A stretch of DNA of 64,000 nucleotides from Candidatus Eremiobacteria bacterium (GTDB lineage: Bacteria; Vulcanimicrobiota; Vulcanimicrobiia; Vulcanimicrobiales; Vulcanimicrobiaceae): positions 2,176,001 through 2,240,000 of the forward strand of contig CAVTRC010000001.1 of the NCBI GenBank assembly GCA_963737065.1. The letters run 5' to 3'. This document shows positions 1-64,000 of this stretch, piece after piece; positions within the stretch are counted from its first letter, which is position 1; every line of letters starts with the position of its first letter. Position numbers and translations under genes: made by a program. Under the pieces are notes generated by a model. It was given only the letters and a program-made list of their open reading frames with translations. It did not search any database and had not been told where the DNA came from.

Positions 1-2
1 AG

Positions 3-1259
3 ATCCGGACGGACCTCGACCGCTCGGCCTTTGAGCGTCTCTTACGCGATGTCCAAGTCGCACTCGGACGAATAACGACGACGCGGCTGGAAGCGCGCCC
101 GATCGACATCGATCTCCTGGCGTTCGATGATACGGTCCATCCGAATCTTGCCATGCGACACTACAACGCCGTGCCGCTCGCCGAGATCGCGCCTGCATAC
201 AAGCATCTCGCGCAACAGAACGGTCACGGCAGCCTGCGCAAGCGCGAACGCAGCCTGCACTTTGATGCAAACCGTCAAGAAGAAGCGCCCGAAGTACGGT
301 TGTCGCTCAATCGTGTCGGCGTCTCGCGGGTTCGCCGCATCGTGCATCTCGATATCGACGGTCACCCGCGCGTGTTCAACGGCGAATTTACGATGGTCGC
401 GGATCTCGCCCCCGACAAAGCGGGCGTGCACATGTCGCGCTTCTCCGAAATTCTCGAAGAAGCAACGCTGGACGTGCTCTCCGCAACGTCGGAGCCGGCG
501 CGTATCGAGCGCCTCGTCGAATCCGTCGCGCGACAGATCGTCCGCAGCCAGCGCGCAATCCGCGCCGACGTTCGCTTGCGCGCGGATTTCGGTCTCGAAC
601 GCTGGACGCCGGTGAGCGGTAAACGCGGCGAAGAAACGTACACGCTGACCGGTATCGCGCACGCGGATGAATCAGGAACGCGCCGCGTCGTCGGCGTCGA
701 AGCCGAGGGCATGACGGCGTGTCCATGCGCGCAACTGATGGTGCGTGAGCACTCGATGCACCAGCTGATCGACGCGGGATTCACGGAAGAGCAAGCGGCG
801 CGCGCGCTCGACGCGCTGCCCGTCGCAACGCACAATCAACGCGGGCGCGGTGCGATGCTTTTGGGTGTCGACGACGCCAACGCCGGCGCGATCCGCGCCG
901 AAGATCTGGTGGAGATCGTCGAGAGCTCGATGTCGAGCGAAACGTACGATCTTTTGAAGCGTCCCGACGAGTTTTTCATCGTCAACAAAGCACACCACAA
1001 TCCGAAGTTCGTCGAGGACGTCGTCCGCGGCATTCTCGCACGTGCGCTCGATATGTACGCGGACTTGAGCGACGAGACGTTCGTCTTCGCGAGCCAAGTG
1101 AACTACGAATCAATCCACAAACACGACGCCTTCGCGGAAGCGTTCGGTCTCTTCGGCGAATTCCGTGAAGAGCTAAAGACGGGGACTTACGTCACCACGA
1201 AAACCGACGTCGCAGCGTGGCTCGGCACGCGCCATTCGACGGTCCTATTGTCATCCTGA
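3..1259 (+). CDS. folE2: FolK (HPPK) C-terminal part fused to GTP cyclohydrolase FolE2/MptA family; 5'-partial
   Basis: Frame is open from position 3. The N-terminal part reads LGR...RPIDIDLL...HP...VPLAEIAP (FolK signature). The downstream part has GVHMSRF, GMTACPC, ATHNQRG, KRPDE, PKFVEDVVR and ESIHKHDA (FolE2 family motifs). Confidence 0.85.
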   Translation: MRTDLDRSAFERLLRDVQVALGRITTTRLEARPIDIDLLAFDDTVHPNLAMRHYNAVPLAEIAPAYKHLAQQNGHGSLRKRERSLHFDANRQEEAPEVRLSLNRVGVSRVRRIVHLDIDGHPRVFNGEFTMVADLAPDKAGVHMSRFSEILEEATLDVLSATSEPARIERLVESVARQIVRSQRAIRADVRLRADFGLERWTPVSGKRGEETYTLTGIAHADESGTRRVVGVEAEGMTACPCAQLMVREHSMHQLIDAGFTEEQAARALDALPVATHNQRGRGAMLLGVDDANAGAIRAEDLVEIVESSMSSETYDLLKRPDEFFIVNKAHHNPKFVEDVVRGILARALDMYADLSDETFVFASQVNYESIHKHDAFAEAFGLFGEFREELKTGTYVTTKTDVAAWLGTRHSTVLLSS

Positions 1260-1354
1260 GCTGCACCGCCGCTTGTACACCGGCGTTATGGCGGCCTGAC
1301 GACGACCCGGTCGGCTACGTCAATCGAACCCCGCAGGCATGCGCCACCGGGACT

Positions 1355-1384
1355 TTGAGAACCGCCGGGAAAGTATGCTATAAG
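1355..1384 (+). promoter_or_regulatory. Putative sigma70 promoter for the 1416 gene
   Basis: TTGAGA-N18-TATAAG with an extended -10 TG. Confidence 0.35.
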
Positions 1385-1415
1385 GGAACGTTGCAACTGC
1401 CTTAGAGGTGCTTTA

Positions 1416-2573
1416 ATGAAGCTATCGTCGCGCATTTCAAACGCGGGTATTGCCGCTTGTGTGATAATTTTGAGTTTGCTCGCCGGATGTTCCGGTTCTT
1501 CATCGTTGCCGCGGGCCGCAACACAATGGCAGCTATCACCGCAGAGCGCGACACAGCTGCCCGGTGCCGGCCAAGTCGACGCGTATTCCACATGGGGCAG
1601 CTCCGTGACGCAAACCGCGCTGCCCGGTGCGGGTTGTTACGAAGCGTCGTATCCGTCGCATACGTGGACTCGCATCGCGTGCGCGCGTCCGCCGCACTTG
1701 CTCTATCCGCTTCCCGCGTCGTCTTCCGCGCGCGCTGCTGCGCTCGCGAGACAAAGCGTCGGCAATGGTAACGATTTCACTGCAGACGTCAAACCGCACA
1801 GCATGTCGGAGGCCGTCGGGACGTTTCCGCTCGTGAGCGGCGTAACAAGCGTGAAGAGCGTGCGAAACCCGATATTCCCCTGCTGCGGTGAAGACGGCAC
1901 GAACAGCTACACACTACAACTCAATTCGTATTTCTTTTCGACCGCCGCATGCGGAACGATCAAGAATTGCTTGGGCTGGGAGCAGTTCGTGTACGAGAAT
2001 CCGCCCGGTACGAGCGCCGGTTATCTTTTCATTCAAGATTGGCTCATTCCGACGACGTCCAGTGGCCTGAGTGGATGTCCTGCGAATAAGGGCTGGGAGT
2101 TCGCCGACGGCGGCTGCGTGCAAAATAGTCCGTATGCCGTCGAGATCAATAACATCTCGATCAAGAAATTGGCAACCCTCGAGGAAGAGGGCGTCGCGTC
2201 GTCCACCGGCGACAGCATTTATCTTCGCGAGGGCAGCACGCTTTTCGGTCTCAAGAACATCCAGAGTGACGGCATTACCGACCTCCGCGGACATTGGGGC
2301 GGCGCCGAATTCAACATCATCGGCAATGCCGGTGGAGATATCGCCGACTTCAATAGCGGATCGACGATTGAAGTGCGTCTCGAAGCCGTGGACGGCGCCC
2401 TCACGGCACCGACGTGTCCTGCGAACACCGGAACGACCGGCGAATCAAATAATCTGAATTTCGTGCACGCTCCGTCAAGTCCGACGAAGCTGCGCTACCC
2501 GTCGATCCTCTTCACCATGAGCAATCTATCGGGCAAAGGAACCGCATCGTGCGACGCGGTCGCCGCCACGTAG
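1416..2573 (+). CDS. Secreted Cys-rich lipoprotein, function unknown
   Basis: 385-aa ORF with lipobox LAGC and a GAGG RBS. Confidence 0.75.
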   Translation: MKLSSRISNAGIAACVIILSLLAGCSGSSSLPRAATQWQLSPQSATQLPGAGQVDAYSTWGSSVTQTALPGAGCYEASYPSHTWTRIACARPPHLLYPLPASSSARAAALARQSVGNGNDFTADVKPHSMSEAVGTFPLVSGVTSVKSVRNPIFPCCGEDGTNSYTLQLNSYFFSTAACGTIKNCLGWEQFVYENPPGTSAGYLFIQDWLIPTTSSGLSGCPANKGWEFADGGCVQNSPYAVEINNISIKKLATLEEEGVASSTGDSIYLREGSTLFGLKNIQSDGITDLRGHWGGAEFNIIGNAGGDIADFNSGSTIEVRLEAVDGALTAPTCPANTGTTGESNNLNFVHAPSSPTKLRYPSILFTMSNLSGKGTASCDAVAAT

Positions 2574-2859
2574 TGACCGTCAGTCACAGCCTATCGGTTG
2601 GCTTTACAAAGAACCATGTGGCACAGTTATATGTCGTTTGGAATCCGCAGCGTAGTTCAGCGATCGAAGCAATGCTGAAAGGATCATCGTCGGAGATTCC
2701 TTTACGCGGCGCGATGGCGTGTACAGGCAACGTAGCGTCAGCCCTGCCGGCGTATTTGAACTCGAGAATGTGCTTGGAGCGCGCGACGTCGTTCGTGCTT
2801 CATCTTTCAGTAGAGACTTGAAGTAAGGGCCGCTTCCGCGTCCGCCGAATTCGATCGGC

Positions 2860-3003
2860 ATGGACGATTTCGCATACAGCGTCGTTCTCGCGCCTGACGT
2901 CGACGGAGGCTTTGTCGTATCGGTTCCCGCCTTGCCGGAAGCGCACTCGCAAGGCGAGACGGTCGAACAGTGCCTGGAACGTGCTCGCGAGGTTATCGAG
3001 CCG
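2860..3003 (+). pseudogene. hicB: HicB-family antitoxin, C-terminally truncated
   Basis: YSVVL.PD.DGGFVVSVPALPEAHSQGETVEQCLERAREVIE, then similarity is lost abruptly. Confidence 0.7.
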
Positions 3004-3048
3004 GACCATTTGGTATGCCTGCGATTTTTAACTACTCTCGTCGCGACA

Positions 3049-3752
3049 TCATCTGCGTTCCGCCGGATCGGACGAAGTGCGTAGTTGATCGATGTGAGTC
3101 TGCAACTCGCGGGTCAGTGTGTCGAGCTGCTCTCGCATCATCGTCGCGCTAGGTTGTTGAGGAATCTTTTGCAGCGCGTGCACGCGGATGAAGCTTAAGT
3201 TGTCTAGCCGCTTTGAAAGAAGGTCGTGAACGACGGCGCCCTGGATAAGCACGAGCTGAGGCTTTAAAACGATCAATTGATCCCAAAGCAAATTCATGTC
3301 GCGAGCGATGTCAATGCTCGCGCTGCTGATCTTTGTACGCGCCGGGAGCGGGCACTTCACAAGTGGCAGCCACGCGGTTTCATACGATTGCAACCCAAGT
3401 TGCTTAAAAAGCGGCGCCTTCCACCGGCGATAGAACGGATTTGTTCGCGAAACGATTGCCATAGGCGGTAGGCATCGCAGTAGTCAGCGTAGCCGCCAGT
3501 ACGCCCCCATCGCCGGAAAGCGTCTCGCGCCTCGGAATACTCCAATGATGGAAGTTCAGACTCGTTGGGATAATATGATATTGCTGTCAGCAGCGGCGGA
3601 CGGTCAACGGGAATAAATCCTGGCTCGAGCGCACGGTGTGCATTGCGGCCGAGGGATTCGTAATGGACGTTCGGATCGAGGCGTATTATCTCGCTTCCTA
3701 TGCGAGCGAATTCCTCAACAACGCTTCGATAAGCATCGCTCGTGGACGTCAT
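3049..3752 (-). pseudogene. Uracil-DNA-glycosylase-superfamily-like protein split by a frameshift near 3440-3465
   Basis: Overlapping ORFs 3357-3752 and 3049-3462. The C-terminal part has LVKCPLP...LLWDQLIVLKPQLVLIQG, resembling UDG-family motifs. Confidence 0.5.
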
Positions 3753-3967
3753 CGTAACGAAGTTCGCGCTTCTATTGAAGCTTCTTGCTGTGATACGTAA
3801 CTTCGGTCATTAAGCGGTCGCAACGAAGCGCTCCACAGCGCTCCTGCGCGCGCCGGCCGCGCAAATACGCCGCTGCGAGGATGCGCTAATGCTGCTACGA
3901 ATCCCATGGTGTTCACCGTGCGGCTTGCTCTGCCGCGCGGTGGTGCTCCATGCGGAGGACATCGGAA

Positions 3968-5310
3968 ATGGCTCGATGGCCGAAGCTCAAGAATCGTTCA
4001 AACTCGGTGAGGGCATCGAGCGCCAACGGAAACGGCGGCGATCTTGGTTTTGAAGCAACGCTCTGGTCGGCGGCCGATACGTTGCGCGGCGCAATGGACG
4101 CCTCGGAATACAAGCACCCGGTGCTCGGGCTAATTTTCCTCAAATATATTTCCGACGCGCTCGAGGAGCTACATGCGCGGCTCGCTGCGGATCCCGAGTC
4201 CGATCCTGAGGATCGCGACGAATACACCGCTCGAAATGTCTACTGGGTACCGGTCGAGGCGCGTTGGTCAGGCATAGCAGCGAAGGCGAAGTCGCCGCAG
4301 ATCGGCGAGATTGTCAACAATGCGATGACTGCAATCGAGCATGATAACGCGCGTCTCCGCGGCGTCCTTTCGAAAGAGTATGCGAAGCCGTCTCTCGGCT
4401 CAACGCGCCTTGGGCAGATCATCGACCTTATCAACGGCATCGGCTTGGGTGACGCAGAGGCGCGTAAGCATGACGTCATCGGGCGGGTCTATGAGTATTT
4501 TCTCGGGCGCTTTGCGAATGCCGAAGGAAAAGCGGGCGGCGAATTCTACACGCCGCGATCGGTTGTGCGGCTTATGATCGAAATGATTGAGCCGTTCAAA
4601 GGGCGCGTCTTCGACCCATGTTGCGGTTCTGGCGGCATGTTCGTGCAGTCCGAACAGTTCGTTCTCGCGCACGGTGGAAAGATCGGCGACGTCTCGATTT
4701 ACGGCGAAGAATCGAACCACACGACGTGGCGCCTGGCCATGATGAATCTCGCGATCCGCGGCATCGACGCAGAGATCTCGTGGAAGGAGGCCGGTTCGTT
4801 TCTTCAGGACGCGTATCCCGATGTAAAGGCCGATTTTATCCTTGCAAATGCGCCGTTTAACGACAGCGAATGGGGCGCCCAAGGCCTTCGCGACGACAAG
4901 CGTTGACGTTACGGCATTCCGCCTGCGGGAAACTCGAACTACGCCTGGATTCAGCATTTCGTGTATCATCTCGCGCCGAGCGGTGTTGCAGCGTTCGTTA
5001 TGGCGAACGGCTCCATGTCATCGAACCAAAGCGGCGAGGGGCGAAATTCGCAAGAACCTGATCGAAGCGGAGCACAGCGGGCTCGTCGACTGCATGATCG
5101 CACTGCCCGGGCAGCTTTTTTACACAACGCAAATTCCAGTGTGTGTATGGATTCTTGCGCGCGATCGCCGAAAACCACAAATTCCGCGATCGCAGCGGCG
5201 AGATTCTTTTCATTGATGCCCGCAAGATGGGTCAGATGACGGACCGCACGCATAGAACCTTGCGTGACGAAGACGTTGCAAAGATCGCCGGCGCGTATCA
5301 CGCGTGGCGC
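3968..5310 (+). pseudogene. hsdM: Type I restriction-modification methyltransferase subunit, disrupted
   Basis: [20 protein letters not shown] and [10 protein letters not shown] motifs. In-frame TGA at 4904-4906 where Trp is expected, frameshifts near 5040 and 5172, truncated after YHAWR; no hsdS/hsdR nearby. Confidence 0.92.
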
Positions 5311-5553
5311 ATGTTGTTTTGCTTCGGATGAACGACACCGATAGACCGATGAACCTGAGCGTCACGCCGTCCTCGGGACCATGCTATGCCGGCGCGCGGA
5401 TAGACTGTTGGAACGTGATCCACGCGCGCAACGCGCATAAAACGGAATTCGTTTTATTGCAATTCGCGAAAACGAGCGGGCGCCTCGTAAACGCTAGTAT
5501 TCGCGCTGCTAAGATGTAAGCTGAACGTGTAGCAATACGAAAGGCGGCGAATT

Positions 5554-6552
5554 ATGCGAATCGCTTTTCATGCCTTTTTCCGCCTCGCAGCGGCCGTTGT
5601 CACCGCGTTGATGCTTGCGTCGTGCGCCGCTCAAAGCACATCGCCCGTTGTTCCGAACGGCCAAACACCGACGGCGTCCGCGCCGTCCGATGCCGCGATT
5701 CCTGCGGCAGCGCAGCCGGCACCGTACGACGAACGCGCTGCCCCGTCCATCGACCATATTCCGCTCAGAACAGATGCCGTTCTTCCGTTCCGCGCCGATT
5801 TTACGGCACGCCGTCTACGAGGCGCGCCGATGTCGATCGCGGGGCCAAACGATCACGAGGACGCGGGTGTCGGCTTCAACGTGTCCGGACGTTATACGTC
5901 GCTCTTTGCGATCCATCAAGTGCATCCCGGATTGCAAATCGTCAATCCGCGCGGGCAAGATGGAACGTCGTTCCTCTATGCGCCGACGACGAAGGACGGC
6001 TGTTTCGAGAACACGACTGCATACGCTACGAATTCGGCTGGAACTACGGCCGATCTCGGCGTCTTCGACTGGTGTAACAACGGTGGATTCATCGCGGGCG
6101 TGAGCATCGATACGTCGTTCGTGCGCCTGTACGTGCGCCGCATCGCCGGACTCGCGGTGTACGCAACGGAAATTTATACGCCGGATCTCCATCCGCACAC
6201 CGGCAGCAGGTGGTACTCGCTCATCTATAACTTCGTCACGCATCGCTGGAACGCAATCGCCGAGATCGCACAACAGCCGGCATCTCCGTCATATGGTGGC
6301 TGGAGCATTTTCGAGTTTTATTTCTTGCCCGGTCCGTGCCCCGTGCTGGCTTCCATTTCTGCCGGTGCGCTATCGCTCTTCGACACGCGAACCCGTCAGT
6401 GGCGTCTCATTACACCATGGCTTCCCGACGTACAAGGCGCCGTCTTTACCGGACCGCCGGGCAGCTGTTTCGTCTACAATGCGCCGGTCGGAGCGATGTA
6501 CAAGCTAGAACGCGTCTTCCCGTACTTCTACTGGATGGTTTCGACGATTTAA
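5554..6552 (+). CDS. Secreted lipoprotein, function unknown
   Basis: 332-aa ORF with lipobox LASC, a Pro/Ala linker and an aromatic-rich domain. Confidence 0.7.
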   Translation: MRIAFHAFFRLAAAVVTALMLASCAAQSTSPVVPNGQTPTASAPSDAAIPAAAQPAPYDERAAPSIDHIPLRTDAVLPFRADFTARRLRGAPMSIAGPNDHEDAGVGFNVSGRYTSLFAIHQVHPGLQIVNPRGQDGTSFLYAPTTKDGCFENTTAYATNSAGTTADLGVFDWCNNGGFIAGVSIDTSFVRLYVRRIAGLAVYATEIYTPDLHPHTGSRWYSLIYNFVTHRWNAIAEIAQQPASPSYGGWSIFEFYFLPGPCPVLASISAGALSLFDTRTRQWRLITPWLPDVQGAVFTGPPGSCFVYNAPVGAMYKLERVFPYFYWMVSTI

Positions 6553-6959
6553 TCTTTCAGCTTTTTCGGTTTAGCGCGCGCATTCAATGCGACTGCCTCA
6601 CGAACAAGCGCCTTCAGCGCTTTTTCGTCGATCGTTTCGCCTTCATGAAAATCGATGGCGCGTCGCACGTTGCCTTCGAGACTTGAATTGAAGAGGTTCG
6701 AGCGATCTTCAAGGGCGGCTCCCTTGGCAAACGTCATCTTCACCAGATTCTTGTACGTTTCACCGGTGCAGACCATGCCGTCGTGATACCACACCGGAAC
6801 TCCGCGCCATTTCCATTCTTCGACGACGTCGGGATCAGCTTGCTTGATCAACGTGCGGATCTGCGCGAGCATTCTGCCGCGCCAATCGCCGAGTTCTTTG
6901 ATTCGTTCGTCGATCATGCGCGATGGAGATTTGCCGTCTTGCGAACCGGTCTTCGTCAT
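6549..6959 (-). CDS. DUF1801 (YdhG-like) protein
   Basis: DWRG...EEWKWRGVPVW.HDG...FNSSLEGNVRRAIDF family signature; GGAG RBS. Confidence 0.88.
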   Translation of the reverse strand: MTKTGSQDGKSPSRMIDERIKELGDWRGRMLAQIRTLIKQADPDVVEEWKWRGVPVWYHDGMVCTGETYKNLVKMTFAKGAALEDRSNLFNSSLEGNVRRAIDFHEGETIDEKALKALVREAVALNARAKPKKLKD

Positions 6960-6973
6960 ACTGTTACTCCGTG

Positions 6974-7330
6974 TTAACCCTGCGGTGGTTGACGTAGCCC
7001 GACGATCGAACCGTTCGGCTCTTTGACGCTCGCGACGAGCAGGCCGTAGCCGACGTTTTTGACGGGTTGCACGACCCTGCCGCCTGCGTCTTCCAAAGCC
7101 TTGATGCTCGCTTCAATGTCACTCACCGTCCAGTACGCGAGCGCGCCTTGCGCGTTATCGTCTTCGCTCGGCACGAGACCGATTTCCATATCGCTGTCGC
7201 TGCTTTTGTATCCGACGTACCGGGGACTATCGACGTAGGGGTCGCCTCCCATCAGCTCACGAAAGAATTGCTTCGCTTTGTCCACGTCTGCGACCGTATA
7301 GATGATTAGCGAGATGTCCTTCACTGTCAT
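6974..7330 (-). CDS. VOC/glyoxalase family protein
   Basis: Start MTVKD after GAGAGGAG; VADVDKAKQFF, AYWTVSDIEAS, EPNGSIVGL. Confidence 0.85.
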   Translation of the reverse strand: MTVKDISLIIYTVADVDKAKQFFRELMGGDPYVDSPRYVGYKSSDSDMEIGLVPSEDDNAQGALAYWTVSDIEASIKALEDAGGRVVQPVKNVGYGLLVASVKEPNGSIVGLRQPPQG

Positions 7331-7348
7331 TACTCCTCTCATTTCCAT

Positions 7349-7376
7349 GACAGATCGTACGCGGTGAAACGTGACA
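7349..7376 (-). promoter_or_regulatory. Putative ECF41-type promoter driving the VOC-DUF1801 genes
   Basis: Minus strand reads TGTCACG-N17-TGTC, similar to the ECF41 TGTCACA/CGTC motif; adjacent to the sigma gene. Confidence 0.5.
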
Positions 7377-8242
7377 GCCTCGCCGAGCGCTTCGACGCGG
7401 CTCGCCCGCGCTTGCAGCGCATTGCGCAACGCATTTTGGGATCGGCTGCCGAATCCGACGATGCGCTGCAAGAGACCTGGCTTCGCATCAGCCGCGCCGA
7501 CACCGCCGCCGTCGCAAATGTTGACGGGTGGTTGACGACCGTTGTCGCGCGCGTCTGTTACAATGCGCTGAAATGGCGCGAGAGCCGCCGTGAAGACCTG
7601 CAGCCCGATGATCCTCGGCACGACGTTGAGGCGATCGCTTCCGGCGAACGGCCGGAAGAAGAAGCCGTACTCGCCGAGTCGGTCGGCGCAGCGTTATTGA
7701 TCCTGCTCGACACATTGACGCCGGCAGAGCGTGTGGCATTCGTATTGCACGATATGTTCGATGTACCGTTCGATGACATCGCAACAATCGTAGAGAAGAC
7801 GCCGGACGCGGCGCGGCAACTCGCGAGCCGCGCGCGGCGGCGCGTGCGCGGTGCGTCGGCCGATCGGGATGTCGGGACACAGCGCCACGACGAACTGGTG
7901 CGCGCATTCTTCGAAGCCTCACGCGCGGGCAATTTTATGGCACTGCTTTCGTTGCTCGACCCGGCCGTCACGCTTCGCGCAGATGCAGTCGTGGCTGCCA
8001 TTGGCGCGGCACCCGTCGTCTCGGGTGCGAACGCGGTGGCGGAGACGTTTATCGTTCGCTGGCGTGGCTCCGTCGCCGCGCAGCCCGCGCTTTTCGGCGA
8101 TGAACCGGCCGCCGTGTGGATGCACCACGGAAGTCCGCGCGTGCTCTTCCGTTTTACCGCTGATCGCAATCGCATCGTCAATATCGATTTGATCGGTGAT
8201 CCCGACGCGCTGCAGCGCGCGGTCGTCCGCACGCCGCTTTGA
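7364..8242 (+). CDS. ECF sigma factor with C-terminal SnoaL-like extension (SigJ/ECF41 type)
   Basis: DDALQETWLR, WLTTVVARV, LTPAERVAFVLHDMF, RQLASRARRRV; C-terminal LLDPAVTLRAD. Confidence 0.9.
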   Translation: MKRDSLAERFDAARPRLQRIAQRILGSAAESDDALQETWLRISRADTAAVANVDGWLTTVVARVCYNALKWRESRREDLQPDDPRHDVEAIASGERPEEEAVLAESVGAALLILLDTLTPAERVAFVLHDMFDVPFDDIATIVEKTPDAARQLASRARRRVRGASADRDVGTQRHDELVRAFFEASRAGNFMALLSLLDPAVTLRADAVVAAIGAAPVVSGANAVAETFIVRWRGSVAAQPALFGDEPAAVWMHHGSPRVLFRFTADRNRIVNIDLIGDPDALQRAVVRTPL

Positions 8243-8318
8243 TGGCGTTGCCTCTCCCGTGTGCGCGAGTGCGACCGTCGCTTGTTTCAAGACGCCAAAG
8301 TGCGCTACGGTGTAGCTG

Positions 8319-9200
8319 ATGAAGCAGTGTGTTCTCTTCGTTGCTTTTCTTGTGGCTGCCGTGTCGGCTTCGGCCGCGCCTGCGCCGGTTCAGTTTAACG
8401 TTCCATCCGTAGACACCATGATGGACTTTCATGGTAACCCGGCCGGGGCAGATCTTGTCGTATTTGCCGGTGGAAACGAATGGTTCGCATTGCCAAGCGT
8501 TTTTGCCGCGTTCCAGCGCGCGCATCCGGAAGTCCGCAGCATTTATTACGAGACGCTTCCACCCGGCGTCCTTGCGGAACAAATGCACGCGGGCGCCATT
8601 CGCGTGGGTGGATTGACGTTGACCGTAAAACCCGACGTGTATATCTCGGGCAAGAAGCGCATGCAAAAGGAGCAACGTGCAGGCGCAGTCGAGCGTGCGG
8701 TGCTCTTCGCGAGCAACGATCTCGCGATCATCGTAAGGAAGGGAAATCCCAAATCGATCCACAGCCTCTTAGATCTGGGCCGGGCCGACGTGCGCGTCGC
8801 AATGCCGAATCCGAAGACCGAAGGCATCGCGCGACAGATCGAGCTCGCATATAAAAAAGCCGGCGGTGATAGGCTCGTGCGTACGATCATGGTGGCGAAA
8901 GTGCGCAACGGCACGACAATCCTCACGTCAATTCATCATCGCGAAACGCCCGCGTGGGTCGCTCAAGGTAAGGTGGATGCGGGCCCGGTCTGGATCTCGG
9001 AAGCCCTCTATCAACAGCGTGTCCGAAGCGCAATCACGGTAATCCGCATTGCGCAACGCGTCAATGTCACCGGCCTGTATCTCGCCGCGATCGTGAAACA
9101 CGCGCCTCATCGACAAGCCGCGCACGCATTTACATCGTTTCTTACGAGTCCGCAAGCGCAGGCGATCTATCGTTCGTACGGGTTCAGTCGTCCTCTGTAA
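8319..9200 (+). CDS. Molybdate/tungstate-type ABC substrate-binding protein (ModA-like), with no permease nearby
   Basis: Signal peptide; N.LAIIVRKGNPK.I.SL.DL and AQAIYRSYGF. Confidence 0.8.
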   Translation: MKQCVLFVAFLVAAVSASAAPAPVQFNVPSVDTMMDFHGNPAGADLVVFAGGNEWFALPSVFAAFQRAHPEVRSIYYETLPPGVLAEQMHAGAIRVGGLTLTVKPDVYISGKKRMQKEQRAGAVERAVLFASNDLAIIVRKGNPKSIHSLLDLGRADVRVAMPNPKTEGIARQIELAYKKAGGDRLVRTIMVAKVRNGTTILTSIHHRETPAWVAQGKVDAGPVWISEALYQQRVRSAITVIRIAQRVNVTGLYLAAIVKHAPHRQAAHAFTSFLTSPQAQAIYRSYGFSRPL

Positions 9201-9310
9201 CGTTGGTTACATTTGGTAGCGGAAGTTGATTCCAGTCAATCGACCAAAAAACCGGCGGATGTTACGATGAACAATATTGTGCGTATCCGCGAACGAAAAG
9301 GATTGAATGA

Positions 9311-9592
9311 ATGCCCGAATATAGCGACTTCCTGAACCAACTCGCCGACCGTATCCACCATCGAGCAAAGGAACGCGACGTTCGCGGCATGTATCGCCTG
9401 GCAAATGTATGGCGTCTCAACGGCGCGGAAGCCAGCATCACGCGCGATCCCTCATCAAGCGATCTTGTCATACAGTTCCGTTGCGGTCCGGACGCATCGC
9501 GCTTTTCGTATCTGAAAGCTGATGGTCTCGACTCGACCGCCGATGCAATGATCGAGAGGCTCGACTGGCTGCGGCATACAGCACTGCAGTAA
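9311..9592 (+). CDS. Hypothetical protein
   Basis: 93-aa ORF with AAAGGA upstream, filling an intergenic gap. Confidence 0.5.
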   Translation: MPEYSDFLNQLADRIHHRAKERDVRGMYRLANVWRLNGAEASITRDPSSSDLVIQFRCGPDASRFSYLKADGLDSTADAMIERLDWLRHTALQ

Positions 9593-9648
9593 AAGCGCGG
9601 CGGGAAATCGCAGCCACGTCACGACGCGAGCGATCGGGAGGGTAGATC

Positions 9649-10341
9649 GTGCACCGCGTATTCTTTCTCGTGGCCGTTTTTACGTTATTTATGCCGGTCG
9701 GCGGCGGTGCGGCAACTGCGCCGATCACAATCAATTCGTGTCAGCCGATCCTCCACAACAACCGGTTTGACACACCGGCGCCCAACACGCTGAGCGGCAT
9801 ACTGCAGCCCTCCACGAGCAACGGGATGCAGATCCAGTTCACGAACGAAACGAATAAGGTCGCGAACCTGATCAATTTCGACGTTCGCTCGAACGGCGTG
9901 CAGTTCGTCATTCGCGACGTCGGCACGTTCTCGCCGGGCGTTACGATCAACCACAACTATCGCAACGGCGCCGGACAAGCGTTCGTACTTCCGGCATTCA
10001 TTCCGCCGCACGTCAAATGCCACATTTCATTGGTGCGTTTTACCGATGGAACGACATGGCCGGCGAAGGATGACGTGGCTCCAACAACGGCATTGCGTGC
10101 GAATCCGTCATCCGTGACGATGACGATGGATACCGACTCGACGCTCGTCATGGTGTCGACGACCGGTTCGGTCGGCGGATTCAGCGAGAAGAACGATTGC
10201 AGTCGCATCGCGGCAATCAGCGTAGCGACCACATCACAAGCCTCGGCGGTTTACGTCATCCGTCCGATCGCGAAGGGCACGTGTACGTTCCATGTTAGCG
10301 ACGCGAGCCGAACGATCGACGTGCCGGTGACGATTCAGTAG
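9649..10341 (+). CDS. Secreted hypothetical protein
   Basis: Signal peptide, GGGAGG RBS, beta-rich with paired Cys. Confidence 0.7.
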   Translation: MHRVFFLVAVFTLFMPVGGGAATAPITINSCQPILHNNRFDTPAPNTLSGILQPSTSNGMQIQFTNETNKVANLINFDVRSNGVQFVIRDVGTFSPGVTINHNYRNGAGQAFVLPAFIPPHVKCHISLVRFTDGTTWPAKDDVAPTTALRANPSSVTMTMDTDSTLVMVSTTGSVGGFSEKNDCSRIAAISVATTSQASAVYVIRPIAKGTCTFHVSDASRTIDVPVTIQ

Positions 10342-10357
10342 TCCGCGTCGCTTTTGC

Positions 10358-11932
10358 TTGGCGTCACGCCGGCTGCAAACGTCGATCTCGCGCCGTATTC
10401 GCATCCACACTGCCCTCAACGCCGAACTGGTGTACCGTCCGCGCTTTGGTCGATCGTTCAATCTGTATGCTCGCGGGCGGTTCGTCAACGAGGAAATGCA
10501 GATTGGATTTGTCGATGAGTCTGTGCCAAGAATCAGCCCTTCTGATGTTCTTGTCGGAATTAGCGGCGGGCGCTTCACCCTATGGCACTCGAGAGACGGC
10601 CGCCAGATTCGCTTGCGCGAATCGCACTTACTCTACGCCCTCCGATGGGCGCCGAACCTTATCCAATTCCTGACACTGCTGACGAACGATAGAATAATTT
10701 CGCCGAACCATATGCGATGGGGTCCCCTCAACGCTTTGCCCTTCTTGCCGCGGTTGACAAAAGGTCGCCTCGTCCTATCTCCAGCATTTTGGCTACTTGA
10801 CCTTGCAGCGTTCCGTTCGTCCGCGGACAGATTCGCATGGCTTCAGGAATTCGCTCAGCGCTGGAAGATGCCGCAGTATTGCCTCTTCACTCAAGGCGAC
10901 AAGACGCTTCCCATAAAAATTGATTCTCCGTTCGCCGTGGAAACAATTGATCGTGCATCGGTGGGAAACGAGGTGGCGGTAATTCAAGAGTGGTTTCCAA
11001 ATCCCGAAAGCGGATGGCTTAAGGGTGGTGACAGCCATTACAATGCAGAGCTTGTTGCAAGTTTTGTACGCGCGCGTAACATTGAACCATCGCCACGACG
11101 CCCCGCTATTCGTTTCAATCGCGTAGATCGTCAGAAGTTACCCTCGTCTGATTGGACAGCTGTTCGGATCTTTTGCGGCCAGTCGCAGACCGACAGAGTG
11201 CTCGAAGTACTGCACAATCACATCTCGGAGGTGCGAAAAGGGCCGCACTTTCGCAAATGGTTCTTCGTACGATACAACGCTCCAAGGTACCATCTGCGTG
11301 TACGCATACAAGCTCGCGATTGTGATGCCCGCGGCATCATCATGGCCGGAATCATGCAGGTATGCGACGAGGTAATCGCATCCGGTTTGGCAGACGAATA
11401 TGAGTTCTTCACCTACAATCGTGAACTCGAGAGGTACGGGGGGACGGCCTCGATTCCGGTTGTTGAATCGATATTCCACAAGAACAGCGAACTAGTAATT
11501 GCTGCGATGGCTTCTTGCAAATCGGACGGCGAACGGTTGAAGTGGTCCGCTTATCACGCTGCTCTCGTCATCCAGGGCCTTTTGACTCCTACTGAACTTG
11601 GCGAATGGGTGCGTAACCAACGGCGGCACTATAGGCTCGACACGTCGGAACGACAATTTGTAAGAGCGCTAGCACCGCTTAAGCAGGACAGGGCAACGCG
11701 AAGGTTCACTCGGGAAGCAAATCTGCTCGCACGTCTGGAACGCGAGGGCCATCTCTTAGTGTCGCGCGCGGAAATCATTTCATCCGTGCTTCACATCCAC
11801 TTCAACCGCTTCGGGATTATTGATGAAGAGGGTCGCGCGAGAGCCATCGCTTTCGCCCTCCTTGCTTCTTCCACGGAACGACGTCCAGCTTCGGAGGAAG
11901 TCACTGACCGTGAAGCTGTGACTGTATCGTAA
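10358..11932 (+). pseudogene. lanB: Class I lanthipeptide dehydratase (LanB), C-terminal half including the elimination domain; N-terminus missing
   Basis: AELVYRP, LPFLPRL...LVLSPAFW, WFFVRY..P.YHLRVR, YNRELERYGG, SVLHIHFNR. 524 aa versus roughly 1000 for a full LanB; no good start or RBS. Confidence 0.82.
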
Positions 11933-11940
11933 GGACATCA

Positions 11941-13524
11941 ATGAACATTGTATCCTGGCTTGCAGCTTTTATTTTCGCCGTCGCGGCTGTAATGGACAAT
12001 CCCTCCATCCCTCAAGTATCGTCGGTGGCAGTTCCATCAGCCGAAATCAAAGCAGATAATGCGCGTTGGACGGCGCTTGGTGTAAAGCTCCCACCGCCAG
12101 GAATTGTTGAGCCGCGCCCATATGGAACGCCTTATTCTGCGCGGTCTTTCGTGGTACCGTGGGCATGGTATCAGTCGTTTTATCAACAGCTGCATGATGA
12201 GGATGACGCGCAAGTACGCGCGTCGGATCTGCGAGCCGACCTTCCGCTCCTGCAATTCTTGATGCAGAGAACCTATGCCGGCTACGAGACTGCCGCATCT
12301 AAGGGCTGGAACTGGAACGACTGGTTTGAATCGTGGGACAGACATCTTGGTGAATACGGCGACCGATCCCTAACCCTGCACGAAGCGTTTGATCCTTGGG
12401 GGAACCTCGAGACCTTCCAGTTGGACAACCACTCCGGTGTGGCGTCCCTTCAGGATTTCATCAGCGGTTCTGTCAGCGCTCTACTGTCTGGCAAACCCGC
12501 TGGCGCTTGCACCGACCTCAGGATGGACTCCGGCTCGCAACGCCAGCTTCACGTTCACGACCTTGGACAACAGCCGCATGAAGTCCACGGATGGTCCGGT
12601 TCCACTTGGTACAACGCAACATACATCAGCTATCCGGCGCGTGATGGAGTCGCAGCGTCAATTACGTGTGCTGGACGTGCTATAGCGGTCCACGATGTGA
12701 GTACCCGCGCTACAGCATCCAATCGCGAAAACGTCCTTTATCTCAGTGGGACACCGTCATACAAGCTCCTCGGATCGCGCATCGCTCTTGTTCGGCTGCC
12801 GACGTTTACAGTAGCTAACGACAATGCAATTACACGGTTATTGAACAATCAGGCCGGCGTCGGAACCGAGAAGGCCGTGATCTTCGATCTCCGGGGAAAC
12901 GAAGGCGGCAACGCCCCAACGAGCATTCTAAAGCATTGGATTAGCGCTGACGCTCTTCGTAGCGCCTCAGGCAGTCACGAGCAGGTTTCTTCAGATTCGT
13001 GCTTTGCGAACGCCCTCTATTTTAATCTGCAGGAGCAACTGTCGGCGAACCTGTCGCCTCCGGTGAACGCGCAGACGCGAGCGTTTCTACAATCGATGGT
13101 TGATTCACTCGACTATCCTAACAACAACGATTGCCAAGTGAAGCCCTCGATAACGACTAAGGGTCCGGCATTAAAGGACCATGTGTTTGAAACGTCCACG
13201 CCCGTAAGCCGTACCCGGCTTATTGCTTTAGTCGATAACGGTTGCGGAAGCGACTGCGAGTATTTTACTAAGGTCGTAGCGGCCCTTCCGGGAAGTGTGA
13301 TTGCCGGTACAAGCACCTACGGCGTGATGGGATTTACGCAACCTGGCTATTTCGTTCTTCCGCATTCGCGCGTCGTATTTAGGCTCGCGCTAAGCCGCAC
13401 CGACAACTACGGCGACAGTCGTTCTGTCGACGGTTACGGCATTGCTGTGGACGTGCTACTGGCAACCACTGACGCTGAGTCCGACGCGTCGTTATACAAG
13501 CTAGCACAAGCGCTATTGCGCTAA
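11941..13524 (+). CDS. Secreted S41-family peptidase
   Basis: Signal peptide, IFDLRGNEGG, CGSDCE and GTSTYG motifs; AAGGA RBS. Confidence 0.8.
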   Translation: MNIVSWLAAFIFAVAAVMDNPSIPQVSSVAVPSAEIKADNARWTALGVKLPPPGIVEPRPYGTPYSARSFVVPWAWYQSFYQQLHDEDDAQVRASDLRADLPLLQFLMQRTYAGYETAASKGWNWNDWFESWDRHLGEYGDRSLTLHEAFDPWGNLETFQLDNHSGVASLQDFISGSVSALLSGKPAGACTDLRMDSGSQRQLHVHDLGQQPHEVHGWSGSTWYNATYISYPARDGVAASITCAGRAIAVHDVSTRATASNRENVLYLSGTPSYKLLGSRIALVRLPTFTVANDNAITRLLNNQAGVGTEKAVIFDLRGNEGGNAPTSILKHWISADALRSASGSHEQVSSDSCFANALYFNLQEQLSANLSPPVNAQTRAFLQSMVDSLDYPNNNDCQVKPSITTKGPALKDHVFETSTPVSRTRLIALVDNGCGSDCEYFTKVVAALPGSVIAGTSTYGVMGFTQPGYFVLPHSRVVFRLALSRTDNYGDSRSVDGYGIAVDVLLATTDAESDASLYKLAQALLR

Positions 13525-14373
13525 CTTTACGTCGCGCGATCCGCACCGCACATATTGCCATAAGAGCGCGAGTGAGTCTCATATGCAGAGGCGAGGACGA
13601 GCACACCGTAAGGATCAGCATAGCAATCGTCCACTTGTTTCGTCGATTCACAGGCGCGCAAGTTACGACGGCTTCTTTGGCTGTCTAACGCCGAGGTCGC
13701 ACACCTAGAAGGTTTGACGATGTAAATGCGATTTTGCGTGTATGGGCGATGAGCACTAGATTGCGCACCGGCGAGAAAACAGCATTGGTGCGTCGACTCG
13801 TCGTTTAAAGCATTTCAAGATAACGGGTACCGGCTTTACGGTCGGTAAACGAGCGAAATGCCTTCGAAGCCTTTAAGATCACTCTAGATAAGCGATCCGA
13901 GTTTCCATTACTGCGATGAATGTAATGAAATAGCGCTCTGCCGAGCTCGTTCCTCACCACAACAGAACGCACGGTCGCATGGCCTCCGTCCCCTCGTTCG
14001 GGCTCATTGGTGCTATCGCGGGTCGCGGCGGTGCCGAACTAGCGCTGTGAAAGTTTCGCCGGCAGTCGTGAGTGGCGCGGAGCCGCACGCTACTTCCGGC
14101 GATCGCGGATGCACGTGTGGGTGAACTTCCGTACCTATTACGTAACGCGCGCGTGGATGCATGACCCGCGCCGCCCAGCTTGGCTCGAAAATCCTCGCGG
14201 GGAAAGACGTCGGCGGACATCCCGTCTTCACCCGAGTGAGGGGAAGCAGTCACGATGCGTTCTGTTGGCGTGAATTAAGGCATCTGGCGATTGGTAGTGA
14301 GGTTCGTCGAAGTCGATGATGCAGGCGCTTGCTGCTGCGCGTCGCGCACCGCTGACTTCGTCGCTTCATTCGT

Positions 14374-14845
14374 ATGGGAGTTCGAATCGTGGTTTACCTG
14401 ACGCTGGGAGCTTTTATCGTCGCTGGCGTGCTGCTCGGTCACTTTTGGGCGCGCCTCGGCCGCGACGAGTTGTGGATGCGCGGCGGCATCGGCACGCCGC
14501 TGGTCATGATGATCGCCGCTGCGCCGATCGCGGTGAAGTGCTGGTTCATCCTCCATGCCAATGACAGCAACGTCGTGCTTGAAGCCCACGCTGCACATCG
14601 AAGCGCGTCAAGTGCGTTACACTGTCAGCCAGGGCGATTACGCGCTGGTCTGTACGCGGCGCCGTCGCAGCGTCGTCGTTCATTGTCCCTCTTTCATTCA
14701 CGTTGGGCACTGTCCACGACATGGAACTATTCGATATCGCGTGGCAAGCGCAACTTATCTACAGTCCCGAACAGTCCCCAATAGCGATTCGTTTGGAGAA
14801 TTTGAAGTGCGGGGCGAGTTGAATTGGCTCGCGCGCTCAAACTAG
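14374..14845 (+). pseudogene. Small membrane protein, probably frameshifted near 14560-14590
   Basis: Two hydrophobic helices in ORF 14374, with plausible continuation in ORF 14555-14845. Confidence 0.35.
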
Positions 14846-15027
14846 CGACTCTCGCTGTTACAACCTGTGGGCATGAGGTACATTGGCGTGACATCAAGCC
14901 CTTGTCGCCAGAGGCCGTCGCCGAACCACTCGGCCTAGACTAAGGCAGTTAGGGAGCAAAGCAGTCGAATTGCCATGGTCTAGACGGGCCCCAAGGGCCA
15001 GGTGCCTTGCACCGCGAGGAAGGGATA

Positions 15028-15071
15028 TTGCGTCCTCCCAATTTGGAGGATATAATCTCCACATTAGGAGA
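15028..15071 (+). promoter_or_regulatory. sigma70 promoter with two operator palindromes for Xre-RES operon 1
   Basis: TTGCGT-N17-TATAAT; TCCTCC-N6-GGAGGA and TCTCC-N6-GGAGA. Confidence 0.75.
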
Positions 15072-15082
15072 GAAGTGGTCAA

Positions 15083-15511
15083 ATGGCTCTGATATACCCA
15101 GAGACCCGGTATGCGCCGCCGGACCTGGCCGACATCGCCGACGATGCCAATCGCGAGCGCCTAAGCCCAGCTGCCCTCGCGGCATTCTTCAATATAGTTG
15201 ACGCTTGGAAAATTGCCGCCGAGGACGCGATGCGTCTTCTCGGCGGAATGTCGAGCAGCACGTATTATAATCTGAAGAAGACGCCTAGGACTCTTGACGT
15301 TGATACGCTTCTTCGAACGTCGTACCTCGTCGGAATATACAAGGCGTTACACTTACTCCATTCGGATGCACTTGCAGATCGTTGGGTGCAGCTTCAGAAC
15401 CGAAACCCTATTTTCAAAGGGTCTACGCCGCTCGAATATATGATCCACGGCGGCATCCCAGCATTTCAGATAGTACGCCGACTTCTTGACGCGCGTCGCG
15501 GTGGCGTCTAA
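15083..15511 (+). CDS. Xre/MbcA/ParS antitoxin
   Basis: FFNIVDAWKI...LLGG, RTSYLVGIYKALH, W...N.NP.F.G.TPL...VRRLLDARRGG. Confidence 0.9.
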   Translation: MALIYPETRYAPPDLADIADDANRERLSPAALAAFFNIVDAWKIAAEDAMRLLGGMSSSTYYNLKKTPRTLDVDTLLRTSYLVGIYKALHLLHSDALADRWVQLQNRNPIFKGSTPLEYMIHGGIPAFQIVRRLLDARRGGV

Positions 15512-16184
15512 ACTTCCACCGACGACGCTCGTTAGGGCAAACGATACGCATCCGCTCATACCGACGCGGTTCGAAAACAGTGTGCTCGCAAAAATTGCCA
15601 ATTCAGACGAACATCTCGCCGCTATATTTGAACTCGATAATGCTACGAACGACCGGCTTTTAGCTGAAAATGGCTTCCTTCCAGGAATAGGGATCCACGA
15701 GCTCCTCTTCGGAGTGCCATATTACCGCATCGTTAACGCGGCGTTCACTCATGCCCATCCGCTTGGAAGCCGTTTCAATGGCCCGGATCGTGGAGCATGG
15801 TATGCCTCGTTCGCGATCGAGACGGCGCATGCAGAAGTTGCATATCACAAGACGCTGGAATTGGCTGAGATCGGCGTGTATGACGACGAGGTAACGTATC
15901 GCGATTATTTGGCCGATTTTAGCGCCGATTTGCACGATTTGCGTCTAGGCGATCCTGCGTTCACACCGTGCTTGCACCCTGACAAATATACCGATAGCCA
16001 AGACCTCGCGCGCGATTTGCTGTCGGTCGGCGCAATTGGCGTTGTCTATCCGAGCGTTCGGCATAAGGGCGGTACATGCATCGCGTGCTTTCGCCCCGCC
16101 GTCGTATCAAACGTTCGGGAATCAAAGGTTTACCGCTTCTCTTGGACTGGAACGACGACGCCCGCAATTGAAGAAGTTACCTAA
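15501..16184 (+). CDS. RES-domain toxin (NAD+ phosphorylase family)
   Basis: GSRFNGPDRGAWYA, TAHAEVAYH and VYPSVRH motifs; coupled to the antitoxin. Confidence 0.9.
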   Translation: MASKLPPTTLVRANDTHPLIPTRFENSVLAKIANSDEHLAAIFELDNATNDRLLAENGFLPGIGIHELLFGVPYYRIVNAAFTHAHPLGSRFNGPDRGAWYASFAIETAHAEVAYHKTLELAEIGVYDDEVTYRDYLADFSADLHDLRLGDPAFTPCLHPDKYTDSQDLARDLLSVGAIGVVYPSVRHKGGTCIACFRPAVVSNVRESKVYRFSWTGTTTPAIEEVT

Positions 16185-16317
16185 CTGAACCCGCCACTAA
16201 AACGCGGCATCGACTACTCCCAACTTGCGCTTTTCCTTTATACGTGATACGCGCCCGTACGCCATGGACGCATACTCGCAATGCTCCACCGACAGTCGAG
16301 CAATTTCTTCTTGATTC

Positions 16318-16497
16318 TTACGTGTATCCGCCTGCCTTGATCGCATCGAGCGCATCGATTAGCGGTCCAGCGCCGTCAAGTGCCAACACATCGATCGGTC
16401 GAGCTCCGTTTAAATGCGGTTCTCGCCCCACGAACCAACGTAGTGCTATTTCGGGGGTGAAAATGCGGAGCGCCCTTGCGCACGCTGCATCGATGTC
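16318..16497 (-). pseudogene. Orphan Xre/MbcA/ParS C-terminal (toxin-binding) domain, 5'-truncated
   Basis: Manual translation DIDAACARALRIFTPEIALRWFVGREPHLNGARPIDVLALDGAGPLIDALDAIKAGGYT*; no start codon before the IS481 junction. Confidence 0.7.
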
Positions 16498-16501
16498 CGA
16501 C

Positions 16502-16760
16502 TCAGAAGAAAATTATCAACGGTAAGGTTGGCCTTCTGAACCTCGCCAAGCAATTGGGTAACGTTAGCGAGGCATGCAAGGTCATGCGGTACAGCCGCGA
16601 TACGTTCTATCGTATTCGTTGATATGTACGAGATTGGAGACGAAATGGCGCTGCTCGAGATCACCCAACGAACGCCGAACCGAAAGAACCGTTTGGCACC
16701 GGATGGTTGAGGGAATTGTTACGCTTGCGATCGAAGCAGCCGTCGTACGAGGCAGGTCCC
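16502..16760 (+). mobile_element. IS481-family transposase N-terminal remnant
   Basis: KKIINGKVGLLNLAKQLGNVSEACKVMRYSRDTFYR...PNRKNR...LAIE.PSY, with frameshifts. Confidence 0.8.
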
Positions 16761-17581
16761 GCAAACACGCAAGCCGAAGAGGAAAATCCGATCCACCGAC
16801 GCTCGAGCGAATGCCGAAGAGTTCTGCGCGAATCCGATCGCTTGCGGCGTTGCGAACGTCTGGATGAACAGGAAGCAGTCCGGTTACGTTATGATCGCCG
16901 CGATCGACTTGTGCGACAGCGGACGGAGGCTGTAAATCGGCTGCGGGATGCCGCATTGCGGCTGGCGATTGGACCGCTGCCCTCGAACATGACGACCGAA
17001 ATTGCATTGCAGAATGCAGCAGATCTTCTAAGCGGTCATCGCGGTAAGAGGTATACCGGCGATGCGCTTGCTGATGAGATCGACGAGGCGATCTCGGAAA
17101 TCCGCCGGCTCAATGCTGCAGTGAATGCAGCTGGAACGCCAACTGCGCCCTTTCGTTAAGCGCCTTGCGCCCGAATTGCTGGAGCTTCGAGGCGTTTCTA
17201 TTGTCGTTGCTGCCGGGATCGTTGGGCATGCCGGCAATATTCGCATGTATCGCAATGCCGCGAGCTTCGCGATGCGCGCCGGGGCGGCGCCCGTTCCGTG
17301 TTCGAGCGGTCGCAACGCGAGCGTCCGTGTCAACACCGGTGGTGATCGTCAGCTCAATCGATTACTCCATGTTATTGCGTTGGTCCAAAACCGCACGCGC
17401 AATCATCCGGGCCAACTCTATTATGCGCGTAAGCGAGCTGAGGGCAAGACGCATCGAGCTGCGATGCGTTCTCACAAACGGCAGCTGGCAACGGTTGTGT
17501 TTTATCGGTTGCAACCGATGCAAGACCGACTTGCGCGCAATAGTCAGAATAGTATTGAAGTCGCCGCCTAACAGAGTTGAC
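16760..17581 (+). mobile_element. IS110-family transposase remnant (N-terminus lost, frameshifted)
   Basis: Degenerate GKSD..DA, RRDRLVRQRT...NRL, GAAPVPCSSG, GGDRQLNRLLH, YYARKRAEGKT. Confidence 0.85.
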
Positions 17582-17618
17582 TAAGCCGTTCCGCCTGATC
17601 TGACGCGAACGTAAGTTC

Positions 17619-19734
<2,116 letters not shown>

Positions 19735-19736
19735 CG

Positions 19737-20729
19737 CTACACCTTCCCTTCGCAGCTTCCGAGATGTTCGCTCTGCAGCGAAGTAGCGTATTCCGCCGCA
19801 GTGAGCTTGAGGTTGGCGACTAACCGCTTTTCCCCGGACTGTGGCGACCAGGGATGGCGCCGCTGTGGTCCTTTATACCTTCGATTTCTGATCCGGTGGG
19901 GTCGAAGCGGTGGAAAGTTCGATCCTATGATTCCGTGAATATGACGCTTGATTTGAAACACCGAACGCAGCGGACGTACGGAATTGAGCGCGTCGTGAAG
20001 CTCGAGCGATACCTCTGGCGCGCGAAATCTGCGCTGGTAGCGTAAAACCAGCAGAGCGTGTGCGGTTTGGCAAATGTCGTGCCGACTCCGCAATACCTTG
20101 CGCAAGAAGACATAAAGCTTCTGAGCACCCGGATAGGCAGGATTCAGCGCATATAAGGTATGGCGCCCAAAGACGCGGCCTTCCAATATTTCCTGACGTT
20201 GGAGATCTCTGAGCCGCCGGGATAGATCCGACCTGTCTGCGCCGAGCACCAGATCCATCTCCCGTGCGAACACCTGACTCACAGCGGCAACCATGAGAAG
20301 CACCGAGGTCCGCCCGTCAGTGCAAAAGAGGTTGCGCGGGATGTCTGCCGGCTGCGAAACGGACGCGCGCTTCGTATTGAGCCGCGCGTATCCGTCTGTG
20401 CTCGTTTCGATGCCGTAATGCTGTGCGAGGATCCGCAGGAACGTGCAGAGCTCGGCGAAGTGCGCCAGCCCTTTGTTGAGGGAGTAGCGGTACTTTCCGC
20501 GGATCAAGTGCTCTTTCCGGAGCTCCCGTATGTTGGTGACCAACTTACCTCGTTGCAAGCCAAAGTAGTCCGTGATGTCGCTACTCCGGCAGCCGGGTCT
20601 GGCTGCAATAAACATAAGAACTGCAGTCCTCGGTCCCCACCCGAAGATGCTGGGGTAACTGGCTGCCCGTCCGTCGACGTATGGAGCAACGCGATCCCGT
20701 GGCTGTATCTGTGGCATGGCTTTCCTCAC
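19737..20729 (-). CDS. Protein with two tandem winged-helix (ArsR/MarR-like) domains
   Basis: Internal duplication: IFGWGPRTAVL...YSLN and LFCTDGRTSVL...YALNP. Confidence 0.6.
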   Translation of the reverse strand: MRKAMPQIQPRDRVAPYVDGRAASYPSIFGWGPRTAVLMFIAARPGCRSSDITDYFGLQRGKLVTNIRELRKEHLIRGKYRYSLNKGLAHFAELCTFLRILAQHYGIETSTDGYARLNTKRASVSQPADIPRNLFCTDGRTSVLLMVAAVSQVFAREMDLVLGADRSDLSRRLRDLQRQEILEGRVFGRHTLYALNPAYPGAQKLYVFLRKVLRSRHDICQTAHALLVLRYQRRFRAPEVSLELHDALNSVRPLRSVFQIKRHIHGIIGSNFPPLRPHRIRNRRYKGPQRRHPWSPQSGEKRLVANLKLTAAEYATSLQSEHLGSCEGKV

Positions 20730-21091
20730 ATGGTGGTTGTGAGGTCATATCGGCCCAGCACCTGCCTCTGCACAACGGCGAAACGGCTGAGTACAGCTAC
20801 GGAAAAGGCCGTTCTAATTCAAGTAGTACGCAGTTCCACGCAGAAGATCGCGCTTCAACACTCGCTATTCAAATTTCAGGCCGCCAAATAAAACGGCAAA
20901 GCCAGCCGCGATAGACTTCGTCCGAGCCGATGTTCGAGCCCTCGGAACGTGACGGTTCGGGCGCGTCGTTTATCGTAACGTCGACGGAACGTGGCGCAGT
21001 GATCGCCGCGCGGATTTTCACCGTCATAGTTACAGTGTTCGTATTTCCGCAGCTGCGGATTGTGTGCGCCCGAACCCTCGCAAACGCGCCC

Positions 21092-21745
21092 TTAGAACAA
21101 CGCCACTACGGCGATGACGGCGGTGATTACAGTGCCGGCCACCTTTAGCGCGTTGATTAAGTCGTCGATCGCGGCCTGTACGTCCCAGTTGCAATACACG
21201 GTCCAGCGCCAGGTATAGGATGCGCATAAATCGGCCCACGCATTCTTGATGTCGTCGTTCGTGCCGATATCTGAGAAGCTAAAGTCGCGCGAGCCGCTGT
21301 CGATCGTGCCGTACGTTTCTCCCGCGTGGCTGAATGTGAACGCCTTGCCGCTCTGTGAAACGATAGCCCAGTTCGGCTCGATTTTGTAGCTCGGGAAGCC
21401 CGAATCGTGAAATGATCCGGAGAAGGCGTAGCCGCCGTCTTGATAGAGCGTCAGGGACATCGAGCCGCCTACGGGTACGCCACCGTCGAACGCGATATAG
21501 CCGGTGTTGAACGGCCCAAGTTGTGACGGTAGAGACGGTGCGCGCTTAGGCATCACGATGATGTTTTGCAAGAGCGCCGCCAGTCGCGGATCGACGATAC
21601 GTTCTTCCCTCTGTCCGGGAGAAACAGGCTGGGTAATGCGCACGGCGCTCTCGCCGCTGACCCTCGCCTGCATCGTACTCTGTGAGAGCGCATGGGTTGC
21701 CAACGCGTCGCTGACGTTAGCGCGATCGACGGTCCGATTATTCAT
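21092..21745 (-). CDS. Hypothetical protein with a beta-rich core and a C-terminal hydrophobic helix
   Basis: 217-aa ORF with GAGGAG RBS. Confidence 0.7.
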   Translation of the reverse strand: MNNRTVDRANVSDALATHALSQSTMQARVSGESAVRITQPVSPGQREERIVDPRLAALLQNIIVMPKRAPSLPSQLGPFNTGYIAFDGGVPVGGSMSLTLYQDGGYAFSGSFHDSGFPSYKIEPNWAIVSQSGKAFTFSHAGETYGTIDSGSRDFSFSDIGTNDDIKNAWADLCASYTWRWTVYCNWDVQAAIDDLINALKVAGTVITAVIAVVALF

Positions 21746-21905
21746 AACCAGTACTCCTCAGAAAACTGCATGCTCCGATCGTAGTACCGGGCCGTGCGCC
21801 CAGCGTGCGCGCCAATTCCGGCCGAGCAGCCGCCGCAAAATAGCATGCAACCGAGCAGTCGCCGGCGAATAGCCGGCCTTAATACCGTTTGCCTTTTGGA
21901 GTGAC

Positions 21906-23771
21906 GTGATGCTACAGGATGTAGAACGCGCTGCGTTAAGCGCCGCAATGGATGCCCTTTTCCACCGTATGCCGCTCGTCTGGAACACCTTTCCGGGCGG
22001 CAAAAACGCTCCGCAATGGCATGGGCCCTTAGGATCATCCGCGCACCGCGTGCCGGCCGTCGCCGTTCGCAATGCGAAGGGCGACGCATCCCTACTTCGC
22101 GATCGAGCGATTCACGCTGGACTGGCTCGCCAACGATTGGGCCGCCGTCGAGTTTCATTCATGGACGCCGACGCCTGAAGATCCGCTCAAGCTTCGCTTC
22201 GCGCGCATCCTTCTCGAAGCCGGCCCAGGTGAACTCCGCCCGGATGCGATGCGACAATCCGTGCTCATCATGCGAGAATTTCTCGCGACGCTGCGTCTGT
22301 GCGCGATTCCCGTCCTCGACGGCGTCGGTGGGGTCGCACTCTTTGTGCCGTTCGACGACGCGCCCGAGTACGCACCCGTTCGCACGTGGCTGCACGCGCT
22401 CGCAAACGACGCGGCTGCGAAGTATCCGCAATACTTTACGACCGAGCCGAACAGCGCAGGCGGAGCGCGCGTGCACGTGCACGTTAAGTCAAATGCACCG
22501 GGCTTGTTCAGCGCGTTGCCGTACAGCTTGCGTGGTCCGATCGCCGCTACGCCGTCGCTGCGGTCACATGGGATGAACTCGCGTCATTGCAGCCCGGCGA
22601 ATTATGCATCGAGGCCGATCGTGTGCAAGAACGGCTGCAAACGATCGGCGACGTTTTCCAATCGCAACTCGACGTGATTGGCTCTCAATGTTTTGCAACG
22701 GTCGCTTTCAAGCAGCCGCCGGTGCTCGTTCCCGCGACGCAGCCGAGAGGCCATGTCATCCGCGCGGCAATGAAGATCTTGAGCGACGGACACTCGCGCG
22801 ACGCGCAAGCGATTCTCGATGCTGCGCTCGCCCGCGGACTGCTCACAAAGAACACGAGCGAAAAATACGTCTACATCGCATTGACGGAGTTTATTGCACG
22901 GAGTATCGGCCACAACCGCAAGCCGCCGATCGTCCAGAATCCCGATCGCTCGTTCCGGATGAACGAACCGCTCGATGATTGGCCCGACGTCATGCTCCCC
23001 GCGATCCAAGGCGACGATGAGGCCGCGCCCGCATTGATCGCGCGTTTGCGAAACACCGTTAGCGGAGACGATCCTGCCGCGTGGGAAGCGGCCGTTTGCG
23101 ATGCATTCGCACATGTTGGCTTTCGCGCGCAGCACATCGGCGGCCATAAAGCGCCCGACGGGATCATCGATGCGCAACTCGGACCGATTGGTTATCGCGC
23201 AATGGTTGAATGTAAGACGGGCGCCGGCGTTGTGACGCAGCCCGACGCGGTCGAAGCGTCGAAGTGGGCGGGACAATACAACGCGCAATACTGTACGCTG
23301 ATCGGGCCCGGTTTCTCCGAAGAAGTCGAACTCCATGACGAACTGCTTACGCACAAAGTGAGTGCATGGACGATCGACGATCTCGTTACCGTCTTGCAAG
23401 AACGGCTGAACCCGCAGGAGTTGCGTACGTGCTTCGCGCTCGGATTTGCCGAGGACGCCATAACCGACGTGCTGTGGGAACGCCGGCACGGCCGACGCAA
23501 GCGCGTTACCTATGTGGCCAACGTACTGCTACAAGACGGCTGGAATATGCAGGTCGCTGCGGCAACGCAAGCCGACCCCGCAAACGCCGCGCATTTAACG
23601 ATCGATGCGGCGATGATGCTCGTGCAGCAACGGCTCACTGCCGCAAACGCGACGCGCGCGTGCACGCGCGACGAAATCGAAGCGGCAGTCGTGTATCTAT
23701 CGAATGTGCTTACCGCTCGAGCGATGCGCCTCGACGATGGCAGCGTAGTCATCCTAACGCCACCGACCTAA
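21906..23771 (+). pseudogene. Fusion of degenerate LigD-type primase-polymerase domain, HARE-like HTH and Mrr-like PD-(D/E)xK nuclease; two apparent indels
   Basis: Three consecutive frames joined near 22080 and 22538. AVEFHSW, PYSLR and VTWDEL (LigD Pol); AAMKIL...ILDAALARGLL (HTH); WEAAVCDAF..VGF, PDG and VECKTG (Mrr-like). Confidence 0.7.
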
Positions 23772-23855
23772 AACATCACCGCGGACGTCGCCTTCAGGGC
23801 GCACAAAGCCCAGGTTGGCGATCGACGTCACACGAGACGGTTTTACCTAGGAACC

Positions 23856-25226
23856 TTACTTATCTCGAAGCTCAATCAATTCTCCACCATCGCTAGACGC
23901 CGACTCTCGGCAAAACGCAGCATGGTCGCGTTCCACTTGTTCGGCGTAAGTCAGCGTGAACGCGAGAATTGCAAGATCAAATGTTCGCCTCTTGCCCATG
24001 TATCCAGCGATTGCGGCTGCATCGCCTGAGCGAGCGTGACTCGTTGCGAGCGCCCAGCCGCACCAGTGAGCGTATTCCCGAAGCTGATATTGATCAGCCT
24101 CGTCGAGATCCGCTGAGGCCTTCATGTCTTTGAATTGACGGACATAAAAATCGCGGTCACCCGATTTTGCCCAGCCTAAAAACACGTCGCTTGCCGCTTG
24201 CATAAGGCGCTGACCGCGCACGACGCGTTCACCCTGGTTTGCATATTGTTCGCTCGAAAGGTATGGCTCGAGCACCGACTTCCTCGCTTCCTTGACCTGA
24301 AGGATGAGCATGTCGTCCTCGGCCGCCGCGAAAAGACCGACGCCGCAGCGCGTGCCTACGCTTCCCACTCCGACGACCTTAATTGCGTGATCGACGAGAT
24401 GATACCGGTTGAACAGCGCCCGAACGTCCGGCGCTAGCGTTGCGGCGTAGTCTGAAAAAATTTCCGGTAGGTCGAAACCTGTACGATCGGTCGCCGTCGA
24501 GTGAAACAGAACGGGGGCTCTTCCTTAAAACGGCGTTCACCGTTTGCAATTTCCGTGAATCGGTCAACGGCAGCACGGATCGAGTCCGTCGCTGCCTCGT
24601 CCGCTATACGGTTGCGACGAGCCCGCACCGCGGCGTCGCGTGCTTCGTTTAGGATGCCTCTCGCGTCCAGACGCATATAAAAAACTGTCGAGTGCGGGAG
24701 TCGCTGCTAAGTCATTCATTCGCGTCCGGTACGATTCCACGGCAGCAAGCGCCGCAATCGCGTTCGAACGTTCCTTAAAGCCATTCTGACGGCCGGCAAG
24801 GAGAACGCTCGTAACAAGTCGTTTTACATCCCACTCCCACGGCCCGCGAAGCGTCTCATCAAAATCATTCAGATCGAAAATTAGATTGCGTTCAGGGGTT
24901 GCGAATCCGCCAAAATTCAGGCAGTGAGCATCGCCACACGCCTGGACCATCAGACCGGATACGGGGCAGTCTGCAAGGTCGTCAGCCATGATGACCGCAG
25001 AACCTCGAAAAAATGTAAACGGCGTTTCCTGGATTCGGTCGTCTCGGAGTGGTAGCAATTCCTGAAGCCGACCTTCGCTGACGCGTTTGAGCAGGCCGAG
25101 GGGATCGCGAGACGGCGATGGCGACCAATTGCCTTGAGCAGCACGCGGAACGTTGGAGCGGAGCTTTTTGCCGGCGGCTAGCCGCATCATGCGGCTGAAC
25201 TCCGCGGCTTCATTTTCGGGCGACAT
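23856..25226 (-). pseudogene. DUF2252-family protein, frameshifted
   Basis: PFTFFRGSA, CGDAHCLNFG, FDLNDFDE..GPWEWDVKRL, GVGSVGTRC, LQVKEA, FYVRQ; split over several frames. Confidence 0.88.
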
Positions 25227-25371
25227 CGGACGCTCCCCGGTGAGTTAGGCAATCTCTCACTCGTTTACCCGGATTGCGGCGCTTTGCATGATTGTGCGAT
25301 GTTGGCGACACGTCATTTCCGGCCACCCGCCCAAGGACAGCTCCGCGCGCTATCGTAGTGAGGCAAGCTCC

Positions 25372-25635
25372 ATGCTCGATGCCCATCCAAGCGCAGGGAG
25401 CTTCTCCGACTTTCTCGCAGCCGCTCCGGATTGCATTAAGATCCTCGACCTCGAAGGTCGCCTGAAGGCAGTGAGTGCGAACGGAAGGCGCCTACTTGGA
25501 ATCGATGACTTTGCCCCCTTCGCTAATGCAGATTGGCTTGGGTTCTGGCAAGCTCGAGATCGTACTGCCGCTGCTCAGGCGATGCAAGAGGCACGTTCCG
25601 GGCGAGAAGGACGATTTATTGACTTTTTCCGCACC
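25372..25635 (+). pseudogene. PAS-domain fragment
   Basis: APDCIKILDLEGRL...NG..LLGIDDF...WLGFW...GRF, then truncated. Confidence 0.7.
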
Positions 25636-26056
25636 CTGCGTCGAATTGCCAGCGTGGGAATCGCAACGCGAGACCGTCAGGAACAGCGAGTAGTTGTCCC
25701 TGCCTCACCATCTGATTGACTACGGGCCGCGATCGCCGAACGAACGTTCCCGCTTCGTCAGAACTGAGCGCATCTGCAAATGTTAGAGCGCTAAGCGTGT
25801 CGACACGATCTTGATTGCGTGCTCGCAGCGCAGCGGCGTCATCCTTTGTTGAAAATATGTAGCTTCTTACTGTTTCGAGTACTGTGCGAAGTCGCCGTTC
25901 ATCGACGTCAGTGAGAAGGCTCTGGTAAATGGAAAACGACGCGTCATGACCTGACGCTCCAAGGGCCACCGTCCTCTTAGCACGGCGCGATACGAAAGTG
26001 GCAGTTTTCCTTCTCTGCGTAGCGGTTCTTTTGACAGTAGAAGATTTCCGAGGCAT
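25616..26056 (-). pseudogene. HTH_17/excisionase-like DNA-binding protein (antitoxin-like), 3'-truncated
   Basis: LSSDEAG.FV.RSRPVVNQMVRQGQLLAV......FPRWQFD, ending at the junction with the PAS fragment. Confidence 0.6.
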
Positions 26057-26077
26057 CGCTAGGGTAATACCAAGCCT

Positions 26078-26113
26078 CGTAAAGTTCGTAAAGCTTGTAA
26101 AGCCCGTAAAATG
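26078..26113. repeat. Four 9-bp direct repeats upstream of the HTH gene
   Basis: CGTAAAGTT CGTAAAGCT TGTAAAGCC CGTAAAATG. Confidence 0.7.
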
Positions 26114-26361
26114 GTCCCTGCCTTGGTGACGACCGGCGGTCCCGGCGTTTCCTGTCGGACGTCGTTGCCGCAACGCCAGCCGATCGCGCAAACGCCGCGC
26201 ATGTAACGCTCGAGCGATTCGGCTCGACGACCGCAGCTTAGTCATGCTGTCGCCATTGCAAAGAAGCAATGCCCCCGGTAGTTGGATGGCACAAGCGATC
26301 CGAAAGGTCCGGTCTAACCTAATATCTCGACACCTACGATGCGGGCGTCTCACGCCGACCA

Positions 26362-27033
26362 CTAAAGCCTATAGGTTCTCACCTCTCGGTACTCATCGAT
26401 CGCCGCGCCATCCCAAAAAAGTTCAATCTCCCGAACGGTGTCGGCAACGTCTTTGACTGCCAGTGGCTTAAATGTCGCATAGCAGGTTCCACCGGGTGAT
26501 CGAACGCTGTCGTACCACACGCCTTGGTGGCCATTGGCGCGCAGCCGCGCTCCCGCCGCCTGCGCTGACGCATAAGCGTCAGGGTCGTAGATCGCGGGCT
26601 CTTTAAGATCATCAGCACCGCCGCGCCGGATGTCCAAATGAGCCGACTCATCCAACGAGAGTTCAAGTCCGTATCTAGGCACGAGTGTCGGCTCGGTCAT
26701 GTACGTCGCTCTAAGCTTTTTGGCGGCATGGTAACTAGACTCTCGGACCGCAACGAGAAATGCGTCCGCAGTGTAAAGCACGCCGTACGTTCCTGGAGAG
26801 AAGCGGCTTCCGCCGATCGTAAGAAATGGACCCATAACGATCGAAGCCTGAGGGCCAACGTAGCGGTCTTCAGGCGCCACAAGCGAGATGTTTAGCAATG
26901 CATCCGCGGCCATTGGATCCGTTAGCGCGCGTAGCGCTAGCAGCTCTTCTAAGTCCTCTGGCCGCTCAACGAGATCTACTAGAGCCGCTAGCGGGTGCCG
27001 CGGGTCCGGGACAACTCGATGGACCCCTACCAC
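26362..27033 (-). CDS. RES-domain toxin
   Basis: GSRFSPGTYGVLY, AVRESSYH and WYDSVR motifs. Confidence 0.88.
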   Translation of the reverse strand: MVGVHRVVPDPRHPLAALVDLVERPEDLEELLALRALTDPMAADALLNISLVAPEDRYVGPQASIVMGPFLTIGGSRFSPGTYGVLYTADAFLVAVRESSYHAAKKLRATYMTEPTLVPRYGLELSLDESAHLDIRRGGADDLKEPAIYDPDAYASAQAAGARLRANGHQGVWYDSVRSPGGTCYATFKPLAVKDVADTVREIELFWDGAAIDEYREVRTYRL

Positions 27034-27401
27034 CCTTGGCGGGCGCGATCCAGATAATTTCGGACGAAAACGAGATCCTGGACGTTGCCGTGCAGCATTC
27101 GTTGCAGGGGCGGTTGGTCGCCGAAGTCAGCGTTCTGACGCTTCACCCAAGTCCGCGCCAGCTCACCACGGCCAAAGAACGCCGCGAGATCCTCCCAAAT
27201 CGTTATCAAATGCGAAATGCGCTCGAGCGTGTCGCGACGTACGTGATCGCGCCCACCTTCGCTGAACCAACGGTAAACTGTCCGTCGGCTGACTCCGAGC
27301 AAAGCAGCGCTCTGCTCTTGGTCCAATCCCCAAGCTTCGGCTATTCGCTCGTACGCGTTGAGCGCCACCCTGGCGGAGGGCGCCGCAAGTAGCATTGTCA
27401 T
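27027..27401 (-). CDS. Xre/MbcA/ParS antitoxin
   Basis: IAEAWGL...AALLGVSRRTVYRW, LERISHL, W...N..FGDQPPL...VRNYLD. Confidence 0.9.
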   Translation of the reverse strand: MTMLLAAPSARVALNAYERIAEAWGLDQEQSAALLGVSRRTVYRWFSEGGRDHVRRDTLERISHLITIWEDLAAFFGRGELARTWVKRQNADFGDQPPLQRMLHGNVQDLVFVRNYLDRARQGW

Positions 27402-27408
27402 CTGTCTA

Positions 27409-27437
27409 AATATAGCCTAAATCGCGACATGTGGCAA
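27409..27437 (-). promoter_or_regulatory. sigma70 promoter of Xre-RES operon 2 (probably leaderless)
   Basis: TTGCCA-N17-TATATT, with ATG 7 nt downstream. Confidence 0.6.
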
Positions 27438-27487
27438 CGCGCTTGAAATCGTCGACGGACGACGGATCGAAGCGCTCCTTTATCACC

Positions 27488-28279
27488 TCAACGATCATTT
27501 CGTTTAGCATTGGCCAGCTCGATCCACGTGGGTGCATGATCGCTGGTTTTTTCTCTCGCGCGAACGTCGCGGTCAACGCCGGCTGCCGTCAGTCGTTTTG
27601 CAACCGAAGGACTCAAGAGGAGGTGGTCGATACGCAGACCCGCGTCACGGCGAAACGCATTGCGGAAGTAATCCCAAAACGTGTAGATGCGCTCGTTCGG
27701 ATGAAGCGTCCGCAGTGCATCCGTCCAGCCCTGCGACGTAAGCCGGTGAAATGCCGCGCGAACTTCCGGGCGAAAGAGCGCGTCATCGTGCCAACGATCC
27801 GGATTATAGACGTCCAGATCCGTCGGCATGACGTTAAAATCGCCGGCGAGAATCACGGGCACGTTTCGCGCTAAAAGTTCGGCGGCGTAGTTTGTGAGCG
27901 CATCGAACCAGGCGAGTTTGTAATCGAACTTCACGCCGGGAGCGGGGTTGCCGTTCGGCAAGTAAAGGCAACCGATCAATATGCCGTCGATCGACGCCTC
28001 GATGTAGCGCGACTGCGCCGCGTCGGGTTCGCCGGGCAAGCCGCGCCGTGTCGCGCGCGGCGTTTCACCGCGCGCCAGAATCGCGACCCCATTCCAACTT
28101 TTCTGTCCCAGCCAGATTGCCCCGTAGCCGGCCTCGCGCAGAGCGCCCTCGGGGAATTTTTCGTGCGGTGCCTTCAATTCCTGAAGGCACACAACGTCCG
28201 GTTTCGCGTCAGCGAGCCAGTCGAGCAGTATCGGCGATCGCCCATTCACGCCATTCACGTTGTATGTAGCGATCTTCAT
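27488..28279 (-). CDS. xth: Exodeoxyribonuclease III
   Basis: MKIATYNVNG, CLQELK, YLPNGNP, GDFN, GLRIDH, SDHAP. Confidence 0.95.
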   Translation of the reverse strand: MKIATYNVNGVNGRSPILLDWLADAKPDVVCLQELKAPHEKFPEGALREAGYGAIWLGQKSWNGVAILARGETPRATRRGLPGEPDAAQSRYIEASIDGILIGCLYLPNGNPAPGVKFDYKLAWFDALTNYAAELLARNVPVILAGDFNVMPTDLDVYNPDRWHDDALFRPEVRAAFHRLTSQGWTDALRTLHPNERIYTFWDYFRNAFRRDAGLRIDHLLLSPSVAKRLTAAGVDRDVRAREKTSDHAPTWIELANAKRNDR

Positions 28280-28354
28280 GCACCTCGTATATCCGTACAC
28301 GAAGGAGTCGTAACCGCGCCATGCGTCGCGACGACCCGGGCCGCAAGGCGTTAG

Positions 28355-28945
28355 CTACCGTATCTCTGCCGTTTCGATCACGGTAGATCCGTCGCGAAGC
28401 TCGATGCGATCCAAACGCGGCATCCGTCTGACAAAGAGTTCGCTTGTCCCGGTACGCGGAGCCAGAGCACCGAGCGGAATCCTCGCGCCCGCACCGACGC
28501 CCTCGACATCGTAGGTGTGCGAGCCTTCGACGACGACGTAGTACCACGAGCGATCGCGCGCGTAGATCACTTTCGCGAGCGGTCCATGTCCCACGAACTG
28601 CGCATGATTGAAGTGGCTGTGCAGCATCGCAACTTGCGCTACATCGTATGGCGGTGCGCGATGCGGAAGAAAATACCCGATGACGAGTGCCGCGGCCGCT
28701 CCCACGACGCCCATCCACCATCCGGACAGCCGCCACGTTCGGAACTGCGGCGCGCGCGTGCCGGCCGCGACCGGTGCGGCTTGCGTTTCACGTTCCAGTC
28801 CGAGCACCGTTTCTTCGGCCTGCCCTAAGCGGCGCAAACAGTCGGCACAATTGGCGACGTGCGCGTCGACACGCTGCCGCTCCAACTCGTCCAGCGAGCC
28901 GATCGCATAGAGCTCCGCGTTTTCGCCGATGTGCGCATCATTCAT
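28355..28945 (-). CDS. Zinc-binding anti-sigma factor (ZAS) with a TM helix
   Basis: HVANCADC; overlaps the sigma stop (ATGA). Confidence 0.85.
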   Translation of the reverse strand: MNDAHIGENAELYAIGSLDELERQRVDAHVANCADCLRRLGQAEETVLGLERETQAAPVAAGTRAPQFRTWRLSGWWMGVVGAAAALVIGYFLPHRAPPYDVAQVAMLHSHFNHAQFVGHGPLAKVIYARDRSWYYVVVEGSHTYDVEGVGAGARIPLGALAPRTGTSELFVRRMPRLDRIELRDGSTVIETAEIR

Positions 28946-29469
28946 CGCAGAGACTCCTTTCCCAGCGCTTCCCTCAGCGTTCGCAGCGCGTTCGAGATGC
29001 GGCTCTTGATCGTGCCAACCGGTTCATCGAGTTTTGCCGCGATCTCGGTATGCGTCATTCCACGATAGTACGCAAGCTCAATCGTTTGCATTTGCGCTTC
29101 GCTCAATGTTGAGAGTGCCGCTTTCACGTGCGCGTGCTCGAACGGATCTGCATCGAGTGTACTTATCGCCGGCTGCGGTTGCTCTGCGAGCAGCGCGCGC
29201 CGGCGCGCATCGTCACGAACGCGCGCGAGCGCTGCATTGCGCACGCATACAACGAGAAACGCTTCGAGGCTGCCGCGTGCGGGCGAGTACGACGTCCCTT
29301 TCTTCCAGAGGCGCAGAAGCACGTCGTGCACGCATTCGTGCGCAAGTTCTTTATCGTGTAGAACCCGAAGCGCGCTCGTATACATGCGCGCACTGTATTG
29401 GCCGTACGCGCGCTCGTATGCCGCAGCTTCACGCCGTGCAAAGGCTGCTTCCAACGTCTCGTCCCGCAC
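28942..29469 (-). CDS. ECF sigma-70 factor (SigK-like)
   Basis: IELAYYRGMTHTEIA..L..PVGTIKSRI. Confidence 0.9.
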   Translation of the reverse strand: MRDETLEAAFARREAAAYERAYGQYSARMYTSALRVLHDKELAHECVHDVLLRLWKKGTSYSPARGSLEAFLVVCVRNAALARVRDDARRRALLAEQPQPAISTLDADPFEHAHVKAALSTLSEAQMQTIELAYYRGMTHTEIAAKLDEPVGTIKSRISNALRTLREALGKESLR

Positions 29470-29479
29470 CCCAAGATCC

Positions 29480-30364
29480 TTAGGCGAGTGGACGATCCTC
29501 GATACGTGCGTCGCCGCCATGGAGTTCTACCGTCCGATAGCCGATCGCGTGCAGCAGGTCGTCGTGCGCAAGTGTCACGGGACCAGGCTTCGGCGCCGTT
29601 CCCGGTTTTGGCTGCGGATACGCCGTTGCTGCGGCGCTCGCGAAACGGATGTTCCCTTCGCTGTGCGTGACGATTTGATGGATGTGCCCGTTGAGAACGG
29701 TGACATTGTCGAATTTCTGCAACAGGGCGAGCGCCTTCGTGCCGTCCTCCGTCGTCCAGCCCCACGGCTCGAAGAGCGCGTAGAGCGGCACATGCGTGAA
29801 CACGACGACCGGTGTCGTCTGCTTGACGCCCTTCACGTCCTTCGCAAGCCACGCGAGCTGGTCGGTCCCGAGCAATCCCATCTTCTCGAAATTGAACACG
29901 TTGAGCAAAACGAGGTAATGAACGCCGTCGCGATCCCACGACGCCCATCCGCCTGCCGTCGACTGCGGAATTTTGAAGTTTGTGAGGTACGTCTTGAAGT
30001 CGTTGCCGACGACGTCGTGCTCGCCGGGCAGCGCGATCAACGGTGCCTTCAATTGCGAGAGAATCGCTTTCGCGTCTGCGAACTGCTGCGCGCTGGAAAG
30101 GTGCGTGATGTCGCCGGTATGCACGACGAACGCCGGCTGCACCGGCATCGCGTTGATTTTCTCAACGACCGACGCGAGCGTTCCGGCAACATCGGGATTG
30201 GCCGCTTGATGGAAGCCGATGTGACTGTCGCTGATTTGCACGAAGTCAACGGTATCGTTCGCCTGCGCCACGGCGCGTCCCACGAAGAGACCTCCCGCGC
30301 TTAACGTGTAGGCGATACCGGCGCCGGTCCAGCCGACATGTTCCAAGAACGACGAGCGTTTCAT
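29480..30364 (-). CDS. Calcineurin-like metallophosphoesterase with a Tat-like leader
   Basis: QISDSH, TGD, GEHD, FTH, GHIH. Confidence 0.9.
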   Translation of the reverse strand: MKRSSFLEHVGWTGAGIAYTLSAGGLFVGRAVAQANDTVDFVQISDSHIGFHQAANPDVAGTLASVVEKINAMPVQPAFVVHTGDITHLSSAQQFADAKAILSQLKAPLIALPGEHDVVGNDFKTYLTNFKIPQSTAGGWASWDRDGVHYLVLLNVFNFEKMGLLGTDQLAWLAKDVKGVKQTTPVVVFTHVPLYALFEPWGWTTEDGTKALALLQKFDNVTVLNGHIHQIVTHSEGNIRFASAAATAYPQPKPGTAPKPGPVTLAHDDLLHAIGYRTVELHGGDARIEDRPLA

Positions 30365-30681
30365 GGTGTCACCGCTTTCACGACGATGGTGCCCTTCATG
30401 AAGGGATGAAGTTCACAAAAGTACGCGTACGTGCCGGGCTTGGTAAACGTGTGCCGCCAAACGCCGTTGCTGTCCAGCCCTTTGGAATCGAACGCACCGT
30501 CAGTTGCCGTAACGGTGTGCGCGTCGTCGTCTTGATTCACGAACGTCACCGTTTGACCGGCGGAAATCGTAAGCCGCGTCGGTGCGAACGCATCATCCTT
30601 CAAGACGACCGTCGGCGTCGAGGCGGGCGCCGCCGTCGCGCCCATCAGCGCGACGAGCAAAAGAAGCATCAACTGTCTCAT
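30361..30681 (-). CDS. Cupredoxin (amicyanin/plastocyanin-like)
   Basis: Signal peptide; HTV and YFCELHPFMKG copper ligands. Confidence 0.92.
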   Translation of the reverse strand: MRQLMLLLLVALMGATAAPASTPTVVLKDDAFAPTRLTISAGQTVTFVNQDDDAHTVTATDGAFDSKGLDSNGVWRHTFTKPGTYAYFCELHPFMKGTIVVKAVTP

Positions 30682-30726
30682 GCAGCTCATATGCGTGGGC
30701 TCAGCAAACGGTTCGTCTCGCGTCGT

Positions 30727-30750
30727 GTCATACTGAGCCTGTCGAAGGAT
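30727..30750 (+). repeat. Single REP-like copy related to the 45087 array
   Basis: GTCATACTGAGCCTGTCGAAGGA versus GTCATCCTGAGCTTGTCGAAGGA. Confidence 0.7.
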
Positions 30751-30776
30751 CGTCGTCTCAGGCCAATCGCAAGGCT

Positions 30777-30793
30777 ACTTGTAAAAAACAAGT
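30777..30793. promoter_or_regulatory. Putative HxlR-type operator
   Basis: ACTTGT-N5-ACAAGT palindrome just upstream of the HxlR gene. Confidence 0.6.
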
Positions 30794-30813
30794 AAACATG
30801 CTACGCTCGAGTC

Positions 30814-31461
30814 GTGGCGACAAAACGCGGCGGTTACGGTCAGTACTGCGGTTTCTCCCGCGCGCTCGAACTGATCGGCGAGCGCTGGGCCATGCTCGTT
30901 ATTCGCGATTTGCTGGTTGGCCCAAAGCGGTTCAGCGATCTGCATCGGGGTCTGTCGAAAATTCCGACTAACATTCTTACGGTTCGCTTGAAAGAACTCG
31001 AAGAAAACGGCATCGTCCAGCGCCGCGCCGCACCGCGCCCCGGAAGCGGCGTTGTCTACGAACTTACCGATGCGGGACGCGAGTTGGAAGAGGCGGTTGT
31101 CACACTCGGGAAATGGGGCGCAAAACGTCTCGGCGACCCGCGTGAAGGCGAAATCGTTACGGAAGATTCGCTTGCGATGGCGATGCGCACGACATTCCGT
31201 CCGGACGCAGCCAAGGACGATACGATCGCGTACGAGTTTCACGTGGGCGATATTGTATTTCACGCAAACGTCGATCGCGGTGCGCTCGACGTCGGGCGCG
31301 GTGCGCTCAAGGATCCCGATATCGTGATCGAAGCCGGCCCCGCGCTACGGCTGCTCATGGCGCGCGAGGTCACGCCACACGAAGCGCTCAAACGCGGTAT
31401 CGTCTCGATCAAAGGGCCACGAAAGCTCCTCGACCGGTTCGCCGCAACATTTCAAATCTAG
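30814..31461 (+). CDS. HxlR-family regulator with a C-terminal SCP2-like domain
   Basis: YGQYC...RALELIGERW..LVIRDLL.GPKRF. Confidence 0.9.
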   Translation: MATKRGGYGQYCGFSRALELIGERWAMLVIRDLLVGPKRFSDLHRGLSKIPTNILTVRLKELEENGIVQRRAAPRPGSGVVYELTDAGRELEEAVVTLGKWGAKRLGDPREGEIVTEDSLAMAMRTTFRPDAAKDDTIAYEFHVGDIVFHANVDRGALDVGRGALKDPDIVIEAGPALRLLMAREVTPHEALKRGIVSIKGPRKLLDRFAATFQI

Positions 31462-31472
31462 GAGGACCGACA

Positions 31473-31838
31473 GTGGGAAATCCAGTCGTTCATTTCGAGG
31501 TCATGGGAAAAAGTACGAAGATGCTAGCGTCGTTCTATCGCGACGCGTTCGGTTGGGATATTGGCGAACCGATGGGTCCTCAATCGTACTCGCTGATCAA
31601 CGCGGATCCGGAACGCGAACGCGGAATTCGCGGCGGCATCGGCACGAGCCCCGGCGGATACGAAGGCGGCGCAACCTTCTACATCGGCGTGCCGGATCTC
31701 ACCGAAGCGCTGCGAACCGTTGAAAAGCTTGGCGGCAACACGATGATGGAACCGCGCGAAGCTCCGGGCGGAATTCTTATTAGTTACTTCCGCGATCCCG
31801 AAGGTCATCCGATCGGGCTCGTGCAGATCCCTGAGTAA
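31473..31838 (+). CDS. VOC family protein
   Basis: NPVVHFEV, FY...FGW, FRDPEGH.IGL. Confidence 0.9.
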   Translation: MGNPVVHFEVMGKSTKMLASFYRDAFGWDIGEPMGPQSYSLINADPERERGIRGGIGTSPGGYEGGATFYIGVPDLTEALRTVEKLGGNTMMEPREAPGGILISYFRDPEGHPIGLVQIPE

Positions 31839-31850
31839 AGGAGACGCATC

Positions 31851-32336
31851 ATGACTGCGACAGTCACGCAGAAGATCACCCCGTTTCTTTGGTTCAATGA
31901 CAATGCAGAAGAAGCCGTAAATTTCTACGTTTCCATCTTCCCCGGTGCGAATATCACCGAGATCAGCCGCTATGACGAAGCGGGGCCCCGCGAAACGGGC
32001 AAAGTTATGACGATCGCTTTTACGATGCTCGGTACCGACTTTCTCGCGCTTAACGGCGGTGAATGGGAACTCGCGCCGCATCCCGCGTTCATGGTTCACT
32101 GCGAGACGCAAGAGGAAGTCGATCGCTATTGGGATCGCCTGTCCGAAGGCGGCGAAACGCAGCCGTGCGGATGGCTTCGCGATAAATACGGGATCGAATG
32201 GAACATCGTACCGACCGTTTTGCTCGATCTCCTTCGCGATCCCGACCGCCAAAAATCGAATCGCGTCATGAAGGCGATGATGGAAATGGGCAAACTCGAC
32301 ATCGCGGCATTACGCGCGGCGGCCGAATCATCATAA
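31851..32336 (+). CDS. PhnB/YjdN-like VOC protein
   Basis: QKITPFLWF...AEEAVNFY, ALNGG, CGWLRDKYG. Confidence 0.92.
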   Translation: MTATVTQKITPFLWFNDNAEEAVNFYVSIFPGANITEISRYDEAGPRETGKVMTIAFTMLGTDFLALNGGEWELAPHPAFMVHCETQEEVDRYWDRLSEGGETQPCGWLRDKYGIEWNIVPTVLLDLLRDPDRQKSNRVMKAMMEMGKLDIAALRAAAESS

Positions 32337-32352
32337 CGCGCTAATCGAAACG

Positions 32353-33534
32353 TCACGTCGATGCGTCGAGTGCGACGATGCGTTTTCCCAAACTCGGGTG
32401 CGTGCCGAAGAAGAACTCGTACCATCCCGGCACGTCTTCTTCGGCAAGGTTCTGATCGCGCAGACGGCGGAACGCCGACGCACCCGCCTGCGGATTGCTT
32501 GTCGCCGCGAGCGCAAACCGGTCGGCGGCCCATTCACGCGATCGCGAGAACGCAGCCATCGCCGGACGCAACACGTGCATGCCCGCACCGGCGAGCGCGG
32601 CGATCCGCGCGATGCGCAGCGAATCGTCGCGATCGGTGGAACGTTCCGCGCGCGCGACGAGCGCCAGCAGGACTGCGGTCGCAAGTTCCGCCACAAAAAT
32701 CAACCGCCACGTGTCGCGCGACACGTAATGCCCTAGCTCGTGCGCGATAACGAACTCGATTTCGTCGGGCGCAAAGTTATCGATCAACGTATCGCCGAGC
32801 ACGATTCGATGCGTCTGCCCGACGCCCGCAACAAACGCATTTGCCTTGCGCGTTTGCCGGCTCATGTCCATGCGTAAAATCTCCGCGTCGCCGACGCCGA
32901 AGCGTGACGCCAGCGCGCGTAAGCGTATTTCCAGCGGTCCGTCGAGCCGTTCGAACGTATTGAAAAGCGGAAGAATGTACACGGGCACGATCACGTTCGC
33001 AAGCACGTAGAGCGGAAACGCGGCAAGCGCCGTGACGAACGGCCACGAGCGCGGGAAACGGCCGACGAGCGCTGCGGCGAGCGTCGCGAGCAAGGACGTC
33101 ACGATCGCTTCGATCGCCGTCGATTTCGCCCAATCACCGACATACGACCGCAGCGATTGTTCGCTCAGTCCGTAGCGCCGTTCGATGCGGAATCCTTCGG
33201 AGATCGAAACGGGAAGCTCCGCCGCGGCGCCGGTCAGCGAGGCGAACGCAGCAAACGCGGCTGGTCGTGCCCAACCGGGAAGCGGCGCGACGATGCGCGC
33301 GGTTCGCATTCCGACCGGTCCGTATGCAAACGCAAGTGCGGATGTCGTGGAGCGAAGAACATCGCTGACCGCAAAGGCGCGGCGCGCGCGTCCATACTGC
33401 GCGGCCTTCCCGTTCGGCTGCACAGGTGCTTGCGCGGTATCGCGCACGGCGCCGAGCGCCTCGATCGTGCGAATCGCCGCGTAACCCGTAAGTACGCCGG
33501 TTGCCAATCCAATCATGAACCCGCGGAGTTTCAT
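32353..33534 (-). CDS. M48 (Ste24-like) membrane metallopeptidase
   Basis: ANAFVAG, AHELGH, E..AD, THPS. Confidence 0.92.
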   Translation of the reverse strand: MKLRGFMIGLATGVLTGYAAIRTIEALGAVRDTAQAPVQPNGKAAQYGRARRAFAVSDVLRSTTSALAFAYGPVGMRTARIVAPLPGWARPAAFAAFASLTGAAAELPVSISEGFRIERRYGLSEQSLRSYVGDWAKSTAIEAIVTSLLATLAAALVGRFPRSWPFVTALAAFPLYVLANVIVPVYILPLFNTFERLDGPLEIRLRALASRFGVGDAEILRMDMSRQTRKANAFVAGVGQTHRIVLGDTLIDNFAPDEIEFVIAHELGHYVSRDTWRLIFVAELATAVLLALVARAERSTDRDDSLRIARIAALAGAGMHVLRPAMAAFSRSREWAADRFALAATSNPQAGASAFRRLRDQNLAEEDVPGWYEFFFGTHPSLGKRIVALDAST

Positions 33535-33571
33535 AGGTACGGTCTTACCCTCTCACGGGCCGCACGAGCGG

Positions 33572-35065
33572 CTAATTCACGCGGGGCTGCGCGACCGCGA
33601 CACGTTCGGCTTCTTGTAACGCTACGGTGCTCATCCGGCGCCCGTACGAGAAATAGAACAGCAAGCCGATTGTGAACCATATCAAAAATCCCAGCCAGAC
33701 CAGCGGAAAGAATCCCCAAACATACGGATTGCCGACCTTCAAGAAATACATGAGAAAGAGCGCCGCAATCGCCGAGATCGTCGGCAAAATGTATGGCCCG
33801 AACGGAACCGTGAAGGCCGACCGTAGTTCCGGGTGACGCAAGCGCAGTACGGGGACGGCCGCCGACGTCAGCACGAATGCCGCGAGCGTTCCCATATTCG
33901 TGAGCGAGCCGAGAATCGAGATGGGAAAGAATGCGCCGCCGGCCGCAATGAGGACGCCGAAGATTAACTGCGAGATCCACGGCGTTTTCCATACCGGATG
34001 AAGCCGCGTAAATGTCGGCGGAATCAGACCGTCGCGCGACATCGAGAAGAAGATGCGGCTCTGGCCGAACATCATGACGAGCATGACGGTCGTCAAACCG
34101 GCAAGCGCGCCGAAGGAGATGATCACGCTCGCCCACGGCAGGCCGACGTAATTCATTGCAAATGCGACTGGATCGGCGACGTTGAGTTTGTAGAACGGCA
34201 CCATTCCGTTCAGAATCGCCACGACGACGATAAAGAGAATCGTGCAGATGATCAGGCTCGCAATGATGCCGAACGGCAGATCGCGCGCCGGGTTCTTCGC
34301 TTCTTCGGCTGCCGTCGAAACCGCATCGAATCCGATGTACGCGAAGAAGCAGAACGCGGCGCCCCCGAGCATTCCGGTAATGCCGAAGGGAAAGTATCCG
34401 CCGAATCCAGTTTGCGGTCCGGGCGGAAGATGATAGTAGGCCGTGTTGATATGGCCCGCACCGACCGCGATAAAGAAGAGCACGATCGCGACTTTGATTG
34501 CAACGATCACGGCGTTGACCGAACTCGATTCACGCGTGCCGCGAACGAGCAGCCCGCTCAGAATACAGACGATGACGGCGGCCGGAATGTTCGCAACTCC
34601 GGGTGTCGGATCCCAATGGCTGTGCGTCCAAATCGCGGGCAAGTCGAAGCCCCAGACGTGCAAAATGTTCGTGAAAAAACCCGACCATCCGACGCTCACC
34701 GTTGCAGCGCCGAGCGCGTATTCCAACACCAAGCCCCATCCGACGATCCATGCGAGAAATTCGCCCCACGTCGCATATGTATAGGTATACGCGCTTCCTG
34801 AAATCGGGATTTTGCTCGAAACTTCTGCGTAGCACAGTGCCGCGAGCGCGCTCACGATGCCGGCGACGACGAAGGAGATCGTGATCGATGGCCCGCTTCG
34901 CGTTGCGGATGCGACGCCGGTGAACACGAAGATGCCCGTGCCGATGATTGCGCCGATGCCCATCGCGGTGAGCGCCCATGGGCCGAGCGATCGTTTCAAT
35001 CCATGCTGTTCGTTACGGCCTTCCGCGAGGATGCGTGCGAGGGGTTTGACGCGTTGTAAGATCAT
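33572..35065 (-). CDS. APC-family amino acid permease
   Basis: GIGAIIGTGIFV, GSAYTY, FFAYIGFDAV; GGAGGAG RBS. Confidence 0.95.
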   Translation of the reverse strand: MILQRVKPLARILAEGRNEQHGLKRSLGPWALTAMGIGAIIGTGIFVFTGVASATRSGPSITISFVVAGIVSALAALCYAEVSSKIPISGSAYTYTYATWGEFLAWIVGWGLVLEYALGAATVSVGWSGFFTNILHVWGFDLPAIWTHSHWDPTPGVANIPAAVIVCILSGLLVRGTRESSSVNAVIVAIKVAIVLFFIAVGAGHINTAYYHLPPGPQTGFGGYFPFGITGMLGGAAFCFFAYIGFDAVSTAAEEAKNPARDLPFGIIASLIICTILFIVVVAILNGMVPFYKLNVADPVAFAMNYVGLPWASVIISFGALAGLTTVMLVMMFGQSRIFFSMSRDGLIPPTFTRLHPVWKTPWISQLIFGVLIAAGGAFFPISILGSLTNMGTLAAFVLTSAAVPVLRLRHPELRSAFTVPFGPYILPTISAIAALFLMYFLKVGNPYVWGFFPLVWLGFLIWFTIGLLFYFSYGRRMSTVALQEAERVAVAQPRVN

Positions 35066-35125
35066 CGCTCCTCCTGATATGTCGTTCCGAGAATTCACGA
35101 GCATCGCGTCGAAACCCGTCGCAAC

Positions 35126-36622
35126 ATGATCTTACTCGAACATGGACGCATCTACGCCTTCGACCGCACATCACACCGTTTCACACGGTATTCCAACATG
35201 TTGGTCGATGGTGCCCGCATTGCGGCACTCGACGTCGATGTTTCCGGCATCAACGTGAGACGTATGGATCTCGACGGCCGCACGGTGTTGCCCGCGTTTG
35301 CCGACTGCCACGTGCATCTCGCCGAGACCGGCTATCATACCGGCGCGCGCTCGTTGCGCGGCGTTCCGAGCTATGCGGCGTATCAGCGCGCCGTCGAACG
35401 CGCGCCGATCGAACACGGCATGTTGTATCTCGGATTGTTCGACGACGCGCTGTGGCCCGATGGACGCGCCGACCGCGCTCCGGTCGAGCGGTATCACCCT
35501 AATGCGATTGCCATGATCGTGCGCGTCGACGGCCACTCGTGCATCGTCAACCGCAAAACGTTCACGTGGCTGGGTCTTCCCGCGGATCTCAACGGCATCG
35601 AACGAGACGAGGTCGACGCTCCGACGGGCCGTTTGTTTTACGAGGCAAATTGGCGCGCGCAGAAGACGCTGCTCGAACGGATGCCGGTCTCCGTGGTGCG
35701 CGGCGCCGAACGCCGCGGCGCCGAGGCCGCACTGGCGAACGGCATCGTTCACCTGCACGCGCAACTACTCGGCCGCGACGTGGACGGATATGCCGCGGAC
35801 ATCGAATCGTTCCGCGCGCTGCCGGTGAACGTGCACGCGAAAATCTGCGAACCCGATCCGCTGCTTGCCGAACGTTTCAATCTTCCGTACATCGGCGGTG
35901 ACGTATTTCTCGACGGTTCCATCGGCAGTTGCACGGCCGCCGTCTCGGTTCCGTATGAATCGGCCGGCCGTGGCGAATTGCGGTACACCGACGACGAAGT
36001 CTACGCATATTTTTCCGCAGCCGAAACGCACGGGATCTCGGCGGGCGTTCACGCGATCGGCGACGAGGCGATCGATCAATGCGTGCGCACGTGGATGCGC
36101 GTCCTCGCTGGTGCGCCGTCAGCGCGCGGCACGCGTCATTTCATCGAACATTTCGAAATCGCGCGCGAGGACCATATCGAACTGTGCGCGGCGATGAACA
36201 TCCACCTCTCCATGCAGCCGCAGTTCGACGCTTATTGGGGCGGCGATGGCGGTATGTACGAAGCGCGCCTCGGCGCAGCGCGCAAGCGCACGATGAACGC
36301 GCTCGGACGCCTCCATCGCGCCGGCGCAACAGTTTGTGGCGGATCGGACAGCCCCGTGTGCGTGCTCGACGCGCTCGCAGGAATGCAAGCCTGCGTCGAT
36401 CATAACGAACCATCGGAGCGTCTGACGCCACACGAAGCGCTCGCACTTTACACCGTGAATGCGGCGCGTTTCGGATTCGTTGAAACGCAAACCGGAAACC
36501 TCGAGCCGGGATTGCATGCGGACCTGGCCATTCTCGATAGCGATCCGCTCGACGGGGCCGCGTTCGACCGCTGCCGCGTCGTTGAAACGTGGCGCGGCGG
36601 CGAGTGCGCCTACTCCTTGTGA
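35126..36622 (+). CDS. Amidohydrolase (YtcJ-like)
   Basis: DCHVH, HAIGD, IEH, GSDSP. Confidence 0.9.
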   Translation: MILLEHGRIYAFDRTSHRFTRYSNMLVDGARIAALDVDVSGINVRRMDLDGRTVLPAFADCHVHLAETGYHTGARSLRGVPSYAAYQRAVERAPIEHGMLYLGLFDDALWPDGRADRAPVERYHPNAIAMIVRVDGHSCIVNRKTFTWLGLPADLNGIERDEVDAPTGRLFYEANWRAQKTLLERMPVSVVRGAERRGAEAALANGIVHLHAQLLGRDVDGYAADIESFRALPVNVHAKICEPDPLLAERFNLPYIGGDVFLDGSIGSCTAAVSVPYESAGRGELRYTDDEVYAYFSAAETHGISAGVHAIGDEAIDQCVRTWMRVLAGAPSARGTRHFIEHFEIAREDHIELCAAMNIHLSMQPQFDAYWGGDGGMYEARLGAARKRTMNALGRLHRAGATVCGGSDSPVCVLDALAGMQACVDHNEPSERLTPHEALALYTVNAARFGFVETQTGNLEPGLHADLAILDSDPLDGAAFDRCRVVETWRGGECAYSL

Positions 36623-36867
36623 CCAGCTTTGCGGCGCGTCGTCAGCTTGGCCATCAGCGAGGCGCGAACCGCGGGTGGCGGTGCGCTCGCTGGAACTGCG
36701 CCCGGTGCGCCGTGCCGGTGCACGCACTTGCAACGCCGGGGATTCCGCCGGCGCGGATCCGTGGGAGCCGGGAGGTCCCACGCCGCGCAGCCGTGGGCAT
36801 CGTGCAGTTCCGGGCCGTGGCCGCAAATGCAAATGGTCGACGCAGTAGTTAGCAGACTAGCGCTCAT
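36610..36867 (-). CDS. Small Cys/His-motif hypothetical protein
   Basis: CICGH...H...C...CKC. Confidence 0.45.
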   Translation of the reverse strand: MSASLLTTASTICICGHGPELHDAHGCAAWDLPAPTDPRRRNPRRCKCVHRHGAPGAVPASAPPPAVRASLMAKLTTRRKAGHKE

Positions 36868-36989
36868 TACAGCTCAACCGTACATAATTTTGGCCGAGCG
36901 TGCAAGGGCCCGCCGGACCGCAGCGTCGTCCGAAAAACTGTATGAGTCGTTCGCCTCATAGGACTTGAAGCCCATGCTATAGTGCCCTT

Positions 36990-38297
36990 GTGCATCACGG
37001 CTCGGCGGCGAAGCGTGAAAATCTTCCACACGTCGTGATTGTCGGTGGCGGCTTCGGCGGTCTGTATGCCGCGAAGGCGTTCGCTCGAGCGCCGGTGCGA
37101 GTCACGCTCGTCGACAAGAATAGTTATCACATGTTCCGCCCGCTGATGTATCAAGTGGCAACCGGAATCCTTTCTCCCGACGAGATTGCCGCGCCGCTGC
37201 GAACGATTTTCCGAAGCCAAGCGAATATTGAGGTTCGCATGGGCGAAGTGACCGGCATCGACACGCAGAAGCAGCTCGTGCACGTCGAGCCGTGCGATCT
37301 GCGCTATGACTATCTTGTGCTCGCGACGGGCATTCGGAGCAACTATTTCGGGCACGACGCCTGGGAACAGTATGCGCCGTCGCTTGATTCACTCGAGGGC
37401 GCGGAGAGAATGCGTCGCGACGTGTTGTTGGCGTTTGAAAAAGCCGAACGGCTCGCGTCATGCAACGCAAGCCCCGATCGAATACGCGCGATGATGACGA
37501 TCGTATTGGTCGGCGGCGGCACGGTCGGCGTTGAGTTGGCCGGCACACTCGCGGAGTTATGCCACATGGCGCGCAACGGTGAGTTTCGGCACATCGATCC
37601 CGGTGACGCCCAAATCGTTCTCTACGAAGGTGCACCGCGGATACTGCCGACATTCCCGGAACACTTGTCGTCGAAGGCAATGCAGCATCTCGAACATCTC
37701 GGTGTGAAAATCCGGACCGGTGTGCGCGTGGAACAAATCGACCGCACCGGCGTTGTGGCGGGCGGTACTCACGTTCCGAGCGCGACCGTCTTGTGGTCCG
37801 CGGGCGTCGTCGCGTCGCCCGCCGCAACCTGGTTAGGCGTTGAAGCGGCACGTGGCGGAAAACTAAAGGTCAATGCCGATCTTTCGGTGCCCGGACTACC
37901 AAACGTTTTCGCGATCGGCGACACCGCCGAAGTCGTTGCTCCCAAGCGCAATCTGTTTGGGATGAAAACGGGCAAGGCGGAGATGCCCGGCGTCGCGCAG
38001 CCCGCAATTCAGGAAGGCGAATTCGTTGCGAAGTTGATTGCAAGCATCGCCGAAGGCAAAGAGCGGCGAGCGACGTTTTCGTATGTCGACAAAGGCGATC
38101 TCGCGGTCGTTGGGCGCGGATACGCGATCGCCGACCTTCGCGTGTGGCGCTCCGCGGGGTTCTTCGCGTGGTTGATATGGGCGGGCGTTCACATTCTAAA
38201 CTTGATCGGCTATGCGAATCGATTTCTCGTCCTGGCTCGCTGGGCGATCACCTATCTCATGCGACGGCGCGACGCGCCGGTTGTCCAAGGCGACTAA
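36990..38297 (+). CDS. ndh: Type II NADH dehydrogenase-like FAD oxidoreductase
   Basis: GGGFGGL, PLMYQVATG, GGGTVGVELAG, AIGD, AQPAIQEG. Confidence 0.88.
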   Translation: MHHGSAAKRENLPHVVIVGGGFGGLYAAKAFARAPVRVTLVDKNSYHMFRPLMYQVATGILSPDEIAAPLRTIFRSQANIEVRMGEVTGIDTQKQLVHVEPCDLRYDYLVLATGIRSNYFGHDAWEQYAPSLDSLEGAERMRRDVLLAFEKAERLASCNASPDRIRAMMTIVLVGGGTVGVELAGTLAELCHMARNGEFRHIDPGDAQIVLYEGAPRILPTFPEHLSSKAMQHLEHLGVKIRTGVRVEQIDRTGVVAGGTHVPSATVLWSAGVVASPAATWLGVEAARGGKLKVNADLSVPGLPNVFAIGDTAEVVAPKRNLFGMKTGKAEMPGVAQPAIQEGEFVAKLIASIAEGKERRATFSYVDKGDLAVVGRGYAIADLRVWRSAGFFAWLIWAGVHILNLIGYANRFLVLARWAITYLMRRRDAPVVQGD

Positions 38298-38308
38298 TAG
38301 CGCGCGCG

Positions 38309-39403
38309 TTACACCAAAGTGATCGTCTCTTTCGGCTTCGGATGCGCGGCAAGCGACGCCAGCAACGCGTCCGCAAGCTGATCGACGATCGGATCGTCGA
38401 TCTCTTCAACCCGACCCTCATCGGCGAGCGCCGCTTTGCGCGGGTCGATCGGAATACACGCGAACATCGGCGCTTGAGCAAGTTCCGCGACGCGGCTCGC
38501 ATACGAGGGACCGAACACGTCATACTTCTTTCCCGTATCAGGCGCAACGAAATACGACATGTTCTCCACCACACCGAGGATTGGTTTTTTCAGTTGATGC
38601 ACGAGATTCGCCGCCTTCCGCACGATCATCGTCGCAAGCGCTTGCGGCATCGTCACCAACACGACTCCGTCAACCGACAGTGATTGCAATACGGTCAATG
38701 GTGCATCCGACGTTCCCGGCGGCAGATCGATCAGCAGCACGTCCAGATCGCTCCACAACACTTGCTCGTAAAATTGGCGGATAACGCCCGAGAGAATCGG
38801 GCCGCGCCAAATCATCGCGGTGTCTTCTTTGTCGGTCAGCAGATTCGCGCTCACGACTTCAATGGCGCTGCGCGAGACGGCCGGCACCATGAGCGGCTGC
38901 GGGTTGCCTTGCGGCGTTTTCGGCGCATTGGGGTCGGCTTCAATTGCAAGCGGTGTGTGCAAGCCGAGGAGTTTGGGAATCGAGGGTCCGGTGATGTCGC
39001 CGTCGAGAATGCCGACCGAGAGATGTTTGCGCCGCAATCCGAGCGCGAACAACGCGGTGACGAGCGATTTGCCGACGCCGCCTTTGCCCGACATGACGGG
39101 CACGACGTGTTTGATGCGCGCGCGACCGCTGAATTGTCCGGGTGCGCGACGCGACGCCGCCTTATCGTCGTTGGAGATCAGCGGAACGAAACCCGAAAGG
39201 CGCGCCTGCGTGAGCGCCGCAACGATTGGTTCGGCGCGCAAGCCATGCGCTTTTGCACCCTGTTCGATCGTCTCGTACTTGCTGACGCCGCAACCGGAGC
39301 ACCCAAGACCGAACTGCGTCAACACATCCGCCGCGATCGGCAGCGCCGAGACGAGCTCCTTGATGTTGCTCTGCGGGGAAATCGGCATCTCTACGTGAGG
39401 CAT
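38309..39403 (-). CDS. mrp: Mrp/NBP35 (ApbC) Fe-S carrier ATPase with an N-terminal DUF1858-like domain
   Basis: SGKGGVGKS, WRGP, DLPPGTSD, GVVENMS; N-terminal GLGCSGC...ETIEQGAKAHG. Confidence 0.88.
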   Translation of the reverse strand: MPHVEMPISPQSNIKELVSALPIAADVLTQFGLGCSGCGVSKYETIEQGAKAHGLRAEPIVAALTQARLSGFVPLISNDDKAASRRAPGQFSGRARIKHVVPVMSGKGGVGKSLVTALFALGLRRKHLSVGILDGDITGPSIPKLLGLHTPLAIEADPNAPKTPQGNPQPLMVPAVSRSAIEVVSANLLTDKEDTAMIWRGPILSGVIRQFYEQVLWSDLDVLLIDLPPGTSDAPLTVLQSLSVDGVVLVTMPQALATMIVRKAANLVHQLKKPILGVVENMSYFVAPDTGKKYDVFGPSYASRVAELAQAPMFACIPIDPRKAALADEGRVEEIDDPIVDQLADALLASLAAHPKPKETITLV

Positions 39404-39496
39404 CGCTTCTATTAAACCATGTACCGCCATCAACGGCTGCGCCAAAAGCGGCCCACGATCGTATTCGGGAAGCGCAACTCCGCGGTGCCGTCAAAA

Positions 39497-40441
39497 CTAC
39501 GAGGAAGGAGACGCGATCGTTCGTTTTGGCGCATCATAGACGTACGCCTCTCGATTCCAACCCGCGGCCGTGAAGCACAGCTCGTAAATGGAATCGATGA
39601 ACGCCGTGATCGCGGCAGCGGGATCTTCAAGAGAACGCACGTCGTCGTAAGGCATCGTCCATTCGTGTAGCGCTGTAGACCACGTTGCCGGCGAAGCTAC
39701 CGGCAAATGTGCCGCATTGGGCGGCTCCGGGTAGATGTACCCGTAGAAAAATGGCGCGTTGTGTTCGTCCCCGACATAGAGTCCCACGTTCATTAATTCA
39801 GCATCGAGATCGTATTTCATGATGTAGCCGCGATCGGTCGGCGCGGCCACGCGCCGGCCGCTAAATAGAATGAGCGCTAAGTCGAAAGCGCCCCACCACA
39901 ATGGAATACCTGTGCGTCCGAAGAAACGCGCGCGCCACGAATCAAACACAGTCGCGGTGGCTGTCGTCGCGCGGAACCAACGTTGCACGGCAGGCGGGTC
40001 GTACTCGCTCGGACGACGATCGTCATTGAAGGGTGTCGTGTCCGGGACTTCCTGAGGGACGGGCGAGAGGTAACAGGTCAGGCGCAGTTCGCGCAGCGCG
40101 GCAGACACGGCGGCGAACACTTCGGCAATCGTTCGTACCGGCAACAACGGGATGGTTCGTTTCTCACCGTCGCTACGCGCGATAACGATCGTCGAGTCGA
40201 ACACGTCGAGCATCGCCTCGAATGAGCCGCGTCCGAACGGTATGAATCCCGTGGTGAACCCGCGAGCCGTGAGAGATAACGGCGTGAACATCCAGTTTGG
40301 CTGCGACGGCGATAATGCGACGCGCATCTTGCCGAGCATCTGCGAATACAGATGGAGGCTCCGCTTCGTTCCCGCCCACGTTGCAACGTCAATGTCCGGC
40401 CAAACCGAGCCGTCATGAGCGGCATTATCCGATGTGATCAT
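39497..40441 (-). CDS. DUF5996-like protein
   Basis: LHLYSQMLGK.R.AL....NW, WWGAFDLA...FSGR, FYGYIYPEP. Confidence 0.75.
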   Translation of the reverse strand: MITSDNAAHDGSVWPDIDVATWAGTKRSLHLYSQMLGKMRVALSPSQPNWMFTPLSLTARGFTTGFIPFGRGSFEAMLDVFDSTIVIARSDGEKRTIPLLPVRTIAEVFAAVSAALRELRLTCYLSPVPQEVPDTTPFNDDRRPSEYDPPAVQRWFRATTATATVFDSWRARFFGRTGIPLWWGAFDLALILFSGRRVAAPTDRGYIMKYDLDAELMNVGLYVGDEHNAPFFYGYIYPEPPNAAHLPVASPATWSTALHEWTMPYDDVRSLEDPAAAITAFIDSIYELCFTAAGWNREAYVYDAPKRTIASPSS

Positions 40442-40473
40442 GGCGTGTAACGGCCTTTTCGCCGCGACGCCCG

Positions 40474-40737
40474 TTACAACCGCTGATCGACGGTAACGAC
40501 CGCGAGGTGTCGCGACGCGAGACGCACGAACCAATAACAGAGCAGGGATAAAAGCGCAGCATCATCCAGCAATCCCAAGCCCGGTATGTCGCTGAAGAGA
40601 TCGATCGGCGATATAATCAACACCGCAATTACGAGCGTCGCTGCCTTGAGCATCAACGGTACACGCATATCGCGCATCAACGGCACGGCGCGGAACACCG
40701 AGCTCTTGGCGGCAAGCAGAAGGCGAAGAACGTTCAT
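40474..40737 (-). CDS. YkvA/DUF1232 membrane protein
   Basis: SPIDLFSDIPGLGLLDD. Confidence 0.85.
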   Translation of the reverse strand: MNVLRLLLAAKSSVFRAVPLMRDMRVPLMLKAATLVIAVLIISPIDLFSDIPGLGLLDDAALLSLLCYWFVRLASRHLAVVTVDQRL

Positions 40738-41569
40738 GGAGCATGCTACTCCGTCACCCGGCAATGAGTTTCGGCAGCCGAGCGATGCGTCGTTTACGGC
40801 GGCGATCCCCGAGCGATACGAGAAAGATCTCGTGCCGCTGCTCTTCGAGCCGTACGCCCGCGACCTGTGCGATCGCGTCGCTCGGTATGCGCCCTCGCGC
40901 GTCTTGGAGATCGCCGCGGGCACCGGTGCGCTTACCCGTGAACTCGGTGCTGCGCTTCCCGAAAGCAACATCGTTGCGACGGATCTGAATCAAGCGATGC
41001 TCGATGTTGCGGCACGTTCGGTGCACGCTGCGAACGTTCGCTTAGAACGGGCTGATGCGGCTTCGCTGCCGTTCGAAGCGCACACGTTCGATGTGGTGGT
41101 CGCGCAGTTCGGCGTCATGTTCTTTCCCGATAAGGGTTCGGCGTTTCGCGAAGCGCGGCGCATGTTACGAGACGATGGAACGTTCATTTTCAGCGTCTGG
41201 GACGGCGCAGCAAAAAATCCGTTCGACGATGCTATCTGCGAAACATACAAGCGGCATACCGGTGAGGCGTGTTTCCTCGAACGCGTGCCGTTCGGCTATT
41301 CCGATCGGGACCGCGTTACAAACGATCTGCGGCGCGCCGGATTTACGAACATTTGGATAGAGCGGGTGAAACGAACGACAACGGTGCGGTCCCCCGTTCA
41401 TGCATTCGACGCGCTCGTGAACGGGTCGCCCCTCGCAGCGGATTTTGATTCGCTTGGCATGGAGCGCGGGTCCGCGGTCCGCGCTGCAATAGCCGAACGC
41501 CTCACAAGTCTCTTCGGAGACGGCGAATTCAACAACGACATGTGCGCGCTCGTAATCGCCGCATCCTGA
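40736..41569 (+). CDS. Class I SAM-dependent methyltransferase
   Basis: VLEIAAGTG, TDLN..ML, QFGVMFFPD. Confidence 0.9.
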   Translation: MEHATPSPGNEFRQPSDASFTAAIPERYEKDLVPLLFEPYARDLCDRVARYAPSRVLEIAAGTGALTRELGAALPESNIVATDLNQAMLDVAARSVHAANVRLERADAASLPFEAHTFDVVVAQFGVMFFPDKGSAFREARRMLRDDGTFIFSVWDGAAKNPFDDAICETYKRHTGEACFLERVPFGYSDRDRVTNDLRRAGFTNIWIERVKRTTTVRSPVHAFDALVNGSPLAADFDSLGMERGSAVRAAIAERLTSLFGDGEFNNDMCALVIAAS

Positions 41570-41577
41570 ACGCGCGT

Positions 41578-41766
41578 CTACCAGAGCGCGCCGTCGGATA
41601 CGAGAATGTAGACGATCGGACCGAGACCCCAAACCAGGCTGACGATGAACCAAATGAGTTTCTTGGCGCCGTCGAGATCGGTTCGGCCGAGCAAGTTCAT
41701 CCACATCAGCACCATCGCAATCGGGTGCAAGACGATCGACAGCAAAATTTCGAAGAGCAGCTTCAT
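41578..41766 (-). CDS. Small two-TM protein (PLDc_N-like)
   Basis: KKLIWFIVSLVWGLGPIVYIL. Confidence 0.65.
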   Translation of the reverse strand: MKLLFEILLSIVLHPIAMVLMWMNLLGRTDLDGAKKLIWFIVSLVWGLGPIVYILVSDGALW

Positions 41767-41835
41767 GCTTAACTTATAGCAAATACGATCGAGCCTCAAA
41801 CGGTGTGCTCGCATTCGCGTCGAAGCCCCGCGGTA

Positions 41836-43107
41836 ATGGAAACCCAAACGACGATCGAGCGCGCTTCCGCCGTACTTGCAGGCGGGTGCGACTCGCCGGT
41901 GCGCAGCGGCTGGAGTGTGAGCGCTCCGATGTTCGTGCAAACGCGTGCGCATGGCGCGTACGCGTTCGATGAAGAAGGTCGCCGCTATATCGATTACATT
42001 ATGGCGTACGGGCCGCTGCTCTTCGGGCACACGCATCCGGCGCTGGTAACAAACCTCGACGAGATCGCGCGTGAGGGGTTCGTGTGGGGCACGACGCATC
42101 CGCAAGAAATCAGGCTTGCGGAGCGCATTCGTTCGTATTTGCCCTCGATGGAACGTATGCGGTTCGTCTCAACCGGTACCGAAGCGATCATGAGCGCGAT
42201 CCGCGTTGCGCGCGCGTATACTCGACGGAACGTGATTCTGAAGTTCGCCGGCAATTACCACGGCCACAGCGATTTAGCATTGCTCGGCGCAGGTGCTTCC
42301 GCTCACACGTCCGACGCAAGCGCCGGCGGAATCCCAGCGGGCATAGTGGGCGATGTGCTCGTCGCGCGGTACAACGATCTCGACAGCGTTCACGCGCTGA
42401 TTCGCGGTCGTGAACAGGACATCGCGGCAATCATCGTCGAGCCGATCGTGGGGAACATGGGGTACGTTACGCCGGCTGCGGGTTTTCTCGAAGCGTTGCG
42501 CGAGCGAACGCACCGTCTCGGAGCGCTCTTGATTTTTGACGAAGTGATCACGTGGCTGCGCTTTGGCCTGCGCGGCGCGCAAGGACGCGTCGGCATTACG
42601 CCCGACATGACCACGATCGGAAAGATCATGGGAGGCGGCGCGCCGATTGCCGCATTCGGCGGACGTGAAGACATCATGCGCGTTCTCGCGCCGCAAGGAC
42701 TCACATTCACCGGCGGAACGCACGGCGGAAACCCATTCAGCGTGGCGATGGCGCACCGCGTGATCGATCTGCTCGAACGCCACCCCGAGTACTACGACGA
42801 CATGAATCGGCTCGCGCGACGCCTTGCGGACGGCATCCGTGACATCTTTCGATATCGGGGACTACCATATGCTGTCGTGCAAAGCGAGTCGATCGTCGAC
42901 TTCAAATTCCGCGCAGGCGCGCCGAACCGCAATTACGACGATGCGCTCGCGGCCGACAAAGCGAAGTACGGCGCGTACTACAAAGCGATGCTGGAACGCG
43001 GAATTCTCCTACCGCCGTCGCAGAATGAAGTCATGTTCGTCTCCGTTGCGCACACGCAAGCTGACATCGACGAGACGATTGCAGCGATCGGCGAGTCGAT
43101 CGAATGA
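41836..43107 (+). CDS. hemL: Glutamate-1-semialdehyde 2,1-aminomutase
   Basis: GG.DSPVR, YGPLLFGH, GTEA.MSAIRVAR, LIFDEV, GKIMGGG. Confidence 0.88.
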   Translation: METQTTIERASAVLAGGCDSPVRSGWSVSAPMFVQTRAHGAYAFDEEGRRYIDYIMAYGPLLFGHTHPALVTNLDEIAREGFVWGTTHPQEIRLAERIRSYLPSMERMRFVSTGTEAIMSAIRVARAYTRRNVILKFAGNYHGHSDLALLGAGASAHTSDASAGGIPAGIVGDVLVARYNDLDSVHALIRGREQDIAAIIVEPIVGNMGYVTPAAGFLEALRERTHRLGALLIFDEVITWLRFGLRGAQGRVGITPDMTTIGKIMGGGAPIAAFGGREDIMRVLAPQGLTFTGGTHGGNPFSVAMAHRVIDLLERHPEYYDDMNRLARRLADGIRDIFRYRGLPYAVVQSESIVDFKFRAGAPNRNYDDALAADKAKYGAYYKAMLERGILLPPSQNEVMFVSVAHTQADIDETIAAIGESIE

Positions 43108-43637
43108 CGGAGATTCCGGTCGTTGAAACCGCGCGACTCCGGCTGCGCGCGCATCGCGCCGACGATTATCCGTCATCCTCCGCGATGTGGGCTGATCCGC
43201 AAGTCACGCGTTTCATCGGCGGCAGGCCGTCGAGCGCGCAGCAAACATGGTCGCGACTCTTGGGCTACGTCGGACATTGGCAATTACAACATTACGGGTA
43301 TTGGGCGATCGAGGAGAAGAGCACCGGCCGATTCATTGGTGATGTCGGATTTTCCGATTTCAAGCGTGACATCATCGAGCCGATGCGAAACGTCCCGGAA
43401 CTGGGGTTCGCTCTCATCTCGACGGTGCACGGCAAAGGTTATGCCACCGAAGCGGTCCGCGCCGCAACGGAATGGGGCGACGGCCATTTACCTTCAAAGC
43501 GCACGGTCTGCTTAGTCGATGAAAAGAATGCGGCATCACTCCACATTGTGCGAAATGCCGGATACCGCGAGTTCGATCGCATAACGTTCAACGACACGCC
43601 GGTCGTCTTACTAGAGCGCGTTACCGGCCGCGATTGA
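43104..43637 (+). CDS. RimJ/RimL GNAT acetyltransferase
   Basis: ETARLRLR, HGKGYATEA, N.AS. Confidence 0.9.
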   Translation: MTEIPVVETARLRLRAHRADDYPSSSAMWADPQVTRFIGGRPSSAQQTWSRLLGYVGHWQLQHYGYWAIEEKSTGRFIGDVGFSDFKRDIIEPMRNVPELGFALISTVHGKGYATEAVRAATEWGDGHLPSKRTVCLVDEKNAASLHIVRNAGYREFDRITFNDTPVVLLERVTGRD

Positions 43638-43666
43638 ACGACGGAATGTGTTCTCACGTCGGCTGC

Positions 43667-43936
43667 TTACGTTCCGAAGCGCTTCTCCGCGCGCGCTTTG
43701 GCTCGCGCCGCGCACTCCGCGCGATCGCGCGGCGCAGCCGTTGTGACGAGCGAATTCATCAAGCGCGTTGCTGCAGCCGTCACCTCATCGACGGCGCGGT
43801 TGAACGCCGCCTCGTTCGCCTGTGACGGGCGCGTGAACCCGGAAAGTTTGCGAACGAATTGGATCGACGCTGCGCGGACTTCGTCTTCGCTGGCGGCAGG
43901 CTCGAAGTTGTAGAGCGTGCGAATGTTGCGGCACAT
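43667..43936 (-). CDS. DUF2277 protein
   Basis: MCRNIRTLYNFEP...AASIQFVRKLSG. Confidence 0.9.
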   Translation of the reverse strand: MCRNIRTLYNFEPAASEDEVRAASIQFVRKLSGFTRPSQANEAAFNRAVDEVTAAATRLMNSLVTTAAPRDRAECAARAKARAEKRFGT

Positions 43937-45104
43937 GATAACGAAACTCCCATTCGATGAAGCCATCGATCTCGGCCGGCTGCGAAAGCGAACGAGTGAA
44001 AAGTGGCGGCATTATCCCGACGACGTCCTGCCGGTCTTTGTCGCCGAGACCGATTTTCCGCTTGCCGACCCGATCGCGGAGCGGCTGCGCGCGGCAATTG
44101 ATAACGGCGACCTCGGCTATGCGGTTCCGCTCGGGTTGGGTGAAGCGTACGCATCGTTCGCGCGAGAACGGTACGCGATGGAGGTCGACCCGAGCGATGT
44201 CCAAGCAGTTCCGGAAGTGATGGTCGGCGTCGCAGAGATTCTGCGCGCAATGACGGCAGCAGGCGGATACGGTCACGCGGTCATCATTAACTCGCCGGTC
44301 TATCCGCCGTTCTTCTCGACGATAGAAGAAGTCGGATGGACGATCGCCGATGCGCCGCTTCGTCGCGACGGCGACCGCTTCACGCTCGACTTCGATGCGG
44401 TTGAAACGCGGATGCAAGGTGGTGCGCGCGTCATGCTGTTGTGCAGCCCGCACAATCCGGTCGGGCGGGTCTATACGAGAGATGAGTTGACGTCGCTCGC
44501 GTCGCTCGCACAACGGTACGGCGCGATCGTACTCAGCGACGAGATTCACGCACCGCTCGTCTTACCCGGCGCGCAGTTCACGCCGTTTGCCGCGATTGCG
44601 AATGAATACGGTGTAACGTGCATCACGTTGACGTCAGCATCAAAAGGTTGGAACACGGCCGGCCTGAAATGCGCGATCGCCGTTGCGTCGGACGATTCGT
44701 CGCGTGAAATCATGCAACGCCTGCCGGCGGTCATGGCTGAACGAAGCGGTCATCTAGGGATCCACGCAACGATCGCCGCGTTCACCGAAGCAACTGCCTA
44801 CCTCGACGCCGTCGTCGCACATCTCAACGGCGTGCGCGCACAACTGCGCGGTATCTTCGACCAGCATGGACTTCACGACATCCGTTTCACACCACCCGAA
44901 GGCGGCTACCTTGCCTGGCTCGATTGCAGCGCACTCGGCGTCGACGATCCCGCCGCAACATTTTTCAAACGCGGCAAGGTCGCGCTCTACCCGGGCTCAG
45001 CGTTCAGCCAATCGTACACGCAATGGGCGCGTTTCAACTTTGCCACATCAATCGCAGTCGTAGAAGAAGCGGCAAAGAGGATGGCCAGAGCCCTGTCATC
45101 CTGA
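43935..45104 (+). CDS. MalY/PatB-type PLP enzyme (cystathionine beta-lyase-like)
   Basis: SEKW, VAETDF, LCSPHNPVG, SDEIH, SASKGWNTAGLK. Confidence 0.9.
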   Translation: MITKLPFDEAIDLGRLRKRTSEKWRHYPDDVLPVFVAETDFPLADPIAERLRAAIDNGDLGYAVPLGLGEAYASFARERYAMEVDPSDVQAVPEVMVGVAEILRAMTAAGGYGHAVIINSPVYPPFFSTIEEVGWTIADAPLRRDGDRFTLDFDAVETRMQGGARVMLLCSPHNPVGRVYTRDELTSLASLAQRYGAIVLSDEIHAPLVLPGAQFTPFAAIANEYGVTCITLTSASKGWNTAGLKCAIAVASDDSSREIMQRLPAVMAERSGHLGIHATIAAFTEATAYLDAVVAHLNGVRAQLRGIFDQHGLHDIRFTPPEGGYLAWLDCSALGVDDPAATFFKRGKVALYPGSAFSQSYTQWARFNFATSIAVVEEAAKRMARALSS

Positions 45105-45366
45105 GCTTGTCGAAGGACCTCGCTCGCAAATCCATCGCGTTGCGCAACCGAGCACGAGTCTAGAGCCCTGTCATCCTGAGCTTGTCGAAGGACCTCGCTC
45201 GCAAGTCCATCGCGTTGCGCAACGGGCACGTGTCCAGAGCCCTGTCATCCTGAGCTTGTCGAAGGACCTCGCTCGCGAGCCATCGCGTCGCGCAACCGAG
45301 CACGAGTCTAGAGCCCTGTCATCCTGAGCTTGTCGAAGGACCTCGCTCGCAAGCCATCGCGTCGCG
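45087..45366 (+). repeat. Tandem array of four ~74-75 bp REP-like units
   Basis: Units start at 45087, 45162, 45236 and 45310; invariant 41-mer AGAGCCCTGTCATCCTGAGCTTGTCGAAGGACCTCGCTCGC. Confidence 0.95.
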
Positions 45367-45397
45367 ATCGCGCAACACGGGTTCGGGGACTCGCACC

Positions 45398-45832
45398 TCA
45401 TTGCGTAGTTCGATGCGTCTCAACCTTCTGAGGTTTTTCGCCGCACTTTTCACACGCGATTGCAACGCTGACATTGCCGCCGCATCCCTCGTGGCGAACA
45501 TCGCTCAGATCCGCGCCTTTTGTCCACCGCCGCCCCCAAGCACGTAGCGCCAGAACGACCGGCGCCAGTTCCTCGCCTTTTTCGGTGAGGATGTATTCGT
45601 AACGATCCGGTGAGGTCTGATAGCGGACGCGTTTGAGAACACGCGCTTGCGCGAGCGTTTTTAGGCGTGCCGAAAGAATGTTGTCGGAAATTCCCGATCG
45701 TTTGAAATCATCGAACCGCCGTGCGCCTAAGAGCGCATCGCGAATAATCACCAACGACCACCATTCCCCGACAATTTCGAGCGTGCGGGCGATCGGACAC
45801 GGCAAGGCAGCCGCCAGACTCGCATGGCGCAT
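45398..45832 (-). CDS. HxlR-family transcriptional regulator
   Basis: CPIARTLEIVGEWWSLVIIRDA..GARRF, YEY.LTEKG. Confidence 0.92.
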   Translation of the reverse strand: MRHASLAAALPCPIARTLEIVGEWWSLVIIRDALLGARRFDDFKRSGISDNILSARLKTLAQARVLKRVRYQTSPDRYEYILTEKGEELAPVVLALRAWGRRWTKGADLSDVRHEGCGGNVSVAIACEKCGEKPQKVETHRTTQ

Positions 45833-45847
45833 AATCTTATGCTAGTC

Positions 45848-45897
45848 ACTTGCATGATAAAAGTCAATGGAGTTATACTGACTTGCATGATGCAAGT
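45848..45897. promoter_or_regulatory. Two operator boxes between the HxlR gene and its divergent neighbour
   Basis: ACTTGCATGATAAAAGT (45848-45864) and the perfect palindrome ACTTGCAT-G-ATGCAAGT (45881-45897). Confidence 0.75.
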
Positions 45898-45912
45898 AAC
45901 AGGAGGTCGATA

Positions 45913-46632
45913 ATGCTTCAGGTTTTGGGAATCGTTTTAATCATTGCAACGACAGGCGCAATGATTGTCACGATAGTGACCGCGCTCTTCGAGCGCCGAG
46001 GTGCGCAGATTACGGCAGCTGCCTTTGCCGCCGGCTGGATTGGTTTTTTGACAGCGATGGTCGCATCGGGCGCGCTGAAATACACGATGACGCTACCCGC
46101 CCTGTTTGCCGTACCGTTCGTGATCGCGGCAATTAGTATCGCAGCGTCGCCGGCGGCACGCGAGCGGCTGCGTAATATTCCGCGCCGCCTCATCCTGGCG
46201 ATGAACATCTTCCGCGTGAGCGAATTCTTATTTGTCGCACTCGCGTTTGCGGGAGCGCTTGCCGGTCCGTTCCCCTACTCGGCCGGCATTGGCGACGTCG
46301 TTGTCGGCCTTCTTGCAATACCCCTAACGCTCGGCGAACCGCGGCTCGCACGGAGCGATCTGCGGCTCGGACTCTGGAATGCGCTCGGTCTGCTGGATCT
46401 GCTCTCGGCGGTCGCACTCGGCGTGACGTCCATCAATCACTCACCGCTGCAGCTCATTCACGCCGGCGCAGGCGCCGACCAGATCATGCAGTTGCCGTGG
46501 GCCTTGATTCCACTGTTCCTCGTGCCGTGCTACGTCATCGGTCACGTCATCGTGTTCGTGCAAATGCGGCCGACGGTACAAATATCTTTGATGCCGCGTG
46601 TCGAGAATCGCGGTGCTGGTTCGACGTCATGA
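45913..46632 (+). CDS. Multi-pass membrane protein
   Basis: AGGAGG RBS; about 7 TM helices; AGIGD, WNALGLLDL, LIPLFLVP. Confidence 0.8.
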   Translation: MLQVLGIVLIIATTGAMIVTIVTALFERRGAQITAAAFAAGWIGFLTAMVASGALKYTMTLPALFAVPFVIAAISIAASPAARERLRNIPRRLILAMNIFRVSEFLFVALAFAGALAGPFPYSAGIGDVVVGLLAIPLTLGEPRLARSDLRLGLWNALGLLDLLSAVALGVTSINHSPLQLIHAGAGADQIMQLPWALIPLFLVPCYVIGHVIVFVQMRPTVQISLMPRVENRGAGSTS

Positions 46633-46675
46633 GTGAAGGGCCGATCGGGGCCCGCGCTCGTAGGAGACACGCACC

Positions 46676-47089
46676 ATGTCCGTCGTTTCGCTGATCGCCC
46701 GTATCCTGCTTGGACTGATGTTCACGCTGGCCGGCATCTCGCCCCTATTTCTCGGCACGCCGCCGCCGATGCCCGGCCTTGCGGGCGTGGTCAACTCGGC
46801 GTTCTGGCAGAGCCACTGGATCTATGCGATCTCGCTCGCGCAACTCGTCGCCGGCGTGCTGCTGCTGACAAACCGCTACGTTACCGTTGCGCTCGTGATT
46901 CTCGGCGGATTTCTCTACAATAGCCTCGCTTTTCACGCTTTGGTCATGCCCGCGACGCTGCCGGTACCGCTCGTCGTCGTGGCATTGTGGGTTCTCGCCT
47001 CGCTACCATACCGCGCGCATTTCGCGACGCTCTTCACGGCGGCGAGCGCCGGAAGCACCGTAAGAGGGGAAACCTTCGCGCAACCATAA
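46676..47089 (+). CDS. DoxX-like membrane protein
   Basis: ARILLGLMF, QLVAGVLLL.NRYV..AL; AGGAG RBS. Confidence 0.8.
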   Translation: MSVVSLIARILLGLMFTLAGISPLFLGTPPPMPGLAGVVNSAFWQSHWIYAISLAQLVAGVLLLTNRYVTVALVILGGFLYNSLAFHALVMPATLPVPLVVVALWVLASLPYRAHFATLFTAASAGSTVRGETFAQP

Positions 47090-47140
47090 GCCTTTTTTGC
47101 GGTGTACCAGCACATACAGGTACGCTGCACGGAGGCGGAG

Positions 47141-48517
47141 GTGCAAGTGGAAGCCATCTCCAGGCCGGTGGGCCAGGCCTCGGCGGGTGAAGGCCTCGTG
47201 TCCACCTGGCGCCGGACCCGCCGCTTAGATCGAACGGTGGTCCGCTATGGACTGATCCTCGTGGCCGTGCTGGCGATCATCATCGGAAGCTTCGCTACGT
47301 CGAACGTGCTCGACGGAAAGTCGCGGCAGCTCGATGACGTGCGTCTCGACGCGCGCCTCGCGCTCCAGCTTTTCGACGATGAAGTGGCCGCCGTTCGCGG
47401 CTTCGACGACACCAGACAGGCACTGTTCCTCGTGCCGTACAACGGCGCGCGAGGCCGGTTGCAGAGCTTGTTGCTTTCGCTCACGAGCAGAACGGCTGAC
47501 GATCCCGTTGCCGCAAGCGCGATCGCCGATTTCGCCCTCTTACACGACGCGTGGTTGAGCGCCGTCGCTCATCCGGTTATCGCGGATCCGCGCGATCCGA
47601 AGAATGCGATCCGCGAACACGCGGGCGAAAAATTGATCGACGCGGCACGTTCCGATATTGCGCGCGTCGAAGACCGGTACGCGCAGCGCTACGACGAGAT
47701 CATGGCGCGCAAGTACGAACTGCGATGGTTTACGCTGGGCGTTATTCTTCTTTCGATCCTCGCGATTGCCGCAACCGGTTACCTGACCGAGCGCCAAAGC
47801 GTCGCGCGTGAGGAAGCGATGCTCCGTACGATCATCGACGAACGCGACGCGGAAGCACGCCGCAGCGAATGGCGGACGAAAATCATCGCGATGCTCGCCC
47901 ACGATTTCCGTTCGTCGCTCAGCGTCATACGCGCGTACTCGGAGATGCTGCAAACGATGCCCGAACGGCGCGAAGATACGCAGACATACGACGTCATGGC
48001 AAAAACCGTCGAAGATTTGACCGCGATGACGGAGGAAGCATTAGTCATGGCGCGCTTGAGCAACAACGCGATTTCGGTCCAGCTTCACCCGCAGCCGATC
48101 GCCGACATCGTCGCTGAAGCAGCGGAACGTCACCGTGCGGAACGTCAGATCCGCATTTCGTCCTCCGATGCGATGGTGATCGGCGATCGTCCGTATCTGG
48201 TGCGCGTCTTTGATAATCTCATCAGCAACTCCGTGAAATATTCACCGCCCGCAACGTCGATCGATGTAACGATTTCGCGAAACGGCGGCAGCCATGTCGA
48301 AGTTGCCGTGAGCGATCGCGGACGTGGAATTGATCCCGCCGACCTGCCGCATGTCTTCGACGAATTCTGGCGCGCGCAGAGTACGAGCGAACGCGGCGGC
48401 AGCGGCATCGGGCTCTTCATCGTGAAGAAGATCTTGGAGGCTCACGGAGCGCATGCCACGATTGAAAGCACGCCCGGAGCCGGAACGACGGTTCGCGTGA
48501 AGCTGGCAGCCGCCTGA
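47141..48517 (+). CDS. Membrane sensor histidine kinase (CHASE3-like sensor); start uncertain
   Basis: Two TMs; H-box AHDFRS, NLISNSVKYS, DRGRGI, GSGIGL. Confidence 0.9.
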   Translation: MQVEAISRPVGQASAGEGLVSTWRRTRRLDRTVVRYGLILVAVLAIIIGSFATSNVLDGKSRQLDDVRLDARLALQLFDDEVAAVRGFDDTRQALFLVPYNGARGRLQSLLLSLTSRTADDPVAASAIADFALLHDAWLSAVAHPVIADPRDPKNAIREHAGEKLIDAARSDIARVEDRYAQRYDEIMARKYELRWFTLGVILLSILAIAATGYLTERQSVAREEAMLRTIIDERDAEARRSEWRTKIIAMLAHDFRSSLSVIRAYSEMLQTMPERREDTQTYDVMAKTVEDLTAMTEEALVMARLSNNAISVQLHPQPIADIVAEAAERHRAERQIRISSSDAMVIGDRPYLVRVFDNLISNSVKYSPPATSIDVTISRNGGSHVEVAVSDRGRGIDPADLPHVFDEFWRAQSTSERGGSGIGLFIVKKILEAHGAHATIESTPGAGTTVRVKLAAA

Positions 48518-48524
48518 CAAACGT

Positions 48525-48971
48525 CTAACTCGAGGCTTTCATTTCCGCGATCTGATCGCCGAGTTCTTCGATCTCGTCCTTTCCGAGCAGCTTCTGCGCT
48601 TGCGGAAACAGCGAGCGCTCTTCCTCCTTGACGTGATGCTTCACGAGCTCTTCGAGCACTTGCAGCTTCGCTTTATACGTTTCGTCTTTCGCGTCGGTAT
48701 CGCGAAGCTTCGCGATCATTTCCTTGACGTTATCGTGCTCTTCGTATGCTTCGAGTACTTCTTCGCGCGCTTCTTTATCGCGGCGTGACGCGCGTTTGAC
48801 GCCAGGATAGAAGATTTGTTCTTCGACGGAAGCGTGCAGCTCGAGCGCCGCGGCGATGCGGTCGAACAGTTTGCGGCGGGACGCGCTTGCCCCATCGCCC
48901 AGTTCGTCCACTTCTTTAAAGAGCGCCTCAACTTCGCGGTGGTCTTTTTTCAGCAGTTTGATTGCATCCAT
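48525..48971 (-). CDS. Hemerythrin/HHE-domain protein
   Basis: LKKDH, H...EE..FYP, EEH, HHVKEEE. Confidence 0.9.
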   Translation of the reverse strand: MDAIKLLKKDHREVEALFKEVDELGDGASASRRKLFDRIAAALELHASVEEQIFYPGVKRASRRDKEAREEVLEAYEEHDNVKEMIAKLRDTDAKDETYKAKLQVLEELVKHHVKEEERSLFPQAQKLLGKDEIEELGDQIAEMKASS

Positions 48972-49100
48972 GGCCCGCTTCTTACCCAGGCAGGCAACGG
49001 ATTACGCGATACGCCGGATCGCGCCGCCATCGCGCCGGTATGCCGTAATCGCGCGTTCGCGTTTATTGCGATTCACGAGCGGCGCTCGTCGACGATCGCG

Positions 49101-50447
49101 TTATTCCCGAATCGGCGTCGGGTAGCTTACGACGCTCTGATGTCCGTGCGCATCGATTGCGCGAACGCCGAGAATATAATCATCTTTGCTGACCGGCACG
49201 GTCGCTTGCGTCACGTTGCCGACGTTTTTACCGTATTGCCATTGCGCCGAATCGGTCGGGCGCCAGACGATTTCGTACGACGCGGCGCCTGCCGATGGTT
49301 GCCAGCGCAGCGTCGAATCGTAGCCGAGCTTGTGCATGACCATCTCGGCTTTTGCGGGCGGCAGCGGCGCCGACGCAAGGGACGCGAGGACGGCAATATT
49401 GGCCTGTGTTGCTCGTTTCAAATACTCCCAATCCATGAATTGCGGAAGGTCGCCGTACTGCACGCCGTTTTCCATGCGCACGTTTTGATGCTGGTGCGTG
49501 AAATTCTCGTTCGACTCGACGAAGCGGATCGCGGGATAGCCGTCGTTGAGAAACGATTCCTGGTCCCCGCCGCGTAAGAAGCGATCCGCACGCCAGATCT
49601 CGCGCGCGGAAAAGTCTTGCACGTATTGTGGAACGACCTCGCCCGCATAGCGCGCCAGCTCGCGCGACGGCGAATCGTTTTCCGATCCGACCAAATTGAC
49701 ACGTTCGAGCGCTGCGCCCGCGGGCAGCGCTTGGCTGAAGACGCGGATGACATCCGGTTCGTGGGTTCCGCTTCCTCCGGTGCTGTTGCCGACGATGTCG
49801 TTGTTCAAATCTGCGGCAACTGCCGTACCGGCGTGCTTCAACTCGTCGGCGTAATGCTGCGACCCCCATAGTCCCAGCTCCTCACCATCGAATACCGCAA
49901 ACACGATCGTGCCGCGAAACCGATGCGGCGCCACGACGCGTGCCGCTTCTAATACGGCGGAAGTTCCGGAGCCGTTGTCATCGGCACCCGGCGCGACGCG
50001 CGTTCCGTTCGTGCAGTCGCCGTTGCAGTCATCGTAGTGGCTAGACATGATGTAGAGCGGCCCCGGTTCCTCACCGCGTAACGTCGCGACAATGCTCGAT
50101 TCGGTCACCGCACGCGGCGTTTTCGGCGTCTTCGGCTGAAGGTACGTATCGAGCGTCACCGTCATCCGTCCCCCGCTCGTCGTCGCGATGTTTTCGAATT
50201 GCGAACGAATCCAATCGCGTGCCGCGAACACGCCGCGAGTCGCGGTCGATGTCGTTTCCGAGAAGTCATTGCGAGTAAAGAAGTTTACGAGCTTCGTATC
50301 GTCGTCGCGCAGACGATCTGCGCTAACGGCGTTCACGAGCGTAACGATCTGCGGATCGACCGGTGGTGGGGTTAGCGTTGCTTGGGGAGCGGCGGCCAGC
50401 AGCGGCACACAAAGAACGGCGGCAAAAAACGCGGCGCATGATTTCAT
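49101..50447 (-). CDS. Secreted M28-family peptidase
   Basis: SHYD, GADDNGSG, GEELGLWGS, NNDIVG. Confidence 0.9.
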   Translation of the reverse strand: MKSCAAFFAAVLCVPLLAAAPQATLTPPPVDPQIVTLVNAVSADRLRDDDTKLVNFFTRNDFSETTSTATRGVFAARDWIRSQFENIATTSGGRMTVTLDTYLQPKTPKTPRAVTESSIVATLRGEEPGPLYIMSSHYDDCNGDCTNGTRVAPGADDNGSGTSAVLEAARVVAPHRFRGTIVFAVFDGEELGLWGSQHYADELKHAGTAVAADLNNDIVGNSTGGSGTHEPDVIRVFSQALPAGAALERVNLVGSENDSPSRELARYAGEVVPQYVQDFSAREIWRADRFLRGGDQESFLNDGYPAIRFVESNENFTHQHQNVRMENGVQYGDLPQFMDWEYLKRATQANIAVLASLASAPLPPAKAEMVMHKLGYDSTLRWQPSAGAASYEIVWRPTDSAQWQYGKNVGNVTQATVPVSKDDYILGVRAIDAHGHQSVVSYPTPIRE

Positions 50448-50460
50448 GCGGCGGAGTATT

Positions 50461-50931
50461 TTACGAAACGCTCGTGCGTCCCGTGTTTTCGTACGCCCGC
50501 CTCCAGCGTCCCATCGTGATGGCGGTTCCCACGCCGGGCGCGCTCTTCACGTTCATGAAGTCGGTGCAGCGCTGCATGATCGGAATGCCGCGTCCGCGCT
50601 CGACGAGCGCTTCGGGTAACGCCACCGGCTCGTACGCGTTCACGGCGAGACCTTGACCGTAGTCAACGACGGTTGCGACGATTCGGTCGCTTTCGATTTC
50701 CGCGAAGACTTCGATGTCGCGTCCGCTCGCCGAATGTTCGATCGCGTTCGCGAGCGCCTCGCCGACCGCAAAGAGCAACGATTCAACGTCGCCGTCGCCA
50801 ACGTGGTTCAGGCGGCCGAAGCCGATAAGCGCATCGCGAACCGTCCGCGCGAACGCGGGATCCGGAGGGATGCTTAAATGGAGGGTCCGTTTTACGTGGC
50901 CGTCCTCGCGGCCGAAAAGCTGAGTCGCCAT
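50461..50931 (-). CDS. RsbW-like anti-sigma/ATP-binding protein
   Basis: EALANAIEH, DYGQG, ERGRGI. Confidence 0.88.
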   Translation of the reverse strand: MATQLFGREDGHVKRTLHLSIPPDPAFARTVRDALIGFGRLNHVGDGDVESLLFAVGEALANAIEHSASGRDIEVFAEIESDRIVATVVDYGQGLAVNAYEPVALPEALVERGRGIPIMQRCTDFMNVKSAPGVGTAITMGRWRRAYENTGRTSVS

Positions 50932-51038
50932 GGCACCACGTCGATTGTAGCCACCGTTTGTTTTAATTAAACTCCGGGCCGCGAGCGGGCCCCTTGCTTC
51001 GGGGAGGCAAAGCGGCGGGCGCGTACAAAACGGCGGCC

Positions 51039-51527
51039 ATGGCACGCACAGCACCAAAGGCCGATGAGCTGGACGAGTATACGGAGCGCGCGCGAACGTC
51101 GCAGGCACGCATCGCCACCAGCAAAGGCGACATGGCCTTCACGTTTTTCCCGGACGATGCGCCGATGCATTGCGCCGCATTCATCAAGCTCGCCGAAGAG
51201 GGCTTCTACAACGGCCTGACGTTCCACCGCGTCGAGCCCGGGTTCGTCATTCAAGGCGGCGATCCCGAGGGCACCGGAACGGGCGGGCCGGGCTATCGGT
51301 TGAGAGCCGAGTTCAACGAGAAACCTCACGTCCGCGGTGCCGTCGCCATGGCGCGCTCATCGGATCCGGACTCCGCCGGCTCGCAATTTTACATCTGCTT
51401 GGACGACGCACGCTTCTTAGACAGGCAATACACCGTGTTCGGCCAACTCGCCGACGGCTACGAAACGCTCGACGCAATCCGCCGCGGCGATAAAATGACG
51501 ACCGTTACAATCGAATCGAAAGCGTGA
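51039..51527 (+). CDS. Cyclophilin-type peptidyl-prolyl isomerase
   Basis: FHRV..FVIQGGDP, AMAR, SAGSQFYI, YTVFG. Confidence 0.95.
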   Translation: MARTAPKADELDEYTERARTSQARIATSKGDMAFTFFPDDAPMHCAAFIKLAEEGFYNGLTFHRVEPGFVIQGGDPEGTGTGGPGYRLRAEFNEKPHVRGAVAMARSSDPDSAGSQFYICLDDARFLDRQYTVFGQLADGYETLDAIRRGDKMTTVTIESKA

Positions 51528-51534
51528 CACCGCG

Positions 51535-52407
51535 CTAGACGTCACTTCGGCCGGCAAGGCGGTACGATAAGCGCGCGATGCGGTGTGTCGCCGCGTACAT
51601 TGCATTGTAATCCCGAACGTCTTTGCTGTACACGGTGAGGATATACGGTGAGTCTTTGAACGGTTCGACGATCGCGATGTCGTTGCGCGTTCCGTCGATC
51701 TCGCCGGTTTTGTTCGCGACTTGCGTCCCGCGCGGAAGTGCGGCGGGAATGCCGTCGCGATCCGTTTGACCGAGCATGATGTCGATCATGCGCTTGCAAT
51801 GCGCGGGCGTCGCGACGGTCTTTACGTCTTCGCGCGCACCGTGCGCGATTTTATACAGCAACGTCGCCATATCGGACGGCGTGGTGACGTTGTCGTTGTG
51901 ATGCACGATCGCGCTGTAATCGAGAAAATGCCGCTTGAGCGCGGTCGATTTCATTCCGGCGCGGCGGCCGACGGCGTTGACCGTATCGAAACCGAAGAAC
52001 GTCATCAGATAGTTGCTCGCCGTGTTGTCGCTCAACTGAATCATCGGAACCACGAGTTCGCGAACGCTAAAACTCGACCCGTCCGGCTGCTCGCGCATGA
52101 AATCCGAGCCGCCGATGAGATGACGCCGGTACGTCGTGATACGGTCGTCGAGCGTTCCGGGGCTCCGCTCTTCCGTCGCAAACGCCGTCGCCATGATGAG
52201 GACTTTGATCGTGGAGGCCGTCGGAAACACTTGCCGATGATTGAAGGCGAAGACCGGCGGTCCGCCCGCGAGCGTGCGACAGTAGACGCCGATCGTTCCC
52301 GGGACGGTTTGCGCGATTGCTTCGATGCGATTGTACGCGCCGGCATGCGCGCGAATCGGGAGCGCGGCGAACGCGCCGAGCCCCGCAAGAAAGGCGTGGC
52401 GCTTCAC
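51535..52407 (-). CDS. Class A beta-lactamase-related serine hydrolase
   Basis: STIK, SDN and KTG motifs; Tat-like leader; GTGA overlap with the upstream permease. Confidence 0.88.
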   Translation of the reverse strand: MKRHAFLAGLGAFAALPIRAHAGAYNRIEAIAQTVPGTIGVYCRTLAGGPPVFAFNHRQVFPTASTIKVLIMATAFATEERSPGTLDDRITTYRRHLIGGSDFMREQPDGSSFSVRELVVPMIQLSDNTASNYLMTFFGFDTVNAVGRRAGMKSTALKRHFLDYSAIVHHNDNVTTPSDMATLLYKIAHGAREDVKTVATPAHCKRMIDIMLGQTDRDGIPAALPRGTQVANKTGEIDGTRNDIAIVEPFKDSPYILTVYSKDVRDYNAMYAATHRIARLSYRLAGRSDV

Positions 52408-53198
52408 GAGCCCGTTCCTTGATAATGACGCAGGCCGATACGCCAGAACGCGTACGATGCGAGAAACCACGCCGCGCCGATCGCCGGGGTGAGAAGTCCG
52501 ACGGCTGCATTCAAATGAAGACCCGTTTCGGCTTTCTGCAGAAAATATGTTGCCGGAAAGTAGTTCATGAACGCAAATGGAAAAACGAAGGCGAGCACGA
52601 TGCGGACGCCGCGCGTATAAATGCTGATCGGATATCGCGTGAAGTCCTGCTCCAAAGACATCACGACCCAGCGCAGTGTATCGACGCGAACGAACCAGAA
52701 TGAGAGCGTCGCGACACCTAACGAAATGCCGAGATCGATCAGTGCGCCGCCGATGACGACGAGCGGAACGAACAGCACGAGCAGCGCGTCGACACGAACG
52801 TGCGCCGCCGCGATCGCCGCAATCAGCGTTGCGATACTCAGGAAGATGCCGTCCGGCGAAATCTGCTGCGGCACCGTAAGGACTTGAAAGAGTGTGTCGA
52901 GGGGACGCACGAGAAACCGGTCGAACCGCCCTTCCCGCACGAACTCGGGTACCGTGACGACATTGAAGAAGAGGACGTTGTGAACCTCATGGCCACACAT
53001 CCACAGCGCGTAGAGGAAAAACATCTCGCGGAAACTCCATCCGTTCATAGACGGGAATTGGCGCATCGTCACGTACAGCGCCGCGAGTGCGACGCCGTGA
53101 TAAACGATGGTGAACCCGAACCACATGATGAAGTTCGCCCGGTATTCCAGCATCGTCAAGACATTTACACGCCAATACTGTACGTAGGCCGCAAGCAT
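52404..53198 (-). CDS. ABC-2 family permease (DUF990-type)
   Basis: EYRANF, G.FDRFLVRP, YPISIY. Confidence 0.9.
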   Translation of the reverse strand: MLAAYVQYWRVNVLTMLEYRANFIMWFGFTIVYHGVALAALYVTMRQFPSMNGWSFREMFFLYALWMCGHEVHNVLFFNVVTVPEFVREGRFDRFLVRPLDTLFQVLTVPQQISPDGIFLSIATLIAAIAAAHVRVDALLVLFVPLVVIGGALIDLGISLGVATLSFWFVRVDTLRWVVMSLEQDFTRYPISIYTRGVRIVLAFVFPFAFMNYFPATYFLQKAETGLHLNAAVGLLTPAIGAAWFLASYAFWRIGLRHYQGTGS

Positions 53199-53200
53199 CG

Positions 53201-54103
53201 GTGATGCGATTCACCACGCGCGACATCATCCCCGTCACGCAGCCGTATCGTTTGGACCTCACGGTCGACGCGCTGCGCCGTCTCGCGGCGAACGTCGTCG
53301 ACGTGGTGGGCGACGACGGCGCGTATTACCGCGCGCTTTCCAACGGACGTACCACGAGCGCGCTTCGCGTAACGCAATGCGAAGACGGTTCTCTCGAACT
53401 CCAAACAAGCGCGCGTAATTCGCACGCGATCTTGCCGACGGTACGCAAGATGCTCGGTACGGCGTTCGACCTAAGCGATTGGGAAAATCGAGCGTCTGGA
53501 ATTCCGTGGCTTGCGCGCATCGCGCGTGAATGTCGCGGCGTGCATCCGCCGCGATACGCGTCACTCTTCGAAGCGTGCGCACATGCAGTCGTATTTCAAC
53601 AGATAAGCATTCACGCCGCGGCAGCCATCATGCGACGCGTCGTGGAGGCGCTCGGCGAACCGGTGGAAATCGACAGCGTACGGCTCGTTGCGTTTCCGAC
53701 GCCGCGCGCGATGCTGCGCGCGAAGGAGTCAACGGTGCGCGGTGCCGGACTTTCGGCGAACAAAGTGATGCACTTGCGTTCTGTCGCCGAGGCGATCGAT
53801 GGCGGCGACATCTCTGAAGGCGATATCGAAGCGTTGCCGACACCGGCCGCGTCCGAACGCTTGGTGCAAATTCGCGGCATCGGTCCATGGAGCGCGGCCG
53901 TCGTGCTGTTGCGCGGTTTCGGCCGGCTCGACGTCTTCCCGATGCGCGATTCCGGCGTCGCGCGTACGATCAAGCTCCTCTCCGGCGATGCCAACGTCGA
54001 CGTCGACGCCGTGCTCGACCGCTTAGGGCCCGTGCGCGGAATGCTCTACTACCATTTGCTGCTCGGTCGCATCCGCAACCTTATTCCGGTCGCCGCCGAT
54101 TGA
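53201..54103 (+). CDS. alkA: DNA-3-methyladenine glycosylase II
   Basis: QQIS, FPTP, HhH IRGIGPWSA, DVFP..D. Confidence 0.88.
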   Translation: MMRFTTRDIIPVTQPYRLDLTVDALRRLAANVVDVVGDDGAYYRALSNGRTTSALRVTQCEDGSLELQTSARNSHAILPTVRKMLGTAFDLSDWENRASGIPWLARIARECRGVHPPRYASLFEACAHAVVFQQISIHAAAAIMRRVVEALGEPVEIDSVRLVAFPTPRAMLRAKESTVRGAGLSANKVMHLRSVAEAIDGGDISEGDIEALPTPAASERLVQIRGIGPWSAAVVLLRGFGRLDVFPMRDSGVARTIKLLSGDANVDVDAVLDRLGPVRGMLYYHLLLGRIRNLIPVAAD

Positions 54104-54113
54104 ACCGGGTGCT

Positions 54114-54836
54114 ATGGCTTCGATCTCCACTCCGGTGTTTACCGTCCAACGTTCCGCCAATCGCGCGTTCTTCGATCACGGTTGGCTGAAGACGTACCAT
54201 TCATTTAGCTTCGCCGACTATTTTGACGAGAAAAACCTGCACTGGGGCGCGCTGCGGGTCTTCAACGATGACTGGGTCGCCGCAGGCAAAGGTTTCCCGC
54301 CGCATCCGCATCGCGACATGGAGATCGTGACGTACGTTCTTCAAGGACGTCTCGCGCATCGCGACAGCATGGGAAACGAGGGCATCGTCGGTCCGGGTGG
54401 CGTCCAGTTCATGAGCGCCGGGACCGGCGTTCGCCACAGTGAGTTTAACGACGACGCGGAAGAGCCGTTGCATCTCGTGCAAATGTGGGTGATTCCCGGA
54501 CGTACCGGTGAAGCGCCGTTGTACGGTCAGATGGACTTCGACCCGCACGCGCGGTACAACACATGGCTACGCATCGTCAGCGGCGAGCCGAGCGTCGGCG
54601 CGCCGATCCGCATCACGCAAGAGGCGACGTTTGCGGTGGCACGCGTTGACGGCGTGCTACCTGTCTACGAGTTCACGCCGCAACGGTTCGGTTTTCTCTT
54701 CGTCGCCTCGGGCAACGCTGAAGCGAACGGCGAGAGCCTCCAAACCGGCGACGCCGTCCGCCTCTACGATGTCCGCACACTCCAAATCAAGGGCAGCGCC
54801 GAACTCGTCCTCTGGGACACGCCGCCGGTCGCATAA
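54114..54836 (+). CDS. Pirin family protein
   Basis: HPHRDMEI.TYV, HRDSMGN, MSAGTGVRHSE. Confidence 0.93.
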   Translation: MASISTPVFTVQRSANRAFFDHGWLKTYHSFSFADYFDEKNLHWGALRVFNDDWVAAGKGFPPHPHRDMEIVTYVLQGRLAHRDSMGNEGIVGPGGVQFMSAGTGVRHSEFNDDAEEPLHLVQMWVIPGRTGEAPLYGQMDFDPHARYNTWLRIVSGEPSVGAPIRITQEATFAVARVDGVLPVYEFTPQRFGFLFVASGNAEANGESLQTGDAVRLYDVRTLQIKGSAELVLWDTPPVA

Positions 54837-54842
54837 CGCGCG

Positions 54843-55226
54843 TTACGATCCCTTACCGGATCCGCCGCGTCGGCCTGACGATTTCTTTCCGCGAGCGCCG
54901 CTCGCCATTGCTTGTTCCGCAAGCACCGCCCCTGTTTCGAGAACGACCCCGGCGACTTCCAAGATCGTCCCGAGTTTCTTCGCTCCCCGCGTCGCGTTCG
55001 GCGCGGCCTTCTTCGCTCCGGCCGCGGCCTTCTTTGCTCCGGCTGCGGCTTTCTTTGCGACGTCGGTGCCCTTTTCAACGCCGTCAGCGATCGCTTTCGC
55101 CGGCGACTTCTTCGTCGCAGTCTTCTTGCGGGCAGTCGTCTTCGTCGACGACTTTTTCGCCGTCGACCGTTTTGCCGCGGTCGACTTCTTGCTCGGCGAT
55201 TTTTTACTGGTTTTTCTTGCTGCCAT
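54843..55226 (-). CDS. Lys/Ala-rich basic (histone H1-like) protein
   Basis: KK-rich repeats including KKAAAGA; GGGGAG RBS. Confidence 0.7.
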   Translation of the reverse strand: MAARKTSKKSPSKKSTAAKRSTAKKSSTKTTARKKTATKKSPAKAIADGVEKGTDVAKKAAAGAKKAAAGAKKAAPNATRGAKKLGTILEVAGVVLETGAVLAEQAMASGARGKKSSGRRGGSGKGS

Positions 55227-55274
55227 GCTACCGTTCTCCCCCGCATGCCGGACGCTCAAAACGCCGCCCCTCGT

Positions 55275-56066
55275 TTAACCACCTTGCACGACAACCCGCC
55301 GCGAAGCCGCCCGCCAGACCAGCGTCGATAGCGTCCCGAAAAGGCCGAGCCAAACCAGCTGGACGAAGAGATACATTACCCACTGAGCCCGCGGAATGAC
55401 GCCGACATAAATGAGCAACGGCGTCGAGTAAATTGCCGCGAAGGGCAGCGCAAACACGACGCGCCCGATGAGGCCCGGAAAGAACGTCAACGGAATGATC
55501 TGCCCCGAGAGCAGATCGGACACCCACCGCACGACCAACTGCACGGCGAACGTCTCGAGCGTCCAAAACGCGATCGAATTCATGAGGAAATTCAAGAAGA
55601 AGTTCACGCAGTATCCTAAGACAAATGAAAGCGCGAACATCGCCAACGTATCGACGGGCGGCACGTCGATATGAACCAGCAGCAAGGCAAAGAGCAGCGA
55701 AGGGATGACCAACAGCGCGTGCAGCAACGTCTGCCCGATTCCGTCGGAAAAGAAGTACATCGGCACGCTGATCGGCTTCATCAAATCCGTCGCGATGGTG
55801 CCTTCCCGGATCTTCTCACGAATCAGCCGCGTCCCATCAACCTCCAGAATCAACGACATCAACAACGACACCGTCGCATACGTAATCATCGCATGCAACG
55901 GCAAATTGATCGGCATAGCGTTCTGCGAATAAAGCGCCGTCCACAACGACCGCAGCAAATACACGCGCAAAACCAGCGACCCGACCTCGGTCAAAACCTC
56001 CATCCGGTAAGTCGCCTCACGCGCAAACGCCTTTTTCGCAAACTCAACATACGGCGCCGCAATCAC
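55275..56066 (-). CDS. ABC-2 family permease (DUF990-type)
   Basis: IREGTIATDLMKP, LSGQIIPL.FFP. Confidence 0.9.
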   Translation of the reverse strand: MIAAPYVEFAKKAFAREATYRMEVLTEVGSLVLRVYLLRSLWTALYSQNAMPINLPLHAMITYATVSLLMSLILEVDGTRLIREKIREGTIATDLMKPISVPMYFFSDGIGQTLLHALLVIPSLLFALLLVHIDVPPVDTLAMFALSFVLGYCVNFFLNFLMNSIAFWTLETFAVQLVVRWVSDLLSGQIIPLTFFPGLIGRVVFALPFAAIYSTPLLIYVGVIPRAQWVMYLFVQLVWLGLFGTLSTLVWRAASRRVVVQGG

Positions 56067-56119
56067 AAAAATCTCAATTCCAACCAGCGAAAGAACAACC
56101 CAAACGCCCGACGCAACCT

Positions 56120-56299
56120 TGGCGTGGTTCGACTGGCGGCGGCACCGTTCGGCTCGGGGGCGTCTGATTTTTGCGCCCAGACAGGATGTCTGTTACAAAA
56201 CTTGTTCCGCGCAAAAATCAGCCGAGCGAAAAAATCACACGAAGTGATGTTTTCGCGTCCCCCAAAAGGAACCGTCGTATCGGCGCATGAGCCGCGCCA
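56120..56299. repeat. Structured intergenic element, copy 1
   Basis: Core 56166-56254 is shared with 60596-60682; nested inverted repeats. Confidence 0.8.
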
Positions 56300-56310
56300 G
56301 TAGCCGCCAA

Positions 56311-56967
56311 TCAGCGTTTGGGCTTGTTCTTGAGCGCATCGCGGCGTCGAGCTTCCATCTCCTGAAGCTCCAGCATCATCACATCGACAACGGTTTCCGC
56401 TTCAACCGGGGCCGCCAAGGTGTCTTTGTCTTCACGCGGACGGCCTGCCGGAGCCGTGCCGACGTGCGCATCGAGCACGGCGTCTTGCGCGTGCGTCTTG
56501 CGCAAGAACTGCGCGTAGGTCAGCGCCGCCCTCGCATTCGCGTCGGGTGCTTTTTCGATATTGAACACCGCTTCGTTGAAGTCGCCGGCGGGTTGTTTCA
56601 CCGCGTTTGGTGCTACTCGCGCGTTCGATTGAATCGTTACACCGTTGTAGACGCGGGCGCCGCTGCCGATCGCGCAGCCCTTTTGTAGCGTAGCTCCGGC
56701 GACGAACGCATGCGGTCCGATCATGCAGCGGTCGCCGATGGTGACCGGAAACTGCAACGCGCGTCCACCGCTCGATTTCACGACCGCGTGCTCCATGACG
56801 ACGCAATCCGATCCGATCGTTACGGGCGCGCCCTCCGCCGTGATGATCGCACCGTGCAAGACGGCGCAGCCCGCCCCGATCGTGACATCGCCGCTCACCG
56901 TTGCGCTCGGCGCGACGTAGGCGCTCGCATGAATCTTCGGCTTCTTCGTTCCGCTTGACAGAATCAT
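56311..56967 (-). CDS. Gamma-carbonic-anhydrase-like hexapeptide-repeat protein
   Basis: P.IH.SAYVAPSATVSGDVTIG hexapeptide repeats. Confidence 0.85.
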   Translation of the reverse strand: MILSSGTKKPKIHASAYVAPSATVSGDVTIGAGCAVLHGAIITAEGAPVTIGSDCVVMEHAVVKSSGGRALQFPVTIGDRCMIGPHAFVAGATLQKGCAIGSGARVYNGVTIQSNARVAPNAVKQPAGDFNEAVFNIEKAPDANARAALTYAQFLRKTHAQDAVLDAHVGTAPAGRPREDKDTLAAPVEAETVVDVMMLELQEMEARRRDALKNKPKR

Positions 56968-57115
56968 AGGAGCGGTGTCCGCGCGCGAACGTCCGATCTC
57001 CTGGACGAAAGCGAGCTTACTCTAAGTAGCTTATGATGGGTCTTATGGCCCAAGGACCGTTGGGCAAAGCATGGTAAGGTAGAGCTGCCGCGTAGGCTCT
57101 TTGAGGAACCGACAC

Positions 57116-57676
57116 ATGTCCCTTGACTTCCATACTGCTATCACGCCGTCTAAAGACATCGTGTTAAAACGACGTGCTTTCAGCTCCGTTGTGTTAGTGA
57201 GCGAACAGCTCACTATCGAGTGTGCGCACCCGGGCGCGCTCGAACTCCTTTCCAAAAAACTCGGAATGCCGGCCGAATCTCTCGACCGCTTTCCCCTTCC
57301 GATCGAACGTCAATTGCGCGATGCCGTGCGACGCGTCGACGCGAGCGGACGCGATATCGTAATCGAACCCGTCCCGTCGCTCTTGATTCGCGTCTCGCGG
57401 TTACGCGGCGCGGACGGTCACGCCGTTACGGCACTGCTCGTCGAAGAGCGCACCGTTCGCGATGCGGCTAAGCGCGCGCGGCAAGAATATCGCCTCACCA
57501 ATCGCGAGAGCGAAGTGTTGCGCCTGGTGCTGCGCGGAAAATCGGGCGAGCAGATCGCGCGACACATGTGCATCGCTGAAACGACCGTTGCCGACTACAT
57601 CAAAGCGCTGCTACGAAAGACGTTTTCGAAGAATCGCGCCGAGATGATCGCGCGCATTTGCGACGAGACGTTTTAG
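57116..57676 (+). CDS. LuxR-type HTH regulator
   Basis: LTNRESEVL...G....IA....IAETTV. Confidence 0.85.
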   Translation: MSLDFHTAITPSKDIVLKRRAFSSVVLVSEQLTIECAHPGALELLSKKLGMPAESLDRFPLPIERQLRDAVRRVDASGRDIVIEPVPSLLIRVSRLRGADGHAVTALLVEERTVRDAAKRARQEYRLTNRESEVLRLVLRGKSGEQIARHMCIAETTVADYIKALLRKTFSKNRAEMIARICDETF

Positions 57677-58690
57677 GTCGTGTAGTCGGGAATCACATCT
57701 TCCGACGTACGATACCCCTCCAGGTAAATGCGCCGGATGATCGATTCCAAATCGGGTTCTTCCAGCGTGACGTCCTGGAGTCTATAACGCTCGCTCGCCT
57801 CGCGGATTAAGAGATCCGCTCGTTGTACGATTTCGGTCGAAGCGGAAGCGCGCGATTGTCCCATCGCATTCTTCGAGCTCGGCGCCCGGCAGGTGCGGTA
57901 TCGCGATACGGTTTTCGAATCGAAGCACGAGGCGGCGGAATCGGCCGTACTCCGTCTTGATTCGCTCGACATCGCCGTCGTAGATGATCGTTCCGTGATC
58001 GATCAGCACGATGCGGCGGCACAACCGCTCGACGTCCGCGAGATCGTGCGTCGTGAGAATGATCGTCGTGCCGCGCTCCGCATTGATTCGTGCGATGAAT
58101 TCGCGAATCGCTTCTTTTGCCACGACGTCGAGCCCAATCGTTGGTTCATCGAGGTAGACGATCTTCGGATCGTGCAGCAACGCTGCGGCGAAGTCGCCGC
58201 GCATGCGTTGTCCGAGCGAGAGCTGACGAACCGGCGTGCGCAAGAAGTCGTCCATTTGCAGCAGCTGAATGAATTCATCGAGGTTGCGCTTGTAGGCCGT
58301 TTGCGGGATCCCATAGATCGCGCGTAACAACTCGAAGGACTCGATCAGCGGCAGATCCCAGTAGAGCTGGCTTCGCTGTCCGAACACGACGCCGATATTG
58401 CGAGCGTTCTCTTTCCGGCGTTCGTACGGAATGAGCCCCGCAACATCGATCGTCCCGGACGTCGGAACCAAAATGCCGGTTAGCATCTTGATCGTCGTCG
58501 ATTTTCCCGCGCCGTTTGGTCCGATGTATCCGACCAACTCGCCCGCTTCGAGGGACATCGACACGCGATCGACCGCCACGCGTTCCTCATACGTGTGCGA
58601 GAAGAGCGTGCGGATCGCGCCGAGCGCTCCGGGCGTACGTCGAACGCTGCGGAACACTTTTCGCAAGTCGCGGGTCTCGATGATCGCCAT
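57673..58690 (-). CDS. ABC transporter ATP-binding protein; single frameshift near 57828
   Basis: GPNGAGKST, LSLGQ, LDEPT; C-terminal EPDLESIIRRIY lies in another frame. Confidence 0.88.
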
Positions 58691-58708
58691 CGCTAAACTT
58701 CTTTCGCT

Positions 58709-59314
58709 GTGATCGTCACGATCTCCAACAAATACGGATCCGGTGCCGTAGACATCGCTGCGCGCGCCGCCGCGCAGCTCGGATATACGGTTGTAGACCG
58801 TCAGCTGCCGGTCGTCGTTGCAAAGCGGATGCGGATTAGCCGTAGCGTCGCGCAGGAAGCCGAAGAATCGGGCCGTTCGCTCGGCTCGCGCCTGCTCACC
58901 AGCCTCGAACTCGCAACGCCGGAAGTCGTTGCGGAGAAGTTCGGCGAGACGTTCGATGAATCGTTGTTGCGAGAGGTGCAGCGCGCGGTGCGCGACTATG
59001 CTGCGCGCGGCAACTGTATCATCGTCGGGCGCGCCGCATCCGTGATTCTCGGGCGGCGTCCGGACGTGCTGCGCGTCTATATGTTTGCTCCGCGCGAGTG
59101 GCGCATCGAGCGCCTCGTGCAAACGCTCGGCGTCGATGAGAAAGCGGCAAGCGCCGAAGTCGATCGAATGGATCGCGCGCGTCGCGCGCATTTGCGCGAT
59201 TGGTACAACGTCGACATGGGATCATCGGAGCTCGTCGATCTCGCGATCGACACATCGACATTCGGCGAAGAAGCCTCCGCAAAGCTAATCGTCGCGGCGG
59301 TGCATGCGCGATAG
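58709..59314 (+). CDS. Cytidylate kinase-like family protein
   Basis: IVTISNKYGSG, CIIVGR, D..R. Confidence 0.85.
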   Translation: MIVTISNKYGSGAVDIAARAAAQLGYTVVDRQLPVVVAKRMRISRSVAQEAEESGRSLGSRLLTSLELATPEVVAEKFGETFDESLLREVQRAVRDYAARGNCIIVGRAASVILGRRPDVLRVYMFAPREWRIERLVQTLGVDEKAASAEVDRMDRARRAHLRDWYNVDMGSSELVDLAIDTSTFGEEASAKLIVAAVHAR

Positions 59315-60533
59315 CGGCGCCCGTACGATCCTCGCGCCGCTGCGCTTTCGCGATTTTCGTCTGCTTTGGATCGGGTTGATGGTTTCGAATCTCGGCACGT
59401 GGATGCAGTTCACCGCCATGGGATTCTTCGTGTCGCAACTCGCGGGCTCGCCGCATCGTGCGGCGCTCTATCTTGGGATCATCGGCGGCGCCCGCGCCGT
59501 TCCGGTGATGCTGCTGTCGCCGGTCGCGGGCGTCATCGCGGATACGCAGCCGCGTCGGCGCGTGCTCGTCATGACAAATGTAACGATGTCGCTCGCCGCC
59601 CTGGCATTAGCGGTGCTCGCAACGATTCATCACTTGAGCATGATCGGGCTCGTCGTGATCTCCGCGGTGAACGCGGCTGCAAACGCGTTCGATTCGCCGG
59701 TGCGGCAAAGTTGGACGCCGCATCTCGTGGATCGTCCGCTGGTCGGCAATGCCATCGGCCTCTCGTCCGTCGCATTCAACGCTCCGGCCGTTATCGGTCC
59801 CGCCATTGCAGGCGTGCTGATCGTCTGGGTCGGTGTCGCGGGCTCGTTTTACGTCAATGCGGTCGCAACGCTCGCGGTCGTCGTCGCGATCATGATGATG
59901 GCGCCCTCGCCGCCGTCCGGAGCAACGCGCGAGCCGATGCTCGAATCGATTCGCACGGGCTTACACTTTCTCGCAAACCACGCAATCCTGCGATGGATCA
60001 TTCTCGTCTTCATCGTAACGGCGATCCTCGTGCGTCCCTACAGTCAGCTGATCCCCGCATTTATCGTTAACACGCTCAACGGTGACGCACGAGCGTTAGG
60101 CTGGACCGTCGCGGCGGTCGGCATCGGCGGCTTCGGCGGCGCACTCGTCACCGCAGCCTTCGCCGGCCGCGAACGCCGGTCGACACAATGGGTGATCGCC
60201 GGATCGCTAATGTCGGCCGGCGTGCTCGCGCTAGGGTTCATCTGGAACATCGGTTTTACGATCCCCGTTTTCTTCGCAATCGGCCTCGGCACACTGGCGT
60301 TCCTCGGAGCCTCGAACACGCTCATCCAAACGCTATCGCCCGACGACGTGCGCGGCCGCGCAATATCTGTCTACACGATGGTAGCGGTCGGCATCGTCCC
60401 CGGTGGCTCGCTCGTTCTCGGCGCCATCGCCGCCGTAATCGGCCTGCACCTCACGTTCGCGATAGCCGGTGCGACCTGTCTCCTCATAGTCCTCAGCGTA
60501 TATGTATTCCGCCCCATCATTCGCACCGTATAA
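59304..60533 (+). CDS. MFS transporter
   Basis: RDFRLLWIG..VSNLGTWMQ; about 12 TM helices. Confidence 0.93.
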   Translation: MRDSGARTILAPLRFRDFRLLWIGLMVSNLGTWMQFTAMGFFVSQLAGSPHRAALYLGIIGGARAVPVMLLSPVAGVIADTQPRRRVLVMTNVTMSLAALALAVLATIHHLSMIGLVVISAVNAAANAFDSPVRQSWTPHLVDRPLVGNAIGLSSVAFNAPAVIGPAIAGVLIVWVGVAGSFYVNAVATLAVVVAIMMMAPSPPSGATREPMLESIRTGLHFLANHAILRWIILVFIVTAILVRPYSQLIPAFIVNTLNGDARALGWTVAAVGIGGFGGALVTAAFAGRERRSTQWVIAGSLMSAGVLALGFIWNIGFTIPVFFAIGLGTLAFLGASNTLIQTLSPDDVRGRAISVYTMVAVGIVPGGSLVLGAIAAVIGLHLTFAIAGATCLLIVLSVYVFRPIIRTV

Positions 60534-60539
60534 CAGACG

Positions 60540-60736
60540 GGTTTGGCGTGTTGTGAATCTGCCCCAGAGTCCTTGGGCTCGGTTCCGGGGTTTGGGATTT
60601 TTGCGCCCACACAGGACGTGTGTTTCAGAACTTGTTCTGCGCAAAAATCGCGGAAGCGAAAAATCACACGAAGTGATTTTTCAGCGGCCCCGGAACCGAC
60701 CCCAAGAGCTCTGGGCACATTCACAACACGCAAACC
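60540..60736. repeat. Structured intergenic element, copy 2
   Basis: ~50 bp imperfect terminal inverted repeats enclosing the core shared with copy 1. Confidence 0.85.
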
Positions 60737-60750
60737 AAGGCCCGCGCAAC

Positions 60751-60779
60751 AAAAAAGCGAGCCGCATGGTGCGGCTCGC
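60751..60779 (-). terminator. Intrinsic terminator of the histone-like gene
   Basis: GCGAGCCGCA stem followed by T6 on the minus strand. Confidence 0.8.
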
Positions 60780-60806
60780 AAATGAGGCGTAAAAAACGCC
60801 GGTAAG

Positions 60807-61157
60807 TTAAGCTGCTGCTTTCTTCCGGCGCGATGATTTACGGCGAGTAGTCTTGCGAGCCGAAGCCTTACGCGTCGATTTGCGGGCGCTCGACTTGCGC
60901 GTGCTCTTCTTGCGCGAGGTTTTCTTACGGCCTGCGGTTTTTTTGCGTGCGCCGGCGGTCTTCTTGCGTCCGGCGGCGCTCTTCTTACGTCCGGCAGTGC
61001 TCTTCTTGCGTCCGCCTGCAGACTTCTTCCGAGAAGTCTTGCGGCGCGTCGTCGTCGCTTTCTTACGCGTACTCTTGCGGCCGGCTGATTTACGGCGCGG
61101 AGCCGCTTTTTTCGCAGCAGGTTTCGCCGCCGCTTTCTTTCTCCGTTTGACTGCCAT
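60807..61157 (-). CDS. Highly basic Lys/Arg-rich histone-like protein
   Basis: Repeated (A)GRKK(S/T) units, GAGAGG RBS, own terminator. Confidence 0.8.
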   Translation of the reverse strand: MAVKRRKKAAAKPAAKKAAPRRKSAGRKSTRKKATTTRRKTSRKKSAGGRKKSTAGRKKSAAGRKKTAGARKKTAGRKKTSRKKSTRKSSARKSTRKASARKTTRRKSSRRKKAAA

Positions 61158-61233
61158 GTGCGTGGAGTCGTCCTCTCTCTGGTAGTTAAGCAACCAGGGT
61201 TGTTGCCTTCCTTATACACAATATCGACCGTCA

Positions 61234-62028
61234 ATGCAAGTTTTGGTACATGACGACGTCCGAATCGATACGCGCATTGACGGCTCCGGCGATGAAGCGG
61301 TCGTGCTAATTCATGGTTTTCCGCTCGCGAAAGAAATCTGGAATGCGCAGATTGAGATGCTCGCGCGCGCGCATCGCGTCGTCGCCGTCGACTTGCGCGG
61401 TATGGGCGGATCGAGTGTTGTCGCGGGGCCGTATTTGATGGAAACGCTCGCGGGCGACGTCGCCGCAGTGATGGATCACTTCTCGATCGATCGCGCGACG
61501 ATCGTCGGACATTCACTCGGCGGGTACGTTTCGCTCGCGTTTGCGCGCATGTATGTTGAACGCGTCGCGCGTCTCGCACTCATCTGTAGCCGCGTCATCG
61601 CCGACACGTCGCCGATCGCGAACGGCCGTAACGACCTCGCGTCGCGATTGGAAACAAGCGGTTCGATCTCGGAGGTTCTCGAGAAAAACGTGCCCGCGCT
61701 TTTCGCTCCGAATACATTGGAAAACCGGCCCGAACTCGTGCGACACGCCCGAAAAATTGCAGAAAGCAACACGGCGCGCGGACTCGCCGCTATGCTGCGC
61801 GGCATGGCGGTTCGGAGCTCCTCCGAGGACATCGCGCCCGAGCTCGGGATGCCCGTTCTGGCCGTCGGCGGCGGCGCGGATCCCGTCGTCCCGCATGAAG
61901 AAACCGAGCGAATTGGACGCCTTTTTCCGAATGTGCATGTAGAATGGATGCCGGCGTCAGGCCACCTTCCGATGATGGAAGAACCGGAGCGCTTAGCGTT
62001 GGTGCTCGACGCGTTTACCGGCGGCTGA
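61234..62028 (+). CDS. Alpha/beta hydrolase
   Basis: HGFP, DLRGMG, GHSLGG, D...GH. Confidence 0.92.
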   Translation: MQVLVHDDVRIDTRIDGSGDEAVVLIHGFPLAKEIWNAQIEMLARAHRVVAVDLRGMGGSSVVAGPYLMETLAGDVAAVMDHFSIDRATIVGHSLGGYVSLAFARMYVERVARLALICSRVIADTSPIANGRNDLASRLETSGSISEVLEKNVPALFAPNTLENRPELVRHARKIAESNTARGLAAMLRGMAVRSSSEDIAPELGMPVLAVGGGADPVVPHEETERIGRLFPNVHVEWMPASGHLPMMEEPERLALVLDAFTGG

Positions 62029-62209
62029 CCGCGACGTCCCGGCGGCGGCGGCGGACGAGGTTATAGAGGAAGAGACCGCCGACGACCACGCCGGCGACAA
62101 GCGCTGCGACAACGACCACCTTCAGCACGACGACGAGCAGCAACAATCCGGCTAACGCCCCGGCGATGATGAGCGTCAGACGGATGAACGTGGCGAGCAG
62201 CGGATTCAT
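62015..62209 (-). CDS. Small membrane protein
   Basis: Hydrophobic stretch with a poly-Arg tail; GAGG RBS. Confidence 0.65.
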   Translation of the reverse strand: MNPLLATFIRLTLIIAGALAGLLLLVVVLKVVVVAALVAGVVVGGLFLYNLVRRRRRDVAVSRR

Positions 62210-62278
62210 GGAGTACCTCTGGACGGTCGTTGGAGTTCTCACCGTAATCTACCGATATTGATCGTGGAGGTTTCACGG

Positions 62279-62437
62279 ATGGATCTAAGCGGGATCGCGA
62301 CCAGCCTAGCGATGACGAGCGTCGCCCAAAGCGTCGACGTCGGCGTTTTGAAGGCGGTTCAAAACCTCGACGCGGCGAGCAGTGCGATGATGTTCGCATC
62401 GATCGGAGTCGGTACCGGCATCGACGCGTTTGCGTAG
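62279..62437 (+). CDS. YjfB-like small protein (52 aa; not in the ORF track)
   Basis: GGAGG RBS; MDLSGIATSLAMTSVAQSVDVGVLKAVQ...GTGIDAFA*. Confidence 0.7.
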   Translation: MDLSGIATSLAMTSVAQSVDVGVLKAVQNLDAASSAMMFASIGVGTGIDAFA

Positions 62438-62496
62438 TAGGCACGAACGACGCGTTCGGAGGATGCCTTCGCCCCTATAGCAGAAGACGCAGCCGC

Positions 62497-63240
62497 ATGC
62501 AGCGTCTTCTTTCTTTGGTTGCGGTGCTGTGCATCGCATTTTCTGCCTCGCCGGTAACCGCTTCGGCGGATCAGCCGGCTGCACAACGACATCTCGTGTA
62601 CGCCTTCGATGTCGGCATTCAAAACGACAGTCACAGCACCGATGCCGCGGTTCAAGGCACCGGTCAGGGAAACGGTGGAACCGTCACGGGTACAGGTGAT
62701 ACGCAGTATCTCGGCACGGGTTCCGACAAGGGTCAGATCATCGTCGACGTGCAAGGCGTCGAGCAGGATGGCGGACTCGTCGTGAACGTTGCCGAGAAGG
62801 CGCAGAACTATCGTACGGCCGCTCCGGTGACGTGCGTGGTCTATGCCAACACGAATGTCCTCTGCGGTACCGGCACGGTGAATCCGGAAGAAATGAGCGT
62901 GCTGCGCACGCTCTCGCCGCACTTCTTCGATCCGAGCGCGCTCGATGCAAAAAAGCATTGGCACGAGGGAAACGACGCCGCGGGTATCGGCATCGACTAC
63001 ACCGTTGCTGCGATGAACGGTGGTATCGTGACGATCAACGCGGAGCGTCAGGAGAAGTTTCAGGGGTCCACGCGCGGTTCAACGCAATCCACGGCGAAGT
63101 ACACGTACGACATGAATAAACTCATGCCGACGGCGATTTCCGAGTACACGACGATTCGCGAAGAAACCGGCCCGGGCCAATATTCAAACATTACGATTGA
63201 CTTGAAAGCGAATCTCGCGTCGGATACTGGAAAAGGCTAA
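62497..63240 (+). CDS. Secreted hypothetical protein
   Basis: Signal peptide; 247-aa ORF. Confidence 0.75.
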   Translation: MQRLLSLVAVLCIAFSASPVTASADQPAAQRHLVYAFDVGIQNDSHSTDAAVQGTGQGNGGTVTGTGDTQYLGTGSDKGQIIVDVQGVEQDGGLVVNVAEKAQNYRTAAPVTCVVYANTNVLCGTGTVNPEEMSVLRTLSPHFFDPSALDAKKHWHEGNDAAGIGIDYTVAAMNGGIVTINAERQEKFQGSTRGSTQSTAKYTYDMNKLMPTAISEYTTIREETGPGQYSNITIDLKANLASDTGKG

Positions 63241-63270
63241 CCTCTTGGAGGTGTTGACGACGACGTAAGC

Positions 63271-63284
63271 CGAACGAATGTTCG
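63271..63284. promoter_or_regulatory. LexA (SOS) box, GAAC-N4-GTTC type
   Basis: CGAACGAATGTTCG, 7 nt upstream of the lhr ATG. Confidence 0.75.
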
Positions 63285-63291
63285 GTTCCTC

Positions 63292-64000
63292 ATGCCGGCT
63301 TTTGACGCGCTGCATCCTGATGTCGCACGGTGGTGCGAAGCTCATCTCGTCGATCCGACGCCGCCGCAGCGCGACGCCATCGCGCCTGGAATCGAGCGCC
63401 GCAACCTCCTCATCTCCTCGCCGACGGGTACCGGGAAAACGCTCGCCGCATTCCTTCCCGTGATCTCGCGGCTCGCGCACGCGCGCGATCGCGATGAATT
63501 ATTTGCGCGGACCTACGCACTCTACATTTCGCCGTTACGCGCACTCGGCTACGACGTCGAGCACAATGTGCGCCGGCCGATGCGCGAGATGCATCTGCTG
63601 GAGCGGCCGAATACCGAACGTGCGACGCTGCGTCGAGGCCGCATCCGCGAAAAATTTGTGCGGACCGGCGTGCGAACGGGCGATACGCCGCAGCAAGAGC
63701 GGCGCCTCATGCTTTCCCGGCCGCCGCACATTCTGCTAACGACACCCGAATCGCTCGCCGTGATACTCGCGATGGAAAGCTACCGGCGCACGTTGCGTCT
63801 CGTCGAAACCGTTGTGATCGATGAAGTGCATGCGCTCGCCGGAAACAAACGCGGCGCGCAGCTATCGCTCGTGCTCGAATCGCTGGAGACGCTCGTGGAA
63901 CAGCCGTTCAACCGCGTCGGCTTGTCGGCGACGATCTCACCGCTCGATCGTGTCGCCCAGTTCGTTGCGGGAGCGCAACGGCCGTGCGACGTCATCGACC
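63292..64000 (+). CDS. lhr: Lhr-family ATP-dependent helicase, 3'-partial
   Basis: Manual translation: PTPPQ, SPTGTGKTLAAF, YISPLRAL, RTGDTP, TTPESL, DEVHAL..NKRG, GLSAT. Confidence 0.9.
   Translation, partial: MPAFDALHPDVARWCEAHLVDPTPPQRDAIAPGIERRNLLISSPTGTGKTLAAFLPVISRLAHARDRDELFARTYALYISPLRALGYDVEHNVRRPMREMHLLERPNTERATLRRGRIREKFVRTGVRTGDTPQQERRLMLSRPPHILLTTPESLAVILAMESYRRTLRLVETVVIDEVHALAGNKRGAQLSLVLESLETLVEQPFNRVGLSATISPLDRVAQFVAGAQRPCDVID

Follow-up and report, generated by a model that had tools for sequence, protein, structure and literature searches.

The locus at positions 21906–23771 of the stretch of Candidatus Eremiobacteria DNA analyzed here (64,000 nucleotides; hereafter, the window) contains three plus-strand ORFs, in frames 0, 1 and 0 of the ORF list, and raises the question of whether they form a single gene and, if so, what its product might do. 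The first-pass annotation had joined them into one gene of about 620 aa and had assigned to the product a LigD-type AEP domain with degenerate motifs, a HARE-like winged helix and an Mrr-like nuclease, with a suggested function in DNA-end-sensing defence or in repair.

One gene in three frames

The elements of the locus, all on the plus strand, are as follows.

21906–22178, +: ORF1, 90 aa, frame 0
22072–22677, +: ORF2, 201 aa, frame 1
22587–23771, +: ORF3, 394 aa, frame 0
21906–22089, +: piece 1, N-terminus of the AEP-like domain, 61 aa, frame 0 (tblastn tiling and read-through)
22086–22092 (~22089), +: first frame break, where a surplus base, judged against intact homologues, shifts the reading from frame 0 to frame 1
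22090–22536, +: piece 2, core of the LigD-type AEP domain, 149 aa, frame 1 (PF21686 match to ORF2, E 3.5e-13)
22204–22218, +: motif I position (hhDhD), occupied by RILLE with neither metal-binding Asp
22312–22341, +: motif II position (SGxxGxH / SxxxxxH), occupied by VLDGVGGVAL with Asp instead of Ser and Ala instead of His
22468–22494, +: motif III position (hD), occupied by RVHVHVKSN with His instead of Asp
22536–22539 (~22537), +: second frame break, a missing base in the codon after LRG, with a return from frame 1 to frame 0
22536–22742, +: last part of the AEP domain, with VTWDEL and GDVF, followed by a linker of low conservation
22743–22970, +: winged-helix segment, HARE-HTH-like, PRGHVIRAAMKIL...FRMNEP (hhalign; Atlas feature lead, 0.76)
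23073–23309, +: Mrr/FokI-like PD-(D/E)xK nuclease (E..PDG..ECK), four catalytic residues present
23320–23771, +: C-terminal domain of ~150 aa that matches no known family and runs to the stop codon
26137–26255, +: relic, 3′ end of a second copy, 2.4 kb downstream

An intact homologue, P0002, tiles the three ORFs as residues 22–65, 60–221 and 206–625 (tblastn), and the corrected reading (61 + 149 + 411 = 621 aa) contains no stop codons. The three frames thus form one gene, as had been proposed, and the two indels, previously placed at 22080 and 22538, lie at ~22086–22092 and ~22536–22539. The first ~20 residues of piece 1 have diverged from those of the relatives, and the near-invariant Y13 is replaced by R. 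The C-terminal domain, of which the first-pass annotation was unaware, has conserved W..R.HG..KR and Q columns. A scan for promoters and terminators around the gene gave nothing that exceeded shuffled sequences, and no tRNA is present within the 64-kb window.

The window copy is probably a recent pseudogene, within an island that is itself decaying and carries toxin-antitoxin and IS genes. At least four frame disruptions fall within 3.3 kb, two in this gene and at least two in the adjacent DUF2252 gene, and the neighboring IS110 gene is likewise disrupted; elsewhere in the genome, no more than 6 of 93 homology-matched genes (~137 kb) are multi-frame, so that the Poisson P for the local cluster is ~1.7e-5. 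The downstream relic shares 87% DNA identity with 23553–23605 and 83% with 23711–23762. The read-through protein keeps 39 of 40 invariant columns intact, which suggests that inactivation was recent, and departs from the family at 8 of 93 near-invariant columns, compared to 0–22 in intact members. The frame breaks could instead be assembly or consensus errors, in which case the organism would have an intact, working gene; this explanation, which competes with the pseudogene assignment only, is possible if rather doubtful. It is favored by the nature of the genome, a two-contig MAG, by the splitting of the fused gene into two ORFs at six other long-read-MAG loci (L043, L057, L060, L061, L064 and L072), by the retention of the invariant columns together with a number of departures that lies within the range of intact members, by the location of both single-base breaks beside short C runs, and by stops or frame problems in the Ku-adjacent LigD Pol gene of the same genome. 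However, the C runs are merely 2–3 bases long, disruptions that are rare elsewhere are concentrated here and extend to the DUF2252 and IS110 neighbors, the remains of a second, decayed copy are close by, and the first ~20 residues have diverged with the loss of Y13.

An altered AEP domain joined to a candidate nuclease

Judged from sequence, the N-terminal domain is an AEP homologue. PF21686 matches P0002 over the full profile (4–254 of 254; E 4.9e-27) and all 57 aligned homologues (best E 1.3e-35), and phmmer matches the domain to M. tuberculosis (Mt) PolDom (2IRU) with an E of 1.2e-10 over residues 7–259. The family members nevertheless score far below canonical domains, with 60–125 bits versus 275–500 bits for PF21686, and the NCBIfam ligD_pol model gives the window piece 45.3 bits against a cut-off of 214.7.

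The three catalytic motifs were mapped identically from the phmmer alignment with 2IRU and from a MAFFT alignment with the canonical paralogues of the same genome, which read FDLDPG, SGSKGIH and VDY. Residue roles in Mt PolDom (metals, nucleotide, 5′-phosphate) are those given in PMC8656161, section 7. In motif I, Asp is absent from columns 108 and 110 in 57 of 57 homologues (column 108: L in 47, F in 5, others in the rest; column 110: E in 45, T, Q and S in 3 each, others in the rest); an Asp-to-Leu replacement at motif I inactivated another AEP, according to PMC5862659. In motif II, column 145, at the place of Mt Ser172, holds D in 48 of the 57 homologues and S in none, and column 151, at the place of Mt His178, holds A in 49 of the 57 and H in none. 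Motif III has no Asp at column 199 (H in 51 homologues, V and G in 2 each, A and Q in 1 each), and the change creates an HxH pair that is conserved in most of the family. With the triad missing from all 57 homologues and PF21686 matching every one, the assignment of a LigD-type AEP with degenerate motifs is borne out. A wider census, based on a MAFFT alignment with positive controls, covered 145 new representatives at 50% identity: 116 do not have the triad (11 of these retain the motif III Asp alone), a further 8 have canonical motifs, and the sequences of the other 21 leave the motifs uncovered. By its motif residues, the AEP domain is catalytically degenerate throughout the family.

The losses extend beyond the catalytic motifs. 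The equivalents of Mt Lys66 and Thr236 are gone, and the strand that carries the 5′-phosphate pocket (Mt N13/K16/K26) is absent: an SNLDK-like strand before the YY motif occurs in none of the 57 homologues, and the alignments to 2IRU begin at Mt residue ~27. The canonical paralogues of this genome keep the pocket. This argues against the suggestion that the protein senses DNA ends as LigD Pol does. Retained are EFHxW, the PYSLR arginine (Mt Arg244; 55 of 57), the motif III Asn (QN) and an aromatic residue at the place of Mt Phe63/64 (55 of 57). The residues now found at the former motif I, II and III positions are themselves conserved above the AEP average, ranking 30–58 of 256 columns (E110 in 45, D145 in 48, H197 in 52 and H199 in 51 of the 57), so that the AEP site may have been re-tooled and need not be dead. 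One subclade has R-V or Y-G for HxH, and E110 is missing in 12 of 57; the same E110/D145/HxH set is found in AEP proteins encoded by separate genes (see below).

For the winged helix, the Pfam HARE-HTH model (PF05066) has no matches in the 57 members or in 16 genomes of the main carrier family (f1), carriers included, and hhalign against nine HARE-HTH domains gives P 4.3e-4 and a probability of 34% over 66 columns. The nuclease domain is the best-conserved part of the protein, with a mean column conservation of 0.75 versus 0.51 for the AEP domain. Mrr_cat (PF04471) matches 47 of 57 homologues at E ≤0.1 (best 1.2e-6), in line with the Mrr-like assignment made at the outset, and reaches the window ORF at E 0.013 (16.1 bits, below the cut-off of 21). 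The catalytic residues are kept almost without exception (E401, D425 and E442 in 57 of 57; K444 in 56), and the window copy retains all four; on these residues, the nuclease domain looks active. When the family profile is compared with the PDB, it aligns with FokI residues 413–493 (E 0.0023, 20 bits, 80 columns) and keeps HxGG..PDG..(D/E)xK in register; a single-sequence search gives E 0.26. Atlas feature neighbors bear FokI_cleav_dom, and one relative, P0096, has a precomputed PF09254 match. In PADLOC-DB 2.0, none of the window ORF3, P0002, P0013, P0015 and P0076 matches a known defence system; REase_II gives weak matches to P0002 (E 0.003) and the window ORF3 (E 0.00079) and none to the other three.

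A gene family of Eremiobacterota

At least 93 intact homologues of about 600–690 aa have the same architecture as the read-through protein, nearly all of them from Eremiobacterota (Vulcanimicrobiota) MAGs; among the 120 listed relatives of ORF3, 93 bear PF21686, with lengths of 443–684 aa. The search for intact homologues proposed in the first-pass annotation thus succeeded, and the fusion of AEP, winged helix and Mrr-like nuclease that it described is the prevailing form, with the modules fused at 71 of 80 species-representative loci rather than always encoded by separate genes. A literature search whose scope was journals outside subscription found no plain description of a fusion between a LigD-type AEP and an Mrr/FokI-like nuclease. 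This is a real and, as far as that search shows, undescribed gene family of uncultured soil bacteria.

Within the phylum, the family is restricted to three bacterial families and is carried by 84 of 247 good genomes (f1, 79 of 190; f2, 3 of 4; f3, 4 of 18; none in the other 15 families sampled). Carriage is patchy: only one of five genomes of the source genus, source genome aside, is a carrier. The copy in a same-genus genome (G244) has only ~65% DNA identity to the window copy, too little for it to serve in defining the two indels. A single genome can hold as many as seven copies or fragments, and in-frame stops interrupt several of them. The window copy is the sole copy in its genome and is broken, neither of which was known to the first-pass annotation. 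Among 72 pattern matches in viral contigs, none is a relative, so there is no direct phage link.

In one clade, the AEP and nuclease modules are encoded by adjacent, divergently oriented (head-to-head) genes. In eight such pairs of ORFs (L088–L094 and L096), ~90 nt separate the two start codons, and this intergenic stretch contains a palindromic, operator-like sequence; a ninth pair, in G265, is known from the search table alone. The arrangement speaks for a functional coupling of the two modules. The nine split-type nuclease genes (those eight and L099) form a single clade (SH-aLRT 100) nested among fused forms in a tree built by a quick method, rooted at the midpoint and containing one long-branch row (L066); on this tree, the fused form, which is the majority, is seemingly ancestral. 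At eight loci, the nuclease module has no AEP in its flanks, which suggests that the AEP module is dispensable for the core activity.

The window locus is flanked by two RES toxin genes, one with an Xre-type antitoxin, and by IS110 and IS21 genes, which agrees with the earlier description of a toxin-antitoxin-rich island; none of the neighbors of the window copy recurs at other loci. There is no conserved partner gene: the largest neighbor cluster, a repeat-rich family with four members bearing NHL or Vgb_lyase propeller domains, is present at 17 of 80 loci. ORFs assigned by hand, from Pfam names, to toxin-antitoxin, defence or mobile categories make up 18 of 150 within 2.5 kb and 14 of 150 at ≥5 kb, compared to 2 of 150 in a background drawn from a single genome, the source genome, at 11 regions spaced evenly along it (Fisher p 2.6e-4 and 3.3e-3, respectively). 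The enrichment over this one-genome background has no near-versus-far gradient (18/150 vs 14/150, p 0.58). RES, HipA, MazF, PIN and Fic modules are co-located across loci. RES-like ORFs occur at 9 of 80 loci, and we rejected a RES toxin as a specific partner because the source genome has ~7 RES places regardless. A reading by hand of the Pfam tables for 150 ORFs within 2.5 kb at 78 loci shows no DNA-methyltransferase domain. This absence and the stand-alone gene fit the type IV logic set out for stand-alone nucleases in PMC11037411.

The relation to end joining can be addressed from the genomes themselves. The Ku gene of the source genome adjoins LigD Pol and ligase domains at C1:1392073–1394698, and Ku and all ATP-ligase domains of the genome lie outside the window, as the first-pass annotation had noted for the window itself. 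Neither Ku nor ligase appears in the neighbor clusters of 80 loci. Of the f1 genomes, 6 of the 10 without Ku and 73 of the 180 with Ku carry the gene family, and in four of five Ku-less carriers checked, PF21686 matches nothing but the domain of this family, with no canonical LigD Pol. Ku is present in 206 of 247 genomes of the phylum, versus 84 of 247 for the gene family, and is confined to some families, among them all three carrier families. The system is independent of Ku, LigD and NHEJ, and the repair role considered at the outset is not upheld. Recruitment guided by Ku and a decoy of the host LigD were also considered, and both are disfavored by the presence of the family in Ku-less genomes, mostly without canonical LigD Pol.

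Comparison with known systems and possible functions

The family combines features of several known proteins. It shares whole-domain homology with LigD Pol (PF21686; solved structures from M. tuberculosis, 2IRU, and P. aeruginosa, 2FAO) but is without Asp137/Asp139/Asp227, Ser172/His178, Lys66, Thr236 and the N13/K16/K26 pocket, and is unlinked to Ku, ligase or phosphoesterase. As in Mrr-type type IV enzymes, a winged helix precedes a PD-ExK nuclease in a stand-alone gene, whereas the pseudo-AEP at the N-terminus and the C-terminal domain of ~150 aa are additions. Stand-alone winged-helix–nuclease fusions have been shown to be modification-dependent (PMC11037411, in which the words primase and LigD have 0 occurrences each). 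In the profile match to the FokI cleavage domain (1FOK/2FOK, PF09254), HxGG..PDG..(D/E)xK stays in register; the family has no FokI recognition domain, and cutting that depends on dimerization would be expected by analogy with FokI. An AEP-superfamily domain also occurs within a phage-defence-linked protein in the PrimPol–reverse transcriptase hybrids (PMC12439943); there, the PrimPol is active and belongs to another AEP clade, whereas the domain described here is LigD-type and without catalytic residues.

We favor, with a probability of roughly 0.55, the reading that these proteins are an NHEJ-independent, stand-alone family of type IV-like defence nucleases with a pseudo-AEP accessory, of which the window copy has been inactivated. 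The core module would consist of the winged helix, the nuclease and the C-terminal domain and would serve as a stand-alone nuclease for restriction or defence, similar to type IV enzymes: recognition of foreign DNA, perhaps of modified DNA, would fall to the winged helix, and cutting to the FokI-like domain, which probably dimerizes first. The pseudo-enzyme AEP domain, which may be fused, encoded by a separate divergent neighbor gene or lost, would bind nucleic acid or protein and thereby tune recognition or restrain the nuclease; that it gates the nuclease is something we infer. The patchy carriage, multiple copies, decay and lack of a conserved neighbor are the behavior of an accessory or conflict gene. 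A more specific proposal, which we hold to be unlikely, is that the LigD-derived AEP has kept its cleft, senses a phage-specific nucleic-acid intermediate, nucleotide or protein, and licenses the FokI-like nuclease. The cleft features in question are the aromatic residue, the Arg and the new Glu/Asp/HxH cluster.

The same observations can be arranged differently. If the nuclease were a toxin and the AEP its covalently or genetically linked inhibitor, the module would be a selfish, addiction-type element rather than a defence gene. The patchy, multi-copy distribution with many decayed fragments, the co-location with RES, HipA, MazF, PIN and Fic modules, the adjacent two-gene variant with its palindromic, operator-like sequence between divergent starts, and the faster evolution of the AEP than of the nuclease are all as expected from such an element, yet an unguarded toxin should be intolerable and the nuclease occurs without a flanking AEP at eight loci. 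Typical type II toxin-antitoxin pairs are, moreover, small and co-directional, the fused form is the majority and seemingly ancestral on the quick tree, and a winged helix followed by PD-ExK is the architecture of a restriction enzyme; we therefore consider addiction improbable. The Glu/Asp/HxH residues could also form a new metal or ligand site that is catalytic or senses a small molecule, and so make the AEP domain a second active center or an allosteric switch. That H197, H199, D145 and E110 stand at the old motif positions and rank high in conservation, that the split AEP proteins keep them, and that the Arg244 and Phe63/64-like residues persist all speak for this, but one subclade has R-V or Y-G in place of HxH, 12 of 57 homologues have no E110, and the other nucleotide-binding residues (S172, H178, K66 and T236) are lost, so that we give a re-tooled site little weight.

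Least compatible with the data is an accessory role in NHEJ or double-strand-break repair, in which the LigD Pol-like domain would recruit an end-processing nuclease to ends bound by Ku. The homology to LigD Pol, the Ku gene beside LigD Pol and ligase domains in the source genome, and the inclusion of all three carrier families among the Ku-bearing families of the phylum would suit it. Against it stand the carriage by 6 of 10 Ku-less f1 genomes, the missing canonical LigD Pol in four of five Ku-less carriers checked, the failure to adjoin Ku or ligase at any of 80 clustered loci, the loss of the 5′-phosphate pocket and all catalytic residues, the disparity between 84 carriers and 206 genomes with Ku among 247, and the multiple, frequently decayed copies. 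We regard this role as very improbable.

To our knowledge, the carrier phylum has no cultured model for defence biology. Databases name proteins of this family 'DNA primase' or 'bifunctional NHEJ protein LigD'; such names cannot hold because the catalytic residues are missing, and counting the proteins as LigD would overstate the NHEJ capacity of Eremiobacterota. The natural variants, with the AEP module fused, split off or absent, make its role directly testable, and the fused and split forms provide a natural two-component test system. If the reading favored here is correct, a restriction-like nuclease has taken over a polymerase domain from DNA repair as a non-catalytic module, and the known components of single-gene immune nucleases would gain a candidate sensor or regulatory domain; were the AEP domain to act as a sensor, it would represent a new sensor class for single-gene immunity.

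Reconstruction and status of the window gene

The gene in the window is distributed over three overlapping open reading frames:

21906–22178 (+): ORF1, 90 aa, frame 0
22072–22677 (+): ORF2, 201 aa, frame 1
22587–23771 (+): ORF3, 394 aa, frame 0

In tblastn, residues 22–65, 60–221 and 206–625 of P0002, an intact 630-aa homologue, tile these ORFs in turn, confirming the observation of the first-pass annotation that three frames encode one protein. Alignment of the DNA and the fragments located one base too many at ~22086–22092 and one base too few at ~22536–22539, in agreement with the indels annotated at 22080 and 22538; the joined pieces yield 61 + 149 + 411 = 621 aa. ORF2 matched the Pfam LigD_Prim-Pol profile (PF21686) at E 3.5e-13, and ORF3 gave only a sub-threshold match to Mrr_cat (E 0.013). 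The window protein is not a canonical LigD because it scored 45 bits with the NCBIfam ligD_pol equivalog, for which the cut-off is 215.

Downstream of this copy, the only one in its genome, lie two damaged elements:

23856–25226 (−): disrupted DUF2252 gene, with ORFs of 220, 65 and 170 aa
26137–26255 (+): 3′-terminal relic of a second copy, with DNA identity of 87% to 23553–23605 and 83% to 23711–23762

The whole DUF2252 profile (1–391) is matched at 23907–25070, with two TGA and one TAA inside the match and a middle part (profile 122–191) that fits better in another frame. The relic lacks 115 nt between its two blocks and is antisense to a 248-aa ORF (25616–26362). Assembly error as the source of the frame breaks seems to us rather unlikely, given that four or more disruptions (two in the family gene, two or more in the DUF2252 gene) cluster at 21906–25226 (Poisson P ~1.7e-5), whereas among 93 homology-matched genes in the rest of the genome (~137 kb) no more than 6 have matches in more than one frame. 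Read through, the window copy retains 39 of 40 invariant columns. Our reading is that this copy became a pseudogene recently, within an island that is itself decaying.

Domain architecture and loss of AEP catalytic residues

With ORF3 as the query, 124 relatives were retrieved; among the 120 listed, at least 93, 443–684 aa long, carry PF21686, and those that are named come from Eremiobacteraeota/Baltobacteraceae MAGs. With one genome per species (GTDB), 145 candidate stretches yielded 105 confirmed and 80 retained loci, nearly all from Vulcanimicrobiota/Eremiobacterota. The AEP and C-terminal modules are contiguous on the same strand at 71 of the 80 loci, the C-terminal module has no AEP in its flanks at eight (one at a contig edge), and tandem copies occur at three. 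All 57 aligned full-length members matched PF21686 (best E 1.3e-35), the match of P0002 spanning the whole profile, and 47 matched Mrr_cat at E ≤0.1 (best 1.2e-6). Thus, the fusion of a pseudo-AEP, a winged helix (wHTH) and a nuclease, proposed from the window alone, is real.

The residues of the AEP domain predict that it is CATALYTICALLY dead family-wide. Three independent alignments (phmmer, MAFFT and the Pfam profile) agreed on the residue map; the phmmer match to M. tuberculosis PolDom (2IRU) had E 1.2e-10, and in the MAFFT alignment with the family the canonical Pol paralogues of the window's own genome read FDLDPG / SGSKGIH / VDY.

Family residues at positions of M. tuberculosis PolDom (Mt; counts among 57 aligned members)
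Asp137: Leu or gap
Asp139: Glu, 45/57
Asp227: His, 51/57
Ser172: Asp, 48/57
His178: Ala, 49/57

Asp is absent from all three metal positions in each of the 57 aligned members, which bears out the earlier description of a degenerate LigD-type PrimPol. Residue roles follow section 7 of the LigD review (PMC8656161); a motif I Asp-to-Leu mutant of a different AEP is reported to be inactive (PMC5862659). Canonical LigD Pol domains score 275–500 bits with PF21686, compared with 60–125 for the family. When 1.84 billion representatives were searched with a profile of the stand-alone AEP proteins, 98 proteins matched at E ≤1e-30. Among the 145 new representatives in its best 150 matches, the triad is absent in 116 (105 with none of the three Asp, 11 with the motif III Asp only) and canonical in eight, which are the weakest matches; the other 21 are fragments outside the motif region.

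Arg244 and an aromatic residue at the place of Phe63/64 are each retained in 55/57 members, and His111 partly so (36/57). The family proteins start ~12–20 residues ahead of the YY motif, and the SNLDK-like strand bearing the 5′-phosphate pocket (Asn13/Lys16/Lys26) was found in 0/57, so that DNA-end sensing, as first suggested, is not supported.

The nuclease looks active by its residues: all 57 members have E401, D425 and E442, and 56 have K444. A profile built from AEP-less forms matched the FokI cleavage domain (PDB; E 0.0023), HxGG..PDG..(D/E)xK being in register, and Atlas feature neighbours, taken as leads only, include Mrr_cat, FokI_cleav_dom and HARE-HTH clusters. Mean column conservation is 0.75 for the nuclease, 0.68 for the wHTH, 0.62 for the C-terminal domain and 0.51 for the AEP. 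A HARE-like identity of the wHTH is plausible, not established, since it has no Pfam match and its alignment with nine genuine HARE-HTH domains (66 columns, P 4.3e-4) had a probability of 34%. The C-terminal domain (last ~150 residues) matched nothing searched. One relative, P0174 (924 aa), carries an extra C-terminal domain of ~230 aa (WFGYGxWxAPYWF..EPGG) without a Pfam match, which is a separate neighbour gene at two loci (L022:2596–3294, +; L068:4240–4899, −).

Split and AEP-less forms

In one clade, an AEP protein of 260–340 aa and a wHTH-nuclease protein of 350–385 aa are encoded by adjacent head-to-head genes. Eight such ORF pairs were seen (L088–L094 and L096), with aligned start codons ~90 nt apart, and a ninth, in genome G265, comes from the search table only. 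AEP-like ORFs adjoin the nuclease gene at L099, and both modules lie on the same strand at L097 and in genomes G053 and G251. The split AEPs share the degenerate motifs of the fused forms. In a quick maximum-likelihood tree built from the C-terminal module (73 rows, one of them on a long branch; rooted at the midpoint), the nine split forms group as a single clade (SH-aLRT 100) within the fused forms, and AEP-less forms have at least two origins, which suggests, under this tree and rooting, that the fused form is ancestral. The AEP and nuclease modules appear to be functionally coupled yet separable.

The ~90-nt spacer of the divergent pairs (e.g., L090, ~7363–7445) contains a palindrome that looks like a putative operator: GAGAC-N8-GTCTC in L088–L090 and, in the other subclade, GAGCCATGGCTC in L094, GGGCCATGGCCC in L092 and an imperfect version in L091. 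Both arms vary in concert.

Distribution, genomic context and likely role

Of the 247 good genomes in the phylum, 84 carry the family as detected with an AEP-free profile. By bacterial family, carriers number 79/190 (f1), 3/4 (f2) and 4/18 (f3), with none in the other 15 sampled; in the window's own genus, this genome excluded, 1/5 are carriers. Genomes hold up to seven copies or fragments, and several copies contain in-frame stops. The following features lie in the window or elsewhere in its genome (contig C1):

15083–16184 (+): region of a RES-domain toxin gene with an Xre/MbcA-type antitoxin directly upstream (15083–15511)
16707–17159 and 17125–17571 (+): IS110-family transposase, split over two frames (two ORFs)
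17619–18650 and 18643–19416 (+): IS21-type pair, rve integrase and IstB
26362–27033 (−): second RES-domain toxin gene
C1:1392073–1394698, outside the window: canonical NHEJ locus (Ku, LigD Pol domain, ATP-ligase domain)
C1:2401829–2402830 and C1:33399–34340: two further canonical Pol paralogues

At 9/80 other loci, RES-like ORFs lie no more than 8 kb from the family gene. Separately, at 10358–13524 (+), a lantibiotic-dehydratase-like ORF, which matches just the final part of the N-terminal profile (464–648 of 649) and the C-terminal domain, is followed by an S41 peptidase, and may represent a truncated or unusual RiPP locus.

Neighbour clusters of the 80 loci, compared also with the window's neighbours, revealed no conserved neighbour gene. 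No DNA-methyltransferase domain was seen in 150 ORFs within 2.5 kb; in this the family resembles modification-dependent type IV enzymes, for which no nearby methyltransferase is expected (PMC11037411). Toxin–antitoxin, defence or mobile ORFs, categorized by our reading of Pfam names, make up 18/150 within 2.5 kb and 14/150 at ≥5 kb, against 2/150 in eleven evenly spaced regions of one background genome, the window's own (Fisher p 2.6e-4 and 3.3e-3, respectively; near versus far, p 0.58).

A role in repair, also raised by the first-pass annotation, is not supported. Ku is present in 180/190 f1 genomes (this tally and the genome search table include a few genomes flagged unpublished, none of them named here), and 6 of the 10 Ku-less ones (91–98% complete) carry the family, whose own domain is the sole LigD-type AEP in 4 of 5 such carriers checked. 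This pattern argues against Ku recruitment, a role in NHEJ and a decoy of host LigD, all of which we disfavour. In the window's own genome, the Pol part of the canonical NHEJ locus contains two TGA and a frame problem, so that the canonical LigD here, too, may be broken or wrongly assembled.

The search of viral contigs found no relatives, none of the PADLOC models describes the family, and full-text searches, whose scope excluded subscription journals and bioRxiv supplements, returned no description of the same architecture. In its behaviour the family resembles accessory conflict genes rather than repair genes; the original interpretation is supported in part, in that the fusion stands and defence is the best-supported reading. 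We rate the family as a wHTH-nuclease that is type IV-like and carries a new accessory domain. Public names such as ‘DNA primase’ and ‘bifunctional non-homologous end joining protein LigD’ (P0005, P0007, P0008, P0011 and others) are misleading because these proteins lack both the catalytic residues and a ligase domain.
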